Shown here in pieces: positions 1 to 35,330 of a DNA stretch of 35,330 bases. This stretch comes from a virus. Within the stretch, counting starts at the first letter, position 1, and each line of letters starts with the position of its first letter. The translations under genes were made by a program, and so were the position numbers. The notes below the pieces were generated by a model that was not told the DNA's origin, searched no databases, and saw nothing but the letters and a program-made list of their open reading frames with translations. The stretch is from the IMG/VR virus record IMGVR_UViG_3300045988_136456; one strand, written 5' to 3'.

Positions 1-141
1 CGGCGATCCCGATTGCCTACACCGACAATGCGCAGGGAGGCAAGACGGTCACCATCGGCTGAGGAGGTGCGGCATGGCCAACAACAAAGTCCAGCTCAGC
101 GACGGAACAGTCCTGCTTGACCTGACCGGGGACACCGTAAC
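1..141. repeat. Terminal direct repeat: assembly overlap of a circular genome, identical to 35190-35330
   Basis: Read directly. Bases 1-141 match 35190-35330 letter for letter, so unit length is 35189 bp. Bases 1-62 are the 3' end of CDS 34661-35251. Confidence 0.95.
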
Positions 142-340
142 GCCGGAGACGCTCATGGCCGGCGTCATTGCCCACAACGCAGCGGGCGAGCGGATCGTCG
201 GCATCTGTGTGGCGAAGGAATTTAACGTGGACGGGTCCGTGGTCAAGCTCGTTGATGTCCCCTCCCGCACGATGCAGCAGGAGGGCTCGACGCTCAAGCT
301 CTCGCCGGCTGCGATCAACGAGCACACGCTCACCATCTAA
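74..340 (+). CDS. Small tail-fibre-associated protein, N-terminal paralog of 34661-35251
   Basis: GGAGG RBS 8 nt upstream. N-terminus KVQLSDGTVLLDLTGDTVTPETLMAGVIAH aligns with KIVLSSGEVLMDLTQDTVVADKLLKGFTAH of the preceding gene. Confidence 0.7.
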   Translation: MANNKVQLSDGTVLLDLTGDTVTPETLMAGVIAHNAAGERIVGICVAKEFNVDGSVVKLVDVPSRTMQQEGSTLKLSPAAINEHTLTI

Positions 341-350
341 GGAGGAGCAC

Positions 351-815
351 ATGGCAAATACGAATTACATTGACAGCTTTGAAGTAAACGGCGTCGAGAT
401 CCCTGTGCGCGACCCTGGCATTTCGCAGTGGGCGCGTGAGCCAAGCGCCCCCGAATATACGGCCGAGGATGTCGGCGCGTTCCCTGCCGTCCCCGGCGGC
501 AGCGCCGGTCAGGTACTGACGAAGACCGCCGATGGACAGGAATGGAAAACACCGAGTGGGGCGGCATCGTATTACAAGACCTTTACCGCTGCCCAGTGGA
601 CACAGACCGATGCGGAGGCGACCATGAGCATCCCGCGAAGCGAGCATGGGCTGCTGGGCAATGACGTTTTCGCGCAAGCATCTATCTTGTCAAGCGGCGC
701 CTATCGGAAAGGCACATGGGCAAGCCTTGAGACCTATGCCATGATCGCCGCTGACGGGACCATTACACTGCACACATCGTCCGCCTTCGACGGCGCTGTG
801 CTGCTGATCGGATAA
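351..815 (+). CDS. Hypothetical structural (tail-fibre region) protein
   Basis: The ATG at 351 is preceded by TAAGGAGGAG. The upstream part of track ORF 168-815 is Arg/Ser-rich out-of-frame text overlapping the previous gene. Confidence 0.65.
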   Translation: MANTNYIDSFEVNGVEIPVRDPGISQWAREPSAPEYTAEDVGAFPAVPGGSAGQVLTKTADGQEWKTPSGAASYYKTFTAAQWTQTDAEATMSIPRSEHGLLGNDVFAQASILSSGAYRKGTWASLETYAMIAADGTITLHTSSAFDGAVLLIG

Positions 816-825
816 GGAGGAGTAT

Positions 826-1254
826 ATGAGCGGATTTTACGGAGTGAATTACAGGATCAACGGCCACCGCGTCGGCTTTGTTCAGGCATTGAATGGAGTA
901 TACCGTGTGATCTTCGAGCGCTGCTACGAGGAAAACACGCTGGAGGCGGTCGAGGCCATCGACTGGCAGAATGTCACGGTTGAGCAGGTCCGCACGGACT
1001 ATCCGGCTTGCCCACTGCCAGAGGGCTACACCTTTTCCGTGCAGGAAATCGAGTACACAAAGCAGGGCTACTTTACCGTCATTCTCAAAACGGACAAGCA
1101 GCATTGGGGCGATGTTACGCCGTATCAGGCGCAGATCGAGAGCCTGAACGCTGCCGTCGCCCAGAAGGATACGCAGCTCACCGAGAGCGAAGAAAACCTT
1201 GCCGCTGCCAACGCGCAGCTGGCGGAACTGGAGGCCACCTATGATGCAAACTGA
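826..1254 (+). CDS. Hypothetical protein with C-terminal coiled coil
   Basis: AAGGAGGAG RBS. C-terminus QAQIESLNAAVAQKDTQLTESEENLAAANAQLAELEATY is heptad-like. Confidence 0.65.
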   Translation: MSGFYGVNYRINGHRVGFVQALNGVYRVIFERCYEENTLEAVEAIDWQNVTVEQVRTDYPACPLPEGYTFSVQEIEYTKQGYFTVILKTDKQHWGDVTPYQAQIESLNAAVAQKDTQLTESEENLAAANAQLAELEATYDAN

Positions 1255-1546
1255 AAAGCTCAATGCCATTAAGGGCGCAATCACGGATGGAAAGCTCGTG
1301 CAAGCCGCCGGCGGCATCACGCAGCGCACGGAGCAGAGCGACAAGCTCGGCTTTGACTGGAGGATCTTCACCGTCAACGACGTGGACGTCCGAAAGGATT
1401 ACGTCGAGCAGGAGACTCCGGTCGGCACGAGCGCCGACAATCCCATCGAATACACGGAGGGCGTGCCGCTCATCAACAACGCCTTCTACCGCGTGGACGG
1501 TGTGATCAAGGTCTACATGGACGGCTGGGTAGACTGGGAGGGCTGA
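1241..1546 (+). CDS. Hypothetical protein
   Basis: ATG at 1241 lies after GGAGG and overlaps the end of the previous gene. Codon bias is typical of the genome. Confidence 0.55.
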   Translation: MMQTEKLNAIKGAITDGKLVQAAGGITQRTEQSDKLGFDWRIFTVNDVDVRKDYVEQETPVGTSADNPIEYTEGVPLINNAFYRVDGVIKVYMDGWVDWEG

Positions 1547-1547
1547 C

Positions 1548-2648
1548 GTGACCGCCTATGAGGCTGCCGTCCAGGAGAAAGACCAGCTTTATGCGCGCAT
1601 TCAGCTCGTCCGGGAGGAGATCAAGCAGGAGCAGGACCCCGGCAGACGCGGAGAGCAGAAGCACCGTCTTCGCATCCTGTTCGAGATGTACCACGAGAGC
1701 CTTGAGCGGCTGGAAGCTCTTCGCCCACCGCAGGAAAAGCGGCACAAGGCGGTCAAGCGGACGGTCATACACACCGGTGCTGCCGGAGCAGATGTCAACA
1801 GCTTTGACTTCTTCGAGCGCTGCGACTTGACCTTTGCAGACCTCGAAGGAAATCAAGTCCGTTGGGATGACCTCGGCTCGGACAATGGCGAGAGCCGCGC
1901 ACGGCTCATGAGGGCGCTCCGGCGCGGCCGCGCGGCGGTCTCAGACCGCCAGCGCGAAATGCTCGATCTCCTCCTGCAGGGCAAGACCGCGACGGAGATC
2001 GCCGAGCAGCTCGACGTGAACAAGGCCACGGTCTCCCGCACGCTGCTCCGTGCGAAGAAGGTCCTTAACGATAAGGCGGAGGATCTGCGCCAGGAGGATC
2101 TGCGCGAGCATCCGAACCGTCTTGACCTGGCCGAACCGGAAACGGCGCGCTATGTACTCTCCCGCCTGACGGAGACGCAGGCCGTGTATCTCTACCTCTA
2201 CTATGGCGAGTGGCTGGATATGCGCTCGATCGGCGCACTGCTGGGCGTGGACCATTCGACCGTCTGCCGCACGATCCATCGCGCGGCCGGCCGCATCCGC
2301 GCCCTCTGCACCGACGGCAGCGGCGTGGAGCTGCTGGGCGTGGACGCGCTTGAGCCGGCGCTGTATGCGCTCTACCGGCAGCACGCAGCGGACGATCTGA
2401 TCCCGGAGCAGGCCAGAGCTGCGGCACGCAGGGCGACCGCCTCCGGAGCCCAAAAGCGGCCGGAGCGGACGCCGGATCGCGCGCTGATAACGGCGCCGAT
2501 ATGGGGCCAGCGAAGGCACCGTGCGGCGGCGCAGAGCCGTCTCCTGCGTGCGTTGGAAGACGCGGCGGCTCAGCGTACCGGCTCGCTCCTCGCGCGTCTA
2601 CGCGCGCTTCTACGGGCCTTCCGCGTGAAAATAACAAGAGCCGCCTGA
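1548..2648 (+). CDS. Protein with two sigma-70 region-4 / LuxR-like HTH repeats; putative transcription regulator
   Basis: GTG start after GGGAGGG. Two segments look like sigma region 4: SDRQREMLDLLLQGKTATEIAEQLDVNKATVSRTLLRAKKVL and LTETQAVYLYLYYGEWLDMRSIGALLGVDHSTVCRTIHRAAGRIRAL. Confidence 0.6.
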   Translation: MTAYEAAVQEKDQLYARIQLVREEIKQEQDPGRRGEQKHRLRILFEMYHESLERLEALRPPQEKRHKAVKRTVIHTGAAGADVNSFDFFERCDLTFADLEGNQVRWDDLGSDNGESRARLMRALRRGRAAVSDRQREMLDLLLQGKTATEIAEQLDVNKATVSRTLLRAKKVLNDKAEDLRQEDLREHPNRLDLAEPETARYVLSRLTETQAVYLYLYYGEWLDMRSIGALLGVDHSTVCRTIHRAAGRIRALCTDGSGVELLGVDALEPALYALYRQHAADDLIPEQARAAARRATASGAQKRPERTPDRALITAPIWGQRRHRAAAQSRLLRALEDAAAQRTGSLLARLRALLRAFRVKITRAA

Positions 2649-2664
2649 CCATCAGGCGAGGCCG

Positions 2665-2964
2665 TGCATTGCAGTTAAGTCACGGGCATTCCGAGAGATC
2701 AAGAACACAGGAAGCAGCTCCCGCCGAACAGCCCACAAGCGTCCAGCGGACACCCGTATTCAATCCTCGGCTGCCCATTCCAAGTTCCCGAGATTTCGTT
2801 TCTGCCAGCTGATTTTTTCGACAAGGGAATCACTCGAATCACATTGCTTTTCACCTTTTCCGCCGCCGGAACGGACGGGGCCGATGCCCGGCGAGATTGT
2901 AACAGGCAGGAGGTGGTGATCGTCCCCCAGACAGACGGAATGCCTGTGACTTAGCTGCAATGCA
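2665..2964 (+). repeat. 29-bp imperfect inverted repeat (2665-2693 and 2936-2964) enclosing 242 nt of ORF-free sequence
   Basis: The reverse complement of 2665-2693 equals 2936-2964 except at 2 positions. Both become G-U pairs if transcribed from the + strand. Confidence 0.8.
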
Positions 2965-3017
2965 GACGCAAAAGGCCGCAACAAAGGACGGCAGGAGTTA
3001 TTGAATCGAAAGCGAGG

Positions 3018-3629
3018 ATGCAAGTGAAAGAAGACTTTAAGACCATTATCCTCAAAATCAAGGGCGATTGGACGGAAGTCGTGGACGACTGCCGCGCTAC
3101 CGTTTCCAAGCCTCCGCTCGGGCATGAGCCGAGCGGTGATTTCAGACGGGATATCCTCATCGCCGAGCACAGCCCGATCCGCGGCATTCGCGTTAAGTGG
3201 AGCTGGCACAGCATTAAAAGCTGGATCGCCACGCACTGGAGCCGCCACAAGTGGGAATGCTTCATCAGCTCTCAGCGTTCAGACCGCACGGGCATTCCAC
3301 GCGACAAGCTCCCGCAGGACGTGCCGGTAGACTTTACCGGGGAAGCAAACGCACAGGCCTTGATCGATACCATGCGTAAGCGCCTCTGCCGACGGGCGTC
3401 ACCGGAGACACGCGCCTATGCGGAGGACTTTAAGCGGGCACTGCGTGAGGTAGAGCCGGAGCTCTCTGACGTACTCGTCCCGAATTGCGTATATCGCTGC
3501 GGCTGTCCTGAAATGGACTGTTGCGGGGAGTGGCAGAGAATGTGCAGAGAAACGAATCAGAGCATTGATACCGGCAGCATCAAATATCGCTATCGGTGCT
3601 ACAACGATCTGTTTTACGGCACCGAATAA
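3018..3629 (+). CDS. Shortened, divergent ThyX-like (FAD-dependent thymidylate synthase fold) protein with Cys-rich C-terminus
   Basis: AEHSPIRGIRVKWSWHSIKSWIATHWSRHKWECFISSQRS has the same spacing as the ThyX segment H-x-x-P...RHR...S-x-R. NAQALIDTMRKRLCRRASPETRAYAEDF matches the ThyX segment NARSLMNFLNLR..AQ.EI..YA. Both comparisons are from memory of T. maritima ThyX. Confidence 0.55.
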   Translation: MQVKEDFKTIILKIKGDWTEVVDDCRATVSKPPLGHEPSGDFRRDILIAEHSPIRGIRVKWSWHSIKSWIATHWSRHKWECFISSQRSDRTGIPRDKLPQDVPVDFTGEANAQALIDTMRKRLCRRASPETRAYAEDFKRALREVEPELSDVLVPNCVYRCGCPEMDCCGEWQRMCRETNQSIDTGSIKYRYRCYNDLFYGTE

Positions 3630-3650
3630 AACAAAAAGGAGATTAGAACA

Positions 3651-3911
3651 ATGGCTACTTACAAGAGAATCGCCTCTGACGGCAGACCCATCGAGGTCAC
3701 CGATACCCCCGCGGGCCTGAGCGAGAGCACAGGCATCAGGAACAGCATCGTGCAGCCGGTCATGCGCCGCGACCTTGAGCGCGCCGGCACGGAGATTTAC
3801 GTCCTGCCGCAGTACAAGCTCACCTACGACAAGGACGGCTACTGCGTCAAGCAGGAGAAGTGCCACATCCCGGACGATATTGCAGCGAAGCTCGCGGAGC
3901 TGAACAAGTGA
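3651..3911 (+). CDS. Hypothetical protein
   Basis: AAGGAG RBS. 86-aa ORF with no recognisable motif. Confidence 0.6.
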   Translation: MATYKRIASDGRPIEVTDTPAGLSESTGIRNSIVQPVMRRDLERAGTEIYVLPQYKLTYDKDGYCVKQEKCHIPDDIAAKLAELNK

Positions 3912-3962
3912 GCAGAGCGGGGGATATCCCCGCTCTATCCTAAGGAAAGAGAGAGTACGCCA

Positions 3963-4253
3963 ATGGACAACATCGAGACCAAGCTCGCGGAGGTCGAGCA
4001 GCGGGCCAAGAGCAACACCCACAGGCTCGACGATCAGGAGAAGCGCATTGACAACATCGAGGACCTCACGACCTCCGTCAAGGTGCTGGCTACCCGCGAG
4101 GAGCGCGTAGAGAAGGACGTGAAGGAGATCAAGGCAGACGTCAAGGAATTGACGTCGCGCCCCGCGCAGCGCTGGAACGGGCTGATCGACAAGGTGCTCT
4201 ACGCCATCATCGGCGCGTTCCTGGCGTGGCTGCTGACGGGAGGCGCGGTATGA
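3963..4253 (+). CDS. XhlA-like lysis-associated membrane protein
   Basis: N-terminal coiled coil followed by a single C-terminal TM helix (LYAIIGAFLAWLLTGG). The architecture and position upstream of the holin and lysin match PBSX XhlA. Confidence 0.6.
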   Translation: MDNIETKLAEVEQRAKSNTHRLDDQEKRIDNIEDLTTSVKVLATREERVEKDVKEIKADVKELTSRPAQRWNGLIDKVLYAIIGAFLAWLLTGGAV

Positions 4254-4534
4254 CGTGGTGGCAGGTGTGCCTCATCGCGGTCTGCGTGATGGGCGCGGTC
4301 ATCGTCGTGGCCTCCGCGCTGGCGATCCTCGCGTACTGGCTCGAGGGCGTGCGCAAGCGCGACAAGTACGTATGGGCGGCCATTTTTAACCTGACGTGGT
4401 ACTGCATCGTGAGTCTCGTGCTCACCAACAACGACAAAATTGTGCCGGACAGCCTGACCGTAGCGTGGTTCGCCGCGTGGACGGCAGAGCTGGCCCTGCT
4501 CGCCAACATCAAGATCAAAGGGAAGGATGATTGA
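4250..4534 (+). CDS. Small three-TM membrane protein, holin-like
   Basis: ATGA overlap with the previous stop. Three hydrophobic segments and a charged C-terminus (KIKGKDD). Confidence 0.55.
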   Translation: MTWWQVCLIAVCVMGAVIVVASALAILAYWLEGVRKRDKYVWAAIFNLTWYCIVSLVLTNNDKIVPDSLTVAWFAAWTAELALLANIKIKGKDD

Positions 4535-4535
4535 A

Positions 4536-4756
4536 ATGAAACTGCAATTCAACGACAAGGTCTACGACGTTTTGAAGTGGCTGTGCCTTATCGCGCTGCC
4601 CGCGCTCTCCGTGCTCTACAGCGCGCTGGCGGGCGTGTGGGGCTGGCCCTACGCGCAGGAGGTCGCGACACCATTAACGCCGTGGTGGCCTTCGTGGGCG
4701 CGCTCATCGGCATTTCCACGGCGAACTACAACAAAGACAATGGCGCAGGCAAGTGA
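4536..4756 (+). pseudogene. Dp-1-family-like holin interrupted by a 1-nt frame change near 4665-4670
   Basis: The N-terminus is in frame 0 (MKLQFNDKVYDVLKWLCLIALPALSVLYSALAGVWGWPYAQEVA). The expected C-terminus is in the -1 frame (DTINAVVAFVGALIGISTANYNKDNGAGK, stop 4754-4756). As assembled, frame 0 runs on into the endolysin, which gives track ORF 4527-5312. Confidence 0.6.
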
Positions 4757-5312
4757 CATCCTTGCCGTGGCGGTCAAAGAGATCGGCACGGTCGAGCAGA
4801 GCGGCAACCGGCAGAAGTACGGCAAAGCATACGGCATGGACGGCGTGTACTGGTGTATGCAGTTCGTGTGGTGGTGCTTTCAGCAGGCAGACAAGGCGCT
4901 CTTTATGGACGGCGGCAAGACGGCCTCCTGCGGCGAGCTGATGCGCTGGGCGCAGGCACACAGGCAGTGGGTCACCACGGGCTACCGGCCCGGCGACGTG
5001 CTGATCTACGACTTGCCCGGCACGGCGTACAAGACCGACCATTGCGGCATCTGCGAGAGCGTCAGCGGGCAGTATGCCACCGCCATCGAGGGCAATACCT
5101 CCAACGGCAACACCGGCAGCCAGTCAAACGGCGACGGGGTCTACCGCCGCAAGCGCAAGCTGTCGCTCGTGCTCGGCGCGTACCGCCCGAAGTACACGGA
5201 CTATCGCGCCCAGCTCCAGAAGCGGGCGGGGTTGGAGGACAAGACGATGGACTACCTCGCGGCGTACAAGTACGGCAGCGACCTGATCCGTAAACTGGCA
5301 ACGATGAAATAA
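4740..5312 (+). CDS. CHAP / NlpC-P60-type endolysin
   Basis: EQSGNRQKYGKAYGMDGVYWCMQFVWWCF is a CHAP Cys motif, with a downstream His in DHCGI. It is the last gene of the lysis cassette. Confidence 0.75.
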   Translation: MAQASDILAVAVKEIGTVEQSGNRQKYGKAYGMDGVYWCMQFVWWCFQQADKALFMDGGKTASCGELMRWAQAHRQWVTTGYRPGDVLIYDLPGTAYKTDHCGICESVSGQYATAIEGNTSNGNTGSQSNGDGVYRRKRKLSLVLGAYRPKYTDYRAQLQKRAGLEDKTMDYLAAYKYGSDLIRKLATMK

Positions 5313-5314
5313 TT

Positions 5315-5329
5315 TGCCCGATTCGGGCA
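5315..5329. repeat. Palindrome family copy (TGCCCGATTCGGGCA)
   Basis: 15-bp perfect palindrome 3 nt after the endolysin stop. Confidence 0.9.
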
Positions 5330-5337
5330 GAAAGGAA

Positions 5338-5376
5338 GAGAGCACCAACACTTAGTCGGTGCTCTCTGTTTCTTCC
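5338..5376 (+). terminator. Intrinsic terminator of the late/lysis operon
   Basis: Stem GAGAGCACC / GGTGCTCTC followed by TGTTTCTTCC. Confidence 0.6.
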
Positions 5377-5619
5377 TCAGGGTCAAACTGGATGACGCTC
5401 CATCCGCGCCATTTGACAGATTCTTGATCTCCCATTCGCGGCTGCCGTTTGATATCCGATACCATTTCGCGCGAATATTGGTCTCGTAGGGGCCGGTCAA
5501 TGGCGATATCTGTAACGCCGCGACGCGAGCGGCCGGAGCCTGCTGAGCTTCTGTGTTCATCACTGTGTTCACAAATCCCGCTATGACTGGCAGAAACGGG
5601 CAGAAACGAGCAAGATGAA

Positions 5620-5669
5620 AGTTGAGAAAAAGCTTGATATTGCTGGAAAATCCAGTAATATCAAGCTTT
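5620..5669 (-). terminator. Intrinsic terminator downstream of integrase
   Basis: About 18-bp stem (AAGCTTGATATTGCTGGA / TCCAGTAATATCAAGCTT, 1 mismatch), followed on the minus strand by TTTCTCAACTTT. Confidence 0.65.
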
Positions 5670-5767
5670 CCCTTTCTACAACGAACGAGAGGAGGAAACT
5701 CTATTTCGTCCCTTGCGTATCAGGCATTCTGCGCATTTTGTGTTTGCAACTGTGTTCACAGGCTTGG

Positions 5768-6799
5768 TCAAAAGCTCTTTTTCATCTTCTCCGCTGCGGC
5801 GGCGATCGCGTCACCGTAGACGTGCGTATAGATGTCCATTGTCGTGGACAGCTTCGCATGACCGAGCAATTTCTGCGCCGTCTTGGGGTCAACTCCCGCC
5901 TCAAACAGCGCGGTCGCATAGCCATGCCGGATCTGATGCAGAGAGACCGTCACGCCGCTGGCGGCGCAGTACGCCTTGTAAAGCTTGCGGAAATCGCCGT
6001 CTGTCAGCAGCGAGCCGTCCGGCTCGGCAAACAGATACCCTTGCGGCAATTTTTTCGGCAGAAGCGCATCCAAGGCGGGCAGGAGCGGGACCTCTCGCAC
6101 ACCGGCGGCTGTCTTTGGCTCCTTGATCTTCGCGCCGTGGTCGTAATAGACGGACCGGCGGATATGCACGCGCATGGCTTTGCGGTCAATGTCGGCTCCG
6201 GTCAGGGCCTGCGCCTCGCCCCTGCGGCAGCCGGTGTAGTAGATCAGCGCCGGGAACAAGCCAAAGGGCAAATTCGTGGATGCCTTGATCTTGGCGATCT
6301 GGTCTTTGTCGGGGGCCTCGCGCCGCGTCTGCGGAAGATTGCGCGGCACGCGGACGGCCTGCGCCGGATTGTAATTTGTTTTTCCTTGCAGCTCCGCCCA
6401 GCGCAGGACCTGGCGGATGACCTGCAGCTGCATGGCGACGGTCTTCCTCGCCCGCGCGGCGGCAAAGTCCCGAATAAATGCGTCGATCTCTTTGGCGGTG
6501 ATACTGCCGACCTGCCGCGCCCCAAATTCCTCCACGGCTCGGCGCAACGCCGGCTTATAGTTTTTCACCGAGTTCGGCTCGAGCTTCAGCTCGGCTTCAT
6601 CCCACCACTGCTCTGCGATCCTCGAGAAGGTCGTCTCCGCGTCGATCTCCGCTTGTAGCTGGGCTCGGTCAAACGCCTTGACCTTTTCCCATACTTCCTT
6701 GTCGGTTTTCCCGCGGAAGGCCTTGCGCTTGCCGTTGATGCGGAGGATCGTCTCATGCAGACCGTCCGGTCGGATGTAATAGCTGGGATATTTTGGCAT
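5768..6799 (-). CDS. int: Tyrosine recombinase / phage integrase
   Basis: Contains YYTGCRRGEAQAL (Arg I) and LHQIRHGYATALFEAGVDPKTAQKLLGHAKLSTTMDIYTHV (HxxR...H...Y). Confidence 0.9.
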   Translation of the reverse strand: MPKYPSYYIRPDGLHETILRINGKRKAFRGKTDKEVWEKVKAFDRAQLQAEIDAETTFSRIAEQWWDEAELKLEPNSVKNYKPALRRAVEEFGARQVGSITAKEIDAFIRDFAAARARKTVAMQLQVIRQVLRWAELQGKTNYNPAQAVRVPRNLPQTRREAPDKDQIAKIKASTNLPFGLFPALIYYTGCRRGEAQALTGADIDRKAMRVHIRRSVYYDHGAKIKEPKTAAGVREVPLLPALDALLPKKLPQGYLFAEPDGSLLTDGDFRKLYKAYCAASGVTVSLHQIRHGYATALFEAGVDPKTAQKLLGHAKLSTTMDIYTHVYGDAIAAAAEKMKKSF

Positions 6800-6903
6800 T
6801 GCGCCGCCTCCTCTCTGTTAAATATTCCAGTAGCCAACCGGCGCGCGGTTGCGTTATAATTCCATCCGGCGCCAAATACACAAGGGTGCCCGAGGGAGCT
6901 AAA

Positions 6904-7020
6904 ATGTACGACATCGCCTACATCCTCGCACTGTTTGAGTCCCTGCCCGCGCATGACCAGCACGAGATCCTCGAGCTGGCTGCACAGCTCGCAGCCGAAT
7001 CCCAGCGCAGCGATCCGTAG
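6904..7020 (+). CDS. Small ORF (38 aa) resembling the C-terminal tail of XRE-type repressors
   Basis: GAGGGAG RBS. LFESLPAHDQHEILELAAQL is comparable to LFAELDPAEQTKVVGDMLRR in the repressor at 8371-8730. Confidence 0.35.
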   Translation: MYDIAYILALFESLPAHDQHEILELAAQLAAESQRSDP

Positions 7021-7096
7021 ACCTCCGCGCATTTTCCCTCTCCGAGTTCGCGCGAGCTCAGCAAAGGCCGCCGCCCTCATGGATGGCGGCCTTTTG
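7010..7096. repeat. Direct repeat A1, about 95% identical to 7667-7754; ends in a bidirectional hairpin terminator
   Basis: Aligned by eye with about 4 substitutions and 1 indel. Hairpin is AAGGCCGCC...GGCGGCCTTTTG. Confidence 0.85.
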
Positions 7097-7112
7097 CGTT
7101 GGAAAGAATTCC

Positions 7113-7141
7113 TTGCATTTTCGACACGGCTCTGCTATCCT
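7113..7141 (+). promoter_or_regulatory. Candidate promoter of the toxin mRNA
   Basis: TTGCAT, 17-nt spacer, TATCCT. Confidence 0.4.
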
Positions 7142-7230
7142 ATCTGTGGCGCTGCCAGTACAACGGTACAGGGTAGGCGGTTGGCTCCTCCATCCCGGAG
7201 GGGACTTCTTGCCCCTCCAAGAGAGGGGTG

Positions 7231-7320
7231 ATGCGTATGCTTACATATTCAGAGCTGTTCGAGTTCTGTCTTGTGGTCATAGGGGTCATTGGCCTGTGTT
7301 TTCAGGCAAAAAAGAAGTAA
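7231..7320 (+). CDS. 29-aa hydrophobic peptide, Hol-Tox-like type I toxin candidate
   Basis: Translates to MRMLTYSELFEFCLVVIGVIGLCFQAKKK, too short for the ORF track. It has one TM segment and a KKK tail. The SD (GAGAGGGGTG) can pair with an upstream CCCCTCC. Confidence 0.6.
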   Translation: MRMLTYSELFEFCLVVIGVIGLCFQAKKK

Positions 7321-7405
7321 CCGCCTCACGCTTCCCCAAGCAGGCGGTTACTCTTTGAGCAACTAACCGGGGAGCTGACCGTCTACCGGCAGCGCCCTTC
7401 GTTTG
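7305..7405 (-). ncRNA. Candidate antitoxin small RNA, convergent with the toxin gene
   Basis: Minus-strand promoter TTGACA-17-TATACT (7441-7413). Minus-strand terminator is hairpin 7351-7317 followed by TTCTTTTTT. The RNA overlaps the last toxin codons and the 3' UTR. Confidence 0.5.
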
Positions 7406-7412
7406 TACTCCA

Positions 7413-7441
7413 AGTATAGCCGCCAAATTTCAAGTTGTCAA
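7413..7441 (-). promoter_or_regulatory. Near-consensus sigma-70-type promoter for the small RNA
   Basis: On the minus strand: TTGACA (7441-7436), 17-nt spacer, TATACT (7418-7413). Confidence 0.55.
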
Positions 7442-7488
7442 GGTTTGCTTTGAACTTTTCTGCGGTGCTGGTGACGTTATAATCGATG

Positions 7489-7722
7489 CTATCGTTGATG
7501 GCCCTCCCTGTCACGGGGAGGGCTTTTCCCGTGCCCGAATCGGGCACTTTTTTTATTTTTATTTTTGCGCCGGAGCATATCGCCGACGACTCTGGTTTGC
7601 TCTGCCGGGTCGAGCTCCGCGAAGAGGTCGATGAAGGGCGCATAGCGCTCGTCGAGGACCTGCGTGGCGATCCGTAGACCTCCGCACATTTCCCCCTCTC
7701 CGAGTTCGCGCGAGCTCAGCAA
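7489..7722 (-). pseudogene. Remnant copy of the repressor 3' end
   Basis: 7527-7668 is about 97% identical to 8346-8487 and encodes TQVLDERYAPFIDLFAELDPAEQTRVVGDMLRRKNK. No HTH domain precedes it. Confidence 0.7.
7531..7547. repeat. Palindrome family copy (GTGCCCGAATCGGGCAC)
   Basis: 17-bp perfect palindrome followed by a T-run on the + strand. Confidence 0.9.
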
Positions 7723-7754
7723 AGACCGCCGCCCTCATGGGTGGCGGCCTTTTG
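7667..7754. repeat. Direct repeat A2, partner of 7010-7096
   Basis: See A1. Confidence 0.85.
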
Positions 7755-8336
7755 TTATTCGTCAGCGTTTGCGATCAGCGTTATTGCCGCACCGTAGCTT
7801 TTCCCGTTTTCTCCGCCGAATACTTTCAGCGTAATTGCGTCGGTAAATTCAAGATCGTTAAAAACGGCGTCAAGGTTTTCCTTTGCAATGCAGCCTATTT
7901 GGTCGCCGTTGACTTTGACTGCCAGTGCGCGCTCGCCCTTGTAGTCAAACTCATCGAGAGACACTTCGCAATCTTCATAAGGCGGCTCACAATTTGCGAT
8001 AGCGCCAAGAATTTCCTGCCGCGAGGTTCCGTCCTCGTTGTCAAATGATTCTCCGACTACGTCATAATGATGGCGGAATGACGTGACACTGCTGGCTTTA
8101 ATCTTAGGCGCATACTGGCGTTCAACTCGTTCACGTTCCGCTTTTGTCTTTTCAATTTCTTCGTCAAGTTCATCAAGGTGGGCCTGCGTTTTCTTCAGCC
8201 GTTCCTCGGCAGCCTGTTTTCGATGGAGTTCAGCCTGCTGTTCGCGTTCAGCCTCACGCTTGTCGTCAAAATGCCATTTGACGCACAGCCCCACATCAAT
8301 CGCAATCGCCGCATATAGGAATATGACTGAGTTCAT
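7755..8336 (-). CDS. Membrane-anchored coiled-coil protein with a HIRAN-like C-terminal domain
   Basis: ATG at 8336 lies after GGAGGAG. N-terminal TM is VIFLYAAIAIDVGLCV. The EREQQAELHRKQAAEERLKK segment is coiled coil. C-terminus is VVGESFDNEDGTSRQEIL...ALAVKVNGDQIGCIAKENLDAV. Confidence 0.55.
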   Translation of the reverse strand: MNSVIFLYAAIAIDVGLCVKWHFDDKREAEREQQAELHRKQAAEERLKKTQAHLDELDEEIEKTKAERERVERQYAPKIKASSVTSFRHHYDVVGESFDNEDGTSRQEILGAIANCEPPYEDCEVSLDEFDYKGERALAVKVNGDQIGCIAKENLDAVFNDLEFTDAITLKVFGGENGKSYGAAITLIANADE

Positions 8337-8349
8337 GCGCTCCTCCCCC

Positions 8350-8366
8350 GTGCCCGAATCGGGCAC
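8350..8366. repeat. Palindrome family copy (GTGCCCGAATCGGGCAC)
   Basis: Lies between the repressor stop (8371) and the RBS of the HIRAN-like gene. Confidence 0.9.
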
Positions 8367-8370
8367 TTTT

Positions 8371-8730
8371 TTATTTTTTATTTTTGCGCCGGAGCATATC
8401 GCCGACGACTTTGGTTTGCTCTGCCGGGTCGAGCTCCGCGAAGAGGTCGATGAAGGGCGCATAGCGCTCGTCGAGGACCTGCGTGGCCGTGCCGGTCTCC
8501 CCCAGCAGGTCGGAGACCGTGCAGCCGAGATATTGCGCGAGCTGCTGAGCTTTGCCAAGCGATGGAGATTGCCCTTTTTTCTGGTTTGTCAGAAAATCCT
8601 TGCCCGCACCGCTTTCTCGACAGGCTACGGTAGGGGGGACTCCCTTCTGCTTGCATCTTATCTCAACATTTCGCACAAAGATTTCGTTGTTCAATGGTAT
8701 CACATCCTCTCTGCGTTGTTTGAAATTCAC
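8371..8730 (-). CDS. XRE-family HTH repressor, CI-like
   Basis: HTH segment CKQKGVPPTVACRESGAGKDFLTNQKKGQSPSLGKAQQLAQYLGCTVSDLL. Transcribed divergently from an early + strand promoter. The start codon is uncertain (GTG at 8730). Confidence 0.75.
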   Translation of the reverse strand: MNFKQRREDVIPLNNEIFVRNVEIRCKQKGVPPTVACRESGAGKDFLTNQKKGQSPSLGKAQQLAQYLGCTVSDLLGETGTATQVLDERYAPFIDLFAELDPAEQTKVVGDMLRRKNKK

Positions 8731-8757
8731 AAAAATCTAAAATTAACTTCAAACCTA

Positions 8758-8786
8758 TTGACAATCTATAATTAACGATTTACTAT
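8758..8786 (+). promoter_or_regulatory. Early rightward promoter in the switch region
   Basis: TTGACA, 17-nt spacer, TACTAT. Flanked by CTAAAATTAAC / CTATAATTAAC and a tandem ATTTACT x2, which may be operators. Confidence 0.55.
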
Positions 8787-8834
8787 TTACTCACGGTGAG
8801 CCGCGGCGCACCGGATGAAAGGGGGTGGAAAGAC

Positions 8835-9035
8835 ATGGCACCAAACCCAGTTACGATCGCTAAGGTCATTCGGGTCATCGAGATCCGCGAAGTCCGCGGC
8901 GATGGGACGCACGATGACCCGGTCCGTGTGGCAACGTCCTATTGGTCGATGGACGGGAAGCAGCTCGCGGTGTACGATCCCGTCAGACGGGATCAATGCC
9001 AAGAGCTTTCTCAAACGTCAACTCCGAGTCGATGA
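8835..9035 (+). CDS. Small hypothetical protein
   Basis: RBS AAAGGGGGTGGA. Its 3' end overlaps the convergent gene 8983-9678 by 53 nt. Confidence 0.5.
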   Translation: MAPNPVTIAKVIRVIEIREVRGDGTHDDPVRVATSYWSMDGKQLAVYDPVRRDQCQELSQTSTPSR

Positions 9036-9678
9036 AATGGATCATCGCCTGGATAAAAGTTTTCATCGTCTTGACATCCAGATCTTCGTGCTTACGAACA
9101 TAATGGGTCTCATCGTTTCCGATCCAAGTTGCGCGCTGAGCCAATGTTTGTATTCTGCCGTCTTCGATTCGTCGAAGACTTTGCCCGAGGGCTTCGGCTT
9201 TGATAGCCTCCTCATCAGCGGGAAATTTATGGCAAAGGTAGTCTTTTACAAGATACTCCAATGCCTTGCGGTATCCGATGCCGCAAATCTGGGACAATCC
9301 TTCGGCCTCTGCCTGCTGAGCCTGTCCATAGGTTTCGACGAAGGTCAGCGACAGTCCAAGGATATCTTCGCTGAAGGGTTCACGGCTTGGTGTCATCGGA
9401 AAGAGTTCGTACTCATGCATAAAGTCTGCTGTACGGCGATATGCCGGCTCGATGGCTTGACGAAATCTTCCGAGGAAAACCTTGCGGCACTTTGGACACA
9501 GAAACATAGCGTATAAATTGCAAAGCGTTGTTCCCTTGTCCGTGCTGTCCATCACATATTTTGAATTCAGAATAGTTGGTTTCAGAGCGTGATGGCATAT
9601 CGGACATTCATCAAGCTCAGGGATTTCAAAGTCAATCTTATACACACCATTATCATCAAAAGCCGTAATGCGCACCAT
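8983..9678 (-). CDS. Zn-ribbon plus DUF4145-like domain protein, low-GC moron
   Basis: N-terminal CPICHH...CPKC. C-terminus is GIGYRKALEYLVKDY...TWIGNDETHYVRKHEDLDVKTMKTFIQAMIHFI. GC is visibly lower than in neighbouring genes. Confidence 0.6.
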   Translation of the reverse strand: MVRITAFDDNGVYKIDFEIPELDECPICHHALKPTILNSKYVMDSTDKGTTLCNLYAMFLCPKCRKVFLGRFRQAIEPAYRRTADFMHEYELFPMTPSREPFSEDILGLSLTFVETYGQAQQAEAEGLSQICGIGYRKALEYLVKDYLCHKFPADEEAIKAEALGQSLRRIEDGRIQTLAQRATWIGNDETHYVRKHEDLDVKTMKTFIQAMIHFIDSELTFEKALGIDPV

Positions 9679-9754
9679 AATACCCCGCCCTTTCTACATT
9701 AACTCATAGTAAACCATATCACACCGAGAGAGAAAAAGCAAGGAGGTGTTCCCA

Positions 9755-10024
9755 ATGAGGATCCGAGAATTACGAGAGCGCCGCGGTCTGACCGGCACGG
9801 AGCTGGCCCGCATGACCGGCGTGACGCCGCCCGCCGTGATCGGGTGGGAGAACGGCAGCAAGACGCCCACGACGGACAAGCTGCCGACCATCGCGGCCGT
9901 GCTGGAGTGCGAGGTCAGAGATCTCTACGACGACGAGACGCTTCGCGCCGCGAGCGAGGCGGCGAGGGCCGCGGTGGCGGCCAAGGGCGCGGAAGGCGCG
10001 AGAGCGCTCGCCGCAGGAAAGTGA
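9755..10024 (+). CDS. XRE-family HTH protein, Cro-like
   Basis: AAGGAGG lies 8 nt upstream of the ATG. Sequence MRIRELRERRGLTGTELARMTGVTPPAVIGWENGSKTPTTDKL. Confidence 0.75.
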   Translation: MRIRELRERRGLTGTELARMTGVTPPAVIGWENGSKTPTTDKLPTIAAVLECEVRDLYDDETLRAASEAARAAVAAKGAEGARALAAGK

Positions 10025-10037
10025 GGAGGGATAAGCC

Positions 10038-10247
10038 ATGCGAGAGCGCGAGGCGTTCCGCGATCAGCTGCAATCTTTGCGCGAGCAGTTTGCCGGGCAG
10101 GAGGTGCTGACGCTGGATCAGAGCAGTAAGCTCCTCGGTCTTGACCGCGCGGCGCTGCTCGGCGACAAGGATTTTCCGGCCAAGAAGGTCGGCAAGAAGT
10201 ACATCATCCCCATCGTGCCGCTTGCGCGGTGGATGGCTACCTGGTGA
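10038..10247 (+). CDS. Excisionase-like / HTH_17-type DNA-binding protein
   Basis: LTLDQSSKLLGLDRAALL...KKVGKKYIIPIVPLARWM. Confidence 0.5.
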   Translation: MREREAFRDQLQSLREQFAGQEVLTLDQSSKLLGLDRAALLGDKDFPAKKVGKKYIIPIVPLARWMATW

Positions 10248-10279
10248 TTTGACGTTACCACAAAGGAGGACGAAAGACA

Positions 10280-10846
10280 ATGGCAGCGTTATACCCAAAT
10301 ATCTATCAAAGAGGGCGTAAAACGACACTTTTGACGCAGGAGGAGGCCGCGGAGCGGCTGGGCATCTCTGCCGAGACCTTGAAGCGCTACGAGGGCGGCA
10401 GGCTCACGCCGTCGGACGAGACCGTCGCGAAGATGTGTAGCGTCTACGGTGTGCCCTGGCTGGCGCTGGAGCACGCGAAGGCAACCGACCGGCTGGGCGT
10501 GCTGCCGGAGGTGGAGCCGAAGCCGCTGCCGATGGCGACCATCTCGCTGACCAACCGCCTGCGCGACGCAGCGGACCGGCTGGCCGGATTGCTCCGCATC
10601 GCCGAGGACGGCGTGATCGACGACGCGGAGCGCCCGGAGTTCGACGACATCGTGCAGGACCTGCGCGAGACCATCGCCGCGGCGTATCAGGTGATCTACG
10701 CGGACGACGCAAAAAAAGAACGCCCCGAGGCTGGCACCTCGAAGCGTTCCCGTCCCCAGAGCAGGAGCTCTGAAAACCATTGCAAACACAGTATATCGCA
10801 GAAACAGACGAAAGTCAACACCTTCCGAGGGGAGGCGCGCGCATGA
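10280..10846 (+). CDS. XRE-family HTH domain protein
   Basis: LLTQEEAAERLGISAETLKRYEGGRLTPSDETVAKMCSVYGVPWL. Confidence 0.7.
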   Translation: MAALYPNIYQRGRKTTLLTQEEAAERLGISAETLKRYEGGRLTPSDETVAKMCSVYGVPWLALEHAKATDRLGVLPEVEPKPLPMATISLTNRLRDAADRLAGLLRIAEDGVIDDAERPEFDDIVQDLRETIAAAYQVIYADDAKKERPEAGTSKRSRPQSRSSENHCKHSISQKQTKVNTFRGEARA

Positions 10847-10936
10847 CGGGACTGGACATCTTCCTGATCCTCGTCGGCGTCACGTCTCTCACGGAGCGGC
10901 TGATGAAGATCATCGTCTATTTGGATGGAGGAAAGT

Positions 10937-11725
10937 ATGAGCGAGGGCGTAATAAAGTCCGGCCATCGTGAGCCGTTTACCGTCCTATATAAGTCGGCGA
11001 TCCGAGACACGCGCCTGAGCTTTGAAATGCTCGGATTCCTGACCTATATGCTGGACAAGCCTCCCGATTGGGAGTTCACCATCTCCGGCATGGCGAAGGA
11101 GCGCGGCGTCGGCAAGGACACGGTGCGCCGCCTTGTGGGACGGCTTGAGGAGGTCGGCTATCTGATGCGCGAGCAATCGCATGACGGCAGCGGGCGCTTT
11201 TCCGCGAACACCTACGTTTTGCAGGAAAAGCCACCGTTGTCGGAAAACACCGACAACGGTGAAAGCCGTCGTCTGGAAACACCGTCAACGGAGTTTCCGA
11301 CCCAAAGTAAGAACGTAGAGACTAAAGATTATATTATACCCCCCTATAGTCCCCCCAAGGGGGACGGCGCGGAGCCGAGAAAACAGCGCAGCAAAACCAC
11401 GCCGACATGGAAGCCGGAGCGCTTTGAGGGCTTTTGGGCTTACTACCCACGCGGGGAGAACCGCATGGGCGCGGTGCGCGCCTGGGACAAGCTCAAGCCG
11501 GACGACGCGCTGATCGAGACCATCGGCCGCGCGCTGCAGGTGCTCAAGGCCTCTCCCGCGTGGCGGGACGGCGTCGGCATCCCGTATGCCTCGACCTTTC
11601 TCAACGGCCGGCGCTGGGAGGACGCCAAGGCCAAGCGCCCGGCGCAGAGCGCCAAGGCGCAGACGGTGCGCCGCATCGAGCAGCCGCCGGATAGTCAGGA
11701 CGGAGGGTGGACATGGGCCGAGTAG
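10937..11725 (+). CDS. Replication initiator / replisome organiser, DnaD-like wHTH
   Basis: GGAGGAAAG RBS. Contains GFLTYMLDKPPDWEFTISGMAKERGVGKDTVRRLVGRLEEVGYL and C-terminal FWAYYPRGENRMGAVRAWDKL...STFLNGRRWED. Confidence 0.65.
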   Translation: MSEGVIKSGHREPFTVLYKSAIRDTRLSFEMLGFLTYMLDKPPDWEFTISGMAKERGVGKDTVRRLVGRLEEVGYLMREQSHDGSGRFSANTYVLQEKPPLSENTDNGESRRLETPSTEFPTQSKNVETKDYIIPPYSPPKGDGAEPRKQRSKTTPTWKPERFEGFWAYYPRGENRMGAVRAWDKLKPDDALIETIGRALQVLKASPAWRDGVGIPYASTFLNGRRWEDAKAKRPAQSAKAQTVRRIEQPPDSQDGGWTWAE

Positions 11726-13065
11726 ACGCGCAGCCGAGCGCCGGCTTGGAAGCCGAGCGCGCCGTGCTCGGCGCGATGCTGATCGACGAGAGCATCGTCG
11801 GTCAGGTGCTCGCCGAGGTGGACGAGCGCGACTTCACCAGCACAGCCAACCGGCTGATCTTCCAGGCGGCGCGCGAGGTGTTCCGCGAGGGCGGGCACGC
11901 CGACGCCATCACGATCAACGCAAAACTCGGCTATGCCTCCGGCTCGCCGCAGCAGCAACAGCTCATCGACCTGATGGAGGTCACGCCCACGAGCGCGAGC
12001 TGGCGCGAATATGCGCAGCTTATGCGCGAGCAGGCGGCGCTGGGCCGCATCCGCGCCCTCTCGGCGCAGATCAACGGCGCGGCTACGCTCGACGACGTCC
12101 GTCCGCTGCTCTCGGAGCTGCAAGCGCAGATGACCTCGCGCCGCGGCGTGAAGGTGGTGCCGATGCTGCAGCTCCTGCAGGACTTCTCTGCGCGCCACGC
12201 GAGCGGCGCAGCCGCGGACTATGTGGGCTTCGGGCTGGACGTGCTTGACCACAACAGCTTTATCCGGCGCGGCGACGTGGTGGTGCTGGGCGGCTACCCG
12301 AGCGACGGAAAGACGGCCCTTGCCCTGATGATGGCCTACCACATGGCCAAGACGCTCAAGGTCGGCTTTTTCAGCCTTGAAACGTCCGCCGGCAAGATCG
12401 GCGACCGCATCGTGACGCAGGGCATGAAGATCGACTTCGACGCGATCAAGCGCAGCCGCCTGACCGATCGCGACTGGGGCACCTTCGCGGTCTGCTCGGA
12501 GGACGCAGTCAAGCGCCGGCTTGACGTGATCCAGGCGAGCGGCATGACCGCAGGCGACATCATGGCGGAGTCCATCACCTACGGCTACGACGTGATCTTT
12601 GTGGACTACGTCCAGCTGATCGTCCCTGAGGGCAACCCGCGCGACCTGCGCAGCGAGCAGATGGCGACTGTCTCCCGCGCGCTGCACACCTTCGCCCAGA
12701 GCCGCGGCGTGCTGGTGGTGGAGCTGGCGCAGCTCTCGCGCCCCGAGCGCGGGGCATGGCGCGCGCCGGATATGCACGACCTCAAGGAGACGGGTCAATT
12801 CGAGCAGGACGCGGACCTTATCGTCATGGTCTACCGTCCCGATCCCAAGCAGAACTACTCGCAGGAGAAATGCCGCGTCATCCAGATCGCCAAGAGCAAG
12901 GAGGGCAGGCGCGGCAAGGGCGTGTTTGCTTTTGACGGCAAGCATCAGACCTTCGCGCTCTACACTCGCGATGACGAGAAGGGCCGGAAGGAGAAAACGG
13001 ACGGCGAAGCGCCCGGTCAGATGGCGCTTGAGGAAGTGCCAGAGGACGAGAACGCGCCGTTCTGA
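11713..13065 (+). CDS. DnaB-like replicative helicase
   Basis: N-terminal AERAVLGAMLIDESIV. Walker A-like GGYPSDGKTALAL. Also VIFVDYVQLI. A GTG at 11707 is an alternative start. Confidence 0.85.
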   Translation: MGRVDAQPSAGLEAERAVLGAMLIDESIVGQVLAEVDERDFTSTANRLIFQAAREVFREGGHADAITINAKLGYASGSPQQQQLIDLMEVTPTSASWREYAQLMREQAALGRIRALSAQINGAATLDDVRPLLSELQAQMTSRRGVKVVPMLQLLQDFSARHASGAAADYVGFGLDVLDHNSFIRRGDVVVLGGYPSDGKTALALMMAYHMAKTLKVGFFSLETSAGKIGDRIVTQGMKIDFDAIKRSRLTDRDWGTFAVCSEDAVKRRLDVIQASGMTAGDIMAESITYGYDVIFVDYVQLIVPEGNPRDLRSEQMATVSRALHTFAQSRGVLVVELAQLSRPERGAWRAPDMHDLKETGQFEQDADLIVMVYRPDPKQNYSQEKCRVIQIAKSKEGRRGKGVFAFDGKHQTFALYTRDDEKGRKEKTDGEAPGQMALEEVPEDENAPF

Positions 13066-13093
13066 AAAAAATCGAGAGAAAGAGAGAAACGAC

Positions 13094-13279
13094 ATGCCAA
13101 GAATCGGAGATACCCACGCCATTTTGGCGGACATCGGCGCGGCCATCGGCCCCGGACATCGGGAGCTCCCGCGGCTGCTGCCCGGCCGCATCGTGTACAT
13201 CAACCGCGCGCACCGCTGGTATCTCGTCGAGGCCGACCTCGGCGACGGCGTGACGGTCCGCGAGGGCTTCAAATTTTGA
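13094..13279 (+). CDS. Hypothetical protein
   Basis: 61-aa ORF beginning at an ATG inside the track ORF, upstream of parA. Confidence 0.45.
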   Translation: MPRIGDTHAILADIGAAIGPGHRELPRLLPGRIVYINRAHRWYLVEADLGDGVTVREGFKF

Positions 13280-13301
13280 AAGAGAGAAACAGGAGAACGA
13301 C

Positions 13302-14087
13302 ATGAAAACCATTGCGATCATGAACAACAAAGGTGGCGTCGGCAAGACCGTCACCGCCATCAACCTCGCAGAGATCCTCGTGCATGACTACGGAAAGCGC
13401 GTGCTGCTGATCGACTGCGACGGACAATGCAATCTGACGAACTTTTACAAGCCGGGCTACGACCCCGACTCGGACAGCAACGTTGCAACGCTTTTGCTTG
13501 GCATGGCGGAGCCGCTCTGGAGCGATTCCGCCATCACGCTCTCGCCGTCGATGCTGCTTGTCCCCGCATCCTCGGAGCTCTATGACATCGACTGCAACGC
13601 GCTGCACGAGGGTATGCGGCGCACACGTGTTCTGTATGATTTCGTCCGCGCGGCAGAGGATGACAACGGCGCGGACTACTGCATCCTCGATTGTCCCCCT
13701 GGGTACACCGTGGCGAGCGTCAACGCGCTGTTTGCCTGTGACGAGGTGATTGTCCCCGCGAAGATCGACGGTTTTGTCTTTGACGGTCTCGAGAGCGTGC
13801 GCGCACAGATCCGCAGCCTGCGTCGTGCGCGTCCCGACGTGCGGATTGCCGGTGTGCTCGTCACAATGCGGAACAGCAGCGAGGTCGTGCGCGAGGGCGA
13901 GACCTTGCTACGCCAACGCGGGATCCTGGTCTTTGAGCAGGTCATTCGGCGCACGGATAAGGTCGTGGAGACCACGTTTGAGAAAAAACCGTTGATCGAT
14001 TACTGCCCGCGGAGCGTGGCGACGCAGGACTACCGCCGCTGGGTGGCGGAATATCTCGGAGAGGAGCTTGGTCATGGCGAAGTTTGA
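13302..14087 (+). CDS. parA: ParA-type partition ATPase
   Basis: Deviant Walker A: MKTIAIMNNKGGVGKTVTAINLA. Confidence 0.85.
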   Translation: MKTIAIMNNKGGVGKTVTAINLAEILVHDYGKRVLLIDCDGQCNLTNFYKPGYDPDSDSNVATLLLGMAEPLWSDSAITLSPSMLLVPASSELYDIDCNALHEGMRRTRVLYDFVRAAEDDNGADYCILDCPPGYTVASVNALFACDEVIVPAKIDGFVFDGLESVRAQIRSLRRARPDVRIAGVLVTMRNSSEVVREGETLLRQRGILVFEQVIRRTDKVVETTFEKKPLIDYCPRSVATQDYRRWVAEYLGEELGHGEV

Positions 14088-15525
14088 CATCACGAAATTT
14101 GCCGAGGCTCTGCCCGACCGCGCGGATTTGCCCGATTCGGGTATGACGCGCGAGATCCCGGTGGACGACATCCTCGACAATCCGCGCAACTTCTACCCGC
14201 GGCCCGACAATCAGGCGCTCGCCGCGCTAATGGAGTCCATCCAAGCCAACGGCCTGCTTGAGCCTCCGACCGTCGTGCCGGACACGGACGGCAAGTACCG
14301 CCTGATCTCCGGACACAGCCGCATGGCGGCGCTGCGGCTGCTTGCGGCGAATCGGGACGAGGCCGTCGCGAAGCAGTTCTCCACCGTGCTCTGCCGAGTG
14401 CTGCCCGCGATGACGGAGGAGCAGGAGCTGTGCGCGGTGATCGAGGCGAACCGTCAGCGCGTGAAGTCCAACGCGCTGCTTGCGGAGGAGGCCGAGAAGC
14501 TCAAAGAGACTTATATTCGGCGCAAGAAGGCCGGCGAGGAGTTCCCGGTCGGCCTGCGTGAGTGGATCGCCAGGGAGATGCAGATCAACGCGACGAAGGT
14601 CGGCAACCTGCAGGTCATTAAAAAGGGCCTCAAGGTGCCGGGCATCATCAGGAGGTGGGAGGCGGGCGAACTTCCCGAAGCCGCCGCACTTGAGATCGCC
14701 CGCATGGACGACGAGACGCAGTACAGGCTGCTGGATTGGGTGATCGACAATCACCGCACATGGACGATCAACAATGTGCGCGAGTTTTCGACCTGCTGGG
14801 CCTGCTGCAAGCATAAATGCCCGGATACCGGCAGCTTCTGTCCGAACGCCGCGCGGATGTACGCTGACCGTTATCGCTACGGCGAGTGGCGCTGCACCGG
14901 CTGCTGCCGCGAATGTCGCAGTCGTGACACCTGCTCTTCTGCGTGTCGCTTTGTTGTCGCAGAGCGGCCGCCGAAGGAGCCGGATTCTGCCGTGCCCCGA
15001 AATCCGGCAGCCGACGACCCTCGGCTCAAGAACATGACGCCGAAATTCTGCGAGCGCGTTAAAGCTCTGCGCGAAGCGACCGGCTTGACGCGCAAGGAGT
15101 TTGCCGAGAGCATCGGCGAGTACCCCGGCACCTACAGCGCGTGGGAGAACAACAGCCTTGCCGGTGCGGGCTCGCTGCCCAAGCTGGCGCTGACGCTCGG
15201 CACGACGATGGACTACCTCTGCGGTCTGACGGACGATCCTTTACCGCCGCGAGACGAGTGGAGGGTTGGCGTGGATCTTGCCGCGCCGGAATGGCTGCCG
15301 CTCGACGCGGCGCACTGGCCGACCGAGGGCGCGCTGGTCGTGCTCAGTTATGAGACCGGCCTCGGCGGCAGCAGCTACCTCGTGGCCCGCTGCGCCGGCG
15401 GCGCGGATGATGAGTACCCGTTTATCTCGACAGACGCGGGGACCACGGTCGACGACATCGTCGAGTGCCGCTGCGACCGCTGGATGCCGCTTGCCGAGTG
15501 CGGCCGCGGCAAGGAGGACGCATGA
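14074..15525 (+). CDS. parB: ParB/Srx-domain protein fused to a Cys-rich segment, an XRE HTH and a C-terminal domain
   Basis: Contains ILDNPRNFYPR...ESIQANGLLEPPTVV...YRLISGHSRMAALRLL, the Cys cluster CWACCKHKCPDTGSFCPN...CTGCCRECRSRDTCSSAC, and the HTH GLTRKEFAESIGEYPGTYSAWEN. Confidence 0.75.
   Translation: MAKFDITKFAEALPDRADLPDSGMTREIPVDDILDNPRNFYPRPDNQALAALMESIQANGLLEPPTVVPDTDGKYRLISGHSRMAALRLLAANRDEAVAKQFSTVLCRVLPAMTEEQELCAVIEANRQRVKSNALLAEEAEKLKETYIRRKKAGEEFPVGLREWIAREMQINATKVGNLQVIKKGLKVPGIIRRWEAGELPEAAALEIARMDDETQYRLLDWVIDNHRTWTINNVREFSTCWACCKHKCPDTGSFCPNAARMYADRYRYGEWRCTGCCRECRSRDTCSSACRFVVAERPPKEPDSAVPRNPAADDPRLKNMTPKFCERVKALREATGLTRKEFAESIGEYPGTYSAWENNSLAGAGSLPKLALTLGTTMDYLCGLTDDPLPPRDEWRVGVDLAAPEWLPLDAAHWPTEGALVVLSYETGLGGSSYLVARCAGGADDEYPFISTDAGTTVDDIVECRCDRWMPLAECGRGKEDA
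14130..14141. repeat. Partial palindrome family copy (GCCCGATTCGGG) inside the parB 5' end
   Basis: 12-bp core only. Confidence 0.6.
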
Positions 15526-15869
15526 AGAGGTCAGGACTGCTGCAAAAGCGCGACGCGCTGACGCAGGAGCGGCTCGACGTGATGCAGCGGACGATGAAGC
15601 AGTACATGCTCGACACGCTCCTCATCACGATGCACGAGGATTTCGGCTGGGGCTATGAGCGCCTCAGCCGCCTCGCGGAAAAGTGGGGCGAGACCTATGA
15701 CCGCTATTTCCCCGCGCTCCAAAGCACCGACGAATCCGATGTCTGGCAGGAGCGCCTCGACCGCGCGACGCTCGCTTTTCTCGGCGACCACACATTTTAC
15801 CCCTTCCCGAAGCGCTATCCGGAGATCAAACGGCTCGGCTATGAGCCGAAGAGGAGGAGCCATGCTTGA
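15522..15869 (+). CDS. Hypothetical protein
   Basis: ATGA overlap with the parB stop. AAGGAGG RBS. Confidence 0.6.
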   Translation: MKRSGLLQKRDALTQERLDVMQRTMKQYMLDTLLITMHEDFGWGYERLSRLAEKWGETYDRYFPALQSTDESDVWQERLDRATLAFLGDHTFYPFPKRYPEIKRLGYEPKRRSHA

Positions 15870-16050
15870 CTATGATGACCTCGCCCCGCGGTATGTGGGC
15901 ATCTGCCTAATTTGCGGCGAGCAGGTGTTGAAAAAGAAGGCGGTCTCGATCATGTACCGCGCACCCTACGCGTCGGTACGGACGCTTGGGTACTTTTGCC
16001 GTGGTTGCTGGATCAAATTTTTGGAGGGAAACGGCATTTCAGAGCCGTGA
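15862..16050 (+). CDS. Small Cys-containing hypothetical protein
   Basis: GAGGAGGAG RBS. Contains CLICGE...CRGC. Confidence 0.55.
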   Translation: MLDYDDLAPRYVGICLICGEQVLKKKAVSIMYRAPYASVRTLGYFCRGCWIKFLEGNGISEP

Positions 16051-16062
16051 AAGGAGGAGCAC

Positions 16063-16527
16063 ATGAAAAACAATGAGATCGTCAGGGCGCTGCGGTGCAT
16101 TTCCACCGCAGGCGGAGAGAATGCCTGCGAGCATTGCCCGTACTGGAAGGAAGAGGAAGTCCCGGAAGAAGAACGGCCCATATACGGAGCCGACACGATG
16201 CATTCATGCGATGTCGACCGCGTCGGACTGGATGGCGCGGATTTGATCGAGCGCCTGACCGCGCGCTGCGCGCGGTACGCCGAGGAGATCGCCGTGGCGC
16301 AGGAGCGGACACGGTGGATCCCCGTGACGGAGCGCCTGCCGGAGGCGACCGACGGAGGCTATGTGCTTGCTTGCGTAACATGGAAGGACGCTCACATCGA
16401 CTATCAGAACGCCGTGGTGATGGCGTTTGTCTCGGAAAAGGGGCTTGTAGACGTAGAAATGGACTGTGTGCTTGATGGCGTCACGCACTGGATGCCGCTG
16501 CCCGAAGGGCCGGAGGAGGAAGGGTAA
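16063..16527 (+). CDS. DUF551-like domain protein
   Basis: C-terminus RWIPVTERLPEATDGGYVLACV...GVTHWMPLPEGP. Confidence 0.65.
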   Translation: MKNNEIVRALRCISTAGGENACEHCPYWKEEEVPEEERPIYGADTMHSCDVDRVGLDGADLIERLTARCARYAEEIAVAQERTRWIPVTERLPEATDGGYVLACVTWKDAHIDYQNAVVMAFVSEKGLVDVEMDCVLDGVTHWMPLPEGPEEEG

Positions 16528-17016
16528 ATGAAAAGACTGACAACTAATTGCCCGGATAACAACCTTGATGTCGCCCTGAATCTGTTTTACATCAAAGACT
16601 TCGAGACGTGGGTGCGGGGCGGAGGTGATGGCCCGGACTACCCGGACATCCGGCTCTACGATTTTATCCGCAAAGCCGCAAAGATTTTACTGCCGGATTT
16701 AGACTTTCCAATGGATGATGACGGCGTAGACTATGCGATGGGTGAGCTTTTGCTGGACGGTCCTGATGAGCCAACAGGATTGCTTGCCCTGCTATATACC
16801 GCAGCATGGTCATACGCAGAACTGCGTGGCAGGCTCATGCAATACGAGGACACGGGCAAGACACCGGTGGAAGTGTCCACACTGGTTAAAGATTGGAACG
16901 ACCTTTGCACTATCGTCAGAGAGTGCGGTGGCATTAGCCGAGTAAGGGTACTGGCCGAGGCCGACAAGGACGGTCGGCTGGTGGTGTCGCCGGAACCGCC
17001 GAAGAAGGTGGAGTGA
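16528..17016 (+). CDS. Hypothetical protein
   Basis: The ATG directly follows the previous stop, with a GGAGGAGG upstream. Confidence 0.6.
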   Translation: MKRLTTNCPDNNLDVALNLFYIKDFETWVRGGGDGPDYPDIRLYDFIRKAAKILLPDLDFPMDDDGVDYAMGELLLDGPDEPTGLLALLYTAAWSYAELRGRLMQYEDTGKTPVEVSTLVKDWNDLCTIVRECGGISRVRVLAEADKDGRLVVSPEPPKKVE

Positions 17017-17165
17017 TGCTTGAGCTCAGATTAGATGACCCTCATTTCGCGGAAAACGCTCTGGCGGCAATGAGCCTGAAAAAGATGGGATTCCGGGACG
17101 ACGAGCTGGAGCTGCTCTACCAAAAGCAGCTTGAAGAGGATGCAAAGGAGGCAGCTAATGACTGA
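17016..17165 (+). CDS. Small hypothetical protein (49 aa), not in the ORF track
   Basis: TGATG overlap with the previous gene. Translates to MLELRLDDPHFAENALAAMSLKKMGFRDDELELLYQKQLEEDAKEAAND and fills an otherwise empty gap. Confidence 0.4.
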   Translation: MLELRLDDPHFAENALAAMSLKKMGFRDDELELLYQKQLEEDAKEAAND

Positions 17166-17445
17166 CATGGAACGCAGAACCTTCTGCGCGGCGCTCAGTC
17201 GCTACGGCGCGCAGGCGCAGATCACGATGGTCTTTGAGGAGATGGCCGAACTGCAGGATGTGCTGTGTAAGTTCCTGCGCGGGCGCGTGGACGGCGACGC
17301 GCTCGCCAACATCGCCGAGGAGCTCGCCGACGTCGGGATCATGCTCGACCAGATGGCGATCGAGTTTGAGGTCGAGGACGCGGTGTCAGAGCAGCGGGCA
17401 CACAAGGTCCGGCGGCTGCGGGAAAGGATTAAGAACGATGAATGA
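17158..17445 (+). CDS. MazG-like nucleotide pyrophosphohydrolase
   Basis: EEMAELQDVLCKFLRGR...IAEELADVGIMLDQM. AAGGAGG RBS. Confidence 0.6.
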   Translation: MTDMERRTFCAALSRYGAQAQITMVFEEMAELQDVLCKFLRGRVDGDALANIAEELADVGIMLDQMAIEFEVEDAVSEQRAHKVRRLRERIKNDE

Positions 17446-17764
17446 ATACATCGACCGTGATGCGCTGCGTCAAGCGGTGCTGGAAAGCCAGCACGACAAC
17501 CCTCATCCACGTGGTATGGCTCATATTGCACATGACTGTGAGCACGCACACTTTGTAGCGATGATCGCCCGCTTCCCAGCCGCTGACGTTGCGCCGGTGG
17601 TGCATGGGTGCTTCGAGCCGTGTTTTGACGAGAACGGTAATTGGCGGCAGGGCTTTGCGAAATGCTCGAATTGCGGCAAGGAATACTACGCACAGGTAAT
17701 CAACCATTTTGGTTACTGCCCCAACTGCGGGGCGAAAATGGACGGAGGTGCGGACAATGGCTGA
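17438..17764 (+). CDS. Zn-ribbon hypothetical protein, tandem paralog 1
   Basis: MNEYIDRDAL...ADVAPVVHG...CSNCG...CPNCGAKMDGGADNG. Confidence 0.6.
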   Translation: MNEYIDRDALRQAVLESQHDNPHPRGMAHIAHDCEHAHFVAMIARFPAADVAPVVHGCFEPCFDENGNWRQGFAKCSNCGKEYYAQVINHFGYCPNCGAKMDGGADNG

Positions 17765-18053
17765 ATACATTGAGCGGGAGGCGTTGCTGGACAGCATTTG
17801 CTATGAAACGTGCGGGATAGCGTTTTGCGGCGCTACGAACTGTGCTTTTATGGCAAAGGTTTGCTCTGCGCCCGTTGCCGATGTTGCCCCGGTGGTGCGG
17901 TGTAAGAACTGCAAGCACAGAGGGTGGGTACAGGAGCCGTGCCACGGTAAGAGCGTTGATTATTGCAGGATTTGGGACTGCACTTTGCGGAATCTGGAAG
18001 CGACGTTTTGCAGCTACGGCGAACAAAAGGATGGAGGTGCCAGCAATGCCTGA
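17757..18053 (+). CDS. Cys-rich hypothetical protein, tandem paralog 2
   Basis: MAEYIEREAL...ADVAPVVRCKNCKH...QKDGGASNA. The gene-junction sequence is also duplicated. Confidence 0.6.
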   Translation: MAEYIEREALLDSICYETCGIAFCGATNCAFMAKVCSAPVADVAPVVRCKNCKHRGWVQEPCHGKSVDYCRIWDCTLRNLEATFCSYGEQKDGGASNA

Positions 18054-18300
18054 ATTCCGTAGACTAACCTACAAGACGCCGGACGGGGCGTGGGGCATCA
18101 AGGGCGTGAGTCTGCTCACCTGCCCGGCGCGGCTCTACGGCGCGGCCGCAAAGCTGTGCGACATGGAGACGCTGTGCGAGGAGGCTGCCGCGGCGGGAGA
18201 CGGCGAGCGGATGCTCGACGCGCTGCAGGAGTTGGTGGACAAGGGCCTCGGCGGACGCTTCATCGACCTGCGCAGGGTGCTGGAAGGGGTGGAGCTATGA
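18046..18300 (+). CDS. Hypothetical protein
   Basis: GGAGGTG RBS. 84 aa. Confidence 0.55.
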   Translation: MPEFRRLTYKTPDGAWGIKGVSLLTCPARLYGAAAKLCDMETLCEEAAAAGDGERMLDALQELVDKGLGGRFIDLRRVLEGVEL

Positions 18301-18980
18301 CGTGGGGCAGGGTGTTGATCGTCAAATTGCCGGAGCTGCATGCCGACGTCAAACAGCTCGAGGCGTTCCGCGCCTATGTGTGCGACGCGCTCGGCGCGGG
18401 CACGCTGGTGCTGCCGCTTGGCACGACCTACGCGGTCGAGGAGTTCCCCGCGCTCGGCGCGGTGGAGGTGGTCGCGGGGGACGCCGTGCCTGTCGTGATC
18501 GGCGGGCCGAGGCCAACGCCTGCGGGCGGAGGCGGCGGGCTGGTCGTTGGCGGGCGCGTCGTCCGCTCGGTGCCCGATTCGGGCACGGAAAAGGAACCTT
18601 CCAAGAAGGAGCTGCCCGACATCCCCGCGGCGGAGGGTGTGAGCCGACCGGAGCCGAAGCCGGTCGAGCCGCCGGAGAGACCGCCCGAGGAGAAGGCCGA
18701 CGTGCCGAAGCCGACGGAGATCAAGCTGCCGTTGGCGGTCGGTCAGGCAACGCCGCGGTTTGCCGGGAAGGCGTCGAGCGAGAAAGCGGACATCTTTGCC
18801 CGGTTGAACCGGTACTGGTCGGAAAAGGGGCCGGGCTCGATGATCAAGCTCTCCGAGGCCTGCGGGCTGGATGCCTCGAAGCTCTACCTGATGCAGCGCA
18901 ACGACGGGAAGTTTGACATTGAGCACTGGCGCGCGGTCAACGCGGGTCTGGACAAGCTCGGATATGGAGGGACGAAATGA
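18297..18980 (+). CDS. Hypothetical protein with a Pro/Gly-rich linker
   Basis: ATGA overlap with the previous gene. The linker contains a family palindrome, translated as VPDSGT. Confidence 0.55.
   Translation: MTWGRVLIVKLPELHADVKQLEAFRAYVCDALGAGTLVLPLGTTYAVEEFPALGAVEVVAGDAVPVVIGGPRPTPAGGGGGLVVGGRVVRSVPDSGTEKEPSKKELPDIPAAEGVSRPEPKPVEPPERPPEEKADVPKPTEIKLPLAVGQATPRFAGKASSEKADIFARLNRYWSEKGPGSMIKLSEACGLDASKLYLMQRNDGKFDIEHWRAVNAGLDKLGYGGTK
18570..18586. repeat. Palindrome family copy (GTGCCCGATTCGGGCAC) inside a CDS
   Basis: 17-bp perfect palindrome. Confidence 0.9.
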
Positions 18981-19201
18981 CAAGGAAACGGATGATCAAG
19001 CTGCTGATGGGGTTGGGCGCATCTCGTAATGATGCGGTGTGGGCAGCGAACCAGTGTGACGGCAAGCTTTCGCACAGCCATTGTTTGGGGTTCTTGCTTG
19101 ACGAATACATCCGGGATCGCCGACGTCAGCAAAGGCGATACATCATCGAGGGCGACATGACCGGCGCGGTCGCCGGAATGGTCGGAAGCGTGTATGGCTG
19201 A
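18977..19201 (+). CDS. Hypothetical protein
   Basis: ATGA overlap with the previous gene. 74 aa. Confidence 0.5.
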   Translation: MTRKRMIKLLMGLGASRNDAVWAANQCDGKLSHSHCLGFLLDEYIRDRRRQQRRYIIEGDMTGAVAGMVGSVYG

Positions 19202-19913
19202 GCGGTTCTACTGCGTGCGCCAGCGCGCGGGGAATCTTGTCAAGGAGTACCGCGGGACGATGCCGCCGCGCTATGCGCCCTCCGACACCGACGAGGACCG
19301 GCGCGCCAAGGCCGACCTCAAGGCGCAGCGGCGCACGGTGCTCAACCGCGACTCCACCGACCGGCTCGAGCTGATGATCGCGCTCATGGGCAAGTACGCC
19401 ACGCACTACATTCTGGAGTTCGACGACGAGCATCTGCCGGAGCGCTTTGCCGACGTGCGCAAGGCGCTGCGGGCCTTCCTGCGGCGCGTGGAGCGCTATC
19501 GAGGCAAGGGCGGTTTTGACTACATCCCGGCCATCGAGGGCCTGCACGGTGCGCACAGGTATCACATCCACCTCGTCGCGGACTACCGGCAGCTCTCGCC
19601 GGCGGAGGTGCGGTTCCTGTGGCAGTGCGGCGAGGTGACGGATTGGCCGGTATTTAAGCGGCACGGCAAGGCGCTCGGCTACCGCTACCTCGCGCGCTAT
19701 CTCACCAAGGAGCGCAGCGACGGAATCATCATCCCGGTTGGGCGGCATCCGTGGAGCTGCTCGCGCAGTCTGCGCGCAAAGCTGCCGCCGCCGGAGGTGT
19801 GGCTCGACGAGAGCGATGCGATCACGATACCGTTCGACGCGATGCTCCCACGGGTGCGGACCGGCGGCAGTCAATTTGGCAGCTACCGGGTGGCGAGCTG
19901 GATCGAGGCGTAA
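19194..19913 (+). CDS. HUH-type rolling-circle Rep-like protein
   Basis: Motif-like segments are THYILEFDDEH, HRYHIHLVADY (HUH) and GYRYLARYLTKE (Tyr motif). Confidence 0.55.
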   Translation: MAERFYCVRQRAGNLVKEYRGTMPPRYAPSDTDEDRRAKADLKAQRRTVLNRDSTDRLELMIALMGKYATHYILEFDDEHLPERFADVRKALRAFLRRVERYRGKGGFDYIPAIEGLHGAHRYHIHLVADYRQLSPAEVRFLWQCGEVTDWPVFKRHGKALGYRYLARYLTKERSDGIIIPVGRHPWSCSRSLRAKLPPPEVWLDESDAITIPFDAMLPRVRTGGSQFGSYRVASWIEA

Positions 19914-19988
19914 GGAATCGCGTGCGCGCGTGCGCGCGACATTACTTGTAACCTATTGGCTTTTTAGTGACAGAATGAAAGGATGGCG

Positions 19989-20195
19989 ATGAACGACTTG
20001 AAAACGATCGCGAAAGGTGCTAAACTTAGCATCAAGGACGGACACATCGTGTGTCCCGTCTGCCGGATGAAAACCAGGCAGATCATCCGGCCGGAGACCG
20101 AGGCGAAAAACCTGCAGGTGTTCTGCGCGCAGTGTAAGTCGCAGATGCTCGTGAATATCAAAACTGGCCAGTGCTCTTTTGTTAGCCCGTGCTGA
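19989..20195 (+). CDS. Cysteine-rich KTR-like small protein
   Basis: CPVCRMKTRQIIRPETEAKNLQVFCAQCKSQMLVNI. Confidence 0.6.
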   Translation: MNDLKTIAKGAKLSIKDGHIVCPVCRMKTRQIIRPETEAKNLQVFCAQCKSQMLVNIKTGQCSFVSPC

Positions 20196-20243
20196 TCGAG
20201 TCCAGACGTTGGACGTGATCGGTGCGGGTGTTTTCTTTTGCCC

Positions 20244-20534
20244 ATGTTTGATTATTCACGAAAGAACAAGCGCTGGCAGCGGCTGCGCGTGCGGGCGCTC
20301 CGGCGGGACGGATATCGGTGCCGAGAAGCGGCCCGGTACGGTCGGCGCGAGGCGGCGCAGGTGGTGCATCACATCTGGCCTGCCGAGGACTACCCGGAGT
20401 ATGCGTACTGTCTCTGGAACCTCGTGAGCCTGTCGAGTGCGGCGCACGATGCGATGCACGATCGCGCGACCAGAAAGCTCACGGCGCTCGGTGAGCGCTG
20501 GCGAAATAGAGTCCCCCCACCTCCTGGCGGGTGA
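20244..20534 (+). CDS. HNH endonuclease, packaging-associated type
   Basis: WQRLRVRALRRDGYRCREA...VVHHIWP...NLVSLSSAAHDAMHDR, upstream of the terminase genes. Confidence 0.8.
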   Translation: MFDYSRKNKRWQRLRVRALRRDGYRCREAARYGRREAAQVVHHIWPAEDYPEYAYCLWNLVSLSSAAHDAMHDRATRKLTALGERWRNRVPPPPGG

Positions 20535-21191
20535 CGGTGGAGTCTCTGCAGCTGGGTGCAGGACTCCGCGCACACGCAGCGGAAAATTTTTCCGGAGAAA
20601 AATGTCGGGAAAAACGCTGGGGTGCGCCCAAAAAACTGCGCGATGGAGACTGCCGGAGCGGCGCGTGATAAGAGCCTGCGCGTATGCGCCCGATAGTTTG
20701 TTTCGCGCGGGCCGCGGACGCGAACCGCGCACGGACCGTGCGGATGCGTTGACGCCAGCCTTCCCCACGATTTGTCCCAGATGCTCCGGTGCAGCCCCCG
20801 GCTCTTGAGCCGGATAGTCTTCACGCTTCTGTCCCCTGCCCCTCGGCACCTCCGAGGGTCGGGGGCTGCACCGGAACGGCGGACGCTGCGTTTTCGCAGC
20901 GGAATGTGGAATATGCTGCACGGATGCAGCGAGAAGCTCCTGCGTGTTCTCCGCTCTTTGACGGGCGGCATGATGTTATTCTCCTACCCCCGCGGCCCTC
21001 GAATCGCGAGGGGCGGGGAATGCGCAGGAGCGCCGCCGGTGGCGGAGAAAGCGACTAAGCATTCGAGGCAGCGGCGCTGTCGCCGCAAGCGGAAACGCCG
21101 CGGGGACGGCCTGCCGCGACGGTGGGCCAGATGCGCAGGAGCTTAATGGCCATCATGCCCGAATCGGGCACGGAAGAAATGGGGTGAGACA
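20535..21191 (+). other. 657-nt ORF-free, GC-rich, hairpin-dense region: candidate large structured RNA and/or cos region
   Basis: The only ORFs here are Arg-rich with atypical codons. At least 8 local stems were read by eye, plus a 14-bp long-range helix (20786-20799 with 20861-20874) that encloses two hairpins. Confidence 0.5.
21155..21171. repeat. Palindrome family copy (ATGCCCGAATCGGGCAC)
   Basis: 15-bp perfect palindrome core, 20 nt upstream of the first late gene. Confidence 0.9.
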
Positions 21192-21587
21192 GTGGACGGG
21201 AACCGGAAAAAGGTCGGCGGGTGTACGCTCGGAAGCTACGCGCTGGACGTGAAGTGTGAGGACTGCTCGCACTGTGGATGGAACCCTGCGGTTGACGCGG
21301 AGCGCAAGCGGAACATCCGGCGCGGAGTGATCCGCGAAAAGGAACGTGTGCGCCTGACGGCGGCGCGAAAGACCGCCGTGCCGGATCGTGCAGGCTGGTA
21401 CAACGCAAAGCGCGCACTGCCCGATCCAGGCGAGCGCGTGATCGTGACCGACGGCGTATTCGTCGGTGAGGCCTATCTCAGCAAGGGCGGCATTTGGCTG
21501 CGCTACGGCATGGAGATGGTCGACCGACGGACCGGCATCTTCCCGCCCGTGGCGTGGATGCCGCTGCCGGTGTTCTTGAAGCCATAA
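21192..21587 (+). CDS. DUF551-like domain protein
   Basis: GTG start. Cys cluster CEDCSHCGW. C-terminus GWYNAKRALPDPGERVIVTD...VAWMPLPVF. Confidence 0.55.
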   Translation: MDGNRKKVGGCTLGSYALDVKCEDCSHCGWNPAVDAERKRNIRRGVIREKERVRLTAARKTAVPDRAGWYNAKRALPDPGERVIVTDGVFVGEAYLSKGGIWLRYGMEMVDRRTGIFPPVAWMPLPVFLKP

Positions 21588-21600
21588 CGGAGGACACGAC

Positions 21601-21969
21601 ATGACCAAGGAACAGATCTATGCCGAGCAGATGCGTGACCTCGGCATCTATGACAAGGCCTTTGAGCCGGAGATCCATACGCTCGCCATCCTGGAGCGGG
21701 AGCACCAGCGGACGATGAAGGAATGGAAGGCCACGGCAGAGGACGGCAGAGCCCCCAGCGCTGCCGACAAGCTCTACACCGTGATCCAGCAGCAGCGCCG
21801 AGACATTCTTGCGCACCGTGAGGCACTGGGACTTACGCCGAAGGCCTTCAAGCGGCTGCGCCCAATGGACAGCGGCGCTGCGGCGGACAGCGAGCCGGTA
21901 GGCGGTGCGAACCGGCAGCTGGCGGGATTGCTGGACCGGCTCATGGAGGGCGCGCATGGCGACGCATGA
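21601..21969 (+). CDS. terS: Terminase small subunit, P27-family-like
   Basis: Position, size and the segment REALGLTPKAFKRL. GGAGGA RBS. Confidence 0.65.
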   Translation: MTKEQIYAEQMRDLGIYDKAFEPEIHTLAILEREHQRTMKEWKATAEDGRAPSAADKLYTVIQQQRRDILAHREALGLTPKAFKRLRPMDSGAAADSEPVGGANRQLAGLLDRLMEGAHGDA

Positions 21970-23749
21970 GTGCATCGTAAACGAGTGGGCAGAGCAGACT
22001 GAGGCAAACGAGCGCGCCTGTGAGGATCTTCGGGCGGCGGCGCGGCGCTACCTCGACGACCGCCGAAGCGGCAAGTGGGAGTTTCGCACGCAGCTTGCCG
22101 AGTTCGTGATCAACGGCATCGAGACACTGTTCTGCCACCAGCAGGGCGAGAGCCTGGACGGCCGGCCGCTGCGCGGCACGCCCTTCCTCCTGCAGCCCTG
22201 GCAGCTCTTTGACATTTACAACGTGTGCGGCTTCTTCCTGCCAGGGACGGAGCTGCGGCGTTACCAGGAGCAGTTTTCCATGCTGGCGCGGAAGAACGGC
22301 AAGACGCCGTTTACGACGGCGAAGATCTGGATGCTCGGCGTCGCTTACAGCCGAAGCTACTCGAAGATCAAGACCGTGGCCGGCAGCGCAAAGCAGAACA
22401 TGGAGGGCTTCGGCTTCCTCGGCTACAACCTGCACCGGCTCGGCCTTACCGTGCGCGAGGACGCGGTGCATGGGCTGCGCGTCCTGGACAGCTCGCTCGG
22501 GCACAGCTACTCCGGCGCAATCTGGGACGGACAGATCAGCTTTGACGCGCTTGCCTATAAGCCAGATATCTTTGATGCCTTCAACGCAAACCTTGTCCAT
22601 CTCGACGAGCTGGAGCTCTACCGGAACGCTGTGCCCTATGGCCGCTTGAAGGACGCGACGAAGGCGTATTCGAATAAGCTCATCGCCGCGACCACGACCG
22701 CAGGCGACGACGGCACCGGCTTCTGCGCACAGCGGCTGGAATACTGCTCCAAGATCGTGCGTGGACAGATCACCGGCGAGGACGCCGACCGCATCTTCGT
22801 GCTCATTGCTCGCGCCGATCCGGACAAGGACACGGGCGAGGTCGACTATCTCAGCCCACTCGCGCAGGAGCAGGCAAACCCGAGCTGGGGCGTGACCATC
22901 CGCCCGAGCGATATGATGGCAAGCGCCCTGCAGGCACAGAACGACCCGCAGATGCGAAAGGAATTTCTTACGCGCTCGCTCAACGTGTTTGTGTCGAGCT
23001 TCAAGGCGTGCTTCGACGTAGCGGATTTCCGGCGCTCGGACGCACACTATCACTGGACGCAGCAAGAACTTGCGCGGCTTGTAACAGCGTGGTACGGCGG
23101 CGCGGACCTCTCCAAGCTGCACGATCTGACGGCTGCCGCCATTGTGGGCGAGATCCCCGCGGCGAAGGCGGCAAACGAGGACTGGACGCCGAGCGAGGAT
23201 GTGCTGGTCATCGTGCCGCACGCCTGGTTCCCGCGCACGGCGGCGGCGGAAAAGGCAGATGTGGATAACATCCCGCTCTTCGGCTGGCAGGACGACGGCT
23301 GGCTTGATATGCCGAACGAGAGCAGCATGGACCCGACCGAGCCGGTGAAGCAGTTTAAGAAGTGGCAGGCCAATGGCTTCCGCATCCGGAAGGTCGGCCA
23401 TGACCGGAAATTTGCGCGGCCCTACTACACGGCGATGAAAAAGGCGGGCTTCACGGTGGTGGATCAGCCGCAGCTCTATCTCGCGAAAAGCGAGGGCTTC
23501 CGCTACATCGAGCACAAGATGAAAATCGGCTGCCTGTACTACTGCGGCGCGGAGCCGTTTGAATACTGCGTCGGAAATATTAGGGCTTGCGAAAAAGTCG
23601 ATGATGCGGTACAATATGAGAAGATCAACGACACCTCCCGCATCGACGTGTTCGACGCGGCGGTGTTTGGGACGATCCGGATGCTCATCGACACTGAAAA
23701 GCGTGCGAATGCGTCGCGCTGGTTTGAGAGCGGTAAACCGAATACCTGA
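21956..23749 (+). CDS. terL: Terminase large subunit
   Basis: 597 aa between terS and the portal gene. Contains LARKNGKTPF (Walker A-like) and VHLDELE (Walker B-like). Confidence 0.85.
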   Translation: MATHECIVNEWAEQTEANERACEDLRAAARRYLDDRRSGKWEFRTQLAEFVINGIETLFCHQQGESLDGRPLRGTPFLLQPWQLFDIYNVCGFFLPGTELRRYQEQFSMLARKNGKTPFTTAKIWMLGVAYSRSYSKIKTVAGSAKQNMEGFGFLGYNLHRLGLTVREDAVHGLRVLDSSLGHSYSGAIWDGQISFDALAYKPDIFDAFNANLVHLDELELYRNAVPYGRLKDATKAYSNKLIAATTTAGDDGTGFCAQRLEYCSKIVRGQITGEDADRIFVLIARADPDKDTGEVDYLSPLAQEQANPSWGVTIRPSDMMASALQAQNDPQMRKEFLTRSLNVFVSSFKACFDVADFRRSDAHYHWTQQELARLVTAWYGGADLSKLHDLTAAAIVGEIPAAKAANEDWTPSEDVLVIVPHAWFPRTAAAEKADVDNIPLFGWQDDGWLDMPNESSMDPTEPVKQFKKWQANGFRIRKVGHDRKFARPYYTAMKKAGFTVVDQPQLYLAKSEGFRYIEHKMKIGCLYYCGAEPFEYCVGNIRACEKVDDAVQYEKINDTSRIDVFDAAVFGTIRMLIDTEKRANASRWFESGKPNT

Positions 23750-23764
23750 CCTGTGGCCATGATG

Positions 23765-23806
23765 CCCCGTGTCCTTCACTGTAAGGACACGGGGCTTTTC
23801 TATTTT
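23765..23806 (+). terminator. Strong intrinsic terminator between terL and the portal gene
   Basis: 12-bp stem CCCCGTGTCCTT / AAGGACACGGGG followed by CTTTTCTATTTT. Confidence 0.7.
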
Positions 23807-23821
23807 CCCGCAAAGGAGCTG

Positions 23822-25003
23822 ATGATGATTTTTGAGAATTTGACGAAGCGCTTCAAGAAACGGTCGGCCTCGATGGTCGGCCTGACGCTCTCCTCGCCCG
23901 GTGTGATCTGTCCAAGCGGCTATACCCGCCTTTCGGACGCGCCGGAGGTCGCCGCAGCGGTCTGGCGCATCAGCGACATGATCGCCTCCATGACCATCCA
24001 CCTGATGGAGAACGCGAAGAACGGCGACGTGCGCGTAAAGGACGAGCTGGCGCGGAAGGTGGACGTCGCGCCGTGGAGCCTCGGTACGCGCCAGACGCTC
24101 ATCGGCTGGATCGTGAGCACGCTGCTCACCGAGGGCAATGCCTTCGTGCTGCCGGTGACGCGGGACGGCCTGCTCACCGATCTGTGGCCGATGCCGACGG
24201 CTTACGCCCAGCGCCGCCCGGACGGCAGCCCCTACGAGATCGTGTGGCAGGGCATGGCCTTCGAGCCGGACGAGGTGCTTCACTTCCGCCTGCGCCCCGA
24301 TGCGCGCTATCCCTGGCAGGGCGTGGGGACGCGCGTGCAGCTCGGCGACATTGTGGACAGCATTGCCCAGACGGCGGCGACGAAGAAGGCATACATGAGC
24401 AGCGAGTACAAGCCGCCGTTGGTGATCGCCGTTAATTCGGACAGCGATTTGAGCGATCCGGATAAGCGCGATGCGTTCACGCAGAGCTTCCTCACGCGGA
24501 AGGACCCGAGCGCTCCGCTCATCATCCCTGCGGATCTGATGAACGTGGTACAGGCAAAGCCGCTGAGCCTGACCGACCTTGCTGTCCGCGACGGCGTGGA
24601 GCTGGACAAGCGGAACGTCGCCGCCATCTTCGGCGTGCCTGGCTTCATGGTTGGCGTGGGCGATTACGACAAGGACGAGTACAACACCTTCGTCTCCTCC
24701 GTCCTGCTGCCGCTGGCGCAGGTCATTGAGCAGGAACTGACGAAGAAGCTGCTGGTGAGCAGCAAGCGCTATTTCAAGTTCAACGCCCGCTCGCTCTACG
24801 CCTACGACCTCAAGGAACTCAGCGAGATCGGCAGCGATCTCTATATCCGCGGGCTGATGACCGGCAACGAGGTGCGCAACTGGATGTCGCTGCCGCCGAA
24901 GGACGGGCTTGACGTGCTGGTGATCCTCGAAAACTTTATTCCTGCCGACCGCATCGGCGACCAGAAAAAACTGAAGGAGGGCAAGAAGAATGCCGAAGAA
25001 TGA
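23822..25003 (+). CDS. Portal protein, HK97-family-like
   Basis: The start was placed after the terminator, at AAAGGAG-CTG-ATG. Gene order and size fit a portal. Confidence 0.8.
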   Translation: MMIFENLTKRFKKRSASMVGLTLSSPGVICPSGYTRLSDAPEVAAAVWRISDMIASMTIHLMENAKNGDVRVKDELARKVDVAPWSLGTRQTLIGWIVSTLLTEGNAFVLPVTRDGLLTDLWPMPTAYAQRRPDGSPYEIVWQGMAFEPDEVLHFRLRPDARYPWQGVGTRVQLGDIVDSIAQTAATKKAYMSSEYKPPLVIAVNSDSDLSDPDKRDAFTQSFLTRKDPSAPLIIPADLMNVVQAKPLSLTDLAVRDGVELDKRNVAAIFGVPGFMVGVGDYDKDEYNTFVSSVLLPLAQVIEQELTKKLLVSSKRYFKFNARSLYAYDLKELSEIGSDLYIRGLMTGNEVRNWMSLPPKDGLDVLVILENFIPADRIGDQKKLKEGKKNAEE

Positions 25004-25613
25004 TATCGACAGCACCGCGCGCTCGCTGCGGCAGGTGCGCAGCATCGGCGCGCAGTTCCAGACACGCGCGGCAAAGGACGGCGAGGGACCCGTGATCGAG
25101 GGCTACTTCTCCGTATTCAACTCGGACTATCCCCTATGGCCCGGCGCGACGGAACAGGTCGCCCCCGGCGCGTTCGCGAAGTCTCTCGCAGGCGACTACG
25201 GGGAGTGCGACGTGCGCGCGCTCGCCAACCACGACACCACGCTGGTGCTCGGACGCACCACGGCCGGCACGCTCACGCTGCGCGAGGACGCGCACGGCCT
25301 TTACGGAACGATCCAAATCAACGAGCAGGACACCGACGCCATGAACCTCTACGCCCGCGTCCAGCGGGGTGACGTCAGCCAGTGCTCGTTCGGTTTTGAT
25401 ATCAAGAGCGAGGAATTTGTTGAAAACCCGGACGGCAGCGTCCGGTGGATCATCAAGGACGTCGTTCTCTACGAGGTCAGCGTATGCACCTTCCCCGCTT
25501 ATGCGGAGACGTCCGTAGAAGCCAGGAAGAACGACCTTGACACCATCCGCAGGCGCGAGGGCGAGCTGTGGAAAACGAAAATGAAAGAGAGGATCAACAA
25601 ATGTCGAAGCTGA
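24990..25613 (+). CDS. Prohead maturation protease, HK97-family-like
   Basis: Lies between the portal and capsid genes. Contains VIEGYFSVFN...LANHD...VLYEVSVCTFPAY. Confidence 0.8.
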   Translation: MPKNDIDSTARSLRQVRSIGAQFQTRAAKDGEGPVIEGYFSVFNSDYPLWPGATEQVAPGAFAKSLAGDYGECDVRALANHDTTLVLGRTTAGTLTLREDAHGLYGTIQINEQDTDAMNLYARVQRGDVSQCSFGFDIKSEEFVENPDGSVRWIIKDVVLYEVSVCTFPAYAETSVEARKNDLDTIRRREGELWKTKMKERINKCRS

Positions 25614-26944
25614 GAACCATCCTGCTGGCTAAGCAGATCCGCGACAAGGAGGCAGAGCTGGAAGTTCTGCGTGCGCGAGATGCGGAGTTTCAGACGCGCG
25701 AAGCCGATCTTGCCGAGGCCATTGAGTCCGCCGAGACCGACGAGGAGCGCAGCGCCGTGGAGGAATCCGTGACTGCACTCGAGACCGAGCAGAACGAGGC
25801 GAGCGAGCAGCGCGGCCGCCTGGAGGGCGAGCTCGCCGAGCTGCGCACCCAGCTCACCGAGGCCGAGGCCGCGCAGGCCGAGGCGATGAACAATAACAAC
25901 CGTGAGGAGCGCAGCGCCGCTCCCGCAGGCGCGAGCCGCCAGAGAGGAGAGAACCGTATGAACCACATGGAACTGCGTGACGCCGAGGCCTTCCAGAAGT
26001 CCGGCCGCCACACCTACACCGACATCCGCAGCCTGCTGCGCGCCGCCGTGACGACCGGCTCCGACGGCGTGGTCGGCCCCACCGGCGTCGGCGGTATCAA
26101 CGACGCCATCGGCGGCGTGTCCGCGCTGGTCGATATGCTCAAGGTCACCGACTGCACCGGCATGGCCGGCTACAAGGTCGCGCTGATGGCCGGCGACGCG
26201 GCGGACGCTGCCGCCATCACCGAGGGCAGCGCCCCCACCGAGAGCGAGCCGACCTTCGACTCCGTCACCCTCATGCCGACCAACTACGGCACGGTCGGCT
26301 ACGTCTCCAAGGAGATCCGCAAGCAGAGCCCCCTCAACTACGAGGAGAAGGTCCGCGAGAGCGCTCGCCGCGCCCTGCGCCGCAAGCTGAATGCAGTCGC
26401 CGCCAACGCCATCCTCGCGAGCACCCTCAACACCGCGCACGCGCTGGAGGCAGACAAGAGCGCGACCAAGGGCAGCGTGCTCTTTGACGAGAAGCTGCTG
26501 AGCAACATCATCCTTGCCTACGGCGGCGATGAGGGTGTGGAAGGCTCCGCCTGCCTGTACCTCAACAAGGCCGACCTGCTCGCCTTCGCCGCCATCCGCG
26601 GCAAAAACGAGTATCTGCCGGTCTACTCCATCACTCCCGATGCGGCGAATCCTTCGACCGGCATCATCAAGGACAATAACGGCCTCTCCTGCCGCTACTG
26701 CCTGAGCAAGGATTTGACCGCGCTGTCCACCGCGACGCTCACCACCACCGCCACCAAGCACATGTTCTACGGCAATCCCCAGTGTGCCGAGCTGGCGCTG
26801 TGGGGCGGCTTCGAGGTCGAGGTCAACGAGGGCTACAAGTTCGCCGAGGGCCTGCTCACCGTCCGCGGTGAGGTCACGGCCGACGTGGACGTGACCGTAA
26901 AGAACGGCTTCGTGGTCGTGACCGCGAAGAAGGCCGCCGCCTGA
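25601..26944 (+). CDS. Major capsid protein, HK97-fold, with N-terminal coiled-coil delta domain
   Basis: Position after the protease. The roughly 110-aa Glu/Ala-rich N-terminus is followed by a capsid-like body. Confidence 0.8.
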   Translation: MSKLRTILLAKQIRDKEAELEVLRARDAEFQTREADLAEAIESAETDEERSAVEESVTALETEQNEASEQRGRLEGELAELRTQLTEAEAAQAEAMNNNNREERSAAPAGASRQRGENRMNHMELRDAEAFQKSGRHTYTDIRSLLRAAVTTGSDGVVGPTGVGGINDAIGGVSALVDMLKVTDCTGMAGYKVALMAGDAADAAAITEGSAPTESEPTFDSVTLMPTNYGTVGYVSKEIRKQSPLNYEEKVRESARRALRRKLNAVAANAILASTLNTAHALEADKSATKGSVLFDEKLLSNIILAYGGDEGVEGSACLYLNKADLLAFAAIRGKNEYLPVYSITPDAANPSTGIIKDNNGLSCRYCLSKDLTALSTATLTTTATKHMFYGNPQCAELALWGGFEVEVNEGYKFAEGLLTVRGEVTADVDVTVKNGFVVVTAKKAAA

Positions 26945-26960
26945 GCATAACACACGCGCT

Positions 26961-26985
26961 TTCCGTGCCCGAATCGGGCACGGAA
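26961..26985. repeat. Longest palindrome family copy (TTCCGTGCCCGAATCGGGCACGGAA)
   Basis: 25-bp perfect palindrome 17 nt after the capsid stop. No T-run follows it. Confidence 0.9.
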
Positions 26986-27008
26986 ATGCGCGCGGAAAGG
27001 AGCAACGT

Positions 27009-27302
27009 ATGACCCATGAATACGCTCTCGCGCTGCTGAAGGCTGATCTCGGCTTTTACACGGTCTCCGGCCCGGTATCGGACCTGCTGGAAAGCAAGCT
27101 CAAGGCTGCGGAGAAAGCTATTGCGAAAATGGGCATCACGATCGACATGGAAGACGGGGACGATCTTAACCTGCTCGTGATGCACGCCGCGTGGCTCTAC
27201 CGCAAGCGCGCCGGCAGAGATCCCATGCCGCCGATGCTTCGTCAGGCGATCAATGACCACAAGGTGGACCACAAGGTGACGCCGAAGGCGGTGGACGCAT
27301 GA
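27009..27302 (+). CDS. Head-tail connector (gp6-like)
   Basis: Position and size. Contains LLKADLG. Confidence 0.55.
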   Translation: MTHEYALALLKADLGFYTVSGPVSDLLESKLKAAEKAIAKMGITIDMEDGDDLNLLVMHAAWLYRKRAGRDPMPPMLRQAINDHKVDHKVTPKAVDA

Positions 27303-27640
27303 CCTACGACCACTTCCTGACTGTCTACGACCTCAAGGACGGCACACAGCGCGGCGGAAAGCTGACCGAGAACTCCGGACACCTCTACGCGGAGCTGGAG
27401 GTCTACCACAGGCGTTACTGGGAGAGCGTGCAGGCCGGCAGCCGCATCGACCGCATGGTGCGCGTGCCGTTCGGCGAGGCGCTCACGGCGACGCAGTATG
27501 CCATCCCGGAGGACGGGCACGTCTACCGCATCGAGCAGGCGCAGCACGGGCTGGACGAGGACGGTCTCGCCGTGACGACGCTGAGCCTGCGGAGAATGGA
27601 GGGCAGCTATGACATACTCCGAGCTGAAGACAGCACTTGA
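27299..27640 (+). CDS. Head closure / head-tail adaptor protein
   Basis: Position, 113 aa, ATGA overlap with the previous gene. Confidence 0.55.
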   Translation: MTYDHFLTVYDLKDGTQRGGKLTENSGHLYAELEVYHRRYWESVQAGSRIDRMVRVPFGEALTATQYAIPEDGHVYRIEQAQHGLDEDGLAVTTLSLRRMEGSYDILRAEDST

Positions 27641-27923
27641 GGCGGCCTGCGATGCCGTCTATGAGTGGGAGGCACCGGCGGGCGCGAAGCGCTTCGTCGT
27701 GCTCAGTCCCTACGGCACGGTCGGCGTGATCGCGGACAACGCCGTGCAGCTGGAAGTGCAGCGCGTGCAGATGGACATCTGCTGGCAGACCGACGGCGAC
27801 ACGCTGCTCGCGGACGTCAAGGCGGCGCTTACGGCAGGCGACACGCCGTACAGCGTGGAGGACGTCAGCTACGACCCGGACTACGCCGCCATGCGCGCGA
27901 TCGTGCAGCTGGAGGTGTTGTGA
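27609..27923 (+). CDS. Neck / head-tail joining protein (hypothetical)
   Basis: Position only. Confidence 0.45.
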   Translation: MTYSELKTALEAACDAVYEWEAPAGAKRFVVLSPYGTVGVIADNAVQLEVQRVQMDICWQTDGDTLLADVKAALTAGDTPYSVEDVSYDPDYAAMRAIVQLEVL

Positions 27924-28444
27924 TGGCGACATTCTCCGTGGACGGCCTTGGCGATTTTATGCTTTCCATGCAGCAGGTTGCCGAGCTGCCCGGCGAGGTC
28001 ATCGACGAGATCCTTGAGGCCGGCAGCGAGGTCGTGATCAAGGCGCAGAAGGATGAGCTGCTTACGCTCGGTTTGTATGACAACGAGAGCAGCGGCCCGC
28101 ATCTGGTGGACAGCATCAAGCTCCATAAAAAACTCCACGCAGCGTCCGCCGGTGGCCCGAGCCGCTATGTCCTGATCTATCCCACTGGCAAGCACGGCCA
28201 ATATAACCGCAGGCTCAGAACCAAGGCGTACAAGAACTCTAAGCACGGTCGGACCTACACCGTCGGCGGCGACCAGAAGGCCACCTCCAGCAGCGAGGTC
28301 GGTTTTATCCATGAATACGGCGCGCCGCGGCGCAACATTCCGGCAAAGCGCTGGATGCAGAACGCCAACGAGAAGAGCGCGGCGGCGACCACGGCGGCGC
28401 AGGCCGCTGTTTACAACAAATTCCTCGAATCCAAAAACCTGTAA
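27923..28444 (+). CDS. HK97 gp10-like tail completion protein
   Basis: TGATG overlap with the previous gene. Position is immediately before the major tail protein gene. Confidence 0.55.
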   Translation: MATFSVDGLGDFMLSMQQVAELPGEVIDEILEAGSEVVIKAQKDELLTLGLYDNESSGPHLVDSIKLHKKLHAASAGGPSRYVLIYPTGKHGQYNRRLRTKAYKNSKHGRTYTVGGDQKATSSSEVGFIHEYGAPRRNIPAKRWMQNANEKSAAATTAAQAAVYNKFLESKNL

Positions 28445-28458
28445 AGGAGGGCACAACT

Positions 28459-29049
28459 ATGCCTCAGTACGGAGCGAAAAATCTCCAGTGGGCGCCGTTT
28501 GCGGCGTCAAACCCCGAGCCGGAGGACGCGCTGCCCAACTACGGCACGCCGATGAAGCTCGGCGACCTCATGAGCGTCGCCGAAACACTCAACTTCTCCG
28601 AGGTCGAATCGCGCGCGGACGATGTGCGCAAGATCTACCTGCGCGAGTTTGTCGACGGCTCGCTCGCCGTCGGCGTGCTGGAGCTGCCCAACGAGACCGC
28701 CTCGGCCGTCACCGGCGCGCAGATCGACAGCACCGAGGGCGCGAAGGACATCCACTTTTCCAGCAACGACACCGCGCCCTACGGCTGCCTCGGCTTTTAC
28801 ACGACCAACATCAAGGCCGACGGCTCGAAGTATTACAAGGGCCTCTTCTACCCCAAGGTCAAGGCGAGCCTCGACGGGCGCACCTACAACACCAAGCAAA
28901 AGACCATCGTGCTCGACAGCCCCAAGCTGACATTCTCGGTGGATGCTTGCAACACCGGCGACTACCGCATCGAGAGCGACGAGCTCACGACCGAGGCCGC
29001 CGCGAAGACGTGGGTCAACGGCAAGGTCAAGGCCGCGGTCGGCGGCTAA
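28459..29049 (+). CDS. Major tail protein
   Basis: Lies immediately upstream of the G/GT chaperone pair. AAAGGAGGG RBS. A terminator follows. Confidence 0.7.
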   Translation: MPQYGAKNLQWAPFAASNPEPEDALPNYGTPMKLGDLMSVAETLNFSEVESRADDVRKIYLREFVDGSLAVGVLELPNETASAVTGAQIDSTEGAKDIHFSSNDTAPYGCLGFYTTNIKADGSKYYKGLFYPKVKASLDGRTYNTKQKTIVLDSPKLTFSVDACNTGDYRIESDELTTEAAAKTWVNGKVKAAVGG

Positions 29050-29062
29050 GGAATCCGAAAAG

Positions 29063-29088
29063 GCGCAGCACCCCGCTGCGCCTTTTTC
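29063..29088 (+). terminator. Intrinsic terminator or attenuator after the major tail gene
   Basis: Stem GGCGCAGC / GCTGCGCC followed by TTTTT. Confidence 0.65.
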
Positions 29089-29106
29089 AGAAATCGGAGG
29101 CAAACT

Positions 29107-29496
29107 ATGAAACTACACGAAGTTGATCTCTGCGGGCAGCACCTCTATCTGCTCCTCAACGGGCAGGCGCTGTTCGACATTTACGATAAATTCGGCACCA
29201 AGGGCTTCATCACCGACCCGCTCAAGGACAACAACAAGGCGGGCTTTGAGGCCACCTGCTTTTTCCTTGCGAAGCTCTGCGAGCAGGGCGAGCTTCTACG
29301 GCGCTGGGAAGGTCAAACGCGCGGGCCGGTGCTCTCTGAGCAGTATTTCCGCGTCCACCTCGCGCCGCGCGACGTTTACCGCGCCAAGGACGCCATCGTG
29401 ACGACGATCCGCATCGGCTTCGCCCGCGAGGCCGAGGAGGAGCACGACGTGGATCTCGGGCTTGTGGAGCTTCAAAAAAAAACGGAGTCTCCGTGA
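29107..29496 (+). CDS. Tail assembly chaperone (gpG equivalent)
   Basis: Position upstream of the tape measure gene. Ends just after the slippery A-run. Confidence 0.75.
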   Translation: MKLHEVDLCGQHLYLLLNGQALFDIYDKFGTKGFITDPLKDNNKAGFEATCFFLAKLCEQGELLRRWEGQTRGPVLSEQYFRVHLAPRDVYRAKDAIVTTIRIGFAREAEEEHDVDLGLVELQKKTESP

Positions 29497-29636
29497 CGCG
29501 CGCGCTCTGGCTCCAGCTCCTGACGCAGTTCCTGCGCCTGAGCGTCCGCGAGGGCCTGCTGCTTACGCCGGGGCAGGTCATGGACCTGCAGGAGCTTGAG
29601 GAGCGCCGGCGCGGACTCGAACGAGAGGAGGGGTGA
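29107..29636 (+). CDS. Tail assembly chaperone G-T fusion made by a -1 programmed frameshift
   Basis: The -1 frame is open from the A-run to TGA 29634-29636, giving ...LQKKNGVSVTRALWLQLL...LEREEG. It ends 3 nt before the tape measure start. Confidence 0.7.
29474..29482 (+). promoter_or_regulatory. Slippery sequence (A9) for the G/GT -1 frameshift
   Basis: CAA AAA AAA ACG in frame 0. Confidence 0.7.
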
Positions 29637-29639
29637 GCG

Positions 29640-31307
29640 GTGGCAGTACGCCAGATCACCACACGGCTTGCCATCGATGGCGAGCAGGAATACAAAAAGC
29701 AGCTCGCGGCGGTCAACCGCGAGCTGGGCAACCTCGGCGCGGAAATGAAGCTCGTCGACGCGCAGTTTAAGGGGCAGGCGAACAGCTCCGAAGCGCTGCG
29801 CGCCAAGCACAACCTGCTCAAGCAGTCTATTGAGCAGCAGGTCGGCAAGATCGTCTCCCTGCAGGGCGCGGTCGAGGAGGCGGCGGAGGCTTACGGCGAG
29901 GCGGACAGCCGCACCGACAGCTACCGTCGGCAGCTCTTAAGCGCGGAGACCGCGCTCGCGAAGCTCAACGACGAGCTGAGCGAGAACGACAAACTGCTTA
30001 AAGAGGCTGAGGACAGCGCGGACGGCTGCGCGAAAAGCATCGACGGCTTCGGTAAGGCGGTCAAGGAGACCGCGGACGATGCCGACAGCCTTAATGACGA
30101 CCTCGGCGGCATCGGTGGCGCACTCAAGGGCTTGCGCAACGAGGACGGCAGCTTTAACCTTGGCGGCGTAACTTCAGCGCTCAGCAACCTCAAGGGGCTG
30201 CTGGTTGGCGGCGCCATCGTCACAGGCGCAAAGGCGGTCAAAGATGCGATCTTTGAGAGCGTAGAATCGACCGAGGAATACCGCAAGATCATGGGCACGC
30301 TTGAGGTCTCCAGCGCGGCTGCCGGCTACACAGCCGAGGAGACTGCGCAGGTCTACCAAGAGCTGCAGGCCGTACTTGGCGACACACAGGCTGCCGCGAC
30401 CGCGACGGCGAACCTGCAGGCGCTTGGCCTCAAGCAGGAGGACCTAAAGGTCCTTGTCGATGAGTGCATCGGCGCGTGGGCGACCTACGGCGACTCCATC
30501 CCAATCGACAGCCTGAGCGAGGCTGTGAACGAAACCGTTCAGGCCGGAAAGGTCACCGGCGTCTTTGCGGACGTGCTCAACTGGGCGGGCGTCAATGAGG
30601 ACGAGTTCAACCGGCAGCTCGAAGCCTGCGCCGATACATCCGAGCGTGCGCAGCTTGTGCTTGTGCAGCTTGCCAACCAGGGCCTGCGCGAGACCGGGCA
30701 GGCGTGGAAGGACGCCAACCAGGACATTATGGAAATGAACCGCTCGCAGGAGGAGCTCAACGCGGCGATGGCGCGGTTGGGCGAGCTGCTGACACCCATT
30801 GCGGCTGGTATCATCGGATTCACGGCGGACATTGTTGAGGGCGTAACGGCTGCGATCACTGCTATTAGTGATCTGATCTCGAAGATCCGCGAGGCGCGCG
30901 AGGAAGCAAACGAGAAAAACGTGGAGCGCTCGTCCACCTCGAAGCTCTCCCGCTACCGCGCCGAGGCGAGGCTGCGCGAGCATCTCTCCGGCTCCCACGC
31001 CGCGGGGCTCGACCGCGTGCCCTACGACGGCTATCTCGCCGAGCTCCACGCGGACGAGGCGGTGCTCAACGCGCAGGAGGCCGCGCTGTGGCGCTCTGTG
31101 GGGCGCTCAGGCGCGTCCGGCGCTCTGGTGGCATCTTCCCCCGCCCCGTCTCCCGCGACCGCACAGAGCGCCGCACGGCGCGAGAACGTGACCATTGACG
31201 TCACGCTCGAGCTGGACGGCCAGACGCTCGCGCGCAAGCAGTACCCGCTCATGCAGGCCGAGGGCCGCCGGCGCGGCACCCCGCTGGCCGGAAAGGAGGG
31301 CACCTGA
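29640..31307 (+). CDS. Tape measure protein
   Basis: GTG start. Long Ala/Glu/Leu-rich helical protein directly after G/GT. Confidence 0.8.
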   Translation: MAVRQITTRLAIDGEQEYKKQLAAVNRELGNLGAEMKLVDAQFKGQANSSEALRAKHNLLKQSIEQQVGKIVSLQGAVEEAAEAYGEADSRTDSYRRQLLSAETALAKLNDELSENDKLLKEAEDSADGCAKSIDGFGKAVKETADDADSLNDDLGGIGGALKGLRNEDGSFNLGGVTSALSNLKGLLVGGAIVTGAKAVKDAIFESVESTEEYRKIMGTLEVSSAAAGYTAEETAQVYQELQAVLGDTQAAATATANLQALGLKQEDLKVLVDECIGAWATYGDSIPIDSLSEAVNETVQAGKVTGVFADVLNWAGVNEDEFNRQLEACADTSERAQLVLVQLANQGLRETGQAWKDANQDIMEMNRSQEELNAAMARLGELLTPIAAGIIGFTADIVEGVTAAITAISDLISKIREAREEANEKNVERSSTSKLSRYRAEARLREHLSGSHAAGLDRVPYDGYLAELHADEAVLNAQEAALWRSVGRSGASGALVASSPAPSPATAQSAARRENVTIDVTLELDGQTLARKQYPLMQAEGRRRGTPLAGKEGT

Positions 31308-31678
31308 TGGCAAAATACCCCTTCATTGTGGACGGGCAGGACTTCACCGACCTGTTCCACAAATACGGCTACGAGGTCACCTACGAGTTCCGCGAGGGCG
31401 AGAACGGCGGCCTCATGTGCTCCGGCGAGGAGCAGCGCGATCTGCTCGCCATCAAGCCGACGATCGTCGGCACCACCAACGACGCGCCGACCGAGCGCAT
31501 CACCGCGCTGCTGACGGCCTGCCTCAAAAACGAAGTCCTCTTCCGCTACTTCGACCTCTGGACCGGCGCGGAGAAAACCATCACTGCGCACCCCATGGTC
31601 GACACCGTGTCCGTCCTGCTCGACGACAGCGGCACGCATTGGTGGAGGGGCTTCCGCGTTACCATGAGGGCCAAGTGA
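31307..31678 (+). CDS. Tail-tip-associated protein (hypothetical; occupies the distal tail protein position)
   Basis: Position only. At 123 aa it is short for a distal tail protein. Confidence 0.45.
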   Translation: MAKYPFIVDGQDFTDLFHKYGYEVTYEFREGENGGLMCSGEEQRDLLAIKPTIVGTTNDAPTERITALLTACLKNEVLFRYFDLWTGAEKTITAHPMVDTVSVLLDDSGTHWWRGFRVTMRAK

Positions 31679-33909
31679 TGAGTCTGAACACCGTAAAATA
31701 CAAAGGCGAGCTCCTCGCCGAGGACGAGCGCATCAGCACCGACACCCCCGGCGTGCTGGGCGAGTACAAGGAGCTGCGCGCGGACGCGCTCGAGGCGGAC
31801 ACGCTCGACATCACCGTTTTGTCCGAATCGGGCACGATCCGGAATTTCAAGAAAAACGACAAGGTCGAGTATTTCCGCTCCGGCAGCCGCGTCGGCGTCT
31901 ACTACCTGCAGAGCGTCACGCGTGTGGGGCCGAAGCTCTACACGCTCTCTGCGCTTTCCGCGGTCGGGCTGCTGATCGTCCGGCCGCACCGCGGCGGCAT
32001 TTACACCGGGCAGACGGTCGCCGAGGTAGTCGCGGAGATCTGCGGCGACATCCCCGTGCTCATCGAGACCGTCTACCGCGGCATCAAGCTCTACGGCTGG
32101 CTGCCCATCGCCTCGGCGCGCGACAGCCTCGTGCAGGTGCTCTTTGCCATCGGCGCGTGGCTGCACACGGACGAGAACGGCACGCTGCGCGTGCAGAAGC
32201 TCTGGGACGGCACGGCGAGCATCATCGGCCCCGGGAGCGTCCACGCTGCGAACATCCAGGTCAAGTACCTCGACCCCGTCAGCGCGGTCGCCGTCACCGA
32301 GCACCAGTACATTGCCGGCACGGAGGACGTCACGCTCTTTGAGGGCACGGCCCAGCAGGGCGACGTGATCGAGTTTGACGAGCCGGCGCACACGCTCACG
32401 GCCGAGGGCTTCACCATCCTTGAGAGCGGCGCGAACTACGCCGTCCTCTCTGCGGGCACCGGCAAGCTCACCGGCAAAAGCTACGTCCACAACCGGCGCG
32501 TCGTCACGCGCACCGTGACCGAGGGCGCGGCGGAGAACGTCGAGGAGATCGCCGACGCGACGCTCGTTTCGCTGGTCAACTCCTCCGCGGTCGCGCAGCG
32601 CATGGCAGCCTATTACGCCTGCCGCGAGCAGCTCACCGTGGACGTTAACCCAGCAGCCGAGCACGCCGGGCACGTCGTCTCGCTCTGGAACGAGTGGGAC
32701 AAACAGCAGACGCTCGCCTGCATCGCCTCGCGCGAGACGAAGATCTCCGGGCTGCTCAAGTCCCGCACCTCGGCGCTCGTCGGCTTTCTTCCTCCGCAGC
32801 CGGAATCATCGGAGTATTTTGATGAGCGCGTCATCCTCACGGGCTCGGGCGAGTGGACGGTCCCGGAGGGCGTGACGAGCTACACCCGCGTCCTTATCGG
32901 CGGCGGGCAGGGCGGCGCAAGCGGGTTAAAAGGCGGCGATCCGCCTGCACAGGTCGTAACATCAGAATCAAGCTCTGTCACGGATAGTTCCGACCGCTAT
33001 GTCGGAATGCTTTGGACGGAAGGCGGCGCAGGCGGCGAAGCCGGTCTTGGCGGCATGGGCGGGAAAATACTTATTGAAACAGTCCAGAATGCCGTGCCCG
33101 GAACCGAAGTGCCGTATTCGTGCGGGGTTGGCGGCGCAGGAGGCATTTATGCTGCCGACGGCAGCGTGAATGGCTCTGAGGGGACCGCGACCACGATGGG
33201 CGGCTCGTCCAGCAACAGCGGCTCACACAGCGAAAACGGATACACTGACCCGACGACCGGAGAAAGGTTTTCCCTCAAAGGCGACACCGGTATTGCAGGC
33301 TCAAAAGGCCACGGGAAAGTTAAAGAAGGTACTGGCTACGTTGACCAACCAAGCCCAGCAATTACCTATAATGGCGTGACCTATACACAGGGCGCAGACG
33401 GCGGAGCATCCGAGGCATCTAACGGCGGGTACAAAGACGAACCGTATCATTCGATGGGTTGGTCTTACGATCAAGCACTTGGCGGAGGCCCCGCAGCCGG
33501 AAACAATGGTTCGGCAGGCGGGAATGGATCTGGCTATATTTATTCGAATGGCGCACGGGTCACAACGGGCCCCGGCGGAAAAGGGGGAGATGCGGTTGCG
33601 CCCCCAAAAGAAACCGCTGGACGTGGAAAAGGCGGGAAAGGCGGAAATGGTGGCGGAGGCGGTGGAAGCGCTGGACGCGGTTCATCGTGGCAACGGTGGC
33701 CCAATAAAGGCTATACCGTAAGTCAAGCCAACCTCAGTGCATCTTCCGGCGGCAGCAACGGCGGCGGCAAGGGCTCGGACGGCGGGCAAGGCGGCGACGG
33801 CTGCATCATCATCTACTACCGCAAGAAAAAAGAGCTTCAGTCCGGCCCGCTCGTGACCAGCAACAACCTTGGCCTGCTCGATTCTCTCGGGCGGAGAATG
33901 ATCGTTTAA
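31678..33909 (+). CDS. Tail tip / host-specificity protein with a C-terminal glycine-rich domain
   Basis: TGATG overlap with the previous gene. 743 aa. C-terminal GGGQGGASGLKGG...GGKGSDGGQGGDGCIIIYY. Confidence 0.7.
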   Translation: MSLNTVKYKGELLAEDERISTDTPGVLGEYKELRADALEADTLDITVLSESGTIRNFKKNDKVEYFRSGSRVGVYYLQSVTRVGPKLYTLSALSAVGLLIVRPHRGGIYTGQTVAEVVAEICGDIPVLIETVYRGIKLYGWLPIASARDSLVQVLFAIGAWLHTDENGTLRVQKLWDGTASIIGPGSVHAANIQVKYLDPVSAVAVTEHQYIAGTEDVTLFEGTAQQGDVIEFDEPAHTLTAEGFTILESGANYAVLSAGTGKLTGKSYVHNRRVVTRTVTEGAAENVEEIADATLVSLVNSSAVAQRMAAYYACREQLTVDVNPAAEHAGHVVSLWNEWDKQQTLACIASRETKISGLLKSRTSALVGFLPPQPESSEYFDERVILTGSGEWTVPEGVTSYTRVLIGGGQGGASGLKGGDPPAQVVTSESSSVTDSSDRYVGMLWTEGGAGGEAGLGGMGGKILIETVQNAVPGTEVPYSCGVGGAGGIYAADGSVNGSEGTATTMGGSSSNSGSHSENGYTDPTTGERFSLKGDTGIAGSKGHGKVKEGTGYVDQPSPAITYNGVTYTQGADGGASEASNGGYKDEPYHSMGWSYDQALGGGPAAGNNGSAGGNGSGYIYSNGARVTTGPGGKGGDAVAPPKETAGRGKGGKGGNGGGGGGSAGRGSSWQRWPNKGYTVSQANLSASSGGSNGGGKGSDGGQGGDGCIIIYYRKKKELQSGPLVTSNNLGLLDSLGRRMIV
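31821..31835. repeat. Degenerate palindrome family copy (GTCCGAATCGGGCAC)
   Basis: The right half-site is intact. The left half lacks 2 nt. Confidence 0.5.
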
Positions 33910-33920
33910 GGAGGTTTTTT

Positions 33921-34094
33921 ATGCCGAACGATTATTACACCATGCTCTACACCGGCGAGAAGACCGACGAGCTATTGCAGCGCGTGGACGAGGGCGAGAT
34001 CATCCTCCCCTCCTCGACGGCGGGCAGCACGAAAAAATTCAAACTGACGGTGGACGACACCGGCGCCGTCAGCGCAACGGAGGTGACGACGTAA
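33921..34094 (+). CDS. Small hypothetical protein (57 aa), not in the ORF track
   Basis: AAGGAGG RBS. Translates to MPNDYYTMLYTGEKTDELLQRVDEGEIILPSSTAGSTKKFKLTVDDTGAVSATEVTT. TAATG overlap with the next gene. Confidence 0.55.
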   Translation: MPNDYYTMLYTGEKTDELLQRVDEGEIILPSSTAGSTKKFKLTVDDTGAVSATEVTT

Positions 34095-34390
34095 TGGTAC
34101 AGGGCGACGCTTACTCCATCGACGTGGAGATCACCAACGAGGGCCAGGCACTCAGCCCCTCCTCCGTCTCTCTGGTCGAGATCGCGCTGCTGAACCTCGT
34201 CAAGACCTATCCGGGCGATGTCACGTTTTCCGACGGCAAATTTCACTTTCCCCTCACGCAGACGGAGACCTTCGGGCTTCCGACCGTCTGCCCCATGCAG
34301 GTGCGTGTGAAGTTCCCGAGCGGCGACGTGATCGGCTCGGAAATGCAGCAGATCGATGTTAAACGCGCGCTCAGCAGGGCGGTGATCTGA
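34094..34390 (+). CDS. Hypothetical tail-fibre-region protein
   Basis: Translationally coupled to both neighbours. Confidence 0.55.
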   Translation: MVQGDAYSIDVEITNEGQALSPSSVSLVEIALLNLVKTYPGDVTFSDGKFHFPLTQTETFGLPTVCPMQVRVKFPSGDVIGSEMQQIDVKRALSRAVI

Positions 34391-34668
34391 TGGCTGCGAT
34401 CACGTTTGACGTCGGCAGGAAAAAGGCAGCCTTTTCCCTCGGGACGCCGGCGGCCATCGGCATCGGCTTCCATGTTTCGGTCCGTGAGGTCGGCGGCGAG
34501 CCGTATGACGGCCCATATACCGTGACGCCCGACTTTGAGACGCAGGAGCTTGCCACAAAGGACAGGCTTCTGAAAGACAATGTGACTGTTGATCCCATTG
34601 CAGTCGCCCGCGTGGAAAACCCCGCGGGCGGAAAAACAATTTTTATCGGAGGTATTTTCAATGGCTGA
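34390..34668 (+). CDS. Hypothetical tail-fibre-region protein sharing a C-terminal motif with the next gene
   Basis: DNVTVDPIAVARVENPAGGKTIFIG compared with SSVTVAAIPIAYTDNAQGGKTVTIG. Confidence 0.55.
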   Translation: MAAITFDVGRKKAAFSLGTPAAIGIGFHVSVREVGGEPYDGPYTVTPDFETQELATKDRLLKDNVTVDPIAVARVENPAGGKTIFIGGIFNG

Positions 34669-35251
34669 AAATCAGTACAACAGCAAAATCGTACTCTCGA
34701 GCGGCGAAGTCCTCATGGACCTCACTCAGGACACCGTGGTCGCGGACAAGCTCCTCAAGGGCTTTACCGCGCACGGCAAGGACGGCGCGCCCATCACCGG
34801 CTCCTGCGAATTTGACGCGGACACCGGCGACGCCACCGCGGGCGCGGCGGAAATTCTGACCGGCAAGACGGCCTATGTCACCGGCAGCAAGGTCACCGGT
34901 ACCATGCCGAACAACGGGGCCAAGACGCTCAGCATCACGGAAAAGGGTAAGCCGGTCACCATCCCCCAGGGCTACCACGACGGCAGCGGCAAGGCGCAGA
35001 TCGACGCAGCCGAAGAGGCGAAGCTGATCCCCGCCAACATTCGCGAGGGCATCACCGTCCTCGGCGTGCTCGGCACGATGTCCGGCAGCGAGGGCATGAA
35101 GCCGCAGGCCAAGAACGTCACACCCACGTTCGCCTCGCAGGAGGTTCTGCCCGACGAGGAGTACAATTGCCTCAGCTCCGTCACGGTGGCGGCGATCCCG
35201 ATTGCCTACACCGACAATGCGCAGGGAGGCAAGACGGTCACCATCGGCTGA
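34661..35251 (+). CDS. Tail fibre / receptor-binding candidate
   Basis: The N-terminal module is shared with 74-340. Contains ILTGKTAYVTGSKVTGTMPNNG. Confidence 0.6.
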   Translation: MAENQYNSKIVLSSGEVLMDLTQDTVVADKLLKGFTAHGKDGAPITGSCEFDADTGDATAGAAEILTGKTAYVTGSKVTGTMPNNGAKTLSITEKGKPVTIPQGYHDGSGKAQIDAAEEAKLIPANIREGITVLGVLGTMSGSEGMKPQAKNVTPTFASQEVLPDEEYNCLSSVTVAAIPIAYTDNAQGGKTVTIG

Positions 35252-35262
35252 GGAGGTGCGGC

Positions 35263-35330
35263 ATGGCCAACAACAAAGTCCAGCTCAGCGACGGAACAGT
35301 CCTGCTTGACCTGACCGGGGACACCGTAAC
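35263..35330 (+). CDS. Duplicate 5' part of CDS 74-340, within the assembly overlap
   Basis: Lies inside the 141-bp terminal repeat. Confidence 0.9.
   Translation, partial: MANNKVQLSDGTVLLDLTGDTV

Follow-up and report, generated by a model that had tools for sequence, protein, structure and literature searches.

Does the DNA between the integrase gene and the repressor-type genes of this phage encode a small toxin that is silenced by an RNA transcribed from the opposite strand? The question was raised by an unannotated cassette in a viral DNA of 35,330 nt (IMG/VR record IMGVR_UViG_3300045988_136456; the whole stretch is called the window here), for which the original prediction had proposed a convergent type I toxin-antitoxin locus. 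This arrangement is well supported: the peptide family, both promoters and the antisense terminator are conserved, and the mRNA has an architecture like that of bsrG/SR4. Judged from the sequence and its comparison with relatives, we put the probability at about 78% that the cassette is a type I toxin-antitoxin system of the bsrG/SR4 architecture, carried by a temperate phage of gut Oscillospiraceae in its lysogeny module.

The expected location in a lysogeny module is evident from the neighborhood, which contains an integrase gene (5768-6799, minus strand) and genes for an XRE-like regulator (8371-8730, minus strand) and a Cro/CII-like regulator (9746-10024, plus strand), with the cassette placed between integrase and repressor-type genes. 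The cassette had been described as bracketed by direct repeats of 87-88 bp. Repeats are present, at 7002-7098 and 7659-7756, but the two copies consist of 37 nt matching at 86% and 61 nt matching at 97%, with a 1-nt indel; each of them contains a terminator-like hairpin. In addition, positions 7528-7668 are a 141-bp duplicate (98%) of 8347-8487, the 3' end of the gene for the XRE-like regulator, as recognized by the shared C-terminal translation. Together, the two repeat pairs give the order A-cassette-B-A'-gene-B'.

The peptide and its relatives

The proposed 90-nt open reading frame is present on the plus strand at 7231-7320 and encodes the 29-aa peptide MRMLTYSELFEFCLVVIGVIGLCFQAKKK, with further in-frame start codons at 7228 (GTG) and 7237 (ATG). 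The choice of the start codon had to be revised, because ATG 7231 lies only 2 nt past the Shine-Dalgarno (SD) sequence GAGGGG (7223-7228) and the relatives begin at the ATG equivalent to 7237. The latter is situated 8 nt after the SD sequence, and a GGGGG-type SD sequence is found 7-9 nt upstream of the equivalent ATG in the relatives. Therefore, ATG 7237 is probably the start, and the small toxin-type gene (7237-7320) would encode the 27-aa peptide MLTYSELFEFCLVVIGVIGLCFQAKKK. The single hydrophobic helix and the KKK tail claimed for the peptide are seen both in MLTYSELFEFCLVVIGVIGLCFQAKKK and in an alignment of 78 peptides. This is the layout of Hol_Tox-type toxins, which measure about 30-60 aa and have one hydrophobic helix in the middle, preceded by a short polar N-terminus and followed by a charged C-terminus. 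A 44-aa in-frame extension, used as a protein query, retrieved only four unnamed proteins, which were devoid of Pfam domains.

At least about 95 related cassettes were found in Oscillospiraceae genomes and gut phage contigs, frequently two or three of them in tandem, and on sequence grounds they form a family that is unannotated in gut Oscillospiraceae and their temperate phages. Carriers among cultured strains are Flintibacter muris DSM 110149, Intestinimonas butyriciproducens An565 and Colidextribacter sp. OB.20, and a cassette is also found in the isolate Lawsonibacter sp. LCP25S3_F5. The matches listed comprise 78 distinct peptides of 26-32 aa with the consensus MVTYSELFQxCLVIIGIxxLFxQxxKKK, a conserved hydrophobic pattern and strong SD sequences. 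Conservation of the reading frame was also looked for and found: the codon-position entropy in the family alignment is 1.10 for the third, 0.94 for the first and 0.60 for the second position. Third positions are thus the most and second positions the least variable, which is a coding-type substitution pattern. The search pattern fixed the bases GAAGTRACCGC and GGCAGCGCCC, so that the conservation of these two motifs, of the KK-stop motif and of the outer part of the 3' arm of helix P1 (see below) is partly due to ascertainment. The pattern TTCCCCAA..GGAGCTGACC was rejected for the family search, as it mostly matched an unrelated conserved phage gene. GenBank phage records yielded a single 102-nt blastn match (MT839435, identical with locus L001) and one weak tblastn match, both unannotated, and with the wider region only the integrase was matched. 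Homologs of the integrase or the repressor of this phage co-occur in only 5-6 of the 85 loci listed, and a prophage location cannot be claimed for all cassettes.

The peptide had been compared with the holin-like toxins of Firmicutes. All three forms of the window peptide (27, 29 and 30 aa) were searched against the profile PF16935 (Hol_Tox, comprising TxpA/BsrG/BsrE-type toxins), and none gave a match even at E<=10. However, 26 of the 78 listed family peptides match this profile at E<=0.1 and over its whole length (best E-value 5.8e-6). One tested family member reached 25.0 bits and thus exceeded the gathering score of 23.3 bits, while most relatives stayed below it. The sequences of TxpA, BsrG and BsrE match the Hol_Tox model above the threshold. 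An hhalign comparison of the family profile with the BsrG and BsrE sequences gave no signal (probability 3-5%), so that the link to Hol_Tox is formed by the Pfam matches of individual members. The resemblance of the window peptide itself to this family is thus only weakly indicated. A search of NCBIfam revealed no match to Fst.

Promoters, terminators and the antisense RNA

The two promoters claimed for the cassette are both present. That of the toxin gene (7113-7141, plus strand) can be read directly as a -35 box TTGCAT (7113-7118), a 17-nt spacer and a -10 box TATCCT (7136-7141), which is part of the extended motif TGcTATCCT (7133-7141). It is too weak to be detected in a scan with consensus promoters, but the motif TTGnnn-N14-TGnTAnnnT occurs at the equivalent place in 84 of the 94 listed cassettes. 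Transcription is predicted to start near G7148. The promoter on the minus strand (7441-7413) has the -35 box TTGACA (7441-7436), a spacer of 17 nt and the -10 box TATACT (7418-7413), and 11 of 12 positions agree with the consensus. In 86 of the 94 listed cassettes, and in many genomic contexts, TTGACA-N16-18-TATA[AC]T is found at a fixed distance. The promoter scan of the region returned four promoter-like sites, compared to 0.7 expected from shuffled sequences. The minus-strand promoter is nearer to the consensus than its plus-strand counterpart, which fits the expectation for an antitoxin.

Between the promoters lies a GC-rich hairpin (7311-7356, core 7317-7351), which can be folded on both strands and overlaps the last lysine codons and the stop codon of the toxin gene. 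Its stem is conserved, with a compensatory change from A-U to G-C in 8 of 73 relatives. The hairpin had been regarded as a terminator for both directions, and this was substantiated for one of them. Downstream of the hairpin stands CUUCUUUUUU on the minus strand but no more than UCUUUG on the plus strand, so that it makes a convincing terminator in the minus-strand direction alone. The antisense terminator has as its U-tract the complement of AAAAAAGAAG at 7307-7316, i.e., the three consecutive lysine codons serve also as the template of the U-tract, and they are fixed as AAAAAGAAG.

The positions of promoter and terminator predict a candidate antitoxin RNA of about 99 nt, which would extend on the minus strand from about 7406 to about 7308. 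This is in agreement with the proposed RNA of about 100 nt that ends at the hairpin and overlaps the 3' end of the toxin gene. The predicted RNA consists of a 5' stem-loop followed by the terminator hairpin with its U-tract, and has a folding energy of -42.5 to -48.5 kcal/mol (z = -3.3). Its complementarity to the toxin mRNA would be complete, from the last four codons through the 3' arm of P1. A cmscan of positions 6000-9000 against Rfam (E<=10) yielded no match within 7300-7445 on either strand.

In the plus-strand transcript, the hairpin is probably an internal stem-loop and not the 3' end of the mRNA. The toxin mRNA would have to read through it, because covariation is found in the helix P1 that joins its 5' and 3' regions. 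The probable 3' end of such a read-through mRNA of about 370-410 nt is provided by two intrinsic terminators at 7493-7554, GGCCCTCCC..GGGAGGGC followed by TTTT and GTGCCCGAATCGGGCAC followed by TTTTTTT, as judged from sequence and folds. A plus-strand terminator beyond the -35 box of the antisense promoter is present under strict criteria in 32 of 86 listed relatives, compared to 10 in the opposite orientation, and the median distance past this box is 4 nt. The idea that every relative has such a terminator had to be narrowed to these 32 of 86 cases.

Folding of the toxin mRNA and access to the SD sequence

It had been noted that the predicted 5' ends of both RNAs share a 13-mer. The sequences in question, GGCGCTGCCAGTA at 7148-7160 and the reverse complement of 7384-7396, GGCGCTGCCGGTA, are indeed related, but they agree at 12 of 13 positions and are not identical. 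They are also not a common tag of two RNAs, but belong to the two arms of a helix within the toxin mRNA, which we call P1. The 5' arm is located in the leader (7148-7190), where the segments 7148-7156 and 7172-7190 are the pairing partners of the 3' arm in the 3' untranslated region (7369-7396), and a small local hairpin (7158-7169) is formed between the two pairing segments. On the minus strand, the bases of the 3' arm represent the 5' stem-loop of the antisense RNA; the latter contains a copy of the 5' arm for no other reason than its complementarity to the 3' arm.

P1 is found in the minimum free energy structure of the plus-strand RNA 7140-7405, which has a folding energy of -131.6 kcal/mol (z = -7.76) and was not matched in stability by any of 200 shuffled sequences. 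It is also present in the RNAalifold consensus of 73 relatives, in which 98.6% and 92.4% of the cells of its two segments are paired, compared to 40-53% in slid controls. Compensatory changes occur in 7 of the 12 pairs of the inner segment. Across the relatives, G·U/U·G combinations in P1 number 132 and A·C/C·A combinations 22, and this excess argues for selection on the plus-strand RNA. Two divergent cassettes with unrelated peptides also form P1 (z = -7.8 and -7.4).

The leader contains four further elements that can be read directly between 7185 and 7228: E1 (CUCCUCC, 7185-7191), which doubles as the end of the 5' arm of P1, E2 (GGAGGGG, 7197-7203), E3 or anti-SD (CCCCUCC, 7212-7218), and the SD sequence. 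Either E2 pairs with E3, or E1 pairs with E2 and E3 with the SD sequence. Both alternatives are conserved in the 73 relatives, with 95.3% of cells paired for E3:SD and 87.3% for E2:E3, and compensatory changes in both. The proposal that the leader is able to sequester the SD sequence is thus strengthened, at the level of modeled structures, by a conserved helix. For the window, the SD sequence has a predicted unpaired probability of 0.13 as long as P1 is formed, which drops to 0.01 if the 3' arm is blocked or absent. Blocking of the 3' arm lowers the predicted accessibility in 34 of 78 listed cassettes and raises it in one, and the mean decreases from 0.17 to 0.08. A first model, in which the mRNA with P1 is ON and binding of the antisense RNA turns it OFF, was retained for its direction only (34 versus 1), since the SD sequence is mostly paired in every state. 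Since most of the sequestration exists even while P1 is formed (mean unpaired probability 0.17), a modest effect on translation is predicted for the antisense RNA, and its binding is presented here as the tightening of an SD sequence that is already closed.

These features can be combined to the following model. The weak extended -10 promoter would give rise to an mRNA from near 7148, which would pass the hairpin at 7317-7351, stop at the terminators near 7520-7554, and encode a 27-aa membrane peptide with a single helix and a KKK tail. Its leader (7148-7190) would pair with its own 3' untranslated region (7369-7396) to form P1, while the upstream anti-SD would hold the SD sequence in a helix. 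The convergent near-consensus promoter would produce the antisense RNA of about 99 nt, directed against the end of the coding region, the hairpin and the P1 3' arm. By analogy to SR4, binding may begin at the complementary hairpin loops and extend to a duplex of about 100 bp. P1 would thereby lose its 5' arm, the CUCCUCC of which could then pair with GGAGGGG, and the released CCCCUCC would lock the SD sequence. The duplex may be a substrate for RNase III as well. As long as the prophage is present, abundant antisense RNA would silence the toxin; after loss of the cassette or decay of the antisense RNA, the peptide would be made and might damage the membrane.

A harmless peptide has to be considered as well. 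The gene could be a phage moron that encodes a small membrane protein without toxicity, e.g., a ComI-like regulator, an antiholin-like factor or a modulator of superinfection or competence, the level of which is tuned by the antisense RNA. Several relatives weakly match the competence inhibitor ComI (30 aa) of NCBIfam with E-values from 7e-4 to 0.09, members of related families were non-toxic upon overproduction (YhzE-2; TxpA in E. coli; Fozo et al.), and the predictions show the SD sequence sequestered in every state. However, the ComI matches fall far short of the 55-bit cut-off, and tandem multiplication and a prophage location are typical of type I loci. The RNA design, moreover, is that of proven toxin systems, with a tightly sequestered SD sequence, P1 and a strong antisense promoter opposite a weak mRNA promoter. 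We regard a non-toxic function, therefore, as distinctly unlikely.

Two further explanations would dispense with the small RNA or with the gene. P1 and the anti-SD helix might render the mRNA inert in cis, and these structures are supported without any need for a small RNA; the minus-strand promoter would then be unused or serve other transcription, e.g., towards the integrase gene. Yet TTGACA-N16-18-TATA[AC]T would hardly be kept at its fixed distance in 86 of 94 listed cassettes, always ahead of a hairpin and U-tract at which transcription would end after about 100 nt, with the lysine codons fixed as AAAAAGAAG, and control exclusively in cis has a very low probability. Even less credible is the notion that the inverted repeat 7148-7190/7369-7396 is a feature of the DNA, i.e., the ends of a miniature mobile element or a palindrome bound by a protein, with an incidental reading frame. 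The direct repeats in a recombination-prone region and the occurrence of cassettes in many contexts, also in tandem, would agree with it, but the reading frame has a coding substitution pattern, neither promoter falls within the repeat arms, and the flanking repeats are stretches of neighboring genes (87-141 bp) and not target-site duplications. The 132:22 ratio of G·U/U·G to A·C/C·A is explained only by pairing of the plus-strand RNA, and a MITE-like element was rejected on this asymmetry. A type I toxin-antitoxin system thus remains the preferred reading.

Comparison with known systems and implications

The best parallel is the bsrG/SR4 system of Bacillus subtilis. Structure probing of the bsrG mRNA has revealed that nt 1-35 pair with nt 232-262 to form its helix P1, and that upon binding of SR4 nt 1-33 become single-stranded and the SD helix is elongated from 4 to 8 bp (PMC3834814). 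The cassette shares with bsrG/SR4 the small hydrophobic peptide with a C-terminal lysine cluster, the prophage location and, at the sequence level, the convergent antisense RNA that overlaps the 3' end of the toxin mRNA. Common to both are also a P1 helix, in which the 5' end of the mRNA pairs with a segment further 3' that belongs to the region complementary to the antitoxin, and an antitoxin terminator loop complementary to a loop of the mRNA. The SD sequence of the cassette likewise lies in a predicted helix, which may tighten upon release of the 5' arm. In contrast, no nucleotide similarity was detectable, Rfam gave no match, and the family profile had no hhalign signal with BsrG. The peptide has 27 aa instead of 38 aa, the predicted antisense RNA has about 99 nt instead of 183 nt and no 5' domain outside the complementary region, and the hosts are GC-rich Oscillospiraceae and not Bacillus.

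Antisense RNAs that overlap the 3' end of a toxin gene on prophage-like elements are also found in txpA/RatA and bsrE/SR5 (PMC6562991), and the TxpA/BsrG and BsrH/BsrE families share with the peptides described here an N-terminal motif of the T-Y-x-[DE]-L type, followed by one hydrophobic helix. RatA differs in acting via RNase III only, without remodeling of the mRNA, and the structure described here resembles the SR4 case. The known type I systems of Bacillus and Clostridioides difficile are likewise located on prophages (PMC6562991, PMC6563280). The C. difficile pairs, among them CD0956.2/RCd10 and CD2907.1/RCd9, also have convergent overlapping genes on prophages of a gut clostridial host, and their toxins have a hydrophobic N-terminus, a lysine-rich C-terminus and a proposed role in prophage maintenance, but they have 34-53 aa and reportedly no sequence homology to the Bacillus families (PMC6563280, PMC7699646).

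The par locus of Enterococcus plasmid pAD1 (Fst/RNA I-RNA II) is similar in its convergent transcripts and its small hydrophobic toxin, and has a bidirectional terminator common to both RNAs. The RNAs of par interact via direct DNA repeats, which make their 5' regions complementary. In the cassette, however, the repeat is inverted, so that both RNAs carry copies of the same sense, and the complementarity of the leader is found within the mRNA itself. A par/Fst-like interaction through the 13-mer was rejected for this reason.

Nearly the same scaffold is present in cassettes with unrelated peptides, of 48 aa in L001 and of 31 aa in L091, and tandem copies differ chiefly in the sequence of the terminator loop. 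It is tempting, albeit doubtful, to speculate that the conserved unit is not the toxin but an RNA scaffold of P1 arms, antisense promoter and antisense 5' region, and that the near-identical antisense 5' regions may cross-neutralize. If this were true, the small RNA of a prophage could neutralize toxins of the chromosome or of rival phages, or the reverse, and the cassettes would form a network of anti-addiction or superinfection control among phages of gut Oscillospiraceae, with specificity set by the variable hairpin loops.

Type I toxin-antitoxin systems are nearly invisible to genome annotation, and to our knowledge only few are known in Firmicutes beyond Bacillus, Staphylococcus, Enterococcus and C. 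difficile. In published homology searches, TxpA-like toxins were almost absent from clostridial species (PMC6563280). The cassettes expose a large unannotated family in the Oscillospiraceae, dominant gut commensals that are hard to study, and in their temperate phages. The family alignment is ready to be converted into a covariance model for the annotation of such loci, and the cultured carrier strains could serve to test a role in prophage maintenance or phage defense. Furthermore, the bsrG/SR4 design of a P1 helix and an antisense RNA to the 3' region would be conserved far beyond Bacillus, with natural covariation in its support.

A small toxin-type ORF and its relatives

The small ORF at 7231-7320 that had been proposed is present and translates to MRMLTYSELFEFCLVVIGVIGLCFQAKKK. 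However, the proposed 29-aa start was not retained: homology to relatives and the spacing of the Shine-Dalgarno sequence (SD) favor ATG 7237 as the probable start of a putative 27-aa toxin, because the SD (GAGGGG, 7223-7228) lies 8 nt from this codon, but merely 2 nt from ATG 7231.

Relatives were sought with DNA patterns derived from a single weak GenBank match (MT839435), which were sharpened stepwise in IMG/VR. The main scan of species-representative genomes used the pattern GAAGTRACCGC-N45-75-GGCAGCGCCC and yielded, after filtering, at least about 95 cassettes of a toxin-type ORF and a convergent antisense RNA gene. Another pattern, TTCCCCAA-N-GGAGCTGACC, whose span was set to 64 nt, was rejected: its matches (L015-L058, about 30 IMG/VR contigs) lie in a coding segment that is highly conserved among unrelated phages and has no relation to the cassette. 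Among the matches listed, nearly all hosts are Oscillospiraceae and other gut Clostridia (Oscillibacter, Flintibacter, Intestinimonas, Lawsonibacter, Dysosmobacter, Colidextribacter, Faecalibacterium, and many MAGs). Judged from these sequences, the cassette belongs to a large family that is distributed over gut Oscillospiraceae and the phages of these bacteria.

Conservation of the ORF, which the original prediction had raised as a question, is evident from the peptides among the matches listed: 78 different sequences, 26-32 aa long, share the consensus MVTYSELFQxCLVIIGIxxLFxQxxKKK, and every peptide start is preceded by a GGGGG-type SD at 7-9 nt. The entropy of the codon positions decreases from the third (1.10) via the first (0.94) to the second (0.60), as expected for a coding gene. 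The Lys codons of the peptide tail are invariant as AAAAAGAAG. The search pattern prescribed the KK-stop/hairpin-start motif as well as ten bases of the 3' element, and the invariance of these two parts reflects ascertainment. On the opposite strand, AAAAAGAAG supplies the U-tract of the minus-strand terminator, and a single sequence thus serves as peptide tail and as terminator.

Tandem groups of two or three cassettes are frequent (L188, 5477-6551; L198, 2731-4352; L093; L096; L209; L253; L206/L218 on one Intestinimonas contig). The terminator-hairpin loop is usually most divergent between tandem copies, while the P1 arms described below are almost unchanged, and the loop divergence may determine the specificity of the first loop-loop contact. 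In three IMG/VR contigs close to the window (L006, 1700-2020; L010; L026) a window-type toxin, hairpin and P1 3' arm are followed by a second hairpin and second P1 3' arm of the type of locus L012, and then by the antisense promoter. By its arrangement, this antisense RNA gene is probably chimeric or partially duplicated, evidence of recombination between cassettes.

A long-range helix and the SD region of the predicted toxin mRNA

The plus-strand RNA 7140-7405 folds with -131.6 kcal/mol (z = -7.76), far better than shuffled sequences, and its 5' part (7148-7190) pairs with 7369-7396 in the 3' UTR, forming a long helix, P1. It had been claimed that both RNAs start with the same 13-mer; both copies are present, but they are identical at only 12 of 13 positions (GGCGCTGCCAGTA versus GGCGCTGCCGGTA), and the leader sequence recurs in the antisense RNA simply through the complementarity of this RNA to the P1 3' arm.

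Unguided RNAalifold analysis of 73 cassettes predicted four elements: leader and 3' UTR pair in the long-range helix, anti-SD and SD form a second helix, and two hairpins are present, a small one in the coding region and that of the terminator. In the long-range helix 98.6% of the cells of the outer and 92.4% of the inner segment are paired, compared to 40-53% in slid controls, and seven of the 12 inner pairs exhibit changes on both sides (one column pair being GC 26, AU 18 and GU 17 times). As the 5' arm was absent from the search pattern, this pairing is independent evidence. G·U or U·G occurs in 132 P1 cells and A·C or C·A in 22, an asymmetry that would be expected only if pairing is selected in the plus-strand RNA. 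Under such selection the toxin mRNA must hold both arms; it would have to pass through the hairpin (core 7317-7351), and its predicted 3' end must lie further downstream. The predicted hairpin, which was seen in folding of the RNAs of both strands, was found, but the toxin mRNA does not seem to end there. Two plus-strand terminators are present at about 7493-7554, and 32 of 86 relatives have a strict plus-strand terminator beyond the antisense -35 box, versus 10 in the opposite orientation.

Two divergent cassettes, L001 (MT839435) and L091, adopt the same fold (z = -7.8 and -7.4). L001 (275-421) and L091/L073 (about 848-943 in L091) agree in P1, in the promoter of the antisense RNA and in the 5' region of this RNA, while their peptides of 48 aa (MDVLNIVFSALNLL...KSKKD) and 31 aa (MGNGRWARAFRFAVCFIIILAVMIYISPKAC), respectively, are unrelated and without a Pfam match. 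The RNA scaffold appears to be reused with different toxins. Many relatives (e.g., L223, 4698-4725; L212; L188) contain an extra stem-loop at the extreme 5' end of the leader (CAGGAAAGA-nnn-ATCTTTC or GGTTCC-n-GGAACC; columns 1-26 of alignment A2), which is missing in the window and may stabilize the 5' end.

The proposal that the leader can sequester the SD agrees with the predicted pairing. E1 (CUCCUCC, 7185-7191), which doubles as the end of the P1 5' arm, E2 (GGAGGGG, 7197-7203), and the anti-SD E3 (CCCCUCC, 7212-7218), all on the plus strand, allow alternative pairings in the window, either E2:E3 or E1:E2 together with E3:SD. Family-wide, E3:SD is paired in 95.3% and E2:E3 in 87.3%, both with compensatory changes. 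In partition-function folding of 78 cassettes, the mean probability that the SD is unpaired was 0.17 when P1 was intact and 0.08 when the 3' arm was absent or blocked; for 34 cassettes the decrease exceeded 0.1, a single cassette showed a rise, and in the window the probability decreased from 0.13 to 0.01. The antisense RNA would block the P1 3' arm and the SD would close further, and the modeled direction of change fits a switch. As the SD is mostly closed in every modeled state, this is described as the tightening of an already closed SD.

Promoters, predicted antisense RNA and genomic context

Both predicted promoters were recovered. On the minus strand, TTGACA-17-TATACT (7441-7413) agrees with the promoter consensus at 11 of 12 positions, and among the matches listed 86 of 94 cassettes contain the motif TTGACA-N16-18-TATA[AC]T. 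The plus-strand promoter (TTGCAT-17-TATCCT, 7113-7141) is weak, with a TG two bases upstream of the -10 box (extended -10), and TTGnnn-N14-TGnTAnnnT is present in 84 of the 94. A local scan found four promoter-like sites versus 0.7 expected from shuffles. A putative minus promoter stronger than the plus promoter is as expected for an antitoxin. The predicted small RNA (about 7406 to about 7308, minus strand, 99 nt) folds into a 5' stem-loop and the terminator, and has no match in Rfam.

PHROG assignments comprise a holin/endolysin (4527-5312, +), an integrase (5768-6799, -), an XRE-like regulator (8371-8730, -), a DNA-binding protein (8983-9678, -), a Cro/CII-like regulator (9746-10024, +), and terminase, portal and capsid genes (from 21905 onwards, +), and therefore the window is a temperate phage. 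The cassette lies between integrase and repressor-side genes, in agreement with the predicted lysogeny module, and the predicted flanking direct repeats are located at 7002-7098 (A) and 7659-7756 (A'). A second repeat pair of 141 nt (98%) is found at 7528-7668 (B) and 8347-8487 (B'). The order of the junction (7002-8487) is A, cassette, B, A', a minus-strand gene (7755-8351), B'; in B, the 3' end of the XRE-like gene is duplicated with 98% identity. The arrangement gives the impression that recombination between shared flanks joined, in tandem, alternative cargo cassettes of two related phages. Directly upstream of the cassette, a 38-aa ORF (6905-7020, MYDIAYILALFESLPAHDQHEILELAAQLAAESQRSDP) without a PHROG match has promoter-like sites of its own (6831-6860, 6877-6905); the left repeat consists of the 3' end of this ORF and its terminator. 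The ORF 4527-5312 encodes 261 aa, of which residues 7-48 match holin and residues 72-241 endolysin families; its product may be a fused or signal-anchored lysin.

Relation to bsrG/SR4 and alternative explanations

The closest match is bsrG/SR4 of the Bacillus subtilis prophage SPbeta, for which structure probing revealed a long helix P1 between nt 1-35 and nt 232-262 of the bsrG mRNA (PMC3834814). The antitoxin RNA SR4 is complementary to the 3' part of the mRNA, the terminator loop of SR4 makes the first contact, with a loop of the mRNA, and in the bound mRNA nt 1-33 are single-stranded and the SD helix is extended from 4 to 8 bp (PMC3834814). The anatomy was probed there, whereas the same anatomy is deduced from covariation here, and it is well supported at this level that the cassette would work like bsrG/SR4. 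In all characterized Bacillus type I systems the antitoxin overlaps at the 3' end and the genes belong to prophage-like elements; RNase III is required in most of them (PMC6562991). A par/Fst-type mechanism was ruled out because the repeat is inverted and not direct.

As to the suggested Hol-Tox resemblance, the window peptide matches neither Pfam nor NCBIfam, while 26 of 78 relatives match PF16935 (Hol_Tox) at E<=0.1 (best E 5.8e-6), and one tested relative reached 25.0 bits (cut-off 23.3). TxpA, BsrG and BsrE each match PF16935 above threshold, and hhalign of the family profile against the sequences of BsrG and BsrE detected nothing. "Holin-like toxin" is the annotation of some TxpA-family members (Fozo et al.). 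Hol_Tox membership appears borderline for the family and unproven for the window peptide.

Taken together, we assign a probability of roughly 0.78 to the cassette being a real, unannotated type I toxin-antitoxin system of the bsrG/SR4 design, working as a pair of peptide and antisense RNA; for the detailed order of events upon RNA binding the chances are about even. A non-toxic, ComI-like regulatory membrane peptide, for which weak ComI matches among the relatives speak, is improbable. It is also unlikely that the cassette is a cis-only device, as the antisense promoter and terminator are conserved. Given the G·U asymmetry and the coding signal, a reading at the DNA level, as an inverted repeat or MITE, is excluded.

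According to reviews, clostridial species have yielded hardly any TxpA-like toxins in homology searches (PMC6563280), and a published description of this Oscillospiraceae cassette family was not found in the literature. While the mechanism of such a type I system is unsurprising, annotation can profit from the family, its natural covariation supports the SR4-type mechanism, and it may offer a way to approach prophage stability in bacteria that have been little studied.

Follow-up and report, generated by a model that had tools for sequence, protein, structure and literature searches.

Hairpin cassettes between the HNH and packaging genes of a phage: candidate structured leader RNAs beside a possible cos site

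The gap at positions 20535–21191 of the window (the whole 35,330-nt stretch of gut-phage DNA analysed here, a circular assembly with a 141-nt terminal repeat) is noncoding DNA and, on comparison with its relatives, is a string of cassettes, not one large RNA. Its cassettes, among them the two long hairpins D and A, are a new family, neither a giant ornate RNA nor simply an oversized cos site. We propose, at about even confidence, that the cassettes, in the order D-E-A-B, would form a cis-acting structured leader RNA of the late/packaging mRNA with a processing or stabilizing role.

Results

A noncoding, structured gap at the start of the packaging operon

The gap spans 657 nt from the HNH gene to the start of the packaging operon, and the + strand is the coding strand for both genes that flank it. 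Canonically, HNH-dependent phages have cos in this place, with HNH on one side and TerS on the other. The genes around it are as follows.

19194–19913, + strand: HUH rolling-circle Rep with motifs HIHLV and YLARYLTK (phrog_3584, E 2.8e-26)
19983–20195, + strand: Cys-rich KTR zinc ribbon, upstream of HNH
20238–20534, + strand: HNH endonuclease gene (phrog_119, E 1.8e-19)
21192–21587, + strand: 131-aa ORF, first gene 3′ of the putative leader, with a GTG start at 21192; family unassigned
21601–21969: TerS (Terminase_4 / phrog_361)
21905–23749: TerL
23753–25003: portal

Homologues of the Rep carry PF23343. Sequence searches of the PDB with Rep and KTR were uninformative. The phage has genes for a DnaD-like initiator and a DnaB helicase as well. 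The 131-aa ORF has normal codon-position G+C (0.65/0.50/0.80) and 68% amino-acid identity with its counterpart in the relative L082; its protein had no match in Pfam, PHROG or NCBIfam. The gap falls exactly on a mosaic junction, with a left module (p296-Rep) that is up to 98% identical and with HNH and packaging genes that are swapped.

An earlier note on this DNA had called the gap ORF-free. Taken literally this fails, since mechanical ORFs of 124, 123, 221 and 193 aa traverse it, but the claim that it holds no genes stands. These ORFs are not genes because their codon-position G+C is flat (e.g., 0.63/0.64/0.74, against ∼0.65/0.45/0.82 in flanking genes), no Pfam or PHROG family matched them, and 1- and 2-nt indels that break their frames fall within them among close relatives (CCCCCGCGGCCC / CCCCGCGGCCC / CCCCGCGCCC). 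The indels and flat codon-position G+C eliminated the 124-aa ORF in particular. A 35-aa ORF in cassette B (GTG 21040) was also rejected: its frame is not conserved, and in L081 it loses its start codon and meets an early TGA (alignment row read by eye). A conserved protein-coding frame, named earlier as an argument that could overturn the noncoding reading, is absent from homologues, where indels break the frames.

As RNA, the + strand of the gap folds at −341.4 kcal/mol, against −292.9 ± 6.9 for shuffled sequences (z −7.0); the reverse strand gives z −5.4 against its shuffles. Together with the codon-position, family, and indel evidence, the + strand score bears out the earlier description of the region as noncoding and strongly structured. 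An independent repeat scan found 16 inverted-repeat pairs. The hairpins previously read by eye are all present, none more than 1 nt from where it had been placed, and the 14-bp perfect helix (20786–20799 / 20861–20874), the hairpin CGCTGCG-TTTT-CGCAGCG (20884–20901) and the A/T island (20581–20593) were each located. Two points needed amendment. The recurring GCAGCGGAA motif does have two copies, but the second lies at 20895 and not at 20896. The hairpins enclosed by the 14-bp helix likewise exist, but the multi-stem junction that they were thought to form has a competitor: both the minimum-energy fold and the consensus fold are an extended 23-bp helix.

ROOL and GOLLD had been raised as possible identities. 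A covariance-model scan of the whole window returned no match at the gathering score to these or to any other Rfam family. At E<10, the interval 20300–21400 gave only miRNA-type chance matches of at most 22 bits, and no CRISPR-DR model matched there even at that threshold. A blastn search of GenBank phages found no match, tRNA/tmRNA and tandem-repeat scans were both empty, and a consensus scan for promoters and terminators found no + strand site within 20535–21191.

A conserved + strand helix in cassettes D and A

The gap divides into a 5′ part and a series of cassettes.

20535–20660, no strand: 5′ part W5a, with H1, H2, and the A/T island; specific to its own HNH/terminase type
20539–20567: hairpin H1, with invariant loop AGCUGG
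20568–20627: hairpin H2, with the series A-U to G.U to G-C among relatives
20581–20593: A/T island GGAAAATTTTTCC within G+C-rich DNA
20661–20782, no strand: 5′ part W5b, a weakly structured spacer with a palindrome
20785–20875, + strand: cassette D, a ∼95-nt hairpin with a helix of up to 23 bp and a ∼50-nt C/U-rich apical domain
20884–20930, + strand: cassette E, two small hairpins
20884–20901, + strand: E hairpin 1, CGCUGCG-UUUU-CGCAGCG
20915–20930, + strand: E hairpin 2, GCUGCA-CGGA-UGCAGC
20936–21031, + strand: cassette A, a ∼96-nt hairpin, diverged paralogue of D
21032–21142, + strand: cassette B, an optional 111-nt insert with hairpins CCGCC-GGU-GGCGG and GCGGCG-CUGU-CGCCGC
21156–21170, + strand: small hairpin UGCCCG-AAU-CGGGCA, just 5′ of the ribosome-binding site
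21181–21188, + strand: ribosome-binding site GGGGUGAG, followed by the GTG start at 21192

Cassette D is represented by 45 distinct sequences from more than 110 contigs, and cassette A by 34. When A and D are aligned jointly, 8 of the 23 helix pairs show double compensatory changes, most of which fall between the paralogues A and D and not within either, in a family whose diversity is shallow (few clades, 76–99% identity). The stem cells of this alignment comprise 1415 Watson-Crick, 373 G.U, 14 A.C, and 13 other pairs. Because G.U so outnumbers A.C, the 23-bp A/D helix works only on the + strand. The alifold energies are −44.8 for the + strand and −11.2 for the reverse complement. Compensatory changes in homologous regions, by which the earlier note had suggested judging the structure, are thus found together with wobble changes, functional on the + strand only. 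Individual A and D sequences fold with helices of 19–24 bp. The 19-bp helix of A (GCUCCUGCGUGUUCUCCGC / GCGGGGAAUGCGCAGGAGC) carries a tandem 5′-UG-3′/3′-GU-5′ wobble, which recurs at the same helix position in F-type D. Such a wobble is favourable in RNA and destabilizing in DNA. Unpaired apical sequences are also conserved between the two paralogues; the apical domain of A includes the hairpin CCCUCG-AAUCG-CGAGGG and a loop containing CCUCC.

For D alone, pairing extends to 98.4% of stem cells, G.U cells number 164 and A.C cells 7, and the fold z is −6.4; the shuffle control for D alone was only modestly exceeded (3/500). The top of the D helix faces competition from another local hairpin, CCCUCGG-CACCU-CCGAGGG, which has itself undergone a G-C to A-U double change (CCCUCA...UGAGGG). 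The covariance model R1, built from D sequences only, scores D at 89.9 bits on the + strand and 39.9 on the − strand, and A at 39.2 and 15.7 bits. With filters off, it matched only 20783–20877 and 20936–21031 in the window. DNA parameters give D a z of −3.1 on the + strand versus −1.6, so that the + strand is favoured as it is with RNA parameters; energy models cannot tell RNA from single-stranded DNA here, a caveat that Weinberg et al. raise as well (PMC5737381). A conserved, + strand-specific structure is what would be predicted of a transcript or of a single DNA strand of that polarity.

Cassettes E, B, and C

Cassette E is present in one to three copies per relative, with a constant stem and loops GAAG, GAAA, GGAA, or AAAA (alifold −23.9 on the + strand, −19.7 on the − strand). 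Cassettes B and C prefer the + strand. The alifold energy of B is −41.3 on the + strand and −26.5 on the − strand, with 70 G.U against 7 A.C cells, and its fold z is merely −1.6. Its presence varies among otherwise similar loci, and it is bounded by the direct repeat ATGCGCAGGAGC (21020–21031 and 21131–21142). That sequence has two direct copies and two inverted near-copies, with 16 matches in the window versus 7.4 expected. The hairpin UGCCCG-AAU-CGGGCA downstream of B is kept in L082 beside that phage's own ribosome-binding site and ATG, and it occurs elsewhere within the leaders of L140 and L329. It is not a terminator, because no U-run follows it.

Cassette C, found in relatives and absent from the window, is Rfam RF03075 (DUF3800-VIII), a candidate structured RNA with no assigned function (Weinberg et al. 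2017, PMC5737381). The copy in L137 (3634–3701) scores 47.6 bits against a gathering score of 40.2, a threshold reached nowhere in the window; copies in other phages score 40.7–69.2 bits. In unrelated phages, which have no detectable relative of the window Rep, KTR, or either HNH, DUF3800-VIII lies 10–15 nt 5′ of the ribosome-binding site of a terS of another family, phrog_1889. A phrog_1889 terS also lies within 400 nt downstream of 25 of 102 pattern matches, which were not individually confirmed as DUF3800-VIII. No DUF3800 gene was noticed nearby, either by Pfam across ORFs 15655–18980 or when the window and six relatives were crudely scanned for motifs. Two promoter candidates were set aside. 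The sigma-70-like TTGACG-16-AATACT in the L137 copy is probably coincidental, the Rfam consensus having UUAUGU there, and the consensus scan did not bear out a promoter picked by eye in L334 and L319, 5′ of DUF3800-VIII.

Cassettes are shuffled among phages with different terminases

The A/D cassettes occur in more than 110 human-gut phage contigs, in varied combinations and orders, and always at the start of the packaging operon. Each cassette is individually dispensable and shuffled among relatives, and every member has at least one A/D-type hairpin. In about 100 loci, D ends 9–12 nt 5′ of the Shine-Dalgarno of the first packaging-operon gene. The orders F-D, F-A-C-D, F-A-B-C-D, and A-D, against D-E-A-B in the window, rule out a single ornate ROOL/GOLLD-type RNA conserved as a unit. 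The idea of one large integrated RNA likewise gives way, since cassettes are independently absent, present, duplicated, or reordered. Of 68 metagenome D copies detected, 65 entered the context analysis, every one of them at the same locus in the same orientation, and 200 other phage loci contained no A/D cassette.

Across three terminase lineages whose TerL proteins are 22–48% identical, A and B retain ∼84–97% identity and D ∼76–81%, and phages that share cassettes have TerS and HNH proteins from differing families. Overall, cassette identity is ∼78–92%, and A is 84–91% identical in phages whose packaging genes are unrelated. Since the A/D cassettes stay similar even where TerL identity falls to 22%, they are not terminase recognition sites. 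Only the 5′ part (W5, F, or L140-type) switches with the HNH/terminase type. Three phages (L316, L317, and L087) have the same Rep-KTR-HNH layout with no A/D cassettes and gaps of ∼105–250 nt. Among the 63 cassette-bearing loci with enough upstream sequence, Rep is found in all 63 and KTR in 62, against 1 and 3, respectively, of the 123 cassette-free TerL relatives. A Rep-specific double-strand origin is ruled out, since loci with 38% or with 95–98% Rep identity have the same cassettes.

The 5′ part behaves differently from the cassettes. W5a has no strand preference, because its fold z scores are alike (−3.7 on the + strand, −4.1 on the − strand); its alifold energies are −40.9 and −38.8. The 5′ parts of L082 and of F-type phages, though otherwise unrelated, also contain an island of the form GARAA(A)TTTTTCC. 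W5b has fold z scores of −1.0 (+) and +1.0 (−). It is 84–96% conserved in window-type relatives and partly so in L082, where its palindrome CGCACGG-A-CCGTGCG (20728–20742) is not kept. In HK97, the TerS site is a 15-bp A-tract ∼15 bp from the cut (PMC11331095). Any cos site of the present phage probably lies within 20535–20782, and, by analogy with HK97, W5a may be the place for cos and the TerS site, for a late promoter, or for both.

Discussion

We envisage the gap as two layers. The first, the 5′ part of ∼250 nt, is specific to the HNH/terminase type and free of strand bias, and probably holds DNA-level sites (cos with its TerS site, perhaps a late promoter). The second is the variable hairpin cassettes downstream, D-E-A-B in the window and mixtures of A, B, C, D, and E in relatives, presumably co-transcribed with the packaging genes. 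Their + strand RNA would then fold in the packaging/late operon as a 5′ leader or an inter-cistronic spacer. The A/D-type hairpin is the core unit: ∼95 nt, with a ∼23-bp, G.U-rich helix and a conserved C/U-rich apical domain. Its long helices may act as double-strand-specific (RNase III-type) processing and stabilizing elements of the late mRNA. They could define a 5′ end a short way before the first packaging gene's Shine-Dalgarno, protect it, and shield the long untranslated stretch. From sequence we infer RNA rather than single-stranded DNA, and a role in processing or stability.

Several observations argue for a leader RNA. The gap is noncoding and structured beyond chance, its covariation favours the coding strand of both flanking genes, its tandem wobble suits RNA, and its cassettes do not depend on terminase, TerS, or HNH type. 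The region has no + strand terminator, D lies close to the Shine-Dalgarno in about 100 loci, and cassette C is a candidate RNA motif that is also found just 5′ of terS elsewhere. Against it stand the lack of any promoter by consensus scan within 20535–21191, the shallow diversity of the family, the + strand preference under DNA parameters as well, and the perfect co-occurrence with the HUH Rep, which would suit a role in single-stranded DNA. It is useful to contrast the cassettes with the T7 R sites and with the lambda N-leader and sib, which are RNase III processing or stabilizing hairpins in phage polycistronic mRNAs. The likeness lies in paralogous long hairpins of about two helical turns, placed between operon genes beside a ribosome-binding site. 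RNase III-type processing calls for a helix of ∼20 bp or more, and the predicted A/D consensus helix has 23 bp. Unlike those hairpins, the window helices are uninterrupted over 19–23 bp and carry a large conserved apical domain, and there is no sequence relationship. DUF3800-VIII resembles the cassettes in that it is the relatives' cassette C and precedes the first packaging gene in other phages. It differs in that the window lacks C, while no Rfam model matches A, B, D, or E.

If the cassettes are leader RNAs, they would constitute a new and abundant structured family at the packaging-operon start of human-gut Oscillospiraceae-type phages, with more than 110 public gut occurrences. DUF3800-VIII, without a functional hypothesis since 2017, would gain a genomic home as one interchangeable leader cassette. 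More broadly, the question of RNA-level control of late/packaging genes in uncultured phages would become testable, and long "cos-like" gaps should not be presumed to be cos.

The hairpins might instead form in DNA. When the neighbouring HUH Rep starts rolling-circle (sigma) replication, A and D (with B and C) would fold in the + strand that it displaces and serve as lagging-strand initiation signals. We consider this unlikely, although it is the main rival. The motifs of the upstream gene and its match to phrog_3584 mark it as a genuine HUH Rep, with PF23343 in homologues, and it accompanies every cassette locus with enough upstream sequence but just one of the TerL relatives without cassettes. 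The hairpins are specific to the strand that encodes rep, DNA-parameter folds favour that strand too, and cassette conservation irrespective of Rep identity resembles the behaviour of sso elements. The latter are orientation-dependent, cassette-like, exchangeable between replicons, Rep-type-independent, and sometimes of two kinds, and ssoA loops carry the motifs CS-6 (TAGCGT) and RSB. No convincing match to CS-6 or RSB was found; the D apical loop shows only AUAGYC / AUGGCC. About 20% of the stem pairs would be G.T in DNA, including the conserved tandem, and G.T pairs, tandem ones included, are thermodynamically costly there. The gap shares with rolling-circle plasmid sso and with the Ff intergenic region a strand-specific, cassette-like, hairpin-dense noncoding DNA beside an HUH Rep (review PMC5714925), but it belongs to a 35-kb tailed phage with a DnaD-like initiator and a DnaB helicase, and the cassettes are missing from relatives whose Rep is of the same family. 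Indeed, L316, L317, and L087 keep the Rep-KTR-HNH layout without A/D, in gaps of 105–250 nt. The cassettes always adjoin the Shine-Dalgarno of the next gene, and DUF3800-VIII lies just 5′ of terS where no relative of the window Rep is detectable nearby. It is improbable, in our view, that the cassettes are functionless or selfish palindromes (BOX/BIME/MITE-like) or junction linkers kept by recombination and hitch-hiking. They do sit at the mosaic boundary of the replication and packaging modules, are dispensable one by one and shuffled, and have direct repeats at module boundaries and assembly breaks at differing cassette borders. Like BOX, BIME/REP, and Correia elements, they are modular short palindromic units that would be co-transcribed and able to alter mRNA fate. 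Those elements, in contrast, are dispersed in many copies and both orientations, whereas the cassettes occupy one locus in one orientation and are missing from the 200 other phage loci. Unpaired apical sequences are conserved between paralogues, and the 373:14 ratio of G.U to A.C with the compensatory changes shows that selection acts on a single strand as it folds and not solely on duplex repeats.

A trans-acting role is quite improbable. Here A/D and B, C, and E would be cut from the leader and would divert RNA-sensing defences as decoys, or trap the repeat-processing enzyme as expanded-loop mimics of type I-E repeats, their shuffling reflecting an arms race. If true, this would explain the differing cassette content among co-occurring gut phages and the near-fixed cassette sequences. 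Hypervariable cassette content is consistent with it, as is the resemblance of A (GUGUUCCCCGC...GCGGGGAAU) and of some D variants (GUAGUCCCCGG...CCGGGGAC) to the repeat GTGTTCCCCGCGCCAGCGGGGATAAACCG, which we take to be the type I-E repeat, with its loop replaced by ∼55 nt. This repeat features in CRISPR-analysis papers on Salmonella, E. coli, and Klebsiella and may not be that of the host. The resemblance extends over 11+7 nt, was noticed post hoc, and is limited to 5 nt and a 7-bp stem rich in G+C; no CRISPR-DR model matched even at E<10, and neither a terminator nor an own promoter of a separate RNA gene was found. There is precedent in RNA anti-CRISPRs that mimic repeats (PMC10651486) and in staphylococcal phages, whose structured terS-terL RNA is sensed by a CBASS cyclase (PMC10686824). 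That cabRNA is likewise a structured phage RNA of the terminase region with double-stranded segments, but it lies inside the terS-terL coding sequence, is defined by cyclase binding, and has no sequence similarity to the cassettes (PMC10686824). An elaborate double-stranded cos region filling all 657 nt, with cosN and multiple terminase, HNH, or host-factor sites, is very improbable. Its position is the canonical one, the A/T island stands out amid G+C-rich DNA, and ATGCGCAGGAGC has direct and inverted copies and is enriched in the window. The 5′ part resembles HK97-like cos regions in its HNH-TerS location and in an A/T tract that co-varies with terminase type, whereas the hairpin cassettes are dispensable and do not co-vary with the terminase (PMC11331095; Kala et al. 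2014 cited therein). Nor would a duplex site predict that nearly all mismatches are G.T on a single strand; A, B, and D are common to phages with unrelated TerS and HNH, relatives manage with 105–250 nt, and the HK97 TerS site takes just 15 bp. What survives of the earlier "elaborate cos site" is the position and a 5′ part that may hold cos; the hairpin cassettes, constant across terminase, TerS, and HNH types, fall outside it. Finally, we give scarcely any credence to one ROOL/GOLLD-type ornate RNA or a missed protein gene. The overall fold z of −7.0 and the mechanical ORFs of 124–221 aa would suit these, but there is no Rfam match, the modules are independent and reordered, and the ORFs have frame-breaking indels, flat codon-position G+C, and no family match.

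A last observation concerns the borders of the cassettes. At the module boundaries stand short direct repeats (ATGCGCAGGAGC twice, and CCAGATGC..GG.GC). Contig ends were tried as a locator of cos and discarded: they are scattered over many positions beside cassette borders, which fits assembly breaks and not a fixed end. Many assemblies break at these borders, though not at a constant position, which is what one would expect of a sample that contains several architectures, and cassettes shared between phages break metagenome assemblies here.

Results

Positions 1-141 of the window recur exactly at 35190-35330, which marks it as a circular, or circularly closed, assembly with an arbitrary start point and a unit genome of 35,189 bp. 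The 657-nt gap and its neighbors are arranged as follows.

19194-20534: Rep (PF23343)-KTR (PF14205)-HNH, a conserved triad immediately 5' of the packaging genes (also in two other phage loci, L316 4767-6232 and L317 5001-6467)
Upstream of HNH: 239-aa HUH rolling-circle Rep with HIHLV and YLARYLTK motifs, a phrog_3584 match and, in homologues, PF23343
Upstream of HNH: Cys-rich KTR zinc ribbon (PF14205)
20238-20534: HNH endonuclease, 5' flank of the gap
20535-20660, 20661-20782: W5a and W5b, the type-specific 5' part
20785-20875: cassette D
20884-20930: cassette E
20936-21031: cassette A
21032-21142: cassette B
21192-21587: conserved 131-aa ORF, 3' flank of the gap, followed by TerS, TerL and portal

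A DnaD-like initiator, DnaB, ParA and ParB are encoded farther upstream of Rep, and the triad is found across a wider family of phages encoding DnaB/ParA/ParB.

All hairpins picked out by eye in an earlier note were found in place. The gap has a folding energy of -341.4 kcal/mol for the + strand (z -7.0 vs shuffles) and of -314.9 kcal/mol for the - strand (z -5.4). The description of the gap as ORF-free was too strict, since mechanical ORFs do cross it. None is a gene: the G+C signature by codon position that true genes show is missing, no family is matched, and 1-2-nt indels among close relatives disrupt the frames. The protein-coding reading thus failed when tested.

Relatives were gathered by TerL-based and pattern-based searches, and their architectures were obtained by reading loci and annotating them with module queries. 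The gap region is 95-99% identical to the window in near-identical phages. It is 72-80% identical in L082, a phage locus that lacks 20760-20928 and 21045-21150. In many other gut phage contigs the core 20930-21142 is ~92% identical, and the 91-nt hairpin of 20785-20875 (~80% identical) sits downstream of the core, where the window has it upstream. The general layout is a type-specific 5' part of one of three kinds (W5a/W5b in the window, F in other phages, a third in phages resembling locus L140), after which A, B, C, D and small E hairpins appear in various combinations.

Cassette architectures
F-type phages: F-D, F-C-D, F-A-C-D, F-A-B-D, F-A-B-C-D
L140-like phages: A-D
L082: E-A
Window: D-E-A-B

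The same range of architectures recurs in independent metagenome assemblies. True D copies account for 68 of 72 pattern matches, nearly all labeled gut metagenome. The direct repeat ATGCGCAGGAGC flanks cassette B, which fits gain and loss through recombination. Many contigs end near cassette borders, at varying positions; we attribute these ends to assembly-graph breaks where cassettes are shared and do not interpret them as a cos end. A covariance model derived solely from D sequences matched the window only at 20783-20877 and 20936-21031, and matched none of 100 TerL relatives (44-66% identity) or 100 further phage loci. A 97-nt palindrome between TerL and the next gene of L317 (9798-9894; 76% G+C, nearly strand-symmetric) scored 31 bits on both strands and is probably an unrelated long hairpin.

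The D model also matches A at 35-50 bits, and a joint alignment of the distinct sequences (45 of D, 34 of A) makes their homology clear. Aligning homologous gaps, as the earlier note had proposed, revealed compensatory changes: the common helix has 23 bp, 8 of which show double compensatory changes. Its stem cells comprise 1415 Watson-Crick, 373 G.U, 14 A.C and 13 other combinations, and RNAalifold gives -44.8 kcal/mol for the + strand vs -11.2 for the reverse complement. For D alone, 98.4% of cells are paired (G.U 164 vs A.C 7); the shuffle control was exceeded only modestly (3/500) because sequence diversity is shallow. A tandem UG/GU wobble occupies the identical helix position in A and F-type D. 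The segment CGAGGG has two alternative partners: CUCUUG, which lengthens the helix, and a local CCCUCG. Since the hairpin formed with the latter shows a G-C to A-U double change of its own, the element may adopt either conformation. The + strand preference extends to B and C and is absent from 5' parts F and W5a and from the last small hairpin. The E hairpins (20884-20930, and leaders of loci L136, L147 and L148) occur in 1-3 copies with a constant CGCUGCG/CGCAGCG stem and differing loops (GAAG, GAAA, GGAA, AAAA, UUUU, CGGA); the GGA exposed in several loops is reminiscent of CsrA-type binding sites.

An Rfam scan of relatives identified cassette C as DUF3800-VIII (RF03075): positions 3634-3701 of locus L137 scored 47.6 bits, against a gathering score of 40.2. 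This motif is one of eleven of unknown function in Weinberg et al. 2017 (PMC5737381), who note that RNA and single-stranded-DNA structures are not distinguishable bioinformatically. It is present in many other phages; a degenerate pattern gave 102 matches, and in 25 of these pattern matches a phrog_1889 terS lies ≤400 nt downstream.

DUF3800-VIII in three further phage loci
L334 11339-11406, - strand: 10-15 nt 5' of the terS RBS (phrog_1889)
L319 3466-3532, - strand: 10-15 nt 5' of the terS RBS (phrog_1889)
L329 3568-3634, + strand: 10-15 nt 5' of the RBS of a ParB-like first packaging gene

The terS of L334 and L319 belongs to yet another TerS family, and these two loci have no detectable relative of the window Rep, KTR or either HNH. 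In none of the three loci was a DUF3800 gene seen near the motif. Its placement ahead of the first packaging gene in several unrelated lineages indicates that a structured cassette there is recurrent and independent of HNH and Rep.

Discussion

Cassettes are carried by three packaging lineages. Relative to the window type, the A-D type has TerL 48%, HNH 70% and TerS 36% identical; the F type has TerL ~22% identical, other HNH and TerS families, and a first gene that often encodes a ParB-methyltransferase. It is thus the 5' parts, and not the cassettes, that co-vary with the terminase, an argument for placing any cos or TerS site in the 5' part. A giant cos site, suggested earlier, did not hold up when tested: in HK97 an A-tract-containing TerS site of 15 bp, 15 bp from the cut, suffices (PMC11331095), and relatives with the identical Rep-KTR-HNH-terminase layout have gaps of only ~105-250 nt. 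Around L316 5840-6232, public gene calls leave an apparent 695-nt "gap" behind KTR, but an uncalled HNH endonuclease gene fills most of it; the true non-coding stretch is ~250 nt.

Chief among the rivals to an RNA reading is a role as single-stranded DNA linked to the HUH Rep, for instance in lagging-strand initiation. The folding energies are compatible with it, and cassette-bearing loci encode Rep in 63/63 cases (KTR in 62/63), against 1/123 and 3/123 among cassette-free TerL relatives. It is weakened by relatives that have the same Rep family yet are cassette-free, by the presence of C upstream of terS in phages without a detectable relative of the window Rep, and by the high and conserved G.U content. 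A Rep-specific origin is out, since the cassettes are unchanged whether Rep is 38% or 95-98% identical between loci.

We favor a two-part reading as the most economical: DNA-level sites would occupy the 5' third of the gap, and the remainder would be a cassette-built structured leader, co-transcribed with the packaging operon and acting as + strand RNA. We infer that the long helices would have a cis-acting processing or stability role, as RNase III-type substrates beside the Shine-Dalgarno sequence. The single large ornate RNA proposed earlier was also tested and fell away. Lesser rivals to the two-part reading are selfish or junction repeats and an immunity-related trans-acting RNA. The latter draws in part on a post-hoc likeness of both A and D to CRISPR repeats of type I-E, as if the tetraloop were swapped for ~55 nt (window 20936-21031 and 20785-20875; L137 3410-3508): A reads GUGUUC(C/U)CCGC...GCGGGGAAU, and in some variants of D the sequence is GUAGUCCCCGG...CCGGGGAC.

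Phage operon leaders with conserved structured elements are a known kind, and C is already in Rfam. Rfam 15 contains none of A, B, D and E, and a limited literature search turned up no description of them. Structure is solidly supported and the behavior of the cassettes is unusual; their function is a proposal.

An HUH nickase beside cos and terminase might initiate sigma replication. ParA- and ParB-like partition genes adjoin DnaB (13302-15525), which suggests that the phage may be kept as a plasmid prophage; counter to this, certain window-type copies lie in 50-100 kb contigs. L082 (CAVDWO010000026.1; TerL 91% identical to that of the window phage) is binned as Alistipes onderdonkii, probably a binning error; MAGs of Oscillospiraceae or other Clostridia are the source of another locus, L081, and of most of the remaining TerL relatives. 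The window encodes a DUF551 domain protein at 16063-16527 (PF04448, E 3.7e-12), and the C-terminal half of the 131-aa ORF has, by eye and with no significant match, a similar W...P...G flavor.
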